Positions 1 to 64,000 of a stretch of DNA of 64,000 nucleotides are shown here, in pieces. The stretch's first letter is position 1. Each line of letters starts with the position of its first letter. A model generated the notes under the pieces. It ran no database searches and was not told the DNA's origin. It saw only the letters and a program-made list of their open reading frames with translations. The stretch covers positions 1,779,536 to 1,843,535 of the forward strand of contig NC_090417.1 in the NCBI RefSeq assembly GCF_036365525.1. The letters are read 5' to 3'. The translations under genes and the position numbers were made by a program. The DNA comes from Heterodontus francisci (lineage: Eukaryota).

Positions 1-862
1 GGAGATGAATACTTTCGTTACTGTTTTCATTAAAACAATGCAGATTATGGGTCGAATTTCTCGATGCCCATTTTCATTTACTCTTGGGTAGCAAACTCCT
101 TGCCTAAAGTTCTTTATTTTAAATAAAAATGCGCACTCATTCCATCCATGTTATGTATGCCGTATCACTTCCACGGCCTCTAATCTATGGCCTTCTCTTC
201 TACCGTAATTCTCACCAATTGCTCTACGTCGTCACCTGTGGCTAATGTGGCTTCAGCCTAGCAAACTTTGGCAGGTTGTGGGCAAAATTAGATGAGAGGA
301 GCTGGGGCATTTGTGTCCTGCGTGCTGGCAATACCCATCTCCTCAGTACACAATGTTGCAGTAGATATGCTAATTTCTGTATCTTAGAAGACATAGGAAC
401 AATGCTTCACCGAAAACTCTACCCTGTGGGAGAAATGCAAAGCTATTAAAGGCTATTTACTGCAACCTCGCTTATCTGCCGGCATCTTGGCACTGGAGCC
501 ATTGGATTCAGAGGCGGGGGCAACTAGAGTGCGACAAAATCTGCCACCTTCTCTCATTTAAATTAATCTCCTGTTCCATTCACCTCATTTTTGTATTTTA
601 TAAAATTGGAGGATATTCTGCTTATCTTGGATAGTGAAGAACATAGTTGTTTGTACTTCAAGATAAAATACAATAAAACTCGTTAAAATTGGGATTTTCC
701 TAACCCTAACCCACTTTTCAAAGCACTCGTTTGCTACATCCTACAGTTTTTAGGTAAAAGCATTCCAAAGCAGTTAACAACAGTGCTGCAGACGCTGCCA
801 TCACTGTTAATGCCACTGCGGGCTCTGCAAGCAGCTGAAGGTGGGAGGCGGCCGGCACCTCG

Positions 863-1142
863 GCATTCTGGGAGATGTAGTACCAGAGCGATGCCGACGT
901 CGGACCGAACCTGAGGCACTGACCCGGGGAAACTACATCTCCCACAAGGCGCCGGGGGCGGCTCCTCCCCAGGTGACAGCGGACAGCCAATAGGCGTTGG
1001 CGTTACAGCCCAGCGCCGAGCAGTTTTTGTAAGGCGAAATGGCGGCGCGTCTGACAGGAACCCGGCTTTGACCGGGTGTTTACGTCCAGAGCAGCGGGGG
1101 GGATGGGAGGGGGGGGTAGGGAAGAAACTGGCCCAGAGGAAG
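863..1142 (+). promoter_or_regulatory. CpG-rich promoter and non-coding first exon of C2orf42
   Basis: Two inverted ZNF143/THAP11-type motifs: GCATTCTGGGAGATGTAGT (863-881) and ACTACATCTCCCACAAGGC (932-950). CCAAT at 987-991, YY1-type AAATGGCGGC at 1037-1046, strong donor AG|GTGAGT after 1142. Confidence 0.7.
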
Positions 1143-1294
1143 GTGAGTCTCTTTTATTTGATTTGTGTCATTGCTGGAAATCCATATTAAAACGGCGAAC
1201 AAGCGGTTCCGAGTGACACACCATCGCCATGAAAAGCCCATCTCCTCGCTGTTAATGCAGTTTGTCGGACGGGGCGCACAAGTGGGTTGGGCCT

Positions 1295-1435
1295 ATTGGG
1301 CCTGATTGGCAGCTGGCTTCACCAATTAGATTCCAATATTGTGGGGTTTGCCTCAGTTTAGGCCAATAGGAATTGGCGTTGAGGGCGGGACAGTGGAAGG
1401 TAGGCGGGTCTATCACCTGTCAATCAACTGCCAAT
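1295..1435. promoter_or_regulatory. CCAAT-box (NF-Y) and GC-box cluster in C2orf42 intron 1
   Basis: CCAAT/ATTGG at 1295, 1305, 1322, 1333, 1363, 1372 and 1431, plus GGGCGG at 1383. Confidence 0.5.
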
Positions 1436-4216
1436 GGTTAAATAGCAGCTTGGAGGTGGCATGAAACGGGAGGATTTGCAGCACTTACTGGTTTCAGTGA
1501 AATTTTTGAATTAGTTGACCCAGGATGGGCAAAATTCCAGAAATTAAAATCTATGGGCGGTGGTAGACTAAATTTTAGTATCTTTCTCTCCCTGTAATAA
1601 AACGTTCAGAAGTTTGGTGGTTCTGCATTTTACTGGGATGGGTTGTGCCACTCTGAAACCAGCCCTTTTTTTCTTGCTGTGGTCTGTCCATTATCTAGTC
1701 ATTTACTTCATTGCTGTTGATGGGAGCTTGTTGTGCACAAATTAGCTGCCAAGTTTCCTATTGTACAACACTTCAAAATATTTCACTGACTGCAAAGTGC
1801 TATGGGACATCCTCTTATCGTGAAAGGCAGTATATAAATAAAAGTTCTTTCTTTCTGATTAGTATTCCCAGCAACCCGACCATTTAATGAAACTTGATTA
1901 TTGGGTAAGTCCAATACTTTGCAAAGCTGTTGCATTGTAATGATGGTTCAGCTATATACTGTATTAAGATTTAAAGAAATTGTTCGAAATGAAACTTTCA
2001 CCATTAGCAATTTTTCAATAGGAGCCATTCTCCCTTGGTGGTGGTCACCAGAGAGTTGGGATATGCCAGTTTATAATAGTTAAGGATGTTGATAACAGTT
2101 TGGGATGGGAAATAAGTGCGCACGTTTATAAAGCTTTTGATTTCCTGTGGCATAACAGACAGAGAGTCACGCTTACTTGTACTTTCTAGGTGAAGCATGG
2201 TGCGAGGTCAGAGTATCATTGGACTAAGAAGAAGCACTTCCATTTATATAGCGCCTTTCAAGAATTCAGGATGCTTAAAGGGCTTCACAGCCAATAACTT
2301 GCAACGTGCTTCAGAGGAGTATAATCAGACAAAAACCGGCACTAATTCTGAGGAGGAGGTTATCGGACGGATGATCAAATGCTATTAGATAAATGTTCAG
2401 GCACTGTTAACTCAATCTGACTCATTAATCATGACTCAACCTAATATGGCATGTCCCCTGGTTGGAGAAAATGATCCTGAACAGTAAAATAATTCACTGC
2501 CTTTCCCCATTTTAAACCAGTCTGCATTTGCTAAATGCTTGTCTAAAATCTGCATTTTACCTTCTACCATTTCGCAGCTGCTACCAGTGGATCAATGAAC
2601 CACTCCCACTACATTCTTAAATTCTTTTTTCTCTTTCCTAATTCTACTCATAAAGTGAAATGCCCACAGAGATCTCTGAGGTTTGTAGGGCAGGGAGTGG
2701 TTACAGAGATGGGAAGGGGTGAGGCCTTGGATGGAATTGTACACTCTGGTAAGAATTTTTAAATTGAACGTAGGTGGGTCAATGAAGATAGGGGATTACT
2801 GTTAGAAAAGTGAAAGTAGAAACTGGTAGATTTTTTCACAAGAGGGTTATTAGAACAAGGAATGCTTCAACAGAGTGGTTATTGAGGCAGACACTAGAAC
2901 ATCTTTCAACAAAGACTTAGTATTTAAATAGGAAGACTGTGAAACAATACAGGAAACGGGCCAATAATCTTTCTGTGCTGTGATTTCTATGATTTTCTAA
3001 CTCTGTGTGATTTGTCATTTTTTTGTGTAGAATTTTGATCAAAAATATGGACAGAGCAAGCAGGAAAAAAACTAGGGTAGTTTTATTGAAAAATTCTAAT
3101 GAAAAAACTAGTTTGGCCAAATGTGCTGCAAAATTTATATCTATTGCAGTAAAGACAATTATAATGATTAAGTGTTTTGGGCATTTATCTTGAAATGAAA
3201 ATATGAAACTGTACATATTTAGTTATTGCATAGAAGTCACAGATTATTCAATATTTTCACCGGGTAATGGCAAAAGTATAATATAGGAAGTGGACACAAT
3301 TCTGTATCTGATAAGTAGGTTTTAAGGAGCGACATAATGGAGGAGAGAGAAGTGGAGAGGTTTAGGGAGGCTGTTGTGTTTAGGACCGAGCCATCTGAAG
3401 ACATGGCCACCGATCGTAGGTGATGAAAGTCAGGAATGCACAAGAGAACAGAATTGGGGCAGCCAAGAGATCTCGGAGAGTTGTATGGCTGGAAGAGGTT
3501 ACAGAGATCAGAAAAGGTACACTTTCTGCCTCACCGTATCCGTTGATGTCCTGCCAAACTTGACACTTCCTCCCAATTTTAGGGAAATAGAAATTTTCAT
3601 GAAACTCCAGAACGCAGTCGAAGGCTTCTCATACCTTATGCGCAGGTCCCTAATGACTTGTGTGGCAGTCACTTGAAACTAACGTAAACCACTGTGGCAT
3701 TTCAACATTGCGATTTTGGAAAATCAAACCCATTTTTTTTTTGCATGATTGTTTGAATGTTTTCCTATTTGCTATTATATGTTTTTGGCATCCATATTTT
3801 AAAATCAAAATACAGACATGTAAGTTTTTTTTATTGAAAAGTGATTGGGAATTGTTGAGACTAACATCAGGCCTTTATAAGAAAAGGCTGTCAGTTGCAT
3901 CGTCTATTCTTGTAAATACCTGAGCATTTTTGAACAGTTTTACACTGTGTCATCCACTGGTGCGGTCAACAGAATTGGGACTGGGTATGATAGGATTGAC
4001 CATCATCTCAGTCATCGTGCTAATAGCCCCTTCCGAAATGGATTCCTTTAGACCTGGTCCTGACCTCTTCATCGCACCGACAGTAGTTAAGTGTTGTAGA
4101 CAAGTCGCCTCTTCATGCTGCACTATAATTATCTTTGAAAGCCTTGCCTTGTTTACTTGACAAGTTTAATCCCTCTCCTCTCCAGTAGGGTATTAACAAG
4201 ACGAGTCCTATGAGAG

Positions 4217-5036
4217 ATGGAGCAGCACTCCGAGAGGGCGAAAACGCCGGCTTTCCTCGCCGACTTGGGCAAACCTACTCTTCGGGGCATTAAAAAGTGC
4301 CCCAAATGTGGGACGTTCAATGGTACACGTGGGCTGAGCTGCAAGAATAAAAGCTGTGGTGCTGTCTTCAGGGATGGAGTTCGGAAACAGCAACCCAGCA
4401 TTGATGCCGTTCGCATAGTCACCGGATCTGCTTCGCAGGTGTACTCGGTGAGACTTCGAGACCGAGGGCCTGACTACAGGGGCTTTGTGGAACTGGGCAC
4501 AACGGAGGCAATTCAGACAGTGGATGGCACCATTATTACCCATATAACCGGGCGCTGCTTAGTCCCCACCTGTTTCAAAGTATCCTCTCAAGGAGTCTCC
4601 GAGAATCAGTGCCAGCACATCAAGCTTGCAATGGAGTGTCATGTGGAAGCCACTCCGCATACTCTGAAGAGCTCTGTGCTGAACTCTCTTCAAGTGGCCA
4701 CTGAAACCAAGCAGGCCATCTGGACCTTGGCGACCGAATCGAGTGGACCCCTGGTGCAGAGGATCACAAAGACCATTATGGTGGTGAAGTGCAAAGCCAG
4801 CCCAAAGCACAGCTTAGGCTTTCTGCACGTTTCGTTCCATGAGAAGACTAGGAATAAAGGTGTGATGGAGCACAAATTTTACTGTTCATGCCAGGCTTTC
4901 AAAGCCAGTAAGTTGAGCTCCAGCACAGAGGAGCCACCAAAACGATGCATTCACTTCTACGCATGTGTCTGCGCCTTTGCCAGCGATGAGAAGTTGGGGC
5001 AAGAATTTTCGTATTTCATCAACTTTGATTCCTCGG
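4217..5036 (+). CDS. C2orf42: C2orf42 coding exon 1 (treble-clef and SWIM-like Zn fingers)
   Basis: Acceptor CTCTCCAG at 4185, strong Kozak gagATGg, ends FINFDSSG at phase-1 donor GTAGGT. The ORF track runs on into the intron to 5086. Confidence 0.95.
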
Positions 5037-8000
5037 GTAGGTGCAGAAATTCTGGTAAGTATAAATTAAGCTGCCTTATGCACTGAATTGTCAGATAATG
5101 TTGCAGTCATTGGAAGGTCCTGGGTTCAACCCCAGTTGATGGGGTGAAAGTCTCCTTTCTGATTTGGCTCTTGAGTCGAATGAGTTTTGATAGACTTAGC
5201 TTAATGTTAATGTTAAATCGAGGCTGTGTCTGCCCTCTCAGGTGGACGCAGGAGATCGCCTAGTACTATTTGAAGAAGAGCATGGGGAGTTCTTCCCCCC
5301 CCCCCCCCCACCCTGGTGTCCTGGCCAATATTTATCCCCGAGCCAACATCTCTGGTCATTATCACTTTGCTGTCTGTGGCAGCTTGCTGTGCCTACTTTG
5401 GCTGCTGCTTTTCCCACATTACTATAGTGACGACACTTCAAAAGTACTTGATTGCCTCTGAGACACTTGAGGACATCCTGAGGAGGTGAAAGGTGCTACA
5501 GAAATGCAAGTCCTTCTTTCTAACCCAGTTCTGTTTAGGTGTAGATCAGCAGAATTGAGTAGTAGGTGGTCAGCTGACCCATTACAATTCATGTTATGGG
5601 AGAGCCACAAATAAAATTGCCAATCTTTATAGACCGTACAATATAAAGGAAGATGTGGACCTTAGTTATAATTTCATAGTTCCCCAAAATAGTTCATATT
5701 TTATGTCTATATGTGATGACCATTAAAAGAAAAATTCCAAGGCTTTCTTCATCAGTACTTGGCACCGTATCAAACAAAATTCCTATGTTTTCCACATCAA
5801 AGCTATCGCTGTTGAGTTTTAATTTTGTACAGAGCGGACATCAATTAACTTAACAAACAGTCAAGAAAGGGGAGGCGGTGGCGTAGTGGTACTGTCACTG
5901 GGCTAGTAATCCAGAGCTCACAGCAGATGGTGAAATTTAAATTCAGTTAATAAATCTGGAATTTAAAAACTTGTCGAAAAAGGTCACCATGAAACCATTG
6001 TCAATTGTTGTAAAAACCCATCTGGTTCACCAATGTCCTTTCGGGAAGGAAATCTGCCGTCCTTACCTCGTCTGGCCAACGTGACTGCAGACCCACAGCA
6101 GTGTGGTTGACTCTTAACTACCCTAGCAAGCCACACAGTTCAAGGGCAATTAGGGATGGTCAATAAATTCTGGCCTAGTCAGCGACACCAACATCCCACT
6201 AACGAATTCAAAAATTTCAGTTCGAGGCTTGATCTTTGTTCTCTGAGTTATGACATCTTGTCCCTTCAGCCAAATCACTGCCTGTAATCATTACTAAATA
6301 TCCCATTATTTTTCCTTCCTGCTCACTCTCTCCCTTCGCCTTCTCTCCTAAGGACAGGAACTCTCTGATGGGGTGTTGTTCCATTGGTACTTGAGTGCCT
6401 ATTCTTTTTGTGAGAGCTGAAACAGTGAGTTTAGGGAAGCCGGTCAAGCTGATCGGGTACCACAGCTAAACCAGGACGACCACACACAAACTTTTCAACA
6501 GTTGCCCGGGGATGGTGATCAGGAGTGGGGAACCTTGGCTGATTTTCTTTCCCTCTCTTTGAAATTCTGTCCTGATGGAAGGCTGCAGCTGCTGTTGTCC
6601 TTGATACATGACCCATTCAAAATGATGGATTACCAGTTATAATGTTATTACTTTGCCAAGAAATCATCTATGGTGGAACACCCAGGAAGCCACTTAATTA
6701 GCATATATTATAAGTGCTTAATATACTAACACGTAACTGTGGTGTCAAGGATATACTTACAGTTAGGAGTGAGACCAGCAGTATACTATTTTTTTATTTG
6801 TTCATGGGATGTGGGCATCATTGGCACAACCAGCGTTTGTTGCCCATCCCTAATTTCCCTTTATTTATTTATTTAGAGATACAGCACTGAAACAGGCCCT
6901 TCGGCCCACCGAGTCTATGCCGACCAGCAACCACCCATTTATACTAATCCTACATTAATCCCATATTCCTTACCACATCCCCACCATTCTCCTACCACCT
7001 ACCTACACAAGAGACAATTTACAATGGCCAATTTACCTATCAACTTGCAAGTCTTCGGCTGTGGGAGGAAACCGGAGCACCCGGAGGAAACCCACGCGGT
7101 TCACAGGGAGAACTTGCAAACTCCACACGGGCAGTACCCAGAACCGAACCCGGGTCGCTGGAGCTGTGAGGCTGTGGTGCTAACCACTGCGCCACTGTGC
7201 TGCCCTTGAGAAGGTGGTAGTGAGCTGCCTTCTTGAACCACTGCAGTCCATGTGGTGTAGGTACACCCGTAGTGCTGTTAGGAAGGGAGTTCCTGTGTTT
7301 CGACCCAGTGACAGTGAAGGAACGGTGATAAAGTTCCAAGTCAGGATGGTGTGTGACATGGAGGGGAACTTGCAGGTGGTGGTGTTCCCATGCATCTGCT
7401 GCCCTTGTCCTTCTAGGTGGTAGAGTTTGCGGGTTTGGAAGGTGCTGTCGGGAAGGAGCCTTGGTGAGTTGCTGCAGTGCATCTTGCATTTGGTACACAC
7501 TGCTGCCACTGTGACTGGTGGTGGAGGGAGTGAATGTTTGTAGATGGGTTGCTGATCAAGCGGGTTGCTTTGTCCTGGATGGTGTCGAGCTTCGTGAGTG
7601 TTGTTGGAACCACATTCATCCAGGGCAAGTGGAGGGTATTCCATCACGCTCCTGACTTGTGCCTTGTAGATGGTGGACAGGCTTTGGGGAGTCAGGAGGC
7701 AAGTCATTCACCATGTAATGCTCAGCCTCTAACCTCTTGTAGCCACAGTATTTATGTAGCTGGTCCAGTTCAATGTCTGACCAATGGTGACCCCCATGAT
7801 GTTGATGGTGGGGAATTTGGTGACGGTAATGTAATTGAATATCAAGGGAAGAGAGTTCGACTCATTTTTTTGGTCGGAAGTGTAATTGATGGGTGATTAA
7901 GCTGCAGGGAAGGCCATTGGAGGAGACAATGTGAATGTTTTTAAGAGGCTTATGGAGTGTATGGATTGAGGGATATGTTGAGATGGAGTTTACCATTATA

Positions 8001-11000
8001 CTGGAGCCTAACATTCCCAATATTGTATAGAATTACACAGCATAGAAAGAGACCATTCAGCCCAACTGGTCTATGTCACTTCATCTAACCCCATCAAGAT
8101 ATCCTTTCCCCCTCATGCAGTGATCTATCTTCCCTTTAAGGATGTCTATGCTATTCACCTCAACTACTCTTTGTGGTAGTGAGTTCCACATTCTAATCCC
8201 TCTCTGGTGAAAGAAGTTTCTCCTGCGTCTATTATTGGATTTCTTAATATTTATTTTGTAATGCTGTCTTGTTTATCTTGGATTCAATTTTCTTTAACTA
8301 GGGCTTCAGGCAAATTCTGAGACACGATTGCTGGCAATTTACCCCCAGGACCCCACAACCCAGGCTGCAGCAAGTGCAGTTTCAAAAGCAAAGAAGAAGA
8401 AAAAGGACGATGTAACTGGTAAGCTCCCACTGAATGCAACTCAAATTTTGCCTTTTTTTAATGGGAATTTTACAGTCACAAGGTGAGAGCTGCTAATGTT
8501 GAGGCTGCACTGTCAGTAACAGGATGAAGCTTCCTCCACTCTCCCCAACAATGTGCCTCCGTTCCAACCTCAATAGAGTCTGCACCCTGGCCCTGCTGCA
8601 TACTGCACACTTGGCTTGTTTTTCCATTTCCCACACCAGCTGTCCTGTGACTTCTCTGAGTGACATTTTCATTGCCCCACCGTTGCCAGCTGTGCCTTTA
8701 GTTGCCTAGGTCCTAAGCACTGGAATTTCCTCCCTCAACCTCTCTGCCTCGCTGCCTCTCTTTTCTTCTTTGAGATGCTCCTTAAAACCTACCTCTTTGA
8801 CCAAGCTTTTGGTCACCTGTCCTAATATCTCCTTATGTGGTTCGGTGTCAAGTTTTGTTTGAAAGCGCGCCAATGAAGGGTCTTGTGAGGTTTTGGAAGT
8901 GTTCATTCATCATCACTAGGTCAAAATCCAAGAGCTCCCTATCTAACAGCACCCAGACAGCAGTGGTTCAACAAGGTGGCTCACCAACACCTTCTCGAGG
9001 GCAATTAGGGATAGGCAATAAATGCTGCCCTTGTTTCTGATGCTCACATCCCATATACAAATAAAAAGAACTATCTTTATAATTCTAAGTAAGGGACAGT
9101 TCTGTGCTGGTGGCCCACAAATGTTTACTCACCAATTTTAAGCCAGGTGCCTCAAATGTGCACCCACAGACCCTGCTTAACCAAACGACTGAGATGTTCG
9201 CAATTAGTGTCTCTGTTTGCGAGAATGGAATTCATACTGTTTTCTTTGAAGGAGACATACCAGTTCTCTAAGCACAGAGAGCTGATGCTCAGGTTGACAG
9301 TGCTCAGGCAGAGGGAGTGCTTCATTAGATTAGATTAGATTAGAGATACAGCACTGAAACAGGCCCTTCAGCCCACCGAGTCTGTGCCGACCATCAACCA
9401 CCCATTTATACTAATCCTACACTAATCCCATATTCCTACCAAACATCCCCACCTGTCCCTATATTTCCCTACCACCTACCTATACTAGTGACAATTTATA
9501 ATGGCCAATTTACCTACCAACCTGCAAGTCTTTTGGCTTGTGGGAGGAAACCGGAGCACCCGGAGAAAACCCACGCAGACACAGGGAGAACTTGCAAACT
9601 CCACACAGGCAGTACCCAGAATCGAACCCGGGTCCCTGGAGCTGTGAGGCTGCAGTGCTAACCACTGCGCCACTGTGCCGCCCTCATGTCCCAAGGGAAG
9701 GGAAGGCACCCACCCACCCAACAAGGACAGCCAAAGAAACAAATGAACATCAAAAGTCTTTGTCTGTTGGTATAGCAGTAACTGATGCCAGTGCAATGAC
9801 CTTTTTTTCTCTCTCTTTCAGCGAGTCAACCCATAGATGAATCCCAAGTGACTCTGTCATTTCAGGACTGGCTTGCTAGCGTCACTGAACGCATCAATCA
9901 AACTATGCATTACCAATTCGATGGTCAGTGAGTGTTTTTACAAGTCTTTCTTAAAGGAGCAGGGGCTCAATTTTTTGTGGGACGTTCCCATTATTGTTGG
10001 TATCGATGCCTTCGATACAATGATTTTTCTCTTTCTTTTAATGGCTGGAATGGATTTGCAACAGTGCAATTTAATGTGGCGATGTCTGTTGAGGGAACCC
10101 AACTGTAAATGTTATCGGCCCACTACTGTGGAGTGTTGGCCGTCAGCAGTGCTAAAAGGGAACGCAAACAGTGGTCACTGCAATCAGAGGCTCAGGCAGG
10201 AAAGCCTCACACTCGTTTCCTCTCCTAAATATCATCCTTAAAATTATTATTCAGAGCTCATTCCAAATATTCATAAGCGAGATAAAGGTATTTGTTAAAA
10301 GGCTTACAGTTTGGGGAACTCTACCTTGAAAAGGCACTTTATCTCAGCAACAACAACAACTTGCATTTATATAGCACCTTGAATAGCGTAAGATGTCCTA
10401 AGGCCCTTCACAGGAGAGTTAGCAAACCAAATTTGACACTTCTGCATGACTGACAGTCTTTCTGGTGACGCCACCCTTACCAACCATATAAAATCATAAA
10501 TGTAAGGTGTGCGCATGGATTTGTCATTGTCTCAAATGCAGTAATAGGCAGAACAGCTGACGTTGGCTACCAGTTCCAGTTTGGGTCGCCAACTTTGGTA
10601 TTCCTGGAGGTTACATCATGGGACCTCCAACCACTGGGCCTGGTTAAGCAGCTTTATTTTTTTTCCCCTCCCCATCTCCAATATTTTTATAACTAATAAG
10701 TGAAATGTGTTGAAAGAGAATGAAAAATAGTTTTTTTTTAATGGTCCTAGGATTTATTTTCCCTGGGTTGCTCCCACCAGTGTCTAGGAAATTAATCCTG
10801 AATGGTAGGTACTCCAGGATAACAGTGGAGGGTTGGCAAAACTTATCTCCATCTGGTCGCGCAGTAATCAGCACCAAACCTGGATCTGATTGGGAGTGTT
10901 GGAGCCTTTGGCATTTAGCACCAATCATTCGATCTCGAAAGCTCTGTATGTTGTGTTCCCATAGTTTAAAGTTAATGAAGTAATTATAGCTGGAGAATTT

Positions 11001-14000
11001 GATTACAGCAGTATGTTACCATTCTGACTAACTGCAGTGTTTTTCCATCACCCCTGTGTTCACTGACATTGGTTCCATGAATGGCTTGGTTTTAAATTTC
11101 TCATCCTCTTTGTTCAACTTCCTCCATGGTCTCACCTCTTCCTTCCTCAGTAGCCTTCTGCATCCCTACAACCCTCCAAAACCTCTGTGTTCCTCCATTC
11201 CACGCCTGTGCAGCACCTTGGGGCTTTATGAATGCAAATTGTTGTTAAAATAATTAAATCAGTGGAGGTTGTTGCAGGCATGTCAAAATTGCAAGTTGTT
11301 GTAAAGACTCTGTTGTTGTTAATACAGGGAAGCCCGAACCACTGGTGTTCCATGTCCCACAGGCCTTTTTTGATGCCCTGCAGCAGAGGATTTCAATGGG
11401 CAGTAAAAAGAAACGTCTACCCAACTCCACCACAGGTAACGCATGTTACTCACCTGTGCAGGTGTTGCATTGCACCAAATTCCAGGACAAGTATGTCGAG
11501 GTGAAAGTGTGTGACAAACAAGTACGTGACCCTGGTAGGTTAAAGGGATTGGGTAACGCCTTGGGTTACTCAGCATCCTTTCACTTCCGGGAACCTGGGT
11601 TCAGATTCCGCTCAGCCAGTTGGAATGAATGTTGCCTTTAGTCTGCTGCCATTCTCCCAGGATTGGAACAATCACGACCCAATTTCTACTTGTGGAGGAG
11701 ACCAAAGAAGCCATTAATATAAGCTAATAATTTGAATAGGGAATTCAGTTGAAGCAATTTCCTGCAATGAGTGGCTATAATATGGAACTTGCTACCACAG
11801 AGAGTAGTTGAGGTGACTAGCATAGATGCATTTACAGGAAAGCTATCTAAACACATGAGGGCGAAAGAAATAGAAAGGTATGCTGATGGGGTTAGAGGGA
11901 TGGAGGAGGCTTTTCTGGAGCATAAACGCCAGCGTAGACCAGTTGGGCTAAATGGCTTGGTTCTGTGCTGTAAATTCTATGTTATTTATCGCAGCACGAA
12001 ACTGCTTTTATTGTTTATTATTAGAATTAGGAATTACAGTCAGAGAAAACATGACCGTGGTTGATGTGGGAATTGGTAGATTTCCATTTGTTCCCAATGC
12101 ACTTTAGAGGCTGTAGAAAGGCACATTGGGTTCAGAGAGGAGTGACTTTTGTGTGCACCTGATGGTGATGCTAAATGAACACTGCGGAAAAGCCATTCCC
12201 TACCACCATGAAAAACAAAAATCCAAAACAACTTTTTTTTAAAAAGCTAAACGAAACACTGATTGTTCTTTCCTGCTGTGTCTTCGCTCTCCATGCTGCA
12301 CACTGTCTTCACCAGATGTGGTGACTTTCGTTCAGATTTCTGCCAGGACTGCAGAAGCACCATTCGCTCTGCAGTTATCCGATGAGACTTGGAACAAACT
12401 TCATTCCAATTATTTTCCCCTTTCTCTGGTTCTAGAAGCCGCCCATGGCTTTGTTTATCGACTCTTTGTGGGAGTAATGATGACACGGCTTCGCACAACT
12501 ATGTCTAAAATGCCATTTAATTTTGCAGAGAAGTACGTAGTGTGTGTGTGTACATATGTGCATCTATAATATATATATATAATATATATATATATACGGC
12601 GCTTGAGGTGGCTTGGCCATGTGAGCCACATGGAAGATGGCAGGATCCCCAAAGACACATTGTACAGCGAGCTCGCCACTGGTATCAGACCCACCGGCCG
12701 TCCACGTCTCCGCTTCAAAGACGTCTGCAAACGCGACATGAAATCCCGTGACATTGATCACAAGTCGTGGGAGTCAGTTGCCAGCGTTCGCCAGAGCTGG
12801 CGGGCAGCCATAAAGACTGGGCTAAAGTGTGGCGAGTCGAAGAGACTTAGCAGTTGGCAGGAAAAAAGACAGAGGCGCAAGGGGAGAGCCAACTGTGCAA
12901 CAGCCCCGACAAACAAATTTCTCTGCAGCACCTGTGGAAGAGCCTGTCACTCTAGAATTGGCCTTTATCGCCACTCCAGGCGCTGCTTCACAAACCACTG
13001 ACCACCTCCAGGCGCTTACCCATTGTCTCTCGAAATAAGGAGGCCCAAAAGAAATATATATATATTATATATCTCTAGTTGTGTTTCGTGAATTGTGATG
13101 ACTTCATGTGTCACAAACAAAAAGCTTGAGTGGTTTATTAATCTCACCTCAACTTGTCAACATATCACTCCTCGGAACACATGAGAATGTTGAAGGGTTC
13201 GAGGATTCAGTTAAACTTCAAAGTTAGAAATAAGTTTTTCTACCCGAAAAGTAACAGAATTGTGAAATAAGTTGCCAGGGAGGACATTAATATGCTCAAG
13301 AGGCAGTCGGATGCAATTCTCAAAAAATTAATTGAGGGATGTGGTGAAACAGAAAGTGTAAACAGAAAATGGTGCGAACGCTGCGCAGGTAAGGCAGCAT
13401 CTGTGGCGAGAGGACGGTAAGAGTCATGTTTCAAGTTGATGTTTGTTTGTCTGAGTCTTCACTGAAAGGACAGGCTTGTGTCTGATGCTCTACTGTTGCA
13501 AAAAATTCTTGCGTTCTTACTAAGTTTCTGGCTGGTCTCTCATTGCATTGCCCAGGGATGGTCTTGAATTCTGGAGCATGGCTGTCATGGTGCTGTTGAG
13601 AATGAGCTGTGTTTAATCCAGCAAGTCCCCTGTGTGAGGAGGGAGAATAGAAACAGGCTGTTGGATCCAACAAGTCGATGCTGGCATTTGTGCTCCATAC
13701 GAATCTCCTCCCACCACATTTCATGTTCCCTCATCAGCGTTACTCCTTTCTCCCTCGTGTAACTATCTAACTTCCCTTTCAATGCAGCTACACTATTCGC
13801 CTCAACCACTCCTTGTAGTGGCGAGTTCCACATTCTAACCACTCTCTGAGTAAAGACGGTTCTCCTGAATTCCAGATTTGAATTAGACAGCTCCTGAGAT
13901 CAAGTGGAGACTTTTTGCTGAGGTGAATTTCTGTAGCCTGGCAGCTGCTTTTAAATCTGTAGCTCCTGCCCTGGGAGAGAGGCTGGGTGATCCAGGTCGG

Positions 14001-17000
14001 AAGAAACAGCGCAAAGTAACCAATTTTCTTTCCTTTTTATGCTTTTGGCACTTTGATATGTGACATCTGACGTGTGTGTTGTGCCTTGTAGGTTTTGTTC
14101 GGAAGGATGCACTGCCTCTGGGAACGTTCTCCAAATATACCTGGCAGATCACAAATGTTCTGCAGGTCAAGCAGATATTTGATACCCCGGAGGTAGGTAG
14201 AGTCTGCAATAAGGCTCCAGTACTCCCACTGAGCAAAGGCCAAGCCTTAAGTCTCAACAAGAGAAAATGTTAGCGACTGCATTTCAACAGACCTCCGCTT
14301 TCCATACAGATCCTGTGTGGAGTTTGCAAGTTCTCCCTGTGTCTGCGTGGGTTTCCTCCGGGTGCTCCGGTTTCCTCCCACATGCCAAAGACTTGCAGGT
14401 TGATAGGTAAATTGGCCATTATAAATTTCCCCTAGTATAGGTAGGTTGTAGGGAAATATAGGGACAGGTGGGGATGTGGTAGGAATATGGAATTAGTGTA
14501 GGATTAGTATAAATGGGTGGTTGATGGTCGGCACAGACTCGGTGGGCCGAAGGGCCTGTTTCTGTGCTGTAGAACTCTATGACTCAATGAGTTTAGATGT
14601 CCTATGTGGTTCAATGACTGACTGGCTCACAGAATCATTCAGCACAGACGGAGGCTCTATTTTGGCCCATTATGTCTGTCTGGCTCTTCGAAAGCAAACT
14701 CTTTCCCCATAGCCCCGCAGATCGTTCTTTTTCAAGTAGATATCCAGTTTATTTTTTAAATTTACTTTTGAATCTGCTTGCCCACCCTTTCAGGCAGTGC
14801 ATTTCAGATTATAACAACTCACTTTGTGGAAAAAAATTCTTATCTACCCTCTGGTTCTCTTGCCAATTATTTCAAATCTCAGGTTACTGACCTCACCCTG
14901 TCACTAGAATCAGTTTCTCCTTATTTATTCTATCAAAGCCACTCCTAATTTTGAACACCTCTGTTAAAGTAGCTTCTCTCGTCTCTCCACGTAACTGAAG
15001 TCCCTTGTCGCTGGTACCATCCTAGTAAATCTCCTCTGCACCCTCTCGTGGGTGTTTTTCATTTAGCAGTCTGAATCAAGCACTCCTGGATCAGCTACAA
15101 CAAATTAAATGCAGAGTAAAGATGTCTCAAAACTCGTGTGAAAATTCTGTCGGTTAATTTTAGCGCAACTTTGGCCAAATGGTCTATTGTGCTGGAAGCT
15201 TTTGTGGTTGTTACCCCTTTTCACAGCTCAATAATTTTAGAATTGTAGAATGGTTACAACACAGAAGGAGGCCATTAGACCTGCAGCATCTGTGCTGGCT
15301 CGCTCACAAGAGCAACTCAGCTCGTCCCACTCCCCTGCCTTTTTCCCATAACCTGGAAAATTGTTTCTGTTCAGATAATTATACAATACCTTTTTGAAAG
15401 CCACAGCTGAATCTGCCTCCACCACGCTCCCAGGCAGAGCAATCCAGATCCTAACCACTTACTGCCTAAAAAGTTTTGCTTCTTTTGCTAATCACCTTAA
15501 CTCGGTGCCCACTGGTTCTCAATCCTTCTGCCAACGAGAACAGTTTCTCTCCAGCTGCTCTGTCCAGACCTCTCATGATTTTGAACATCTCTATCACATC
15601 TCTTCTTAATCTTCTCTTCTCCAAGGAGAACAGCCCCAGTTTCCCCAACCTATCCACATAATTTAATTCCTTCATCCCTGAAACCATTCTCATAAATCTT
15701 TTCTGCACCCCATCTAATGCCTCCGCATCCTTCCTAAAGTCTGGTACCCAGAATTCGGCACAATACTCCAATTGAGGCTGAACCACTAAAGCTTCACCAT
15801 AACTCCTTGCTTTTCTGCTCTATACCTCTATTTCTAAAGCCCAGGATCCCATATGCCTTATTAACCACTTTCTCAACCTGCCCTGTCACCTTTAGTGATT
15901 TGTGCATATTTACCACAGGTCCTTCTGCCCTGCACCTCCTTTAGAATTTTATCCTTTATTCCATATTGCCCCTCTTGGTTCTTCCGACCAAAATGTGTCA
16001 CTTCACACTTCCTGTGCATTAAATTTGACCTGCCACATGTCCGCCCGTTCCACCAGCCTGCCTATGTCCTCCTGATGTCCTCCTCACCGTTGACAATATT
16101 TTCAAGTTTTGTCATCTGCAAATTTTGAAATTGTGCCCCATACACCCAAGTCTAGGTCATTACTATAGATCAAGAAAAGCAGTGATTTCAATACAAACCC
16201 CTGAGGAAGCCCACTACATAGCTTCCTCCAATCCGAAAAACAACAGTTCACCACAACTGTTTGTTTCCTGTCATTTAACCAACTTTGTATCAATTTTTAG
16301 CCCATCCACTGTCTCAACGACCTCCTCCTTTTCATGATAACTTTGGCAGCATTTTCTTCCTTGGTAAAAATGGATGCAAAGTGCTCATTCAGTTTCTCAC
16401 CCATGCTGTTAAATTTAACAAGGATAATAATTTTAGCCCGAGTGTGCTGGAACTCCAGAAGACCATCAACCTAGTGAACTTGTCTGATATTCACATTTCA
16501 TATGGATCTGTTCAAGTGGCCTCTCGAAGGTGAGCCACAAAATTGTGGCTAGTTCTCAGCTCTGGTTTGAAGCCTATGAGGAATGGATAGGTAGTGGCCA
16601 AACTTGTCCTGCTCAACATCAGTGCCACCACACAGTGGAGACTTAAATCTAAGTAGATTGGATTCAGGCTCAGTTCCCAGAGCCTGTCCTGCTGCTTAAC
16701 CACTGAAGTTGATAGGTCTAGAAACTGCTGGAAATACTCCGCAGGTCAGGCAGCAGCTGTGGAGAGATGAGCAGAGTTAACGTTTTTCAGGTTGATGACC
16801 TTTCATAAGAACAAGTCAGGTACTTTTCTGACAGAATAATTTTAACACAAGCTTTAAGCATTGTACTTTGACACTGTGTTCGTGCTGTAATGCATCAGAA
16901 TAGAAAGCACAAGGACATAGATTTAGACCCATGAATGCTGGGTGAAGGCCAAATGCTTAGGAATGTGGAGGGAGGAAACTATTGAGAGACACGTATACAC

Positions 17001-20000
17001 AAAGAGAGAGAGAGAGACAGACAGACATCCTAGCTTCAAAAGTTAAATTAATCTTAGTGCTTTGTATGGTGGAAAACGGCTCTTGGGATTTTTAGCCTCT
17101 AATCCAGCGCACCTTATTCCACCTTTCAGATGCCCCTGGAGGTTACCCGCAGTTTCATTGAAAACCGTGATGGCACCTACGAGTTGTTTAAGTGCCCGAA
17201 GGTTCAGGTAGAAAGTATCGCAGAGGCTTACGGCCGAGTGGAGAAGCAGCCAATAATTCGGCCGCTGGAACTCAAGACATTCCTGAGAGTCGGTGAGTAA
17301 TTTGGTACCGAGTGTGTTGCTATTTGGGTGCTTTTATTTTTAATGTAAGTACCTTAATCCCTTGGGCTTGAATTTTTCTAAAGGTCTACTGGGTGGTACT
17401 ATGTCAAACACCTTTTGTAAGTCTATATGCACAACATCAACTGTGCCACCAGAACACAATCAAGTTAGTCAAACATGATTCTCTTTTAACAAATCTGTGC
17501 TGGCTTTCATTTATTAAGACACATTTTTCCAAGCGGCAATTAATTTTGTACCTGATTATTGTCTCTAAAAGTTTCCCAACCACCAGTGTTAGGCTGTAGT
17601 TGCTGGGTTTATCCCTGTCCCCATTTTAAACAGGAGTGTAACATTTTCAATCCTTCAATCCACTGGCACCACTCCCATATCTAAGAGGGATGAGAGGATT
17701 GTGTCCCAAGCCTCTACAATTTCCACCCTTACTTCCCCCAGTAGCGGAGAGGAGTGTCCCATCCTGACTGGGTGCCTTTTCTACTTTGAAGGCTGCCAAC
17801 CTTTTAAGTACATCCTGTTTATCTATTTTTATACTATTCAATATTGCTACTATCTCCTCCTTTACTGCTACATTAGCAGCATCCTCTTCTCCAGTGAAGA
17901 TGGTCCCTAATAAACCGCACCCTTGCTTTTAATCATAGAATGGCCACAGCACAGAAGGAGGCTGTTGGACCCATCTTGTCTGTACTGGCTCACTCACAAG
18001 AGCAACTCAGCTCGTCCCACCCCTGACTTTCCGTAGCCCTGCACATCTTTGCTCTTCAAATAATTATGCAATTCCTTTTTGAAAGCCACGATTGAATCTG
18101 CCTCTCCCACACCATCAGGCAATGCATTCCAGATCCTGACCACACGCTGCCTAAAAAAAGATTTTCCTCATGTTGCCTTTGGTTCTTGATCCTTCTGCCA
18201 ATGGGAACAGATTCAGCCTATGCACTCTGTCCAGACCCCTCATGATTTTGAACACCTCCATCAACTCTCCTCTCAACCTCCTCTAAGGAGACAGCCCCAG
18301 CTTCTCCATTCTTTCCTCATAACTGAAGTCCCTCATCCCTGGAACCATTCTTGTAAATCTTTTCTGCATCCTCCCGAAAGTCGGGTGCCCAGAATTGGTT
18401 ACATCAGTCGAGGCTGAACCAGTGTTTCATAAAGGTTCACCATGGCCTCCTTGCTTTTGTATCCTATGCCTCCATTGTTCAAATGCAGGATTCCATTTGC
18501 CTTATTAACCACTTTCTCAAGCTGCCCTGCCACCTTCAACAATTTGTGCGCATATACTCTCAGATCCCTCTGCTCCTGCACCCACTTGAGAATTGTATCA
18601 TTATTGTATATTGCCTCTCCTTGTTCTCCCTCCCAAAATGTATAACTTCAAACTTCTCTGCATTAAATTTCATCTGCCACATATCCGCCCATTCCATCTG
18701 GCTGCTTCTCCCGCATTTCCTATTTGCTTTTGTTGCCCCTAATTTGTAAATATCTCTTGTGTTTAAATTTTGTACATGGCAGGAAACCTTCCTTCAATCC
18801 AATCTGTCCAAATCTTTCATGATTATAAACACTTCTATAATTTCAAGTGTGTGGAAAACCTCAGGGTAGTCAATCGTTCATCAAATGTCACAACCTTAAA
18901 TTCTGGGACCAACCTTTGTACCCCGTCCAATAACAGAATATCCTTTTTGAAATAGGGAGACCAAATCTGTACGCAGTACAGCTCTTCCATCCAGTACAAT
19001 CCTATGGTTCTATTTCCCCTTAGCCCTACCGCAGTATCCAATTATCTGATAAATGCCCATGGGATTTTTGCCTTTGCCTCTTGTCCAGAAGTTCACTCCA
19101 TGTGCCCTATCTTTGTTTGAAGCAATACTGATACAACAACACCAACTTATATTTGTATAGCACCTTTAACTTAATAAAAAGTCGCAAGGCGTTTCTCAGG
19201 AGTATTATAAAACAAAGTATGACATTGAGCCACATAAGGAGATATTGGGTCAGATGAGCAAATATTTGGTCAAAGATTGAGGTTTTAAGGAGTGTCTTAA
19301 AGGAGGGAAGCGAGGTGAAGAGGCAGGAAGGGAATTCCAGAGCTTAGAGCCTAGGCAACTGAAGCAACGGTTGCCAACGGTGGGGAGATTAAAATCAGGG
19401 ATGCTCAAGAGGCCAGAATTCGATGAGCGCAAGTATCTTGGAGGGTTGAAGGTGATTACAGAGATAGGGAGTCTCTTGAGCATCCCTGATTTTAATCACT
19501 CCACCATCGGTGGCCCTGCCTTCAGCGGCCTCGACCCTACGTTAAAATTTCCTCCCTAAACCTCTCTGGCTCTCGACCTCTCTTTTCTCCTTTCAGACAC
19601 TGCTTTGACCAAGCTTTTGGTCATCTGCCCTAATACCTCTTTATGTGGCTCAGTGTCCTATTTTGTTGTGTAATGCCTCGGGACATCTTGGGACATCTTG
19701 TTAAATTAAAGACGCAACATAAATACAAGTTGTTGCTGCACCCTTGAAGACGCACACAATGCATCAGGAATGATATGCACAGCATGAATTCCTTTGAAAG
19801 CTCTTTGATTTATGGTATGCCTGGGGCAATAACATTTTGGTCATTTTTCTGTTAAGGGATATCCAGTGGATTGTAACAACTTTACTTTAATTGTTGGCTA
19901 TTGTGAAATTCACTGCTGATTTCTCCTTTCCTTTCAGGGAACATGTCCCCCGACCAGAAAGAACCCACTCCGTTTATAATTGAATGGATCCCAGATATTC

Positions 20001-20146
20001 TGCCCAGGTTGAAGATTGGGGAAATGAGGATTAAGCTTGAGTACGGTCACCACCGGAATGGACACATTGAGTACAGAGAACAGCAGCCCTCTCCGGAGCA
20101 GAGTCTTGAGCTTAGTCCTTCCCTAGCCACCATTAATATTCACTGA
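4217..20146 (+). CDS. C2orf42: C2orf42 orthologue, spliced CDS join(4217..5036,8302..8418,9822..9923,11328..11435,14092..14192,17130..17292,19938..20146), 539 aa zinc-finger protein
   Basis: All GT-AG introns with compatible phases. Translation matches recalled human C2orf42 motifs: [95 protein letters not shown]. Confidence 0.95.
5870..6205 (+). mobile_element. tRNA-derived SINE family 2 (MetaSINE-like core)
   Basis: Core AAAACCCATCTGGTTCAC.AATGTCCTT..GGGAAGGAAATCTGCC and tail AAGGGCAATTAGGGATGG. Further copies at 33841-34238(-), 39058-39360(+), 39440-39795(-), 47222-47375(-) and 63621-64000(+). Confidence 0.7.
6861..7205 (-). mobile_element. V-SINE (HE1-like) nested in a CR1-group LINE 3' end
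   Basis: tRNA-like head GCACAGTGGCGCAGTGGTTAGC, V-domain GTGTGGAGTTTGCAAGTTCTCCCTGTG, CR1-type tail, (TAAA)n. Confidence 0.85.
7205..7860 (-). mobile_element. CR1-group LINE 3' fragment (partner of SINE family 2)
   Basis: [20 protein letters not shown] and [20 protein letters not shown]-terminal peptides; continues at 6790-6860 beyond the nested SINE. Confidence 0.75.
8302..8418 (+). CDS. C2orf42: C2orf42 coding exon 2 (basic NLS-like KAKKKKKDD)
   Basis: TTTAACTAG acceptor, GTAAGC donor. Encodes [38 protein letters not shown]. Confidence 0.85.
9325..9683 (-). mobile_element. V-SINE (HE1-like), full length
   Basis: Same head, V-domain and tail; (ATCTA)n tail. Confidence 0.85.
9822..9923 (+). 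CDS. C2orf42: C2orf42 coding exon 3
   Basis: Polypyrimidine tract and CAG acceptor; [33 protein letters not shown]; GTCAGT donor. Confidence 0.93.
10581..10845. mobile_element. Degenerate non-autonomous DNA transposon (hAT/Tip100-like MITE)
   Basis: Imperfect terminal inverted repeats GGGTCGCCAAC...CCTGGAG and CTCCAGG...GTTGGCAAAAC around an AT-rich core. Confidence 0.4.
11328..11435 (+). CDS. C2orf42: C2orf42 coding exon 4
   Basis: [35 protein letters not shown]; AG acceptor, GTAAC donor. Confidence 0.93.
12540..12596. repeat. (TG)n/(TA)n microsatellite
   Basis: Visible dinucleotide runs; the TA run resumes at 13054-13072. Confidence 0.85.
12597..13053 (+). mobile_element. 5'-truncated RTE-clade LINE inserted in a (TA)n microsatellite
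   Basis: Intact ORF end [23 protein letters not shown]...[15 protein letters not shown] with C-terminal CxxC..H...C motif, short 3' UTR, (TA)n on both flanks. Confidence 0.88.
14092..14192 (+). CDS. C2orf42: C2orf42 coding exon 5
   Basis: [33 protein letters not shown]; TGTAG acceptor, GTAGG donor. Confidence 0.93.
14312..14590 (+). mobile_element. V-SINE (HE1-like), 5'-truncated
   Basis: V-domain and CR1-type tail. Confidence 0.8.
15240..16290 (-). mobile_element. CR1 (HER1-like) LINE 3' fragment
   Basis: [11 protein letters not shown]...[26 protein letters not shown]; FADD motif at 16102-16125. Confidence 0.85.
16720..16815 (-). mobile_element. Penelope-like terminus with degenerate hammerhead
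   Basis: Reverse complement reads GTT-CTTATGA-AAGGTCATCAACCT-GAAAAAC-GTT-AAC followed by a CTCTCCACAG.TGCTGCC tail. Confidence 0.55.
17130..17292 (+). CDS. C2orf42: C2orf42 coding exon 6
   Basis: [54 protein letters not shown]; TTTCAG acceptor, GTGAGT donor. Confidence 0.93.
17380..18700 (-). mobile_element. CR1 LINE fragments
   Basis: [31 protein letters not shown] and upstream ORF2 remnants. Confidence 0.75.
19135..19740. mobile_element. Inverted pair of L2-type LINE 3' ends
   Basis: Minus copy 19135-19470 and plus copy 19472-19740 share CTCTTGAGCATCCCTGATTTTAATC and TTTGACCAA in opposite orientation. Confidence 0.7.
19938..20146 (+). CDS. C2orf42: C2orf42 last coding exon
   Basis: [42 protein letters not shown]...TINIH then stop; TTTCAG acceptor. 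Confidence 0.93.
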
Positions 20147-23100
20147 AAACAGGGCCACCTCTTTTGTAGGTAGGAAAAAGAAAGGAAATTCAGTACTGCG
20201 GTCAAACGGGGTGCAAAAGGACCTCTGGAATCAGTCTCAAATCTGGTCAAAAAAACTGCAATCCAAACTGTGAGTTTGAAGACTGATTGCCTCTGAATGA
20301 CCAGTGCAGGACAGTAGACTTGTGGGTTGCATTTAATGGCACTTAACATGTTTGTTCCTACGACTTGCAGTCATTAATTTAGACTTTGAAAATGCATCAC
20401 AGTATTTAAACAATCCTTCTTGTAAGCATTAGATATGCTTTGATTTCCATTTTCTTATTATGTCAAGGAGGTTATCGACATATGACCATGTAGAGACTGT
20501 GTAACTCCATGCTGATCTGGGTGTGCGGCCTGTATCTGAATTAATTATCTTTTGTCCTCGGGTAATGGCTGAAGTTTGTGTTGTGGCTTGTATTTGCGTG
20601 ACAGCGAACCAAATGAAGTTATACCTCGCTCCAGCAAAATAAGGAGCGTGTTTTTAAGGTACCACGTTTGCAGAAATGCTGTATGGACAGTCTGCAGTGG
20701 TGATACTGACAGGATAGCAGGGGCCTATTGCGGGAGTGAAGCCACTCACCACCCAGACTGTCTCGGCACTGGCAGGCACCTGACACCTCTGAAACTGTAT
20801 CTGGCGGGGGAGAAGGGGTGCAGTTTTGGGCCTTCGCAAAATGCAGAAACTGTGTGAAGAACAGTCAAAGCAAGAGATTTCACCTTTGCAATACGGATAG
20901 CAGTTAACTCACAAAGCTTTTAAAATTAATTTCTTGCACTAACTCCTCTGTCGTTGACCAGTTTTCCATGATTGCACTTGCTGCATACTGTGCATCTGAA
21001 TGTAAGACTGTACAGTAGCTGAAAAAGAATCTGTATTTCGATAACATCTCATCAGGCCCTTGCAATGCCCCAAAGTGCTTTATAGCTAATTATTTTTCAA
21101 GTGCAGTCACTGTTCTGCAGGAAACAAGGCAGCAAGATCCCAAGAACAACCAATGAGATAAATGACCAGTTAATGTTGTTGGTCGTGTTCGATAAGTGTG
21201 AAATGTTGGCCAAAGCATTGGGATAACTCATGACTGCTCTTTGAATAGTGCCGTGGAATCCATTGCACCCACCTAAACAGGCATCCAGGGTCTTAGTTTT
21301 ATATCAAAAGACAGCAACTCTTGACTGTGCAGCACTCCTTCAGTACTGCACTGGAGTGCCAGCCTTGATCATTTGCTGAAGTGGACCTTGAGCCTGCAAT
21401 GTCAGAGCTGAGAATAGAATGCTCTCATCTTTTCACGTTGAACTTACTTCACGCAGCACCTAAAAATGTGTGATTTGCATTTTAATATAGCACCTTTCAC
21501 AATCTCAGGATGTCTCCAAGTCCTTTATAGCCTATTACGTATTTTTGAAGTTTAGTCAGTATTATATTGTAGGGCAGCGCAGCAGCCAATTTGCAACAGC
21601 AAGGTCCCACAAACAGCAATAGTGCCACAGGATCTTTTATGTTCACCTGAGAGGGCAGTTTCAACATCTGCAACAGTGCAGTGCTCCTTCAGTACTGCAC
21701 TGAAGTGCCAGTTTAGATGATATGCTCAAGTCTCTGTTTTGGGGCCGGAACCCACCACTCTTGACTTGCAGGTGAGAATGTTCCTACTGATCCAAGACTG
21801 GCATCTTTACATGTAATTGATATTTCTTGGCCAGACTGGGCTTGGCAGCAAGTTCTAACATATCCCCAGCACCACGCACCACCACCCCCCCCCCACCCCC
21901 CCGGCCTGCCCACACACACACTTTCTCCTCTTCCTCCTGTGAAAGCACTAATGCATGCTGAGGTACTGGTACTTCACCTAAGTGGTCATTCCACCTGTCA
22001 GTGAGTTTAAGCAGGATGTTCACCATGGAGGCAAATCTCATCAAAATCCACTGTTATTCACTAATGCACTGCTTAGCAATAGCAGTCACTCTGCAGCAAT
22101 CAGACTGATTGTCTGTCCCCTTCCTTGCTGGTGCCATCTGCAGTGCCCACTCTGCTGCCACAGTCTGAAGGCTGAACTTGGTGCTCCACACCAGGGAGTG
22201 CCTTTACCCAATGACCCATTGGGGTTAAGGGGAAGCTGATGCAGGTTAATAACCGCCCAGGCTTCCTAACCTACTGCGCAAAGCATCACATCTTAGGACA
22301 AAGGCAGCCAGACTCATCTAGAGACAGGTATCTACCATAACATAATCAGGTGCATCAGAGAAATCTCTGCACTTGTAAACCTAAGTTCAAAGTTTACTTT
22401 TTTTTCAAAAAAACTTTCGACGTATGTAGTTGAAGCATTAGAATTCCTGTGTACTGATGCCTTTGCCTCATCTCTCCGATCGGGGCAAGGGCAAGCAAGG
22501 GTTAACAGTCGTGTCGACGGCAATTCTGCATTTGTCAGGATTGAACTACCTTAGTTTTCCCATTTTCTCATGGATTATGTTACACAGTTTGTCCAGAAAA
22601 CGTGCATGGATATACAATTGGCATTAACTGGACTGGTTTAATCCTGCGACCACCAACCTCGCCCCCAACCCTCTCCCCAGTTGTGGGAATGATGTTGGGT
22701 TTTTGTGGAGAGCCCTCTGGAATAAATTCTGCCTGTATAATCAATTTTCACTTTGGTCTTGCTGCATTGTACCCTTGGTAAAAGATTGTATCTGTTTTGC
22801 ATGCTCCATGTTGTTTGTGAGAGATTTGCAGTTTGCTAAATATTTTCGTCATTGACTAGATGGAGCCTTGAGAACATTGAGTCAGCTAATTCCCTGTGTG
22901 CACCAAGATGTGAGCAGGCAACTGATCAGGGTTGAAAGTCGGCCTGGAATGATGGGTTGGAGTTCCCCTCTTTGCTGGCTGCAGGCTTGTAACCCTTTAG
23001 GTGTCACTTCACTGTGCAGAACTGTCTACTAGTTGGGTTGAAGGGAAAACTTTCCAGTGGTTGGAGTCATGCAAAGGAAAGTGATTGTGGGAGATCAATC

Positions 23101-24114
23101 ATTGTCGCCCCAGGCCATCACTGCATGAGTTCCTCGGAAACATCCTCGGCCTGACCATCTCCTGCTGCTTCTTAATGATCTCCCCTCCCAAGAAATGGGG
23201 CTGTCTGCTGATGCTTCCACAGTGTTCAGTTCCATTCACAACTCCTCCACGAATGGAACAGCCCACGCCAGGCCACAGCAGGATTTGGATGACATCCAGG
23301 CTTGGGCTGACAACTGGCAGGTAACATTTGTGCTTCATAAGTGGCAGTTAATAACTTCGAACAAGAGAAAGGTCAGCCTTCAGTGTCACCACCCAGATCG
23401 CCAAGATCCCACATTCAACATTTTGGGACCTCTATCACCAACAATATCATGCGTCGTGGGACAGCGATGCCAGCGAATGTGACCTTGATGGGTTTCTGCA
23501 ATCCATCGTACGTATTGCAGCCACAGTGTGCCAGGGTGTTGGTGAATATTGAGTCTAGTGGCAGGAGCACTAATCAAGTGAACTGTTCTGTCCTGCATGC
23601 TGTTGAGCTTCAAATGTTGCACTGCATTCCACCTCAAATCACACACAATCATGTAGGTCTAGCAGTATAACTCAGGGCTGTCAGCTCTACCTTGCCCAAA
23701 GGAGATATTGATATCAAAAAAACAGCAAATCTCATTGCCATAAAATACAAAATCCTGAGAGTTTACAGAGGAGGCTATTGTGGCCGCAAAGCTCAGTGGA
23801 CTCTGTCCCGGTCCCTGGCAACTATCTGAGGCTGAACCAGACCTTTCACAACTTTGGTGTCATCTTGAATTCGAGATGCACTTCCAACCTATGAATCAGC
23901 TGCATTACCAAGATCTCTTATTTCCACCTCTGTAACATCCCTCATCTGCATCGCAGCATTAGCTCATTTGCTGCTGAAATCCTCATCCACTCCTTTGTTA
24001 CCTCTGCACTTGACTATTCCAATTTTCTCCTGGCTGGCTTCACATCTTCCACCTGACATAAACTTGAGCTCATTCAAAACTTGAGCTGCCTGTATCCTGG
24101 CTCACACCAAGTCC

Positions 24115-24311
24115 GAAGTGCAAAATATTGCAATGCTGAAATCTGGGGGGGGAAAAAACACACACAATGCTGGAAATACTTGGCAGGTCTGGCAACATCT
24201 GTGGAGAGAGAAATCGAGTTGTTCATTGACCTGAAATGTTATCTGTTGCACTCTCCACAGCTGCTGGCAGACAAGCTGAGTATTTCCAGCACCTTCTGTT
24301 TTTTTTATTTT
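24115..24311. mobile_element. Inverted pair of Penelope-like termini inserted in an L2 fragment
   Basis: Arms 24168-24208 and 24251-24291 are near reverse complements and match the 32995-33040 tail; flanked by an imperfect CACACCA..TCC duplication. Confidence 0.6.
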
Positions 24312-25154
24312 CACACCAGATCCTGTTCTTCCGTCACCCCTGTACTTGTTGACTTACTTTAGCTCCAGGTTTGGCAACACCATAGTTTTAAAATTCTCAT
24401 CCTTGTCTTCCTGTTGTTCCATGGTTCTGCTCCTCCCTATCTCCTGAACCACTTCAGGATCTCTGCATTCCTTCAAATCTGGTTTCTTGCACATGCTGAA
24501 TTCTAATTATTCCACATTGGCATCTGTGCCTTTAGCTGCATGGGCGCGGAATTCTGGAACTTCCTCCTTCACCTCCTCTGCCTCTCTACCTCTCTCCTCC
24601 TTTAAGACATTCCTTAAAACCTACCTCTTTGACCAAGCTTTTGATCATCTGTCCTAATATCACCTTGTGTGGCTTGGTGTCAAATTTTATTTGATAATGC
24701 ACCTTTGAAGTACCTTAGGATATTTTACTACATTAAAAGCACTATATAAATGCAATTGTTGACATTCGAGTTTTATCAAGTCATAATTTAAAGCACAGAA
24801 GGAGGCCATTCGGCCCACCGAGTCTATGCTGGCTTTCCACGGAGCTATGCAGTCAGTCCCATTCCTTGCTCAATTCCCATAGCCCTGCAAGTCTGTTTCT
24901 TTCAGGTAGCTATCCAACTTTCTCCAAGTACAAAATCCACTGTTCAACAAATGCTGCCAAATATTACATGGTGTAAACCACTTCAGTGCAGTTCTGAGGG
25001 ATTGCTACACTGTCAGAGGTGTCACCTTTTGAATGAAACGTTAAAGTGAGGCCCTATCTGCACACTCGGGTGGATGTAAAAGATCCAGTGGCAATATTTT
25101 GAAGAGGAGGAGGGAAGTTCTCACTGGTGTCCTGGCCAATATTTTCCCTCAATC

Positions 25155-25716
25155 TTCTTCTTCTTTGGCCTCCTTATCTCGAGAGACAATGGATAAGCGC
25201 CTGGAGGTGGTCAGTGGTTTGTGAAGCAGCGCCTGGAGTGGCTATAAAGGCCAATTCTAGAGTGACAGACTCTTCCACAGGTGCAACAGAGAAATTTGTT
25301 TGTCGGGGCTGTTACACATTTGGCTCGCTCCTTGCGCCTCTGTCTTTTTTCCTGCCAACTGCTAAGTCTCTTCGACTCGCCACACTTTAGCCCTGCCTTT
25401 ATGGCTGCCCCCCAGCTCTGGCGAACGCTGGCAACTGACTCCCACGACTTGTGATCAATGTCACAGGATTTCATGTCGCGTTTGCAGACGTCTTTGAAGC
25501 GGAGACATGGACGGCCGGTAGGTCTGATACCAGTGGCGAGCTCGCTGTACAATGTGTCTTTGGGGATCCTGCCATCTTCCATGCGGCTCACATGGCCAAG
25601 CCATCTCAGGCGCTGCTGACTCAGTAGTGTGTATAAGCTGGGGATGTTGGCTGCCTCGAGGACTTCTGTGTTGGAGATACGGTCCTGCCACCTGATGCCA
25701 AGTGTTCTCCGGTAGG
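25155..25716 (-). mobile_element. 5'-truncated RTE-clade LINE nested in a Deu-domain SINE
   Basis: Nearly identical to the 12597 copy; (GAA)n tail; 8-bp duplication CCTCAATC at 25147-25154 and 25717-25724. Confidence 0.88.
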
Positions 25717-26109
25717 CCTCAATCAACATCACAAAAATCTGGCCATTATCACAGTGCTATTTGTAGGAGTTTGCTGTTTGCAAATTGGCTGCTACGTTTC
25801 CTATATTTACAACTGCACTTCAAAAATACTTCATTAGCTCCAAAGAGCTTTGGAAAGTCCAGTGGTCATGCAAGGCACTTTATGAATGCAAGTCTTCCTT
25901 TATTTCATGATATGGCAGCTCTTGACCCTCTCGGTGGTAGAGGTAGCATTAAATCCTAAAGCAGTGTCTATATTTACGTCAATATGCAATCAATGCAAAA
26001 GTAATTTCTGGTGAATTTGCATTAACTTGTGGTGATTGTTGAAAACGAAGACAAGTTGGAGCTTTTAAAAAGAAGTCAGCAAGCACTGGGAAACCTGTGG
26101 GCGGATCTT

Positions 26110-26259
26110 GAGTCCCCGCGTCCCCGATTGGTTCCTGAACGCTTTCATTTGGATACATTCAGGTCCCGCCCCCTGGGCTCTCTGATTGGCTGCCAGGCTG
26201 CGTTGTATCGATTTGCCTTGTCAGTTGCACCGTGTTCTATTCTTGGCTTTGGTGAAGAG
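26110..26259 (+). promoter_or_regulatory. Probable ANKRD39 promoter and non-coding exon 1
   Basis: CpG-containing segment with two ATTGG boxes, a CCCGCCCC GC-box, and donor GAG|GTGAGT after 26259. Matching acceptor CTCTCTTGCAG at 28166. Confidence 0.6.
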
Positions 26260-26959
26260 GTGAGTTGGGTGTTTGCATTAAGAATTCACGAAGAACTGAA
26301 GCATCTGTTACCCCAAGGGTCTGTGCTGTCGGAAATGCTGACTCCAGCAGGGTTTGCCTGAAATTGTTTCCCGTGGTTGCATGCAGTTTGCTGCAACTAG
26401 GCCGGATCCTCCCAGCCTTTGATTTCATAACACGCTCAAGGATTTGAGCAGCTGTCCGGTTGGAGGTTAGCCAGTTCTTTTTGGGAGACCTGCTACTGTG
26501 GAGCGGGCAGTGATTAAATGGCAACATGCATTGGTAATGGGACAAATAAAGATGACAGATTTACCTTCCCTGTGAGGGGATAATCGCCCTCTTGTTTATC
26601 TTATCGTATTTGAGACCAACATCCGTTCAAAGCTAGTAAGCTAGTTTGAAATCCAAAGACAGAAAGGAGATGTAGGAACAAACCAGGCACTGAGATTGTG
26701 TTGTGACTGAGATAACTAAATTGCTCGGTATTAAATGTTGGTGGCACTAGGTATAGAGAATATCAAACAAATGAATCAAATAAGGAGGCCCAAAAAAGAA
26801 AAAAAGAAGACAACATTTTTGAATACAGCCCACTTATGCCAAGGTGCTGTCCATTGGACACCATTGACAGAGGTGGCCACAGTAGAAATGACTGCATGTA
26901 GCCATCAAAAGGCAACAACAGGATGGTAAGTACACTGCCGAGTATGCTGTACTGTCTGT

Positions 26960-27385
26960 CCCCATGAATGGCCACCTCTGAGTCATAAGGTTCTGGTTCA
27001 AGTCCCACTCCAGGGATCAAGCACAAAAATCAAGGCTGACATTCCAGTGCAGTACTAAGGGAGTGCAGCACTGTCGGAGTTGCCGTCTTTTGGTGAGACA
27101 TTAAGCTGAGGGCCTGATCGGCCTGCTCAGGTGGGTACAAAAGATACTGTGGCATTATTTTGAAGGGCAGGGCAGTTCTTCCTGGTGTCCTGGCCAACAT
27201 TTATCCCTCAGTCAACAGTAGAAATAAATAGATTATCTGGTCATTGTCTTGTTGCTGTTTGTGTGAGCTTGCTGTGTGCAAATTGGCAGCTTTTTTTTTC
27301 ACATTACAACAATGACTGCACTTCAAAAGTATTTGATTGGCTGTAAAGCTCCTTGAGATGTCCAGTGGTCATGACAAACACTGTT
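26960..27385 (+). mobile_element. Deu-domain SINE (SacSINE1/AmnSINE1-like), near full length
   Basis: GGTTCAAGTCCCAC B-box and core TGTCCTGGCCAA..TTATCCCTCA...TTGCTGTTTGTG.GAGCTTGCTGTG.GCAAATTGGC. Other copies near 1685-1855, 5200-5520, 21030-21790(-), 24980-25900, 29430-29745(-), 33145-33390, 51975-52240(-) and 58765-59130(-). Confidence 0.7.
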
Positions 27386-28218
27386 TTTAAAGGACTGTAA
27401 TTTGAAACAAAATTTTTGAACATTGAATGTTAATGGGTGAAATTCCTCCTGTCAATAATTTCAGCACAGTGGTGATGTGAATGCAAAATGGGATTTTCAT
27501 ACCAAAGATTTTGGTAAAAGTGTCAAGCAGTTTCACCCCCCCCCCCCCACCCCCAGAAAACGATCTGATGGGTTGAAAATTGTGTTTTGCAATGTTGTAG
27601 CATATAATTTGGTGCAGCTGGCCTGTGCTGGTGTTCCTGTTCCATATGAGCCTCCTCCAACCCCCCCTCATCATCTCACCCTATCAGCATAACTTACTTT
27701 CTTTCTCCCTCATCTGCTTATCTAGCTTCCCCTTACGTGGATCTAATCTTTTGGCTCCACTGCTCCCTGTGGCCACAGGTTCCACATTCTCGCCACTCTC
27801 TAGAGTGGGACCTGGAGCCTGGTGGTCATGTCTAGCTGCTAACCAGCTGCCATGTGCTATTCCAGGAGTCTGTGGCCAGTTGCCACATCCTTACTACCAC
27901 TAACTTAATCATCAGGATCAAACCTGAAACCTCTTGGTGGGCCAATGATAGAGATTTCAATTCTGATCTAATGTGCTCTTGTGTAATCCCTGTTTCCCAC
28001 AAAAATGACTTAGTTAAAACAGCTGACAATGGAATTTTAACAAAATGCATGAACGCCTTGGTTACTAATATCGCAGAATGCAAACTCAGGCCATGAGAGA
28101 TTTTTGGTTCCAACTTTAGTTTAATTTCCAACTTCCGGTTAATTGTCTCTCTGTTCTCTCTTGCAGCTGGGTTTTTAACAGTCGACGGGATACCCCCATC
28201 AACAACAACACAAGAATC

Positions 28219-28321
28219 ATGGCCTTTGATAACCATAGTTTGGATTGTAGCTGCTGTTCTCATGACTCCTCAGTGCCGAGAAGTGTACATCAAACACTGG
28301 AAGAGATGGACTTTGACAGAG
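28219..28321 (+). CDS. ANKRD39: ANKRD39 coding exon 1
   Basis: atcATGg start; CCSH and [11 protein letters not shown] signature; phase-1 GT donor. Confidence 0.9.
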
Positions 28322-31300
28322 GTGCAGGGGCATTTAAGTTTTTATTAGGAGTGGTTCAGTGAGCCAGCATGTTGATGCTTTCACATACTGCATTCATGAG
28401 AGGCACTTTCTTCTGCGGGAATCTTATCTTTTCAGGACCCTTGCTCCTCCTGATAAAAATTAATGACTTAGACCTTGGTGGATAGGGCACAATTTCAAAA
28501 TTTGCAGATGATGCAAAACTTGGAAGGATAGTGTGGAACTTCAAAAGGACATAGACATGTTGATGGAATGGGCAGACAAGTGACAGACAAGTTCAATGCA
28601 GAGAAATGTGAAGTGGTTCATTTTGGTCAGAAGAACAGGAAGGGAAAATATAAAAGAAAAGGTACAACATAAAGGGGGGGAGTGCAGGAGCAGAGGGATC
28701 TGGGTGTATATGTGCGTAAGTCATTGAAGGTGGCAGGACAGGATGAGAGGGTGGTTAATAAAGCATACAGTATCCTAGGCTTTATTAATAGGGGCATAGA
28801 GTACAAAAGCAAGGAAGTTATTTACACTTGTATAAAAACAATTGTTTGGCCTCAACTGGAGTATTGCGTCCAGTTCTGGTGCCACACTTTAGGAAAGATG
28901 TGAAGTCAGTGGAGCGAGTGCAGAAAAGATTTGTGAGAATTGTTCCAAGGATGAGGAACTTCATTTACGAAGATAGATTGGAGAAGCTGGGATTGTTTTC
29001 CTTGCAGAAGAGAAGGCTGAGAGGAGATTTGATAGAGATATTCAAAATCATGAGGGCTCTGGACAGGGTAGATGGAGAGAAACTGTTCCCACTCGTGAAA
29101 GGATCGAGAACGAGAGGGCACAGATTTAAGGTAATTAGTAAAAGATGCAATGGCAACATGAGGAAAAACTTTTTAACGTAGCAATTGGTTAGGATCTGGA
29201 GGGCACTGCCTGAGAGTGTGGTGGAGGCAGGTTCAATCGAGGCACTCAAAAGGGAATTAGACTGTTATTCAAAAAGGAAGAACATGTAGGGTTACAAGGA
29301 GAAGGTCAGGGAATGGCACTAAGTGAATTGTTCATTCTGAGAGCCAATGCAGACTTGTGGCCGAATGGCAGCCTTCTGTGCTGGAATGATTCTGTGATGT
29401 TATTAAGGCAAGTTGAACAGAAGAATGAACTTGCATTTATTTAGAGCCTTTCACCACCTTAGGATACCCGAAAGTGCTTCATGGACAGTGAAGTACTTTT
29501 GAAAATGTTCGTTGGGGGGGGGATAAATACTCGCCAGGACACCGGGGCGAACTCCCCTGCTCTTCTTCAAAACAGTACCTACCTGACAGGGCAGATGGAG
29601 TCCTAGTGAATATATTAACATGAGAAATATTGTCCCTGAGCAACGAATGTGTTAGCCTAGGTTTTGTGCTTAATTTTCTGGAGTGGGGTTTGAACCTGCA
29701 ATCCTCTGAGTCATAGGCAAGAGTGCTACCAGTGAGCCACAGCTGACCGCTTGATGCTGGGCATGCACTTACTTTTAAATATGCTTTCATTTAAATATTT
29801 CTGTAGACGTCCCTGTTGACGGTAGCAAGTGTACAGGCGACTCAGTAAACGTATCCAGTGAGTAACTGAGCTGCACAGACCAGGAAGATCCCAGGATTGC
29901 TCTGTGGGCTTTGCTGAATGAACTCGCCAGCGTGTGTTATAGATGCATCAGTTGGGGTTCAGTAACTCTCGGCTGGAGAAGCTGGGATTGTTCTTCTTAG
30001 CACGGAGAAGGTTAAGTGGCGATTTGATAGAGCTGTTCAAAATCAGGATTGAGGAAGTAAGGAGAAATTGTTTTCGCTGGCACAAGGGTCGGTAGCCAGA
30101 GGACACAGATTTAAGACAATTGGCCAAAGAACCAAAGGCAACGTGAGGAGAAAGTTTTTCCACAGAGTTTTTATGATCTGGGGTGCACCAGCTGAAAGAT
30201 TGTTGGAAGCAGATTGAATAGTAACATTAAGATAATAATTGGATCAGTACTTGAAAAGGAGAAATTAGCAGGGCTATGGGGGAAGAGCAGGGGAGTGGGA
30301 TTTGATTAGATAGCTCTTTCAAAGAGCCAGCAGAGGCCTGATGGGTCGAATGGCATTCTTCTGGTATGATTCTTTGATTGTCAGAGTTGAGTAGAGTTGG
30401 ATGCTTGGGAGCTGATCACTTGACTTCCATTTCTGTCCGGGACAGTGTCGGACGGGGAAAACCATTAGAAAGGGAACCAGGATGGGAAAAGAAATGGTAA
30501 TGAAAATAAAGAGCAGCTTTCTGAGGGCTGGGGAAGAATGAATGGGCGCTGGGCACCAAAGGACAAAAATAAGCATCAATAACTTTGAGAAAAAAATGGG
30601 AGGATTTTGCACTCAAGATGAAAGATGTGTTGATTAAATAATTGACAAGTTATCTGACTCAATCTCGTTTGCCTCCTGTAGGCATCTGGTCAGCTGCCAA
30701 TAATGGTGACTTCAGCAGGCTGCAGAGATTTCTGGAGAAGGGAACAGACCCTAATTTACCCGATCTGTCGGGCTACACTGCATTGGTAAGTAACAAGCTG
30801 AGGAGACTTGTTTAAAAAAAAACCAGGGTATCATGAACTTTATTGCAGAGGCAGAGTACACAAAAGCAAGGAAGTTCTCGTGAGCTTTTATAAAACATTG
30901 GCTACTACTGGAGTATTGTGTTCAGTTTTCGACACCACACTTTAGGAAGGATGGCAAGGCTCGAGAGAGGGTGCAGGGGAGATATATTACAGTGGTACCA
31001 GAGGTGAGGGATTTCAGTTATGTGGATCGTCGGAGAAGTTGGCATTGTTCTCCTTGGAGCAGAGCAGATTAATTACAGAGGCATTTATTAGAGGTGCTCA
31101 AAATTATGAGACGCAGACCCAACAGTAACTTTCCAAAAGGGATAAATACTTGAAATGGAAAAAGATCTCAGGGCTTTGGGGAAAGAGGAAGGGTGTGGGA
31201 CTAATTGGATAGGTCTTTGAAAGAGCCGGCACAGGTACGATGGGCCGAATGGCCTGCTCCTTGTGCTGTACAATTCTTGTGAAGAACTGGCAGAAGGGCT

Positions 31301-34300
31301 GCACCCCAGCACAAGTCTGCTGATTTAGGAACAAGGCAAATAAGGAGGTTTGGCTTTTGTGGGCCTGACTAGTTATCTTTGCATTTATTTCAAACAGCAC
31401 TACGCCAGTCGCCGAGGGGATTATGAGATCTGTGAGTATTTACTGAGGAAGGGTGCAAACAGCAATGCTCAGACTAAAGGAGGGGCAACCCCTCTCCACA
31501 GGGCTGCCTACTGCGGCCACCTCTCCATCCTCAACTTGTTACTGTCCTACGGAGCCATCCCCGCAATCACAGATGATGATGGTGCGACCCCTTTACACAA
31601 GGTAATGTGGCAATGATTTCAGCGCCTGTTCTCCTGCCTGTCCATTTGTCCTTTGTTTCTAAGAAGTCGTTCAGTACCTCCCTTCTGTCCCATGCAGCAT
31701 CCCTGGCAGAGATGGGAACAGATTCTGAAAGAACACTTTTACAATTTCATCGGAGCATCGGCCAGATTTACGGTGTCACTTACGCCTTAGGGACCAGAGG
31801 AAATCTTTAAATGTAATTTAACTTTTCCTCTTTGGTGATGAATTTCTCTTTGTGGCCACTTGGTGGTACTGCATCGCCTCCCAAATGGAGCACAGCAGGT
31901 TCCTCATCTCAACAACAACATCGTAGAACATCGCAAGGCGCGAAACAGCAGCATTATCAAACAAAATTTGACATTGAGCCACATAAAGCGACATAAGAGG
32001 GAGCGTCTTAAAGGAGGAGAGAGAGGTAGAAAAGTGGAGAGGTTTCGGGAGGGAATTCCAGAGCTTCGGGCCCAGGCAGCTGCAGGCACGGCCACCAATA
32101 GAGGGGCGATTAGAATCAGAGAGGCGCAAGAGGTCAGACTTGGAGGAGTGCAGAGATCTTTCAGAGCTGGAGGATGTGTAAGATTCTGATCTCTGTCTTC
32201 TCATTAATTAATAGGTTTGAGAGTCCCGTTTCAGCTACTTTAATACTTCATTAAGAAAGACAAGATTTTGCGTCTGCCTTAGCTTGTACTGATATATAAT
32301 GATATATGTCTACATACTTGTAAATAGATAATTCCATTGGCCCGAGCTCCCCGCACTCGACCTTCATTCCAAACTGCCCACAGATTATGGAGACCAAACG
32401 CAGATTGGGTGACCGCTTTGTGGAACACCTCCGCTCAGTCCGAAAACATGACCCTGAGCTTCTTGCCATTTCAGCACCCCCCCCCCTACTGTCATGGCCA
32501 CATCTCTGTCCTGGGATTGCTGCAGTGTTCCAGTGAACATCAATGTAAGTTCGAGGAACAGCATCTCATTTACCGATTCAGCATGCTACAGCCTAATGGA
32601 ATGAACAATGAGTTCAATCATTTCAGAGCATGACTGGCCCCCTTTTTTATTTTTAATTTTTATTTTTATGTCATTTTATTTTAGTTTGTTTCATCATTAC
32701 ACTTTTTTATCATGTGCCTGCCCACTTTTTTTTTCATGTTTTGCTTTTGGTTTGGGCTTTCATTATTCTGTCATTTAACACCCTCTCTGCACTAATGCTT
32801 TGTCTTTCACCACACCATTAACACACTGTTTGCCTTTTCCCCATGACTTCCTTGTCCGTTATTCTCTGTGACCCTATGTCCTATCAACACCTTCCCTTTT
32901 GTTCTCTTTTGCCCCACTCCCGCTTTATTTGCTTAAAACCCATGACATTGCTAACCTTTGCCAGTTCTGATGTGACCTGAAACGTTAACTCTGCTTCTCT
33001 CTCCACAGATGCTGCCAGACCTGCTGAGTATTTCCAGCCCTTTTTGGTTTTATTTATGTCCACGGATTCTATTGCATTATACATTTATATTTTGACTATA
33101 ATGCATCCAATTTTAGCCACAGGATATGATGTCAGCATAATGTCAGCTGCGGTTCACTGAGTAGCACATTCGCCTCTGAGCCAATCTTTATCCCTCAACC
33201 AACATCACTGAAAAAAACAGATTATCCGGTCACTATCACACTGCTGTTTGTGGGAGCTTGCTGCGCGCAAATTGGCTCTCGTGTTTCCTACACCAGTGAC
33301 CGTACACCAAAAGTATCTCATTGGCTGTAAAGCGCTTTGGGACATCCTGAGATCTTGAAAGACGCTATAGAAATGCAAGTTCTTTTCTTTATGGCAGTCA
33401 GTTATTCGCTCTTTGTTTAAAACCAGTTTTTGCCCAGTTCTGCAGTATTGACTTGGCCTAGGCCCTCATTGCCGTTACAATATTCTGGTTGAGCTTCGCT
33501 CGCTCTCAGTACTTTTCCACTAAGTCTTGTCAGTTCCATGTTAAGCCCCCCTTCCCCTGGTTGACTAAAGCCAGGTGATATGTAATTCCATCTAAGAATC
33601 GATGGCCTAAATCCAGTTTGATAAGAATACCTTTTGTTAGCCCCTCGCTGCCTTATCTTGCTCTGGATGTTTTCTGCACAGAGTTGTCTCTGGCACGTGC
33701 TGCACACACACTCTCTCCTTCAGCGGCCCAAAACGCTCCACCTAAATCTGTCTCTTAATCAGTTCTATTAGACACTGTTCTACAGTGGGGAGGTCCAACT
33801 TACAGCAAGGACTCCTCTCTAGATGCTAAGAGTAATTTTTTTTTTATCCCTTCGTGGGATGTGGCCAGCATTTGTTGTCCATCCCTAATTGCCCTTGAAC
33901 TGAGTGACCTGCTGGGCCATTTCAGAGGGCAGTTAAGAGTCAACCACATTGCTGTGGGTCATGGAGTCACATGTCGGCCAGACCGGGTAAAGATGGCAGA
34001 TTTCCTACCTTAAAGGACATTAGTGAACCGGATGGGTTTTTTTTGCAACAGTCGATGATCATTTCGTGGCACCATGACTGCTTTCAATTCCAGATTTTTA
34101 TTAATTAATTGAATTTATTAATTGAATTAAAATTCCCCCAGCTGCCGTGGTGGGATTTGAATCCTGTGTCTCCGGGGCATCAGCCCGGGCCTCTGGATTA
34201 CTAGTTCAGCGACATTACCACTCCGCCATCGTCTCCCCTACCAGTGAGGAGTTTGCTCCAAAACCACCTTGCAGTGACCTGCTGAGTGTGATGATGGTGA

Positions 34301-34790
34301 AAGCCTAATGGCTTGCTCCCCATTCTAGTCTCGGATGAAATTGTGTGACCCAGGGGACTAGCAAAATGGAGGGGAGGCTCTCAAAACGTCTCTTGAAGTA
34401 AAGAGTCTTAATGACTTCAGCTTTGGACCAGTTTGGGAGAGTCTGTGGGAGGCATCTTGGCTAAGATTAGTGGAGGAGCAGTCTATATTGCCGACTGCTT
34501 TGGGGATTGTGCCGTTTGATCTGTAAGCATGCCATTCTCCCATCATTCACAAGTGAAATTAACCGCCGCGCTCCATTCTTTTGATGCAATTATAAGAGAA
34601 CGGCCTTTTCAAGGTGGATGTCTTTTGTCCATAGGCTGCAGAAAGGGGTCACCAGGAGGTGTGCGAGGCCCTGCTTCGGCAGAATCCAGCCTTAAGGACG
34701 GTGAAGGACAAAAGATCCAGAGCACCTCACGATCTGGTGAGGGACCATCCGGCATTAAAGGAGCATCTGCAGCCCAAGATGTTCACGTGA
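28219..34790 (+). CDS. ANKRD39: Ankyrin repeat domain-containing protein 39, join(28219..28321,30682..30785,31398..31601,34635..34790), 188 aa
   Basis: [15 protein letters not shown]...[22 protein letters not shown]...GYTALHYASRRG...[14 protein letters not shown]...[16 protein letters not shown] matches recalled ANKRD39; canonical splice sites with compatible phases. Confidence 0.95.
28460..29400 (+). mobile_element. CR1 (HER1-like) LINE 3' fragment
   Basis: KFADDAKL; [10 protein letters not shown]; [23 protein letters not shown]; typical 3' UTR. Confidence 0.85.
30682..30785 (+). CDS. ANKRD39: ANKRD39 coding exon 2
   Basis: [34 protein letters not shown]; CTGTAG acceptor, GTAAGT donor. Confidence 0.93.
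31398..31601 (+). CDS. ANKRD39: ANKRD39 coding exon 3 (ankyrin repeats)
   Basis: [41 protein letters not shown]...[10 protein letters not shown]; ACAG acceptor, GTAATG donor. Confidence 0.95.
32368..33055 (+). mobile_element. Penelope-like element 3' fragment (GIY-YIG endonuclease C-terminus and pseudo-LTR with degenerate hammerhead)
   Basis: Frameshifted [21 protein letters not shown] and [38 protein letters not shown], then AGTT-CTGATG..GAAAC-GTT-AACT at 32963-32990. Confidence 0.8.
33841..34238 (-). mobile_element. SINE family 2 (MetaSINE-like)
   Basis: Reverse complement of the 5870 and 63621 element. Confidence 0.7.
34635..34790 (+). CDS. ANKRD39: ANKRD39 last coding exon
   Basis: [35 protein letters not shown]...KMFT then stop; CCATAG acceptor. 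Confidence 0.92.
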   Translation, partial: AAERGHQEVCEALLRQNPALRTVKDKRSRAPHDLVRDHPALKEHLQPKMFT

Positions 34791-36198
34791 TGACCTCTTC
34801 CTAGGGCTGGATGTGTTGATGTACCTGCCCTGCCAGCAAGGCGCTCTCAACACAAACCTTGGATTTGTCAGCACACCATGCTGGTGCATTGTCTCATGGA
34901 TCAGCTAGCTGACGTGGTTTGGCGTTGAAGCGTGCTAAATAAGTGGTGGCTAATTAACAACACGCGTATGAAATCCTCACTCACCTTGGGAGAAAATACG
35001 ATGGAACAACTGAAGACCAGGATTTTCTCACTTTGTGCTTTATTGACTGCCGCAATAATCAAGTGACCAAACTGCCACCACTTCCTTCTATACTCCTGAA
35101 ACGCACGGATAATTTAAGAAAGTAAAATGTTCAAATTAGCAGGCTGTTGTCCATTGTTTTCTTTTTCTTGCTCCAACCTAGCTGTTCAATATGTGCTACC
35201 CTTCACTGCAGGACGTATTGAGAGAGTGGTTAGTGAATCACGTGGGATCTTAGACTTCATGGATTGAGCTATTGAGTACAAAAGCAAGGAAGTTATGCTG
35301 AACCTGGTTAGGCCCCAACTGGAGTATTGCGTCCGGTTCTGGTCACCACACTTCAGGAAGGATGTGAGGGTCCTTGAGAGGGTGCAGAGGAGATTTACCA
35401 GAATGGGGGATTTTAGCTCCAAGGTTAGGTTGGAGAACCTGGGGTTTGTTCTCCTTGGAGCAAAAGAGATTTAGGGGATGATTTGATAGAGGTGTATAAG
35501 ATTATGACAGTCTTAGATAAGTTCCCATTAGCTGATGGTCCAAGGACTAGGGGTCATAGATTTAAGGTTTTGGTCAGGAGATACAGGAAGGGATGTGAGG
35601 AAGAACTCTTTTATGCAAGTGGTAATGACCTAGAACTTGCATATTCACGGGTATATGCACGGTTTACCATTGCCGGGATGCAAATCTGCCCTTTCTAACC
35701 CAAAAGATTTACGTTGCTGCTTGTGGGATCTTGCTGTGCACAGATTAGCTGCCTCGTTTTGTACAGCAATGACCGCACTTCAAAATTGCGCCCTGAGCTG
35801 TGAAGCGCTGTCCAAATGCAAGTTGCTTCGTTGGCGTGGAAACCTCACCCTCTCTGGCTTTCCCCAAGTAAACTGGACCGAGCTTCCAGCTACTGCAGCC
35901 GAGAACCAACATTGGCCTCTTTATCTGGAGAATAGGCAAACGCAGTATGCAGCAAGTGTGTGCCATTCTGATGTGCTTGTTAACTCTTCTGCTCTTTCCC
36001 CTTTGGGCTGCCTTCTTTCACTCCACTTTCTCAGTAAAACAAGCAATGGAAAGTTAATGTGAGGTTTCTTGCCAGTTCTCCAGCAGTGTTGACTGCAGAT
36101 ACAGTGCAGGGACTTGCTCTGGCTTGTGGCTCACTGGCAGAAAGCTGTACAAGTTGCACTAAAAGTCCATTCCCCTTGACCTTGGTTCTGCAGCCTTG

Positions 36199-36311
36199 TC
36201 ATGTGGCCTTGGATCCCATTATCATGTGACACCCATTGTCTGCCACTGTGATGTGGCATTGGTTCTGCCCCATTATCACGTGACGCCCATTGTTGCCGGC
36301 TGTCATGTGAC
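36199..36311 (+). promoter_or_regulatory. Tandemly duplicated E-box (CLEAR/M-box-like) cluster upstream of the ferlin ATG
   Basis: TCATGTGG at 36199, TCATGTGAC at 36222, TCACGTGAC at 36276, GTCATGTGAC at 36302, within a direct repeat of about 54-bp period. Confidence 0.45.
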
Positions 36312-36524
36312 TCCCTTTGTTACACATTCTCACTCTGTCTGTCTGTGTGTGTGAGGAGCTGATGTTCCAGGGGGGCAGACGGACTGAGAAGGCAGCGGGG
36401 ACATGGACGTGGCTCGGGCCCAATGGGAGGCAGCAGGGTCTGAAGGCAGGCAGCTTCGCGGGCTTCGTCCCCCCAAGACTGAGGCTGAGGGCGATGGGGA
36501 GCGAGTGAGGGCCGACTGCTGAAG

Positions 36525-36597
36525 ATGCTCAGTGTGGGTGGACTGACCGCCTTCAGGCCGGAGAGCTCCCGTCTGCATGTGTCTGTGCTCTTCAGAG
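36525..36597 (+). CDS. Ferlin exon 1 (C2A start)
   Basis: [24 protein letters not shown], resembling myoferlin ...VSVIFKD; in-frame upstream TGA at 36486; phase-1 GTGAGC donor. Confidence 0.65.
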
Positions 36598-39500
36598 GTG
36601 AGCAGGCGGAGGGAAGGGGGTGGTGAGGGGGTCAGGCGACTGAGGAGCCTGACTATCCAGACCATCCATTATTAGCTTCAGGCAGCTCGGCAGAGGACAG
36701 CTACAGTCACTCCATATCAGCTTCCCTCCCAATGGCAGCATTCAATTTCAGGACAATAACCAGATACAAGCCTGCCTCGCCGTTCCTGCCAGCCTGCCTT
36801 AGGTGCTCCACATTTGTTCTTGTAGCTCACCCTTCCACTTTTGATCTTCAACAGGGGAAAAAATGGCCAGTACATTGTCTACCTTTGCTCCTGCTCCGCA
36901 TTTCCAAAATGTGCGTTCACTTGTGAATAAAGCCGTCGTCATCCACGAGCTTATTGTGGACAATGATGGCCTTGATGGAAACATGGCCGATGACCCCCTT
37001 TCCCCTTAATGACCTGTCCCCATCTGGCCATGCCTTCTTGCCACTTGCCTCTTATCTCTGAATCACACCTTGGTCTGCCTCCTTTAAACATCTCACCGTG
37101 TCCTATCCCTCACGCCTCTCATTTCAGATCCTTGCCCTGTACAGTCCACTCAAATATCACACCAAGTTTCTCACTGAGATATCTTCTCTGCTTTCCTCAG
37201 CCTCAGTCTGTGATTTAACCTGCATCTCAACTTTTTCTTGTGCGCTCTTCTTTGAGTTTACTGCCTTCCTTTCCTCCATATAAATTCTCCTGCCCATATT
37301 CTTCTCCCGCCACCTGCTCGATCTTGTCATCTCACATAGCCTCACTATTTCAATCATTACTATTACTGATCAGACAATATCTGATCATTTCCTCGTATCG
37401 CTCTCTACCCATATTTCTTTCCTCCTCTCCACCCCACTTCTTCCTGTGTCCACATCTGGAAAAAGCTCTCTCTTAAGTCACTTGCCCCACACTTTCAAAT
37501 TCCCAACTGTCTTGGCCTTTGGTGTACAATTCATCATGATGTTTCTGTAGCTATTAATTTGCCAAATTACCCCCTTGTCCCCACTAGAACTATTGCTCTC
37601 TCTCTTGTGTGCATCCAAACCTCTGCTGCCCATACCTTAACTTGTTCCAAAGCTCTTTCACCCATCATCTCTGCGCTCACCGACCTTCCCGACTCTCCGT
37701 CCAACAGCGCCTCAATTTTAAAATCCTTATCCTTATTTTCAAATGCCTCCGTGGCCTTGCCACTCCCTATCTCTGTCATCTCCTCCAGCTGTACAAGCCT
37801 TCGGGATCTCTCTGCTCCTCCAGTTCTGGCCTCTTCTGCATCATTGATTCTAATCGCTCCCCCATTGGTGGTCGTGCCATCAGCTGCCTGGGTCCCAAGC
37901 TCTGGAATTCCCTCCCTAAACCTCCACTTGGCCCATTGTGTCTGCGCTGGCTGAGAAACGAGCCATCCAGCCTAATCCCACCCTCCAGCATTTGGTCTGT
38001 AGCCCTGCAGGTTATGACACTTGAGATGCATATCCAGACACCTTTAATATGAGTTTCGGCCTTTTATCCTTTCACGCAGTGAGTTCCAGACTCCCACTAC
38101 CCTCTGGGTGAAAAATATTTTCCTCATCTCCCCTCTAATCACTTTAAATCTATGCCTCCTAGTCACTGACCTCTCTGCTCACCTCACATCCACTCGATCC
38201 AGGCCCCTCACAACTTTGTCCATTTCAATCAAATCTTCCCTTAGCCTCCTCTGTTCCAAGGAAAACAACCCCAGCCTATCCAATCTTTCCTCATAGCTGC
38301 ATTTTTCCAGTCCTGGCAACATCCTCGGAAATCTCCTCTGTGCCCTCTCTAGTGCAATGACATCCTTTCTGTAATGAGGTGACCAGAACTGCACACAGTA
38401 CTCAAGTTGTGGCCTAACCAATTCCAGCATAACCTCCCTGCTCTTGTATTCTATACCTAGCCTAATAAAGGAAAGGATTCCATATGCCTTCTTAACCATC
38501 TTATCGACTTGTTTCGGGGATCTGTGGACATTCACTCCAAGGTCCCTCACTTCCTGTACTCCTCTCAGTATTCTCCCATGAATCGTGTATTCCTTTGTCT
38601 TGTTTGACCTCCCCAAGTGCATGACCTCACACTTCTCCAGGTTGAATTCCATTTGCCACTTTTCTGCCCACCTGACCAGTCCATCGATTTCTTCCTGCAG
38701 CCTACAGCTATCCTCCTCGCTGTTTACCACACGACCAATTGTTGGTCGTCTGAAAACTTCTAGATCATGTCCCCTACATTTACATCCAAATAGTTAATAT
38801 ATACCACAAAAAACAGGGGACCCAGTTCTGAGCCCTGCAGAATGCCACTGGAAACAGCCTTCCAGTCGCAAAAACACCCATCAACAATGACCCTTTGTTT
38901 CTCGCTGCTGAGCTAATTTTGCATCCAGCTTGGTACATTTCCGTAGATCCCATGGGCTTTTATTTTTTTAACCAGTCTGCCAAGTGGAATCTTGTCAAAA
39001 ACCTTGCTAAAATCCATGTAGACCACATCAACAGCGCTACCCTCATCAGTCTATGTCGTGCCATAGTGGTAATGTTACTGGACTCGTCATCCAGAGCCCA
39101 GGCTGATGCTCTGGGGGCATGGGTTCGAATCCCACCACGGCAAATGGTGACCATGAAGCCATTGTCGATTGTTGTCAAAACCCATCTGGTTCACTAATGT
39201 CCTTTAGGGAAGGAAATCTGCTGTCCTGACCTGGTCTGGCCTACATGTCACTCCAGACCCACAGCAATATGGGTTGACTCTATGCCCTCGCAAGCCACTC
39301 AGTTCAAGGACAATTCGGGATGGGCAATAAATGCTGGCCTAGCCACATCCCACAAAGGAATTTAAAAAAAAAAATCTTCCTTGTTACTTCTTCAAAAAAT
39401 TTGATCGTGTTAGACGAGATCTTCACTTCACAGTTTTACTTCTTTATTCATTCTTGGGATGTGGGTGTCGTTGGCAAGGACAGCGTTTATTGCCCATCCT

Positions 39501-42500
39501 TAATTGCCCTTGACAACTGAGTGACTTGCTCGACCATTTCAGAGGGCCGTTAAGAGTCAACCACATTGCTGTGGGTCTGAAGTCACATGTAGGCCAGACC
39601 GGGTAAGGAGGGCAGATTTCCTTCCCTAAAAGGACATTAGTGAACCAGATGGGGTTTTTTTTACAACAATCGATAGTTTCATGGCACCGTGACTGAGACT
39701 ATAGCTTTCAATTCCAGATTTTTATTGACTAATGAATTTCAATTCCACCAGCTGGTGTGATGGGATGTGGACCTGTATCCCCAGGGCATTAGCCCGGCGA
39801 GCCCTTACGCAGAACTGTGATTTTTTTTTTTATTTTGCCAGGGAAAAAGAAGAGAACAAGCTTATCAGAAGAGGAGAAGAATGTAAAGTGGAACGAGGCA
39901 AGTGGACAAACAATACTGATGTGATGTTCTCAGCTAGTTTGAGGGTTGAAAGCTGAGACATTTGCACGGATATGAAAAAATCTGGGCAGTGTAAAAAGGA
40001 TGAAGATATCGGAGAGATTCTTGATATCATGTATGATAACAACTTGCATTTGCAGTGACATTTTACACATTAGAGATGATCAGCCTGATACAGAATAGGC
40101 ACAGTGTCGCGTTGGACAGAGAGGGAGAGGTATGCGGTGTAGGTTGGCAGAGGGAGGGTGGGATGTGTAGTGTAGGGTGGCAGAGGGAGGGAGGGATGTG
40201 TAGTGTAGGGTGACACGGAGGGAGGGGTATGTAGTGTAGGGTGCCAGACGGAGGGAGGGGTGTGTAGTGTAGGATGGCAGACGGAGGGAGGGGTCTGTAG
40301 TGTAGGGTGGCAGACGGAGGGAGGGGTGTGTAGTGTAGGGTGGCAGACGGAGGGAGGAGTGTGTAGTGTAGGGTGACACGGAGGGAGGGGTATGTAGTGT
40401 AGGGTGCCAGACGGAGGGAGGGGTGTGTAGTGTAGGATGGCACAGGGAGGGAGGGGTGTGTAGTGTAGGGTGGCAGACGGAGGGAGGGGTATGTAGTGTA
40501 GGGTGGCAGACAGAGGGAGGGGTGTGTAGTGTAGGGTGGCACAGGGAGGGAGGGGTGTGTAGTGTAGGGTGACAGACGAAGGGAGGGGTGTGTAGTGGAT
40601 GGCACAGGGAGGGAGGGGTGTGTAGTGTAGGGTGGCAGACGGAGGGAGGGGTATGTAGTGTAGGGTGGCAGACAGAGGGAGGGGTGTGTAGTGTAGGATG
40701 GCACAGGGAGGGAGGGGTGTGTAGTGTAGGGTGACAGACGAAGGGAGGGGTGTGTAGTGTAGGGTGGCAGATGGAGGGAGGGGTGTGTGGTATAGGATGG
40801 CACAGGGAGGGAGGGGTGTGTAGTGTAGGATGGCACAGGGAGGGTGGGGTGTGTAGTGTAGGATGGCACAGGGAGGGAAGGTGAGTGTGCAGTGTAGGGT
40901 GGCACAGGGAGGGAGAGGTGTGCAGTGTAAAGTGGCAGAGGGAGGGAAGGTGAGTGTGCAGTGTAGGGTGGCACAGGGAGGGAGAGGTGTGTAGTGTAGG
41001 GTGACAGATGAAGGGAGGGGTGTGTAGAGTGGCACAGGGAGGGAGAGGTGTGTAGTGTAGGGTGACAGACAGAGGGAGGGGTGTGTAGTGTGGGTGGCAC
41101 AGGGAGAGAGAGGTGTGCAGTGTAGGGTGGCACAGGGAGAGAGAGGTGTGCAGTGTAAAGAGGCAGAGGGAGGGAAGGTGAGTGTGCAGTGTAGGGTGGC
41201 ACAGGGAGGGAGGGGTATGTAGTGTAGGGTGACAGACGGAGGGAAGGGTGTGTAGTGTAGGGTGGCACAGGGAGGGAGGGATGTGTAAGGTGGCAGACAG
41301 GGAAGAGGTGTGTAGTGTAGGGTGGCACAGGGCGGGAAGGGTGTGCAGTGTAAAGTGGCAAAGGGAGGGAAGGTGAGTGTGCACTGTAGGGTGGCACAGG
41401 GAGGGAGGGTGTGTAGTGTAAAGAGGCAGAGGGAGGGAAGGTGAGTGTGCAGCGTAAAGTTGCAAAGGGAGGGAGACGGCCTCCTTTCGAGGCCATTTGC
41501 TAATTGTGTTGAAATTTCTTTTTAAATTGTCATCAGTTCTCATCAATCTTTTAGACACTGGACTTTAAGTTGAAAGGAAATCCTCTGCATGCAAAGTCCT
41601 CTCTGCAGATTCATTTGAAAGGCAAAGACAAGCATGGAAAGGGCAGGTAACATTATTCTGCGCTTTGTGAAGAGGTTGTTGGACATGTGAGCTGGTGCCC
41701 AGGAATCAATGTGTCGGGAAATGGCCAATGGATTCAAAAGTCCACAGCAGAGCCTTAAGCGACTGAACAGAGAAACACAACTTTCTGGGTGTACAACCTG
41801 TGAACACCATCACAGTTAGGCACTGAATATAGTAAATGAGAAGAGTGTCTGACAGTAACTCGGGTGGGGAAAAGATAGATGCACACGTAAGTTGCTGTCG
41901 TATTGGTGATGAAATTCAATATGTAAACAATCACCATATGCAAGAGGATTTAAAAACCCAAGGAAAATAGCCACTGGGGGAATTGGCGGACAATTAAAGC
42001 AGGTCTTTGCCAAACTCAGCATCGATGATGTCCAACGTACAAGGCTTTGTGTGGCCAGTTGGACAACTGTAGCCATTAAGGTGGCTGCTGGGAGGCTGAG
42101 AAGAGAGAGAGGGGGATGCAGAGGACTGGGAGTGAGTTGGAGATGGGGCAGTCCTATTGGAAGGATATGCTAGTAGAGTAGGAGGAGATTCGTGTGCAAC
42201 ATCAGCACCAGCATGGACAAGTTGGGCTGAATGGCCTGTTTCTGTGGCTGTGAATTCTGTGTGATGCCCTTGTGGATCTGTCAAGTGCACTCTGAGACTG
42301 TGGGCAGTCTTAGTGCCCCTCCCAACAACAACGGCGGGGCGGCACTGTGGCGCAATGGTTAGCACTGCAGCCTCACAGCTCCAGCGACCCGGGTTCAGTT
42401 TTGGGTACCGCCTGTGTGGAGTTTGCAAGTTCTCCCTGTGACCGCGTGCGTTTCCACCGGGTGTTCCAGTTTCCTCCCACAGCCGAAGACTTGCAGGTTG

Positions 42501-45500
42501 GTAGGTAAATTGGCCATTGTAAATTGCCCCTAGTGTTAGAATTATTGTGACGCAAATTATGATTTGGAATTCACTGAAACTGCTTCCACTGCCCTTTCAA
42601 TCATAACTCGTAAATGAGAATTCGATCTGTGCTCGGAAAGGAAAAACTTGCAGGGCTGTCGGGCAAGAGCAGGGGGTAAAGAGACTAATTTGGATAGCTC
42701 CTTCAAAGGGCCGGCACAGGGCCGATGGGCTGAATGGCCTCCTCCTCCGTATCAATCGCAGACCTGTCACTCTTTATCAACCAACCTTTAAAATAACCTT
42801 GGGTCCTCCGTCCTGTGTTTAGTTGTCAATAAGGGAGGTAGATGAGGGTATGGAATAACAAGGCGGCCAGTGATCATTTAACCCATGCTGACTGGATTTT
42901 ACCTTGCTTGTCCCTTCCAGGTTTCTTGGCTCCATCAATGTCCGTCTTGCCAATATGGTTGGAGAGAGGAAGAGAAATGTGTCTTTTATCAAAGTTCCTC
43001 TGCTGGACAAGAAGAAGCAAAAAACGAAGGTGAGGTTTCTATGCAGATGCAGGGCTGGCCTAGCTCGGCCCCACCTTACACCCACTGACCAAAACCCTGT
43101 TGCTTGTATCCTAACATTATATCCTATCCCACAAAGTCACGCTCACCCATCACCCTTATGCTCACTGACCTGCACTCACTCCTGTGTTCAAATCCCTCCA
43201 TGGCCTCACTCTTTCTTTTCTCTGTAACCGCCTCCAGCCCCACAACCCTCAGACCTCTGCACTCATCCAGTCCTGGCCTCTTGCACATCCCTGATTTTAA
43301 CTGCTCCTCCATTGGTGGCTGTGCTTTCAGCTGCCGAGGCCCTAAGTTAAGGAATTTCTCCCTAAACCTCTCCGCCTCTCTCCTGCACTCTTCTCCTTTA
43401 AGATGCTCCTTAAAGCTTACCTCTTTGATGAAGATTTTAGTCGCCTGTCCTAAAAACTCCTCAAGTGGCTCGATGTCAAGTTCTGTCTGCTTGGACTGTG
43501 AAGCACCTGGCTGAGTTTTATGGCATGAAACGTGCTTTATAAATGTTGTTGTTGCAGCAAGGCCCCTCCCCCCCACCTAGATTGAATAGTCTGCCAGTAA
43601 TCAACCATGAATCCTGATCATTTGATGGGGATGTGGAGGGTGGCCAGGGCCTGGATCCCAGCAGGATTGGGATGGGCTGGGGGTGAGGGGAGGAGTGAAG
43701 TAAATGAATTTATGTATTTGATTTTCACCTCCCTCTCATTTACAGAACACGCTAAGCTTCGAAATAACCTACGAGCCACCCCCAGTCGTTAAAAAAGAGA
43801 AGAAAGATGGTAAGTTAGGCACTTGATAAATTTTTCCTGTTGTGAATTCTGTGCTAAACAACACTTTAAAAGTACTTAATTGGCTGGAAAGTGCTTCAAT
43901 TTGCCCTTAGGACATGGAAGGTGCTGTCTAATCAGCTTGAGGGATGTTGGTTCCTGGAATGGAACAGTTTGCCAGTTCAGGTATCTAGTCCCAGCACCGA
44001 AGAAGTGATCCTTGTATAGATGGGTTAGTGAACCTGCCCAAGATACGCCAATGTGTTATTATCAAACATTGCCAGATCGGGTGTGACACCGTTTAGTGCA
44101 GAGCAAATCTCCCAGACCTGGTTTCAAACCAAACCTATTGACTGTGCAGGTTGTATGTGAAACGCGTTTTTGACCAGCTCCGCATACCCCCAGGCCCTCA
44201 TCAAAAAAACCCTGCTGCAATTTGAACCGAATCGGCTCGAAACTTGGAAACCAGCAACAACATAAGGGCAGGTCGGTGTTGGAGAAATATCACACTGGCG
44301 CAGCAATGTCGTGATTGGGGGAATAAAATTGCAGAGAGATTAAGTGACTGGGTGAAACTGCAGCACATGGATTTCAGCACCGGTAAGTGTGAGGTCATCC
44401 ATTTTGGACCAAAAAAGGACAGGCCCGAGTATTTTTAAATGGTCAAAAGTTAGGAACATTGGCGGTCCAAAGCGAGTTTGGTGTCTGTGTGTACCGATCA
44501 CTAAAATGGAATAGTCAGGTGCAAAACAAATTCAAAGAATCTAATGGAATGTTCGCCTTTATAATTAATTAGAGGGCGAGAATATAAAGGGGAAGAAGTT
44601 TTACTTCAGCTATACGAAGCCCTGGTTAGACTGTGAGGAAAGATAGCATAAACTAGACTCGTATTCCCTGACATATCCAAAGTGCCCGTGTTCGCATGTG
44701 TGGTGTGCTCTGTAAATAATCCTGGTCTGTATTCCTCTCAGGTACAGCAGGGCGTGCACAGCAGGAGGACACTGCAAACGTTACCAGATTACAGGAGCCT
44801 CCACTCAGAACTCGATCACCGTCTCCAGAGAGTGATACAGCCAAGGGAGCCTCGAAACTCACGAGGAGCTTTTCAGACAAACCACAGGACTTCCAGGTAA
44901 AGGGGGAGCTTTGACCGCAAACCATTTGGTGCCATTGTGAACAATTCACTTGCGCACAATCTCAGCTGGTTCCATTGCTTTTGGTTCAGGGCTCACACCT
45001 GGGTTCAGGAATGATGGGAGCCGCGCTGGGAATATTGGATGGAGCAATGTAGCTGTTCTTCCTTCCCTGTTAAGTCAGTTGGAAGAAATGATGAACAACT
45101 AGGAAAAGATTTACAATGGGGCGGTATACACGGAACTCGTGTATAGCGAGATAATCCTCTAACCTACATTGAGATTGTGATATGTTCGAATTAGTACCTT
45201 GTCATTCAGCATCCTAGGGCCCTGTTTGAAGATGAGCAGGGAGTTCACCCCAGTTTCCTGGCCAATCTGTCAGAAAAGCTGATTTAAACAGGCGTTTTTG
45301 CCTCATTTCTGTTTCTGGGAGGTTCCTGCTCTGAATGGTTACTGCTTTCCCCGACAGAACGACAGTTACTGAACCTTGAGACAAACCTGCTCAAGGAGCT
45401 GTGTGGAGGTCGCTGCAATAAAGCACTGCTGCTGATTTTCCAAATTTGCGCAGCTGGCGGGGTCTTCACTTGGCACCCGTGGATATTATGCGGTGTAAGG

Positions 45501-48500
45501 CAGGCAGTGTGTGCAACTGGCTGCACACAGGCACTGTGTCCTAGCATTTGGACCCGCTGACCTTTCATTAGAAGCCTGGGACAATTTTTTGGGGTCAAAT
45601 GACAGGAAAATGGAAGGGTTTTGATTGAGTAAATAAGATGAAAGTGTTTCCAGGAGGGTTGGTAACCTGAGGACACAGATTTAGGGTATTTTACAGAAGA
45701 AGCAGAGGGGAGATGAGGAAACGTTTCATATCGTGAGTTTTTGTGATCAGGAATGCGCTGCCTGAAAGGAAAGCAGGTTCAATAGTAACTTTCAGAAGGG
45801 AATTGGATAAATACTTGAAAAGGAAAAATTTACCATGTTATATGGGGGAAAGTGCAGCGGAGGGGGATTAATTCTTTTGAAGAGCCAGCACAGACACGGT
45901 GGGCTGAATAGCCTTACGGTGCTACAAAGGTCAAGAGTTGTGACCGCTCCTTGGTTTTAGGTTCGAGTCCGGATTATCGAAGGCCGCCAGCTGCAAGGTG
46001 CCAATATCAAACCCGTTGTGAAGGTGTACGTGGGGGACTCTGTTTTCCGAACCAGAATCAAACGGGGGAACAATCCTGTCTTTGATGAGGTAAGGGGGCC
46101 TGGCTTTCTGCGACTGAAGGTGAGTTACTGGAAAGTATCTGGAAGGATGTAACCTAGCTGTGGAGGTGCCAGTAAACCGGGTGGGATAAGGACCGCAGGT
46201 AGGTTGAGGGGAGATCCAATCGAGACCCTTTACAATGATTCAGGGATTCTACCTTGGGTAGGTAGAGAGAAACTTTCCTCTGGTTGCGGCAGGGGCGGAA
46301 AATGTTTGGAACAAATTAGCATTAAAATTAGAACCAGGCCATTCAGGGATGATGCCAGGAAGCACTTGTTCACACACAGGGTGGTGGAACGGTCTCTCTC
46401 CTCCAGAGTGGAGTTGTTATGGGGTGTGGGGGGGGGTGGTCAATTGAAATTTGACTTGAGATCCATAGAATTTTGTTGGGTAAGAATATTGATGTGTATG
46501 GATTAAAGGCTTGATGAATTGAGCCATGGTCTCATCAAATGGTGGAACAGGCTCAAGGGGCTGAATGGCCTCCTCCTGTTTCTACTTGAGTGATGACGTC
46601 ATTTAAAGCTTCCACTACTGGGGGATATGCACTGCCTGCTGTGTGACAGCAGCCCAACAGTCCTCATCGATCTGAGCTGGGGAGGGGAGTTGGGAGCTAA
46701 AGTCAGTCTTCGAGCCCTAGGCTCTTGAGGAGAATATCAGCCATGCTTTCCACTCCTGATCATTGTCCAGTACTCCCGTTGAGGGGTCGGAGGAGAAGAG
46801 AAAAATAAAAACAGAATAAGTAACACAACTAAATAGGAAAACGTCAGTTTACAGGAAGTGGCTTGCAGTTGACATTCCACGTTCAGTATGTCATGTTTGT
46901 CCTTTTGAATTTGTTTGCTGTGGAGTGATGTGAAATTCATTTTTGTTCGCTCAACTGATGTTGCATTTCCGTTCGACAGATTTTCTTTCAGAATTTTCAT
47001 AAACTGCCAAGCGAGGTCTTCAATACCCTGATACACCTGCAGGTAGGTTGACTCCCCCCCGGCTCGCGCAGTGTTTCGAACTGCTCTCAGATCGCAGCTG
47101 AAGGCGATGGTTAAACTTGCAGCTCAGGAACAGGCCATTCGGCCCGACAGGTCTGTGCCAGTGGTTATGCTCCATCCGAGTCTTCTCCCACCGCGAGACG
47201 GCTTCGGCACCACAATCGACGTGGTCACCATTAGACTAGCTTTTAATTTCAGATTTATTAATTGAATTCAAATTTCACCATCTGCCGTGATGGGATTCGA
47301 ACCCATGGCCCCAGAACCTGAGCCAGGGCTCGGCATTAGTAATCCAGTGACGTTACCATTACGCCGCTGCCTTCCCAAGATGATCTCAGCTGGGACTGCC
47401 ATTTATTTAACTCCGCCAAACCCCAGGGCAAGGGATGAAAAAAATGATCAAATAGGGTTCCCGTTCTTGCTCACGTTCTATGAAAGCCTTCTGGCACACA
47501 CGTGTATGTAGGCTCAGGAGAGGTGTCAAACTGGCTCGCACTAAGCCAGGATCCACACCATTGAATGCGGTAACTAGCTCTTTAATAAAGCAAGCCTAAC
47601 AATGGTTCTATTGCTCTGGGTACCTTGTTCTTCCAAGCTGCAGAACATGGGATTTGAATCCAACCCCTTTCTGCTGGGGTAAAAACCTCCTGGCTCCCTG
47701 TTACTTGTAAGGCTTCAATGTGAAAGGGCTGTGGGGCAGTCTCGGCTGCCTGTGTGAGCAGGCGCACAATCTGTGACCACCCTTCATGTGACAGCTGCGC
47801 TTGGGCAGATTTTCATGCTACCCTTTTTGCAGGGGACTGAGGCTTTTTTTTTTGTAAACACCTCGGCCTCCTTCCCTGCGGGCACAAATTGGAAATGGAA
47901 CCCCGGATCCTGCTGGTTCAATGAACCAGGAAGCGGAACTTTGGAGAGATTGCAGAGGAGATTTACTGGAATGGAACCAGGGATGAGGGACTGCAGAGAA
48001 GGTGAAGGGAGATTCAACAAAGGTGCTCAAAATTTTGAAGGGTTTTGGTAGAGTAAATAGGCAGAAACTGTTTGCAATGGCAGGAGAGTCAGTGGCTGAA
48101 TGAATTGTGCACGTCTGTGTTGAGCTATAGCTCGCCTTCTGACGCATTTGGCCTGTATTCCCTGCGTGCGGCCCCGTGGGCGATCAACAATTGTATCCAG
48201 AGTTCTTTTTGTGAGTGTGGGTGGTGAGATTAGATGGTTCTGCTTTGTTGCACGTCAGGGACCGAGTTGAGTATCGCCAGCTTTTTAGCTTGGAGAGGGC
48301 GAATTGCCTGTTATCCTCATGGACCTTTCCCTATTTTTAAAGGTGTTAAATTCACATTCGCTACGAGCTGATTCCATGATTGGTGTTTTCAAGGTGAGTG
48401 TTTTCACACCGATTGAGGCCTTGAGTGCATGAAATTTTTTTTGTAAAATGTCTTTGATTTTGGATGGCCAATGGGGATATTAGTAGTGAAACTGTCTACA

Positions 48501-51500
48501 CTGCTGTCCTTGGCCACAATATAAAAGAAATTGTGTAAGGTTTAAAGAAAAAGGTAGCAGAAGCGACAGACGGCACAGTGGCGCAGTGGTTAGCACTGCA
48601 GCCTCACAGCTCCAGCGACCCGGGTTCAATTCTGGGTACTGCCTGTGCGGAGTTTGCAAGTTCTCCCTGTGACCGCGTGGGTTTTCGCCGGGTGCTCCGG
48701 TTTCCTTCCACAGCCAAAGACTTGCAGGTTGATAGTTAAATTGGCCATTGTAAATTTCCCCTAGTATAGGTAGGTCGTAGGGGAATTGAGGGAAGGTGGG
48801 GATGTGGTAGGAATATGGGATTAATGTAGGATTAGTATAAATGGGTGGTTGATGGTCGGCACAGACTCAGTGGGCCGAAGGGCCTGTTTCAGTGCTGTAT
48901 CTCTAAATAAATAAATAAATAAGCGCTTTGAGAGAGCCAGCACAGGTTCGATGAGCCAAATGGCCTCAATAGTGTGCTATAAATTTCTCCAACACTGTTG
49001 TACAAGGTACTGTTTCGGTCAGTGAAAATAGCAAAAGCAAAATACTGCGGATGCCGGAAACCTGAAATAAAAGCAGAAAATGTTGGAAATGCCCAGCAGG
49101 TCTGGCAGCGTCTGTGGAGAGAGAAACAGAGACGACGTTTCTTCAGACTTATATTAAATGTATTTGATATGAAATAAAAGCAGAAAATGGTGGAAACATG
49201 CAGCAGATCTATCAATGTCTGAAATAGGAAAGGCAGGCTACAAAAGGAAGAATTTGTATTTTCAACCCCATACCAGACATCCCAAAGCTTTTGACGGCCA
49301 ATGAAGTATTTTTGAAGTGTGGTCACTGTTGTAATGTAGGGGTTAAGTGTAAACTGTCCATCAGAACTGTACCCAGTCTCTTTCCAGGAGAAGTCGAGCC
49401 TATGTCTCAGATTTTATATTTCCCTTCCCCTGTTTTTGTCGGCAGATGTTTTGTTTGACTTGTTTTCTGGGCCAGTAATATTGTTGAATCTGCTTAACAG
49501 TGACTCCATTAGCTAACTGCTTACCATGTCAGACACACTGCTTGCTCTGCTGCTCATTCTCAATTTGAGAGGAGCAGAGCTGAGCTCTGATGTGTCGGTT
49601 TTAGACTGTATCAGTGTCGATGTTATATCAATGTTTCATTTCCGTCAGTATTACACGAGAACCTTGATTCTGTGCTCACATTTCTGAATTTTGACCTGTA
49701 CCCATAACCGTCTGCCTCAGGGGCGAGAGTGCCTGCCTAAATGATATTTGCATTTATATATATCCCCTTATCACTTAAAACCAATAAATAGCTCATGGAT
49801 TGCAAAGATGTTTTATGTAAGCAAACCTAACTAATTTTGCCTGCAGCTGCATCTTATAAACAGCCGTTAGGATGAATGGCAAGTTTGTCCTTTATTTGGC
49901 AAGACTTAACTGCTCTGAGTGAGCTTTTAGGCGAGATCGCACCGAGAGTACTGCGTACGGTTTTTGGTCTCCCACTGAAGGAGGGATTACACTTGCATTG
50001 GAAGCAGTTTAGAGAAGGTTCACGAGGCTGATTTGTGGATGAAGGGGTTGTCTTATGAGGAAAGTTGGAGCAGGTTGGGCCGATACTCATTGGGGTTGAG
50101 AAGAATGAGGGGTGATCATATTGAAACATGCAAGATTCTGAGGGGGCTTGACAGGGTAGATGCTGAGAGGATATTTCCCCTCGGTGGGGGGGAAGGTGGG
50201 CAGGGGGTCATCTAAAACTAGGAGGCACAGTCTCAAAATAAGGTGGCTCCCATTTAAGACGGAGATGAGGAATTTCTTCTCTCAGAAAGTCGTTCACCTT
50301 TGGAATTCCCTTCCCCAGAGAGCAGTGGAGGCTGGGTCCTTGAATATATTCAAGGCTGAGTTCGACTGGTTTGTGATCTACAAGGGTTATGGGGGGACAA
50401 GCAGAAAAGTGGAGTTGAGGCCACAATCAGATCAGCCGCGATCGTATTGAATGGCAGAGCAGGTTCGAGGGGCCGAATGGCCGACTCGTGCTCCTGTATC
50501 TTATGATCTTATTTTAGTCGCCTCTCCTAACATCGAATTTGGCTCTGCGTCGATTTTTATTAGGTTGCGTTTCTGTGAAGCAGCTTGGGACATGCTTATA
50601 CATTAATGGTGCCGTATGCTAGTTGTTGGTGTTTGAGGGAGGAATGTTGGTCAGGACATGGAGAACCAGCTGAATAATATTATGGGATCCTTACAGTGCA
50701 CCCATACTGTGGGAGGATGCCAGGGTGTTATTCCTTCATCCACAATCCGACCCCTCTGACATAAAGCCCTCGATTGCTTCAATGCTGCATCTAGTGCAAC
50801 CATAGAGGAACTTAACAAACTCTTAGCTCCTGATATTGCAAACAGTTTAATGAACTGTGCAGTACCTTCTCTTACAGCTGGACGTTGGCTCTGTCTATGA
50901 TCTTCCAGGTATGTGGTGTTACTGTCATTCTGCACAATATAAACGTTTTAGCTTTGTCGGGTGTCAGAGAGGGACCTAGTTGAGGCGAAAAGGGTTAAAT
51001 TATAAGGGCAGGTGTGCATTGACCGGGCCCGTGCTCCCGCGAGTATAGAAGGTTAAAGGGTGATCAATGTTGAGGTGTTTAAGATAATTAAAGCAGTTGA
51101 TAGTTTCTCTCGATCTAGCCTGTTTTTGTCTGGTGGGGGAGCCAAGAAAAAGAGAGAATAACCTTAAAATCAGAGCCAGGCTGTTCAAGGGTGATGTCAG
51201 GAAGCACTTCTTCACACAAAGGGTGGTGGAAATCTGGAATTCTTCCCCCAAATTCTATTGAGGTGGAGGTCAATTCAAAAATGTTACAACTGAGAGAGGG
51301 TGAGAGAGAGAGAGAAAGATTCTTCTTAGGGAAGAGTATGACAACTCTGATTGAACCAAGTTGGGTAAAATGTCGTTTAGATACAGATCCGAGGGGCGCT
51401 TTGATAGAGGCCTTTAAAACTGTGCAAGAATTTGATAGGGTAGATGTGAAGATGCTCCCATTTGTTGGGGGGACCAAAGCTAGGGGCCATAAATATAAGA

Positions 51501-54500
51501 TAGTCCCTAGTAAATCCAATAGGGGGTTCAGGAGAAACGTCTTTAACAAAGAGTTGTTGGAAGTCGCTACCTCATGGAGTAGTTGAGGCAAATAGCATAG
51601 ATGCATTTAAGGGGAAGCTGGGGAATAGAAGGATACGCTAATGGGGCCAGATGAAGTAAGGTGGGTGGAGGCTTGTGTAGAGAATAGGCCTGTTCCTGTG
51701 TTTCAATTCTATGTAATGCTATGGCGGTGTTTGGCGACAGGTCACGCGGTGTTACGGAAATGGCTGCTGCTGTACGAGCCGGATGACATGCACGCCCTGG
51801 CAAAGGGTTACCTGAAAGTCAGCATCATTGTCCTGGCAGCGGGTGACGAGGCACCGGTGAGTGCAACCAAATTTTTCAGCCCACTGTCCCATTTGTTCTC
51901 GGCCTGTTATCAGCTCTATCAGTTGACTTGTGGTGGCTCATTTATCTCACTCCTTCCTCAGTGTCAGGATTGCCAAAGTACCTTACAAGCCACAAATGAC
52001 GTTTGAAGTGCGGTCACTGTTGTCATGTTGGAAACGCAGCCGCCAGTTTGCGCACGGGCAGGGGCTTCGGTTCCACATCTCGTCGAACAAACGGCACCTG
52101 CGATACCGCAGCACTCCCTCAGTACTGTACCACAACATTCGCTTAGATTCTGGGCTCGAGTCCCACATGGGATTTGAACCCGTGATTTTCTGCTGACTCT
52201 GAGGAGAGAGTGCTACCCACTGATCCACGGCTGACACTGAAGAAGTCAGCTCAGGGGCAGACGGATGGACTGCTCCCTGACCCCAACTGGTGTCACAAGG
52301 ATAACCTGACTACGATTTATTCCCCCTCCTCTGCTCGATGCCTCAGCATAGTGGAGGATTGAAATTCTGCCTCCACCCGATGACAATGTGTATGGAGGGC
52401 CAAGCGAAAACCTGCACTCCAATGTGTGGGCCTCTTTCTTCCCTTCTCCAGGTTCCTCTCCTCCTCTCCGTAAAGCATTAACCCCAATAGTAGGGCACTG
52501 TTTCGGGGCACTGGACTGCTTACTAATTTCCCCCTCCCATGTCTCCACTATCCTTACGAGCCGCGATTGGCTATGTGACTGGGAGGGGAACACCAGGCTG
52601 AGTCCAGTCCTCTCCCCTCACCCAACCTCCATCTGTGCACTGGGTGACTAACCCTTTCTCAGGGCAGGACACAGCAGCAAACTGCAACATCCCTTCCATC
52701 AGCAACCTTCGCTCAGTCTCGTGATGGAACATGGAACCTTTCCATTGAGTGGGTCTTCAAGATCAAGACCTCAACTCGCACGCCGCCATTTCAGAATGCC
52801 CCTTTGTCGATTTGGCTTGCTGCACCAAGTGATCAGATGTATAAATACATCCATAATTCTGCATGCTCAGAAGGTTGTCAACCTTGGTGTTGTCGGCAAG
52901 GGTAGAGTTTGTGATGGGGCCAGTGACCATGGGCTGGCATTTGTGACTTCAGTGTGACAACCTGGCTGGAAAGTTTCGAACAGGGAGTTAGTTGCCAGAA
53001 AGATGGGCAGCAACACATTCGGGGGCTTTGCAGGGGAATGGGAAGTTGGATATGAGAGGGTAGTTCACTCTTGTTAGTAGAGGAGCCTCAGCGAGAGGCT
53101 TTAAGAAGACGGCTGGCAGTGGAGTAGAGAAGGTGGGGGGGGGGTGGGGTTATCTTTGCCTTTCCAGGATGATCTGGGAGCGGTGGGTAGTTTTGGGAGA
53201 GGAAGGTGAGGGGCCCAGTCGTGTTTAATGAGGTCCGGCCAGATCTGGTGATGGATGGCGAAACCAGATACACTCCGGTCTGTGCGGCTTGGACTTGAGG
53301 GAGTGACCAGGATGCGAGACGCTAAAGAATTTGCTGGGGACAAGGGCATCACAAACAGAGGTGAGGGAAATAGTTTGAGTAGATGAGTAGCTGCAGAAGT
53401 ATTGTGGTGAATGGAGGGACAAAGGCTGTTGGAACTCAAATAGCCAGGCAGTGAAGGATCTAACTGGAGCCTAGTTTTTATTCACTTATAAGCTTTTATT
53501 TATAAAGACACACATTGATTATCATGTATCTCCAACCAACAACCACAGTTTCAGTCTGCTGCTATACATACATCAGCACAGGTGAATCCACAGTTTATAC
53601 CCAACGTCTGAATCCAGTTAAGACCCAATTGATATACAATTAACAAAGGCTAGGCAGTTGGGAGTTTGAAAGCATTGCTGTAAGTGGCTTTGTGGGAGAT
53701 TTTTCAAGGGGGTGGGTGTAGAAAGAGATGAGTTTGGAAGGGGATAGGGCGTGTGGGGAGGTAGTAGGAGCTGCTCTCATCACTGCCACCATGGGATTGA
53801 GAGCGACTACAGGAGATGGTGAGGTTGAGGGATGTGGTTGTGAATGTGATTGAGGAGAGATGACTTGCAGGAAGAAGACTGCTTTCTTTATCACTGTGTA
53901 CTTGTTAAACTTTATAAAAAAAAAAAGAAACAGCGTGGGAGTATAATTTCTGTTGTAATTGAAATTCTTTTGCTGCACCAGATAGACAAGAGAGGGACGA
54001 ACGAAGAGGATGATGTTGAGAGTAACTTGCTGCAGCCAGCCGGCATTCTGTCCCGATGGGTCACCTTTGAGCTGAAGATCTACAGAGCTGAGGACATCTC
54101 GCACAGTATGTCACAGAGATGCATATAGGGGTTGGTTTCGTCTGAGCGCTGATTTGGAGAGCATAACTACACCCTGGCTGAGTTTTGGCATTCTGCCCTG
54201 TTCCTGGCCCATGTTTAAGGTGTTTCGTTCCCGATGAAAATCTGTGCAGCCACAGCACTGAACCCTGCTCTCTTGTCACTGGGTGCTGCCAGTTCCTTAA
54301 ATTAAGTAATCACTGGGAAGGGTTGTCACCGGGTAGAACACAGTTCAGAGAAGGTTTACTAGACTAGTACCTGGAATGGGTGGGTTGTCTTATGAAGAAA
54401 GGTTGGACAGGCTAGGCTTGTATCCGCTGGAGTTTAGAAGAGTAAGAGGCAACTGGATTGAAACATACAAAATCCTGACAGGATGGATGTGGAAAGGATG

Positions 54501-57500
54501 TTTCCTCTTATGGGAGAATCGGGGTCACTGTTTAAAAATAAGGGGTCACCCATTTAAGTCAGAGAGAAAAAATTTCTCCTCTTCTGAGGGTCATGAGTCT
54601 TAGGTATTCTCTTCCTCAAAAGGCGGTGGAAGCAGAGTTTTTGAATATTTTTAAGGCAGAGGTAGATAAGTTCTTGATAAGGGTGGGGGGGGGGCGGGGG
54701 AGGGGTGGTGAAAGGTTATCGTGGGTAGGCGGGAATGTGGAGTTGAGGTTACAATCAAATCAGCCATGAACTTCCTGAATGGCAGAGCAGGCTCGAGGGG
54801 CCGGGTGGCCCCTTCCTGCTTCTAATTTGTATGTTTGTAACACGATCAAAGTTGAAAAGAGAAGATGAGATGAGTCAGTGGACAGTGGGTCAGTGTGACC
54901 TGAGAAAATCCTGCAGATTATAAAACGAAGGAAGATTAGGTGGGGGGGGGGTTAGAAACTTGATGGCACTGAGATCCCGTGAAAGAGAAGGATAGATGCT
55001 GACTGTCCCACTCATTCCCATTTCCGCAGGCGGTTTTACATCACCCCTGTTTTTATTTCCGTTGGACTCAGCAGTGGAAATGAGAACAGTGAGAAATATG
55101 AGGTAGGCTGCAGGCTCGCTAACAACCGTTTAATGCCATCGCACGTTGTTGCTATCTACCCCGCGAGTCAGACTGTTAAATCACAAATTTGAACTCAGTG
55201 AGGACTCAGAGGAGGGAGCACAGACTGGACAGGAGACTTGGATTGTTGGAAGGCAGCACAGACGATATCGAGTGTCACCAATATAGAGGTGAGGCCAGAA
55301 AGGCTGACGGGCTCAAACATTTATTCTGTTCCTTTTTTTTCCAGTGGCAAAAGGGCTTGTGACGAACTTGAAGCATATGTTTGGGGTGGAGACTGATAAA
55401 AAGGATGGTGTGGACTCCTTTCTTGAAGTTAGCTTTGCCGGCAATAAGGTGAGTCACAGATAGTCCTTTCTTAATATGTTGCCCAGTGGCACAGCGAGTT
55501 GATACAGCCTGTATCTGAGTTACAGAGACAAACAATGACCTGAGTTTGAGCTCCCCGCCTAGTCTGTCATGTCCTGGGATGGAGTGGGGAGAGGATGAGT
55601 GCCCCAGGACGGGGCTGGTGGGGAGAGTCCCGGGACGGAGTGGGGGATAGAGGGCAGATGGAGTTGTAATTATTCAGTCCTGGGATGTGAGCATCGCTGG
55701 CCAGGCCAGCATTTATTACCCATCCCTAATTGCCCTGGAGAGGGTGGTGGTGAGCTGCCTTCTTGAACCGCTGCAGTCCGTGTGGGGTAGGTACACCCAC
55801 AGTGCTGTTAGGGGAGGGAGTTCCAGGATTTTGACCCAGCGACAGTGAAGGAACCGAGATATAGTCCCACGTCTGGTGCGTGACCTTGGAGGGGAGCTTC
55901 TTGTGATTCTGTTTAGACTGCCTCATCCTCACTGTACTGAATTACGAGAATCGTAATACAAATACTCGCACTTGATGAATGATTTTTTTCATCTGTGAAG
56001 GTCGTCACCCAAAAGTCAGGGGAGGTAAAAGCGACTAAACAGATTGGCCAAAAACCTGGTGAAAGGTGGGAATTTAACTCTCTGTCCTCCTTGCAGGTAG
56101 CTACAAAGGTGATTGAGAACCACATAAACCCTGAATGGAACCAAGTGATTTACCTCCAGAGCAGGGTAAGTTTCAAATGATCCCTTTTGATCCGAAACTG
56201 AGAAGCGCAGGATTAAAGCTTCCTGCAGATAATGGAGAGGGAAATGTCATACAGGTCAACTTTTAAGTGCTAATACTGCACGATACTGGGGCTAAAAGGG
56301 TTAAATTGAGGACAGGTTGCATAGACTGGGCTTGTGTTCCCTCGAGGATAGAAGGTGTGATCTTACTGAGGTATTTTAATTGAGGTGCTTTCCCTTACAT
56401 TGGTATTCATGTGGATTGTCCTGATGAGTGCAAGATGAAAAGTTTCGACAAAATGTCTCTGTTTTCAGCGATACTCAAGTTCTGTACTACCAGGTGACTT
56501 TTGGAGGTATTTTAAGATGATTAAAGAGCTTGATCGGGTAGATTGATTCCTGACTGGGACACCATGGGGCTGCAGGGAGGAATCAAGGAAGCTCAGGTCA
56601 GTGTGTTTAGTGTTGAGGGGATAATGCGGCGGAGTTTGGACCAGAGTTTTGAAGTTCTCCAGAGAGGTGGAAGTTGAAAGGTTTTACAGCGAAGTCGTGC
56701 TTGCCAAAAAGGGAATGTCGCAGTATTGGACAGCCAGACAGTGGGCCCAAAGTTAGCAGCAGTCTCTGTAAATGCGGGAAATTTGCAGCGACAGCTATCG
56801 GCAGGCCAGCAACGGAATGATCCTTTGCATTTATTTTTCTCCACAGTTTCCGTCCTTGTGCGAGAGTATCCGCTTTACAGTGTGTGAACGGTAGGTGAAG
56901 GTCACTGCATTTCATTCACTCTGGTGGGGCAGTCTGCTGCACCCTGACTGTTAAACCTGCTTCTTCCTGCTCGCGGGCTCTTGTCCTGTAAGGTTCCGCT
57001 CTACTTTGCTCACGCTGCCATTTCTCCCTTCCCCACGACGCACTGCCTCAGCGATGTTCTCTGAATCTCGTAAACGTCTTTTATCTCTCTCATTCTACCT
57101 CCCAGTGTTCTCATGTTACTCTCACCTCGCCGATCTCCTGCTCTTCCACTCTCCAGATTGCTTTACCTTTCCAGCAAACGGGATGTGCACGCTTGTGCAG
57201 GTTGTGTTTGTGGGTGCAGTTTCCCCACATGTATGCGTCCGTTGTCAAGGGAAGTTTGCTTTTTGTAAATCTCTCGCTTTGCGGAGGCTTTTGTTTCCAT
57301 TTTCTTCCTACCTGTTAGTAAGTTGCTGATTCTCGCTGGCTTATAGTTCCACAGCAGCTGGAGGTGGGGAGGGGGTGTATTTGAGTAGCGATCAAGAACC
57401 ATAACCCTGGCTGATTTTCTATATTGGGACATTTCTTTGTCAAGAAAGAAGAGAGAACTTGTTTTACACGACGTCAGGACACCCCATAGCACTTTACGAA

Positions 57501-60500
57501 CATACGAATTAGGAGTAGGAGTCGGCCATTCGGCCCCTTCAAGCCTGTTCTGCCCTTTAATAAGATAATGGCTATTCTGATTGTGGCCTTGATTCCATTT
57601 TCCTGCCTACCCCCGATAGCCTTTGACTCTCTTGTTAGTCAAGAATTTATCAATGACCCTGCCTCCAGCGCTGTCTGAGGAAGAGAGTTCCAAAGACTCA
57701 CGACCCTCTGAGAGAAAAAATTTCTCCTTATCCCTGTCTTACATGGGTGACCCCTTCTTTTTAAGCTGTGCCCCCTGGTTCTAGTCTCTCCCACAAGAGA
57801 AACACCCTTTCAGCATCCACCCCTCAGAATCATCTTTGTTTCAATAAGATTACCTCTCATTCTTCTAAACTCCAATGGATGCAGACCCAACCTTTCTTGA
57901 TAAGACAACCCCCCCACGTCCCAGGTTTCAGTCGAGTGAACCTTCTCTGAACTGCTTCTAACGCATTTATATCCTTTCTTAAATAAGGAGAGCAAAACTG
58001 TACACAGTACTCCAGATGTGCTCTCCCCAATACCCTACACAACTGCAGCAAAACTTCCCTACTTTTATATTCCATTCCCATTGCAATAAATGACGACATT
58101 CCATTTGCCTTCCTAATCTCTTGCTGTATCTGCATACCAACCTTTTGTGATTCATGTACCAGGACCTTCTGACTTGGGGCTGAGAGTGCCACAGCTGACA
58201 CCTGTAGCACTCCATTCCCCACTGTATAGTGCGTTTAGGCATTGACACATCGGGCGTGGCCGCAGTACGCAGTTAATAAATACTCCACTAAAAGATTCAT
58301 TTAAAGCCAGGACAATTGTAGCGGTTGCGGGATGGGTCGGAGTGTTTGAAAATGCTTAGTACATTCGTTCACCAGAACCACGCAGAACGTTAAGATGTTA
58401 AATGGTTCATATTTTCAGGAAGAGTGCGGTCAAGAGTAACCCTTTAGGAACCACCTACTTGAGCATCTCCAAAATCTCATCCACAGGGTCAGAAGGTAAG
58501 AGTTTTTTTCGTCTGTGTGTTTGGGAGGCCATTCAGCCCCTCGAGCCTGCTCTGCCATTCAATTTAAACATGGCTGATATGCACCTTGATTCCTGTTTTT
58601 CCAACTTTGCTCCATATCCCTTCATAGCCTTACCTCTTAAAAATAAAACGGATCAATCTCAGTCCTGAAAGTTCTGATTGACCCCCAGCATACACAGTCT
58701 TGATGTTACTCACTGATCCTTGCTCAGTGTGAGTCCATAAGGATAAGAACCCGATGTGAAAGTAAGAAAGACTTGCATTTCTATAGCGCCTTTCACAATC
58801 TCAGGGCATCCCAAAGCACGTTACAGCCAAAATGACGTCACTGTTGGAATGTGGGAACCACAGCAGCCAGTTTGCGCACAGCAAGCTCCCACAGCGAAGA
58901 GATGAATGACCAGCTTCGCCTAATTTTAGGAGTTAGTGGAGGGGTAAATATTGGCCAGGGCACCAGGGTGAACTCCCCAACACGTCTGTTGAAATGACGC
59001 CATGGAATCTTTCACTCCCTTCTGAGAGGGTTCAATTGGAATAGCACCTCCAGCAGTGCAGCACTCCCTCATTACCGGACTGGGTATGTGAATCGCTGGA
59101 GTGAGACTAGAACCATGACCCTTTGACTGAGGCAAGGGTGTTTCCCCCCCACGCCCCCCCCACCGAGCCATGGCTGGCGATGCTCAAGTGTGTCCGTGAA
59201 TCTGCAGGTCCAGAAGGATGGGAGCGCTGTATGGAGCACGCATGTATTATTCAGCTGCAAACCTGTGTGTTCCTTTAAGGTATATTTCCTTAATTGGGAA
59301 TATTTCCCAATCCTGAGAGCCTGATAATGGCAAGTTTGTGTTGTGTGTTTAAAAACTGGCTTGACGTAATCCCAACCATCATCCACCAGCCTGAGTTGGG
59401 TGTGAGCCCAAGTACTGGAGTTGGAAAACATATTAGCCTGCCGTACCTGTGGGCTTTTTGCTTGTAATTTACTCCTCAAATTAATAGGGGTCGCAACATT
59501 GCACATCAAATTGTCCAACGCCCACTTTTCCATACCTTTCTTTTCACCCCTTCTACACAACAATTCACATGGTTTTCATGCAGCACTGATTTGATGATGT
59601 CCTGTCCTTACAGCCATAGATCCACAGCTACCTAATGTGACCACACTCCCTAGCTGTTCAAATCTAAAGTCTCTCTCAGCGGCTTATTTTCGGGGACTCC
59701 CTTCAAATGAGTGGACAACAGGAGATTTCCTGCTGGTCCTTTGTCCTGTGACCCGGCTTCGGTTCTGGGTACTGCCTGTGCGGAGTTTGCAAGTTCTCCC
59801 TGTGACCGCGTGGGTTTCCTCCCACAGCCAAAGACTTGCAGGTTGATAGTTAAATTGGCCATTGTAAATTGACCCTAGTGGTGGTAGGTGGTAGGAGAAT
59901 GGTGGGGATGTGGTAGGGAATGTGGGCTTAATGTCGAATTAGTATAAATGGGTGGTTGTTGGTCGGCACAGACGCGGTGGGCCGAAGGGCTTGTTTCAGT
60001 GCTGTATCTCTCTATGACTCCATGACTTCTAATGATAAATCTGTCTCGTAGTCACCGATGTTTCCTTCTGCAGAACTTAACGAATTAAAGTATCCAGTGG
60101 GATGCCTTTTAATTCAGTTTATTGTTGAAACTGACACTGCTTTAAGGTCAGTCTGAATTCAATATTTCAGTGATCACTGCATCTAAGTTGCCTTATACTT
60201 CCTCGTGTTACAGGCAAAAGCTATAAATTTATAAAGAGAAATCAATAGCAGTATAACATTAGTAGACTTCAGGGCAGTCTGATTAACCCTTTCCATATGT
60301 AGAATTTACAGCACAGAAACAGGCCGTTCGGTCCATGCTGGTATTTATGCTCCACACGAGCCTCCTCCCATCCTTTTTCATCTCCCCCTATCCGTACATC
60401 CTTCCATTCCTTTCTCCCTCTAACTTCCCTTTACGTGCATCTGTACTATCCAACCTCAACTGCTGCTCCAGTTGTGAGTGAGTTCCACATTCTCACCACT

Positions 60501-63060
60501 CTCTGGGTGAAGAGGTTTCTCCTGAAGATCCCTATTGGGTTTATTAGCGACTGTTTTATATTTCTGAACCTCACACCTCAGTTTACACCTGCTCACCGTT
60601 TAGGTCAGACCTCCCGCCTGCGTATAATGTATTTAAGCCTCTCTGTTGGTTGCTTGGTAATAATGCATGTTGTTTTGTAACCAAACAGAGGATCAAGTAC
60701 CCGGGTTCCTTCCCACTTTCGGACCGTGCTTTTTAAATCTCTACGGGAGTCCCAGGGAAGGCTTGGACGGTATCGACAAGTATGATGAGCTTAACCTCGG
60801 AAAGGTGTCTGACTTTATTTTTTATATATTGAGCAATATTAAAGAGGTTTCACGGCACCTAGCGTAGGCAACTTTAAAAACAGGGGAGAAGGCAAATTAA
60901 GCCAAGAGGTAGCGATTAGAATCATAGAATGTTAGAGCACAGAAGGTGCCATTCAGCCCATCGTGGCTGTGTAGGCTCTTTTGAAGAGTTATTCAATTAG
61001 TTCCACTCCCCCTGCTCCTTCCCCATAGTCCTGCAAATGATTTCTCTTTTAAGTATTTATCCAATTCCGAGTTTGCTACTTCCTCCTCCAGCAGGCAGTG
61101 CAATCCGGATTATCAGAACTCGCTGTGCAAAATAAAAAAAATAAAAGTCCTCCTCATCTCCCCACTGGCTTTTTTGTACATACGTTTGTCTCCCAATCTC
61201 CTTTGTCTGTAGGGAAACAAGTTCATCTCAGGTGGCAACCGCATGCTACAATACCTGGACAACTTTCAGGCTTGGGCTGGTAAGTGGCGAGCAACATTCT
61301 TGTCACACAAGTGCCAGGCAATGACCATCTCCAACAAGAGAGAATCTAACCATCTCCCCTTGGTGTTCAATGGCAGTATCATCGCTACATTTCCCCATCA
61401 TCAGCATCCTGGGGGTGACCATTGACCAGAAACTTAATTGGACCAGCCGCATAAATACTGTGACTACAAGAGCAGGTCAGAGGCTGGGAATTCTGTGGTG
61501 AGGAACTCACCCACTGACTCCCCAATGCCTGTCCACCATCTGACATGCCACGAGTCAGGAGTGTGATGGAATATTCTCCACTTGCCTGGATGAGTGCAGC
61601 TCTAACAACACTCAAGAAGCTCAACACCATCAAGGACAAAGCAGCCCGCTTGACTGGCACCCCATCCACCACCTTCAACATTCACTCCCTCCACCACCGA
61701 CGCACAGTGGCAACAGTGTGTACCATCTACAAGATGCACTGCAGCAGCTCAGCAAAGCTCCTTCAACAGCATCTTCCAAACCCACAACTTCTACCACCTA
61801 GAAGGACAAGGGCAGCAGAGCATGGGAACACCACCACCTGCAAGTTCCCCTCCAAGTCACACATCATCCTGATTTGGAACTATATCACCGTTCCTTCACT
61901 GTCACTGGGTCAAAATCCTGGAACTCCCTTCCTATCAGCACTGTGGGTGTACCTACACCACATGGACTGCAGCAGTTCAAGAAGGCAGCTCACCACCACC
62001 TTCTCAAGGGCAATTAGGAATGGGCAATAAATACTGGCCTTGCCAGCGATGCTCACTTCCCATGTACAAATCTTGAAAAATACAAAAGTCTTGGGTTTTT
62101 AAAATCTGTTAGCTTATACAAGGTGGTGGAAAGTGAGGAGATCCTGGGATGCACCCAAGAGTAGGAGATGAGCCTTCACTTCAGCAAGGTGAGGATACAG
62201 AGAAGAGGCAGAGCGTGGGAATTTTCTGCGTTTGGATGGTTAAGAGTAACGAGTGGGGAGTGCAGAGTACCAACGTGACCGAGAGAGGCTGGAGGTTAGC
62301 AGTGAAAGAGAGATTGCTGCCAGAAATGTTCCTTTCATCCTGTTTAGTACGAGGAGGTGCATACACAACTGTATTCAAACCTTTGGGCTGACGCTGGTGT
62401 GCCATAACAGTCAAAGTTATTGAGATAAGAGGTGAAGCGTTTCCAGGGGAGGAGATGTGGAAGGAGAGTCCATTTGAAGTCAGAGGGGACTGAGCCGAGT
62501 AATGGCAAGCAATGCCCAGAAGGAGTGGTATCTGGGGTTGAATGATTGTTGGGTTTTCCTGCTTGTTTATCCCATTTATTTTAAACAACAGGGGATCCAT
62601 CTCGAGAAAGTAAAAAGGCAGAAGGGCATATTTGGTTGAATAAACCTCCCGGCGGTTTGTGTTTCCAATTTCCTTCCTTCCTTACCCAAGGCGTTAATCC
62701 TTGTTGGAACAGAGTTCATTGGCACTAACCACCTTTTCAGTACCCAGATCAGGTTGTGATGCTTTGAGTCTCAGCATGGATCTAGCCATAGAAGGATTCA
62801 GTGACTAACTCTGCAACTTAACAGGCCATCCTTGGCCTTTGTTCTCCTTAATCGCGCAAAATGAAGTATTGAGTCGGGAGAGGGTGCAATCTGCCTCACT
62901 AACTCCGTATAAAATCTAATTACTCTCCTCACTCTCTTTCTCACAGAGCGAAGGAGTCTCATATCGAGGGCGGATCTTGATAGAGTTAGTCACAAGGATG
63001 GACGAAAATTTAGGAAAAAGCATTGACAATTTGTCCAGTGAGGATTGTTTGATGGTACAG
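36525..63060 (+). CDS. FER1L5: Type-I ferlin (probably FER1L5; myoferlin/dysferlin-like), 5' partial, 18 exons, 529 aa covering C2A, C2B, FerI and C2C; continues past the window
   Basis: join(36525..36597,39842..39897,41555..41646,42921..43029,43746..43809,44742..44896,45961..46089,46980..47042,48343..48393,50878..50908,51741..51856,53982..54105,55345..55448,56097..56165,56847..56890,58419..58495,60689..60804,62947..63060); all phases compatible. Ferlin motifs: [61 protein letters not shown]. Ferlin family is certain; the paralogue call rests on IFFQNFH and the ANKRD39 neighbourhood. Confidence 0.75.
36800..37930 (+). mobile_element. L2-type LINE fragments
   Basis: [29 protein letters not shown]...[17 protein letters not shown]. 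Related fragments at 23830-24760, 31900-32190(-), 43090-43550 and 52860-53850(-). Confidence 0.75.
37940..39050 (-). mobile_element. CR1 LINE 3' fragment
   Basis: 183-aa ORF with [22 protein letters not shown]...[29 protein letters not shown]. Confidence 0.88.
39058..39795. mobile_element. Inverted (tail-to-tail) pair of SINE family 2 copies
   Basis: + copy 39058-39360 and - copy 39440-39795. Confidence 0.7.
39842..39897 (+). CDS. Ferlin exon 2 (56 bp, GC donor)
   Basis: [18 protein letters not shown], resembling KKRTKVIKNSVNPVWNE; T-rich acceptor; donor AG|GCAAGT. Confidence 0.8.
40125..41478 (+). repeat. G-rich minisatellite, unit about 33 bp (GTGTGTAGTGTAGGGTGGCAGACGGAGGGAGGG), about 40 copies
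   Basis: Directly visible tandem array in ferlin intron 2, with variant units (GCACAGGG/GCAGACGG/GACAGACG; 36-bp AAGGTGAGT variants at the 3' end). Confidence 0.95.
41555..41646 (+). CDS. Ferlin exon 3
   Basis: [30 protein letters not shown]; 92 bp; TTTTAG acceptor, GTAAC donor. Confidence 0.8.
42337..42535 (+). mobile_element. V-SINE (HE1-like), 3'-truncated
   Basis: tRNA head and V-domain. Confidence 0.8.
42921..43029 (+). CDS. Ferlin exon 4
   Basis: [36 protein letters not shown]; TTCCAG acceptor, GTGAGG donor. Confidence 0.85.
43746..43809 (+). CDS. Ferlin exon 5
   Basis: [21 protein letters not shown]; TTACAG acceptor, GTAAGT donor. Confidence 0.8.
44742..44896 (+). CDS. Ferlin exon 6 (linker)
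   Basis: Ends [13 protein letters not shown]; CTCTCAG acceptor, GTAAAG donor. Confidence 0.85.
45961..46089 (+). CDS. Ferlin exon 7 (C2B)
   Basis: [43 protein letters not shown]; TTTTAG acceptor, GTAAGG donor. Confidence 0.93.
46980..47042 (+). CDS. Ferlin exon 8
   Basis: [21 protein letters not shown]; ACAG acceptor, GTAGG donor. Confidence 0.85.
48343..48393 (+). CDS. Ferlin exon 9
   Basis: [17 protein letters not shown]; AAAG acceptor, GTGAGT donor. Confidence 0.88.
48571..48922 (+). mobile_element. V-SINE (HE1-like), full length
   Basis: A-box/B-box head, V-domain, (TAAA)n tail. Confidence 0.85.
49030..49225 (-). mobile_element. Penelope-like terminus fragments (partial tandem)
   Basis: GAAATAAAAGCAGAAAATG occurs twice; GCAGGTCTGGCAGCGTCTGTGGAGAGAG matches the same family. 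Confidence 0.55.
49930..50520 (+). mobile_element. CR1 LINE 3' fragment
   Basis: MKGLSYEE...[22 protein letters not shown] and [22 protein letters not shown]. Similar fragments at 35200-35640, 50950-51720, 54340-54840 and 57500-58175(-). Confidence 0.8.
50878..50908 (+). CDS. Ferlin exon 10 (31 bp)
   Basis: [10 protein letters not shown]; CTTACAG acceptor, GTATGT donor. Confidence 0.85.
51741..51856 (+). CDS. Ferlin exon 11
   Basis: [38 protein letters not shown]; GACAG acceptor, GTGAGT donor. Confidence 0.92.
53427..53645 (-). mobile_element. Solo LTR (219 bp) inserted in an L2 LINE fragment
   Basis: TGTT...AACA termini, 5-bp TSD AAGGC (53422-53426 and 53646-53650), TATAAA then AATAAA on the minus strand. 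Confidence 0.75.
53982..54105 (+). CDS. Ferlin exon 12 (FerI / C2C start)
   Basis: [41 protein letters not shown]; CCAG acceptor, GTATGT donor. Confidence 0.92.
55345..55448 (+). CDS. Ferlin exon 13
   Basis: [34 protein letters not shown]; TTTCCAG acceptor, GTGAGT donor. Confidence 0.9.
56097..56165 (+). CDS. Ferlin exon 14
   Basis: [23 protein letters not shown]; TTGCAG acceptor, GTAAGT donor. Confidence 0.9.
56380..56503 (+). mobile_element. 124-bp hammerhead-bearing mini-retroelement (Penelope pLTR fragment or retrozyme-like) inserted in a CR1 remnant
   Basis: Flanked by 12-bp direct repeat GAGGTATTTTAA (56368-56379 and 56504-56515). Confidence 0.65.
56416..56451 (+). ncRNA. Minimal type-I hammerhead ribozyme motif
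   Basis: TTGTC-CTGATGA-GT GCAAG AT-GAAA-AGTT-TC-GACAA: both core boxes intact, perfect 5-bp stem I (TTGTC/GACAA), short stem II, UH cleavage site. Confidence 0.7.
56847..56890 (+). CDS. Ferlin exon 15
   Basis: [14 protein letters not shown]; CCACAG acceptor, GTAGGT donor. Confidence 0.88.
58419..58495 (+). CDS. Ferlin exon 16
   Basis: [25 protein letters not shown]; TTTCAG acceptor, GTAAGA donor. Confidence 0.88.
59748..60027 (+). mobile_element. V-SINE (HE1-like) with internal deletion
   Basis: V-domain and CR1-type tail. Confidence 0.8.
60689..60804 (+). CDS. Ferlin exon 17
   Basis: [38 protein letters not shown]; ACAG acceptor, GTGTCT donor. Confidence 0.92.
61240..62070 (+). mobile_element. 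CR1-group LINE 3' fragment, same family as 7205-7860
   Basis: [33 protein letters not shown]...[22 protein letters not shown]; tail AAGGGCAATTAGGAATGGGCAATAAAT. Confidence 0.8.
62947..63060 (+). CDS. Ferlin exon 18
   Basis: [38 protein letters not shown]; TCACAG acceptor, GTATGA donor. Confidence 0.9.
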
Positions 63061-63620
63061 GTATGAACGTGATAAACTCTCACTTTTCTGCACACACCAG
63101 AAAAGTCCATGGTTTGATTCCCAGTATCGGGAATTGTGGATTACTTGTCTGGTGTTTGAATGATCCAGTTCCTGTGATTGAAATGGAAATGGGTATTCGA
63201 TTAAATTGGACTGCTCTTAAATTGCGAATGGCAGCATATGATGTAAACAGCAGTAAGTTCCCACATTCAACAGGAAGATCCTTTTAAGTCTCATTTTGTT
63301 GGATGCCTCTGAAAGGAGAACACGAGGAATTCTGGATCTTGACTTGGCTGAACTGTTAGCTCCTGTGTTTGTGTAATCATGTGAGGCCCTTTCCATGGCT
63401 CTGCCCGCCCCCTCCTGTCATGCATCGAGGGTAGAGAGACAATAATTTCAGCCCATCACTCTAAACTGGATTTTATCACAGGTTCCAGAGCTAAATAAAG
63501 GAATCATAGAATGATACAGCATTTGGCTGATCATGCCTGGGCCGCCTCTTTGAAAGAGCTATCTAGTTAGTCCCACTTGCCTGCTCTTTCCCCATAGCCC
63601 TGCAAATTTCCCCTTTTCAA

Positions 63621-64000
63621 GGGGACACGATGGAGTAGTGGTAATCTCACTGAACTAGTATTTCAGCGGCCCAGGCCAACGCCTTGGGGACGCAAGTTCA
63701 AATCCCACCACTGCAGCTGGTGGAATTTAAATTCAATTAATAAATTCAATTAATTAATGACAATCTGGAATTGAAAGCTAGTCTCAGTAATGATGCCATA
63801 AAACTATCATCAATTGTTGTAAAAATAAATCCCATCTGGTTCACCGATGTCCTTCAGGAAAGGAAATCTGCCAGCCTTACCCGGTCTGGCCGACATGTGA
63901 CTCCAGACCCACAGCAATGTGGTTGACTCTTAACTGCCCTCTGAAATGGCCTCGCAAGCCACTCAGTTGTCGAGGGCAAGTATGCTTGGGCAACAAATGC
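63621..64000 (+). mobile_element. SINE family 2 (MetaSINE-like)
   Basis: tRNA-like head, core and tail reaching the window end. Confidence 0.7.

Follow-up and report, generated by a model that had tools for sequence, protein, structure and literature searches.

The 124-bp insert that interrupts a LINE remnant in a ferlin intron is very probably the 3' end of a 5'-truncated copy of an abundant autonomous Penelope-like element (PLE), with a hammerhead ribozyme that is likely inactive in this copy. The initial annotation of the window, which is the whole 64,000-nucleotide stretch of DNA analysed, had taken the insert to be a separate non-autonomous ribozyme element that could cut its host intron. 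Dead PLE ends like this one number in the thousands, and the insert reveals little about ferlin.

The insertion site and the surrounding host gene have the following features:

56097-56165, + strand: ferlin exon upstream of the host intron, a C2-domain segment (phmmer; joined to 56847 in an RNA-type contig)
56166-56846, + strand: host intron, 681 nt, GT..AG (sequence; 681-nt-skipping joint in run X6)
56290-56379, + strand: LINE RT remnant (the target), left part (translation, match to sister remnants; left bound approximate)
56368-56379, + strand: target-site duplication, left copy (repeat search, flank-pair control)
56504-56515, + strand: target-site duplication, right copy (repeat search, flank-pair control)
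56504-56546, + strand: LINE RT remnant, right part (translation, match to sister remnants)
56847-56890, + strand: downstream ferlin exon (read from sequence; covered by the X6 contig)

Both the sequence and a repeat search confirmed the annotated 12-bp direct repeat, GAGGTATTTTAA, at 56368-56379 and 56504-56515, its two copies spaced 124 bp apart. The flanks of the insert, when translated across both sides, give one unbroken RT tail, both 12-mers contain a T that a sister remnant at 50981-51053 lacks, and 3,080 mismatched flank pairs gave no 12-bp match by chance. For these reasons the 12-bp duplication flanking the insert is a true target-site duplication (TSD). A search for an empty site with the right flank returned a single short match only. 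The continuity of the RT tail upholds the annotated insertion into a LINE remnant, which is probably CR1-like but had no library match.

The ribozyme and the host intron lie on the same strand, and the best phmmer match of the exon at 56097-56165 is myoferlin 459-479 (E 3.8e-7), in agreement with the annotated position on the sense strand of a ferlin intron. The exons are joined across the 681-nt intron in one contig of run X6, which we guessed to be an RNA-type run; run X7 had no coverage of the ferlin exons. About 113 kb downstream on the same strand there is a Ferlin_C match (G000:C47:1949080-1949241, +), likely the end of the same gene, which scores below several other ferlin loci. In run X5, from a second organism (organism B) in which the PLE family of the insert is also present, a 177-nt contig covers 56215-56388 with 4 differences and 3 gaps.

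Within the insert we distinguish the following parts:

56380-56385, + strand: 5' junction sequence outside the element, 6 nt, resembling the target just upstream (family homology begins at 56386)
56386-56502, + strand: 5'-truncated 3' end (pLTR and tail) of an RT and GIY-YIG PLE (89-95% matches; L070; full units L113 and L117)
56453-56497, + strand: first codons of the element ORF, then a stop (the same start runs into the ORF in L070 and L079; homologous N-termini in P0010, P0020, P0038 and P0048)
56478-56502, + strand: optional PLE 'tail', between two 3'-end modes (3'-end clusters at +50-59 and +75-84 from C3; bounds approximate)

A genome search with the insert returned 1,411 candidates, 40 of which were scored and had 89-95% identity (self excluded); together with five exact core variants found at 2,218 places, this answers the question of copy number raised by the initial annotation, as the sequence is not single-copy. 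Family homology is confined to 56386-56502 of the insert, L070 matches across that whole interval, and the last 50 nt of the insert encode the start of the ORF. By these limits and the ORF-start codons the 124 bp consist of a 6-nt junction, an element end of 117 nt and 1 more base, so that the annotated element holds for 56386-56502 but not for 56380-56385.

All 30 fetched loci have the same 3' end, and sister copies extend 5' from -69 to -869 nt relative to the cut site, into a GIY-YIG frame. In locus L038 the RT motifs DKG (KPDKG), GSPLS and YVDD are followed by VIYEFQCQCDARY..RTSQRL and then by the insert's own 3' end. The GIY-YIG domain of the parent element reads VIYEFQCQCDARYIGRT..QH..GQH, with two Cys in the stretch that separates GIY from YIG and two His further on. 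Pfam RVT_1 is weak on L038 (E 0.013) and the GIY-YIG model missed L038 itself; in the homologue P0009 both models are over cut-off, as is RVT_1 on P0010. A search with the RT piece gave 1,047 relatives, the best 120 of which are 43-62% identical.

The layout of complete units could also be read. In L117 two same-strand ends 2,848 bp apart enclose a region corresponding to amino acids 4-837 of the intact homologue P0010, and a similar pLTR-ORF-pLTR arrangement is found in L113, L116 and L119, two of them interrupted. The 5' pLTR runs into the ORF in L070, L073 and L079. The pLTRs are thus direct repeats around the ORF that include its first codons (L117, L113, L116, L119; L070, L079), and a related start motif occurs within the first 40 residues in 14 of 35 homologues of at least 780 aa. 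The linkage to Penelope RT/GIY-YIG ORFs for which the initial annotation had suggested looking is present in L038 and L117. No PLE ORF was found by tblastn in the window or in the 200 kb downstream, and viral contigs gave no relative.

The copies have the hallmarks of PLE insertion. Those studied are the best-scoring matches and not a random sample; among the 56 with both ends in view, total insert lengths range from 104 to 2,538 bp with scattered 5' ends, and the 117-bp insert is the second shortest. Direct repeats of 8-15 bp are found at the ends of 16 of these 56 copies, against 2.8% of 3,080 controls, and a clear duplication is absent in the other 40. The 3'-end map was drawn from 90 hammerhead-spanning copies in 70 loci, after 6 duplicate or off-target loci were dropped. 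Of its 84 scorable 3' ends, 27 fall at +50-59 from C3 and 43 at +75-84; the latter mode is inflated because a tailed query was used to choose the first 29 copies. In 15 of 18 two-copy loci a tailed end is paired with an untailed one. Inverted 5' copies are found in the family; the insert itself is truncated and tailed, without inversion. Two neighbouring pairs, in L054 and L121, are convergent and tail to tail, unlike the usual divergent inverted pair; the L121 pair proved to be separate insertions, as did the same-strand-looking pairs in L114 and L115.

The CX2-5CxxC linker is absent between RT and EN in four homologues (P0002, P0009, P0010 and P0020) and, by reading, in L038. Its absence from the four points to an element of the Penelope/Poseidon type, a placement made by motif. 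The 22 best-scoring body copies differ by 4-9% from their majority, with no two more than 92% alike, and this suggests that the family once expanded in a burst. The family reproduces the two-start 'tail' signature, along with TSD lengths, in a large vertebrate genome, a result of modest value.

The reading of the initial annotation, in which about 124 bp make up a mini-element or retrozyme of their own, non-autonomous and mobilised in trans as a unit, is largely refuted, and we give it very little probability. The insert is indeed short and flanked by a TSD, the cis ends likely required by the PLE protein are present in it, two more copies are about as short (L016, 123 bp; L078, 104 bp), and non-LTR retrozymes are described as deriving from pLTRs (10.64898/2026.07.22.740005). 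However, these short copies begin at different bases, contigs of the same sample continue upstream of 56386 and 56389 into family sequence (46 and 74 contigs, respectively), and the copies with scattered 5' ends lead into GIY-YIG and RT. ORF codons lie inside the insert, and its two core changes are unlinked and mark no subfamily. The tandem arrays for which the initial annotation had proposed a search were not seen in the 20 two-copy loci, none of which is a same-strand pair within about 3 kb. What the annotation had described as a retro-inserted, TSD-flanked hammerhead of the Penelope type with a short stem III is supported.

The hammerhead in the truncated PLE end is made up as follows:

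56407-56413, + strand: pseudoknot 5' strand, pairing with 56429-56435, with an A-A mismatch at 56409 (predicted)
56416-56451, + strand: type I hammerhead (sequence, core-variant counts, family alignment)
56416-56420 and 56447-56451, + strand: stem I, TTGTC and GACAA (sequence)
56421-56427, + strand: CTGATGA (CUGAUGA) box (sequence)
56428-56436, + strand: GTGCAAGAT, with G10.1 at 56428, loop II at 56429-35 and U11.1 at 56436 (C in the family)
56437-56440, + strand: GAAA box (sequence)
56440-56445, + strand: AAGTTT palindrome region, AAGCTT in the family (sequence)
56446, + strand: C17, the cut-site position of the UUC triplet (sequence)

Both boxes, the perfect stem I, the near-palindrome AAGTTT and the UUC site are thus where they had been annotated. 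The proposed 2-bp stem II is better read as one G10.1-N11.1 pair, G-U here, plus a pseudoknot. The insert copy has the CUGANGA and GAAA boxes, an NUH triplet and stem I, which is compensated between families; it lacks the G10.1-C11.1 pair, position 11.1 being C in 40 of 61 less-biased copies of the family. Taken singly, the motif is not significant: a loose two-box pattern has 4 matches in the window and 11 of 100 shuffles reach 4, and the insert folds no better than its shuffles (z -0.17). The Rfam check that had been suggested gave no hammerhead match in the window. The identification of the putative hammerhead is based on the family and on covariation, not on the motif by itself.

The covariation comes from comparison with a diverged family. 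Loop II (UGCAAGA) is complementary to UCUUGCG, which lies two bases before stem I, and a 7-bp pseudoknot is predicted. A motif scan of 78 related metagenome loci gave 26 candidate motifs, among them a diverged family with UCUGACG/UGUCAGA and AUCCC/GGGAU at spacing identical to that of the insert's family; the RT pieces of the two families are 35-55% identical and their blastn match is little or none. Between the families both sides have changed in 2 of the 7 pairs of the pseudoknot and in 3 of the 5 that form stem I, whereas five of six slid controls have no such change and the sixth has 1. The alignment is ungapped and has 8 rows, 3 from the insert's family and 5 from the other, so that it is in effect a two-family comparison. 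Within the family we found no covariation, either with a 2-bp stem II or with the pseudoknot, which is expected for neutrally decaying copies.

That the hammerhead-like string is due to chance, or has been preserved solely because the start of the ORF codes for protein, has a negligible probability in our view. An intact copy scores only 14 bits against Rfam Hammerhead_1 (E 1.1; gathering score 34), and the lack of covariation within the family would also fit such an origin. Against it, the motif lies upstream of the ORF, whose ATG comes 7 nt after the cut site, and both boxes, the palindrome, the spacing and stems with compensating changes are retained in diverged relatives whose blastn similarity is slight or absent. 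In those relatives the hammerhead motif is found about 200 nt after their ORFs.

Versions of the pseudoknot with 5 bp occur in L131 and L197, and none was seen with the longer-stem-II motifs of more distant loci. Seven metagenome contigs of a related PLE family (L134, L138, L143, L148, L153, L127 and L128) carry a hammerhead with U at position 3 (UUGAAGA); they have mostly a UUU triplet and the same pseudoknot geometry. Pseudoknots that link stems I and II are a frequent feature of hammerheads, and disrupting the one in a hammerhead with a one-pair stem II lowered activity 20- to >100-fold (PMC3088659); a related pseudoknot form has an extra helix (PMC11300833). In term searches the word 'pseudoknot' was absent from the main text of PMC4209133 and from the 2026 preprint 10.64898/2026.07.22.740005, and a literature search returned no paper on the insert's PLE family. 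Such pseudoknots may already be in Lunse et al. (RNA Biol 14:1499) or in the supplements of PMC4209133 or PMC8557442. That a widespread Penelope subclade has a type I hammerhead whose single G-C stem II is locked by a conserved 7-bp pseudoknot, and that this is both real and undescribed, is a tentative proposal that we consider possible but rather doubtful. If true, pseudoknot-braced ribozymes could be fast dimeric cutters, and the genome, with at least 895 exact-core copies, would then have a reservoir of intronic and intergenic ribozymes that are potentially active. The covarying pseudoknot also offers a clean test of the poor in vitro cutting by PLE hammerheads, as constructs without the upstream strand would miss the contact.

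The insert copy appears to have decayed. Its core nucleotides are all intact and stem I is perfect, and it has three lesions: the G10.1-C11.1 pair, now G-U; the centre of the palindrome; and the pseudoknot pair 56409-56433, now A-A. The predicted pseudoknot duplex is -1.5 for the insert copy vs -5.7, and the predicted palindrome duplex +2.4 vs -4.3. It differs from the family majority in 13 of 118 columns, the family mean being 10%. The core, pair, palindrome and stem I are all kept in 11 of 61 less-biased copies, and the pseudoknot as well in 4 of them. Counts of exact 29-mers in the genome were 895 for the commonest core, 855 for U11.1, 387 for G12A and 40 for the palindrome change; the 29-mer with both insert changes (U11.1 and palindrome) occurs 41 times, with about 38 expected if the two are independent. 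We considered the U11.1 excess as a sign of selection or of a subfamily and set this aside, since CpG context explains most of it and there is no linkage: in the 22 body copies ACG decays 1.8x faster than TCG (0.216 vs 0.123), near the 2.2-fold excess of U11.1 over G12A (855 vs 387), and U11.1 is unlinked to four subfamily sites (Fisher p 0.57-1). Given this faster ACG decay and lack of linkage, decay after insertion is the simplest reading of the insert's changes; U11.1 may also have been inherited from a U11.1 source element.

Cutting of the host intron by pairing of copies, as the initial annotation had envisaged, is unlikely in the light of these three lesions, a worse sense partner and the spliced X6 contig. 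Over 294 kb (the window, 200 kb downstream and 30 kb upstream) the only other family copy is a small fold-back, which lies in the same ferlin gene at a distance of 98 kb (G000:C47 ~1933521-1933682; window-extended 153986-154147). Its sense arm has a broken GAAA box (GGAA), palindrome and stem I, and its antisense arm has intact core boxes. Predicted double-hammerhead energies were -8.9 kcal/mol for an intact pair (L026), -4.5 for insert plus intact, +2.8 for an insert pair and +5.3 for insert plus the sense partner. These energies only rank copies, as neither the pseudoknot nor the core is included in the nearest-neighbour model, and all lie far above the dimer minimum of about -22 to -26 (intact copy, -8.9 vs -22.7). 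Stem II and the dimer stem can both be maintained by G-U pairs, and an intron that is cleaved can still be spliced. Minimal PLE hammerheads are inactive as monomers and weak as dimers, even designed ones (PMC4209133), and the Anolis Poseidon hammerhead needs protein and is dispensable for insertion in vitro (PMC11167929).

It is quite improbable, on the same evidence, that the truncated PLE end still cuts ferlin pre-mRNA at 56446, whether through an intact family transcript in trans or through the PLE protein. The intact core boxes and stem I, the predicted -4.5 kcal/mol of the heterodimer with an intact copy, the abundance of family ends in the RNA-type contigs of X6 and X7 and the protein assistance reported for the Anolis hammerhead (PMC11167929) would allow it. 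Against this stand the structural lesions, a stem I probability of about 0 in the folded intron, the splicing of the intron and the weakness of such minimal hammerheads as designed dimers (PMC4209133). The insert copy is also as diverged as its sisters and has no sign of selection.

From known PLE biology, we propose that the element protein would have nicked an AT-rich site and that reverse transcription would have begun in the pLTR/ORF-start RNA, at the outer one of its two start points, and halted after about 117 nt, with repair then adding the 6 junction bases and the duplication. The hammerhead of the source element was presumably of type I, its one-pair stem II reinforced by the 7-bp pseudoknot, and this ribozyme may have cut as a dimer through AAGCUU, with two pLTRs about 2.85 kb apart in one transcript. 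Neutral decay would then have removed the G10.1-C11.1 pair, the palindrome centre and one pseudoknot pair from the insert copy, which would seem to have no competent dimer partner in the pre-mRNA stretch searched.

The window also contains the ends of another hammerhead-bearing repeat, unrelated to this family and more frequent, with CTGATGA..5-bp stem II..GAAACGTT, at 16720-16812, 24153-24306, 32929-33055, 49054-49210 and 13360-13406, all decayed, and further downstream (window-extended) at 71864-71957, 83476-83582, 107849 and 197783. These are probably the 'other Penelope termini' of the initial annotation, and its statement that the insert belongs to a different family is borne out; the palindromes of the two do not match.

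Among known systems the insert's family resembles canonical EN+ PLEs of the Penelope/Poseidon type, such as Pen2a_Av of Adineta vaga (PMC3846280; clade features in PMC8557442). They share a single ORF of about 840 aa with RT and C-terminal GIY-YIG, a pLTR that includes the first ORF codons, an optional tail, an inverted 5' copy, heavy 5' truncation and the absence of a Cys-rich linker. The TSDs are 8-10 bp in rotifer Pen2a_Av (PMC3846280) and up to 15 bp in the insert's family, the tail is about 25 nt here compared with 31 in Pen2a and 30-40 typically (PMC3846280, PMC8557442), and the insert copy lacks an inverted partner. Poseidon of Anolis carolinensis (PAc, PMC11167929) is alike in having a hammerhead at the pLTR-ORF junction, two tail-defining 3' ends and AT-rich targets. 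In PAc, however, the ORF begins inside the ribozyme and reverse transcription starts at ORF +111-118, whereas in the insert's family the ATG follows the cut site and the ends lie about 25 and 50 nt into the ORF.

Non-LTR retrozymes are similar in their relation to pLTRs, their type I hammerhead and their small size, but as defined in 10.64898/2026.07.22.740005 they are tandem, with at least 2 consecutive hammerhead units, and non-coding, neither of which is true of the insert. With no same-strand pair in the 20 two-copy loci, the insert's family is not a retrozyme by that definition; the scattered 5' ends and internal ORF codons also depart from a non-coding unit with fixed ends.

As for the ribozyme itself, the minimal hammerheads of metazoan PLEs (Cervera and de la Pena 2014, PMC4209133) are likewise type I, with a short stem I, a palindromic 15.1-16.1 region and G10.1-C11.1, and are mostly dispersed single copies from truncated PLEs, predicted to act as dimers. 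Their helix II is long (7-8 bp in Schistosoma) and position 10.1 is preceded by an additional base, whereas the insert's family has one stem II pair, no extra base and the 7-bp pseudoknot. The one-pair case tested by Perreault 2011 (PMC3088659) is a microbial type II hammerhead, while that of the insert's family is type I. The crystallised PK hammerhead (PMC11300833) has an extra helix IV and a long linker, where the insert's family has no such helix and a 2-nt linker, and both of these pseudoknot-stabilised forms differ from the insert's family in that the latter has no monomeric stem III.
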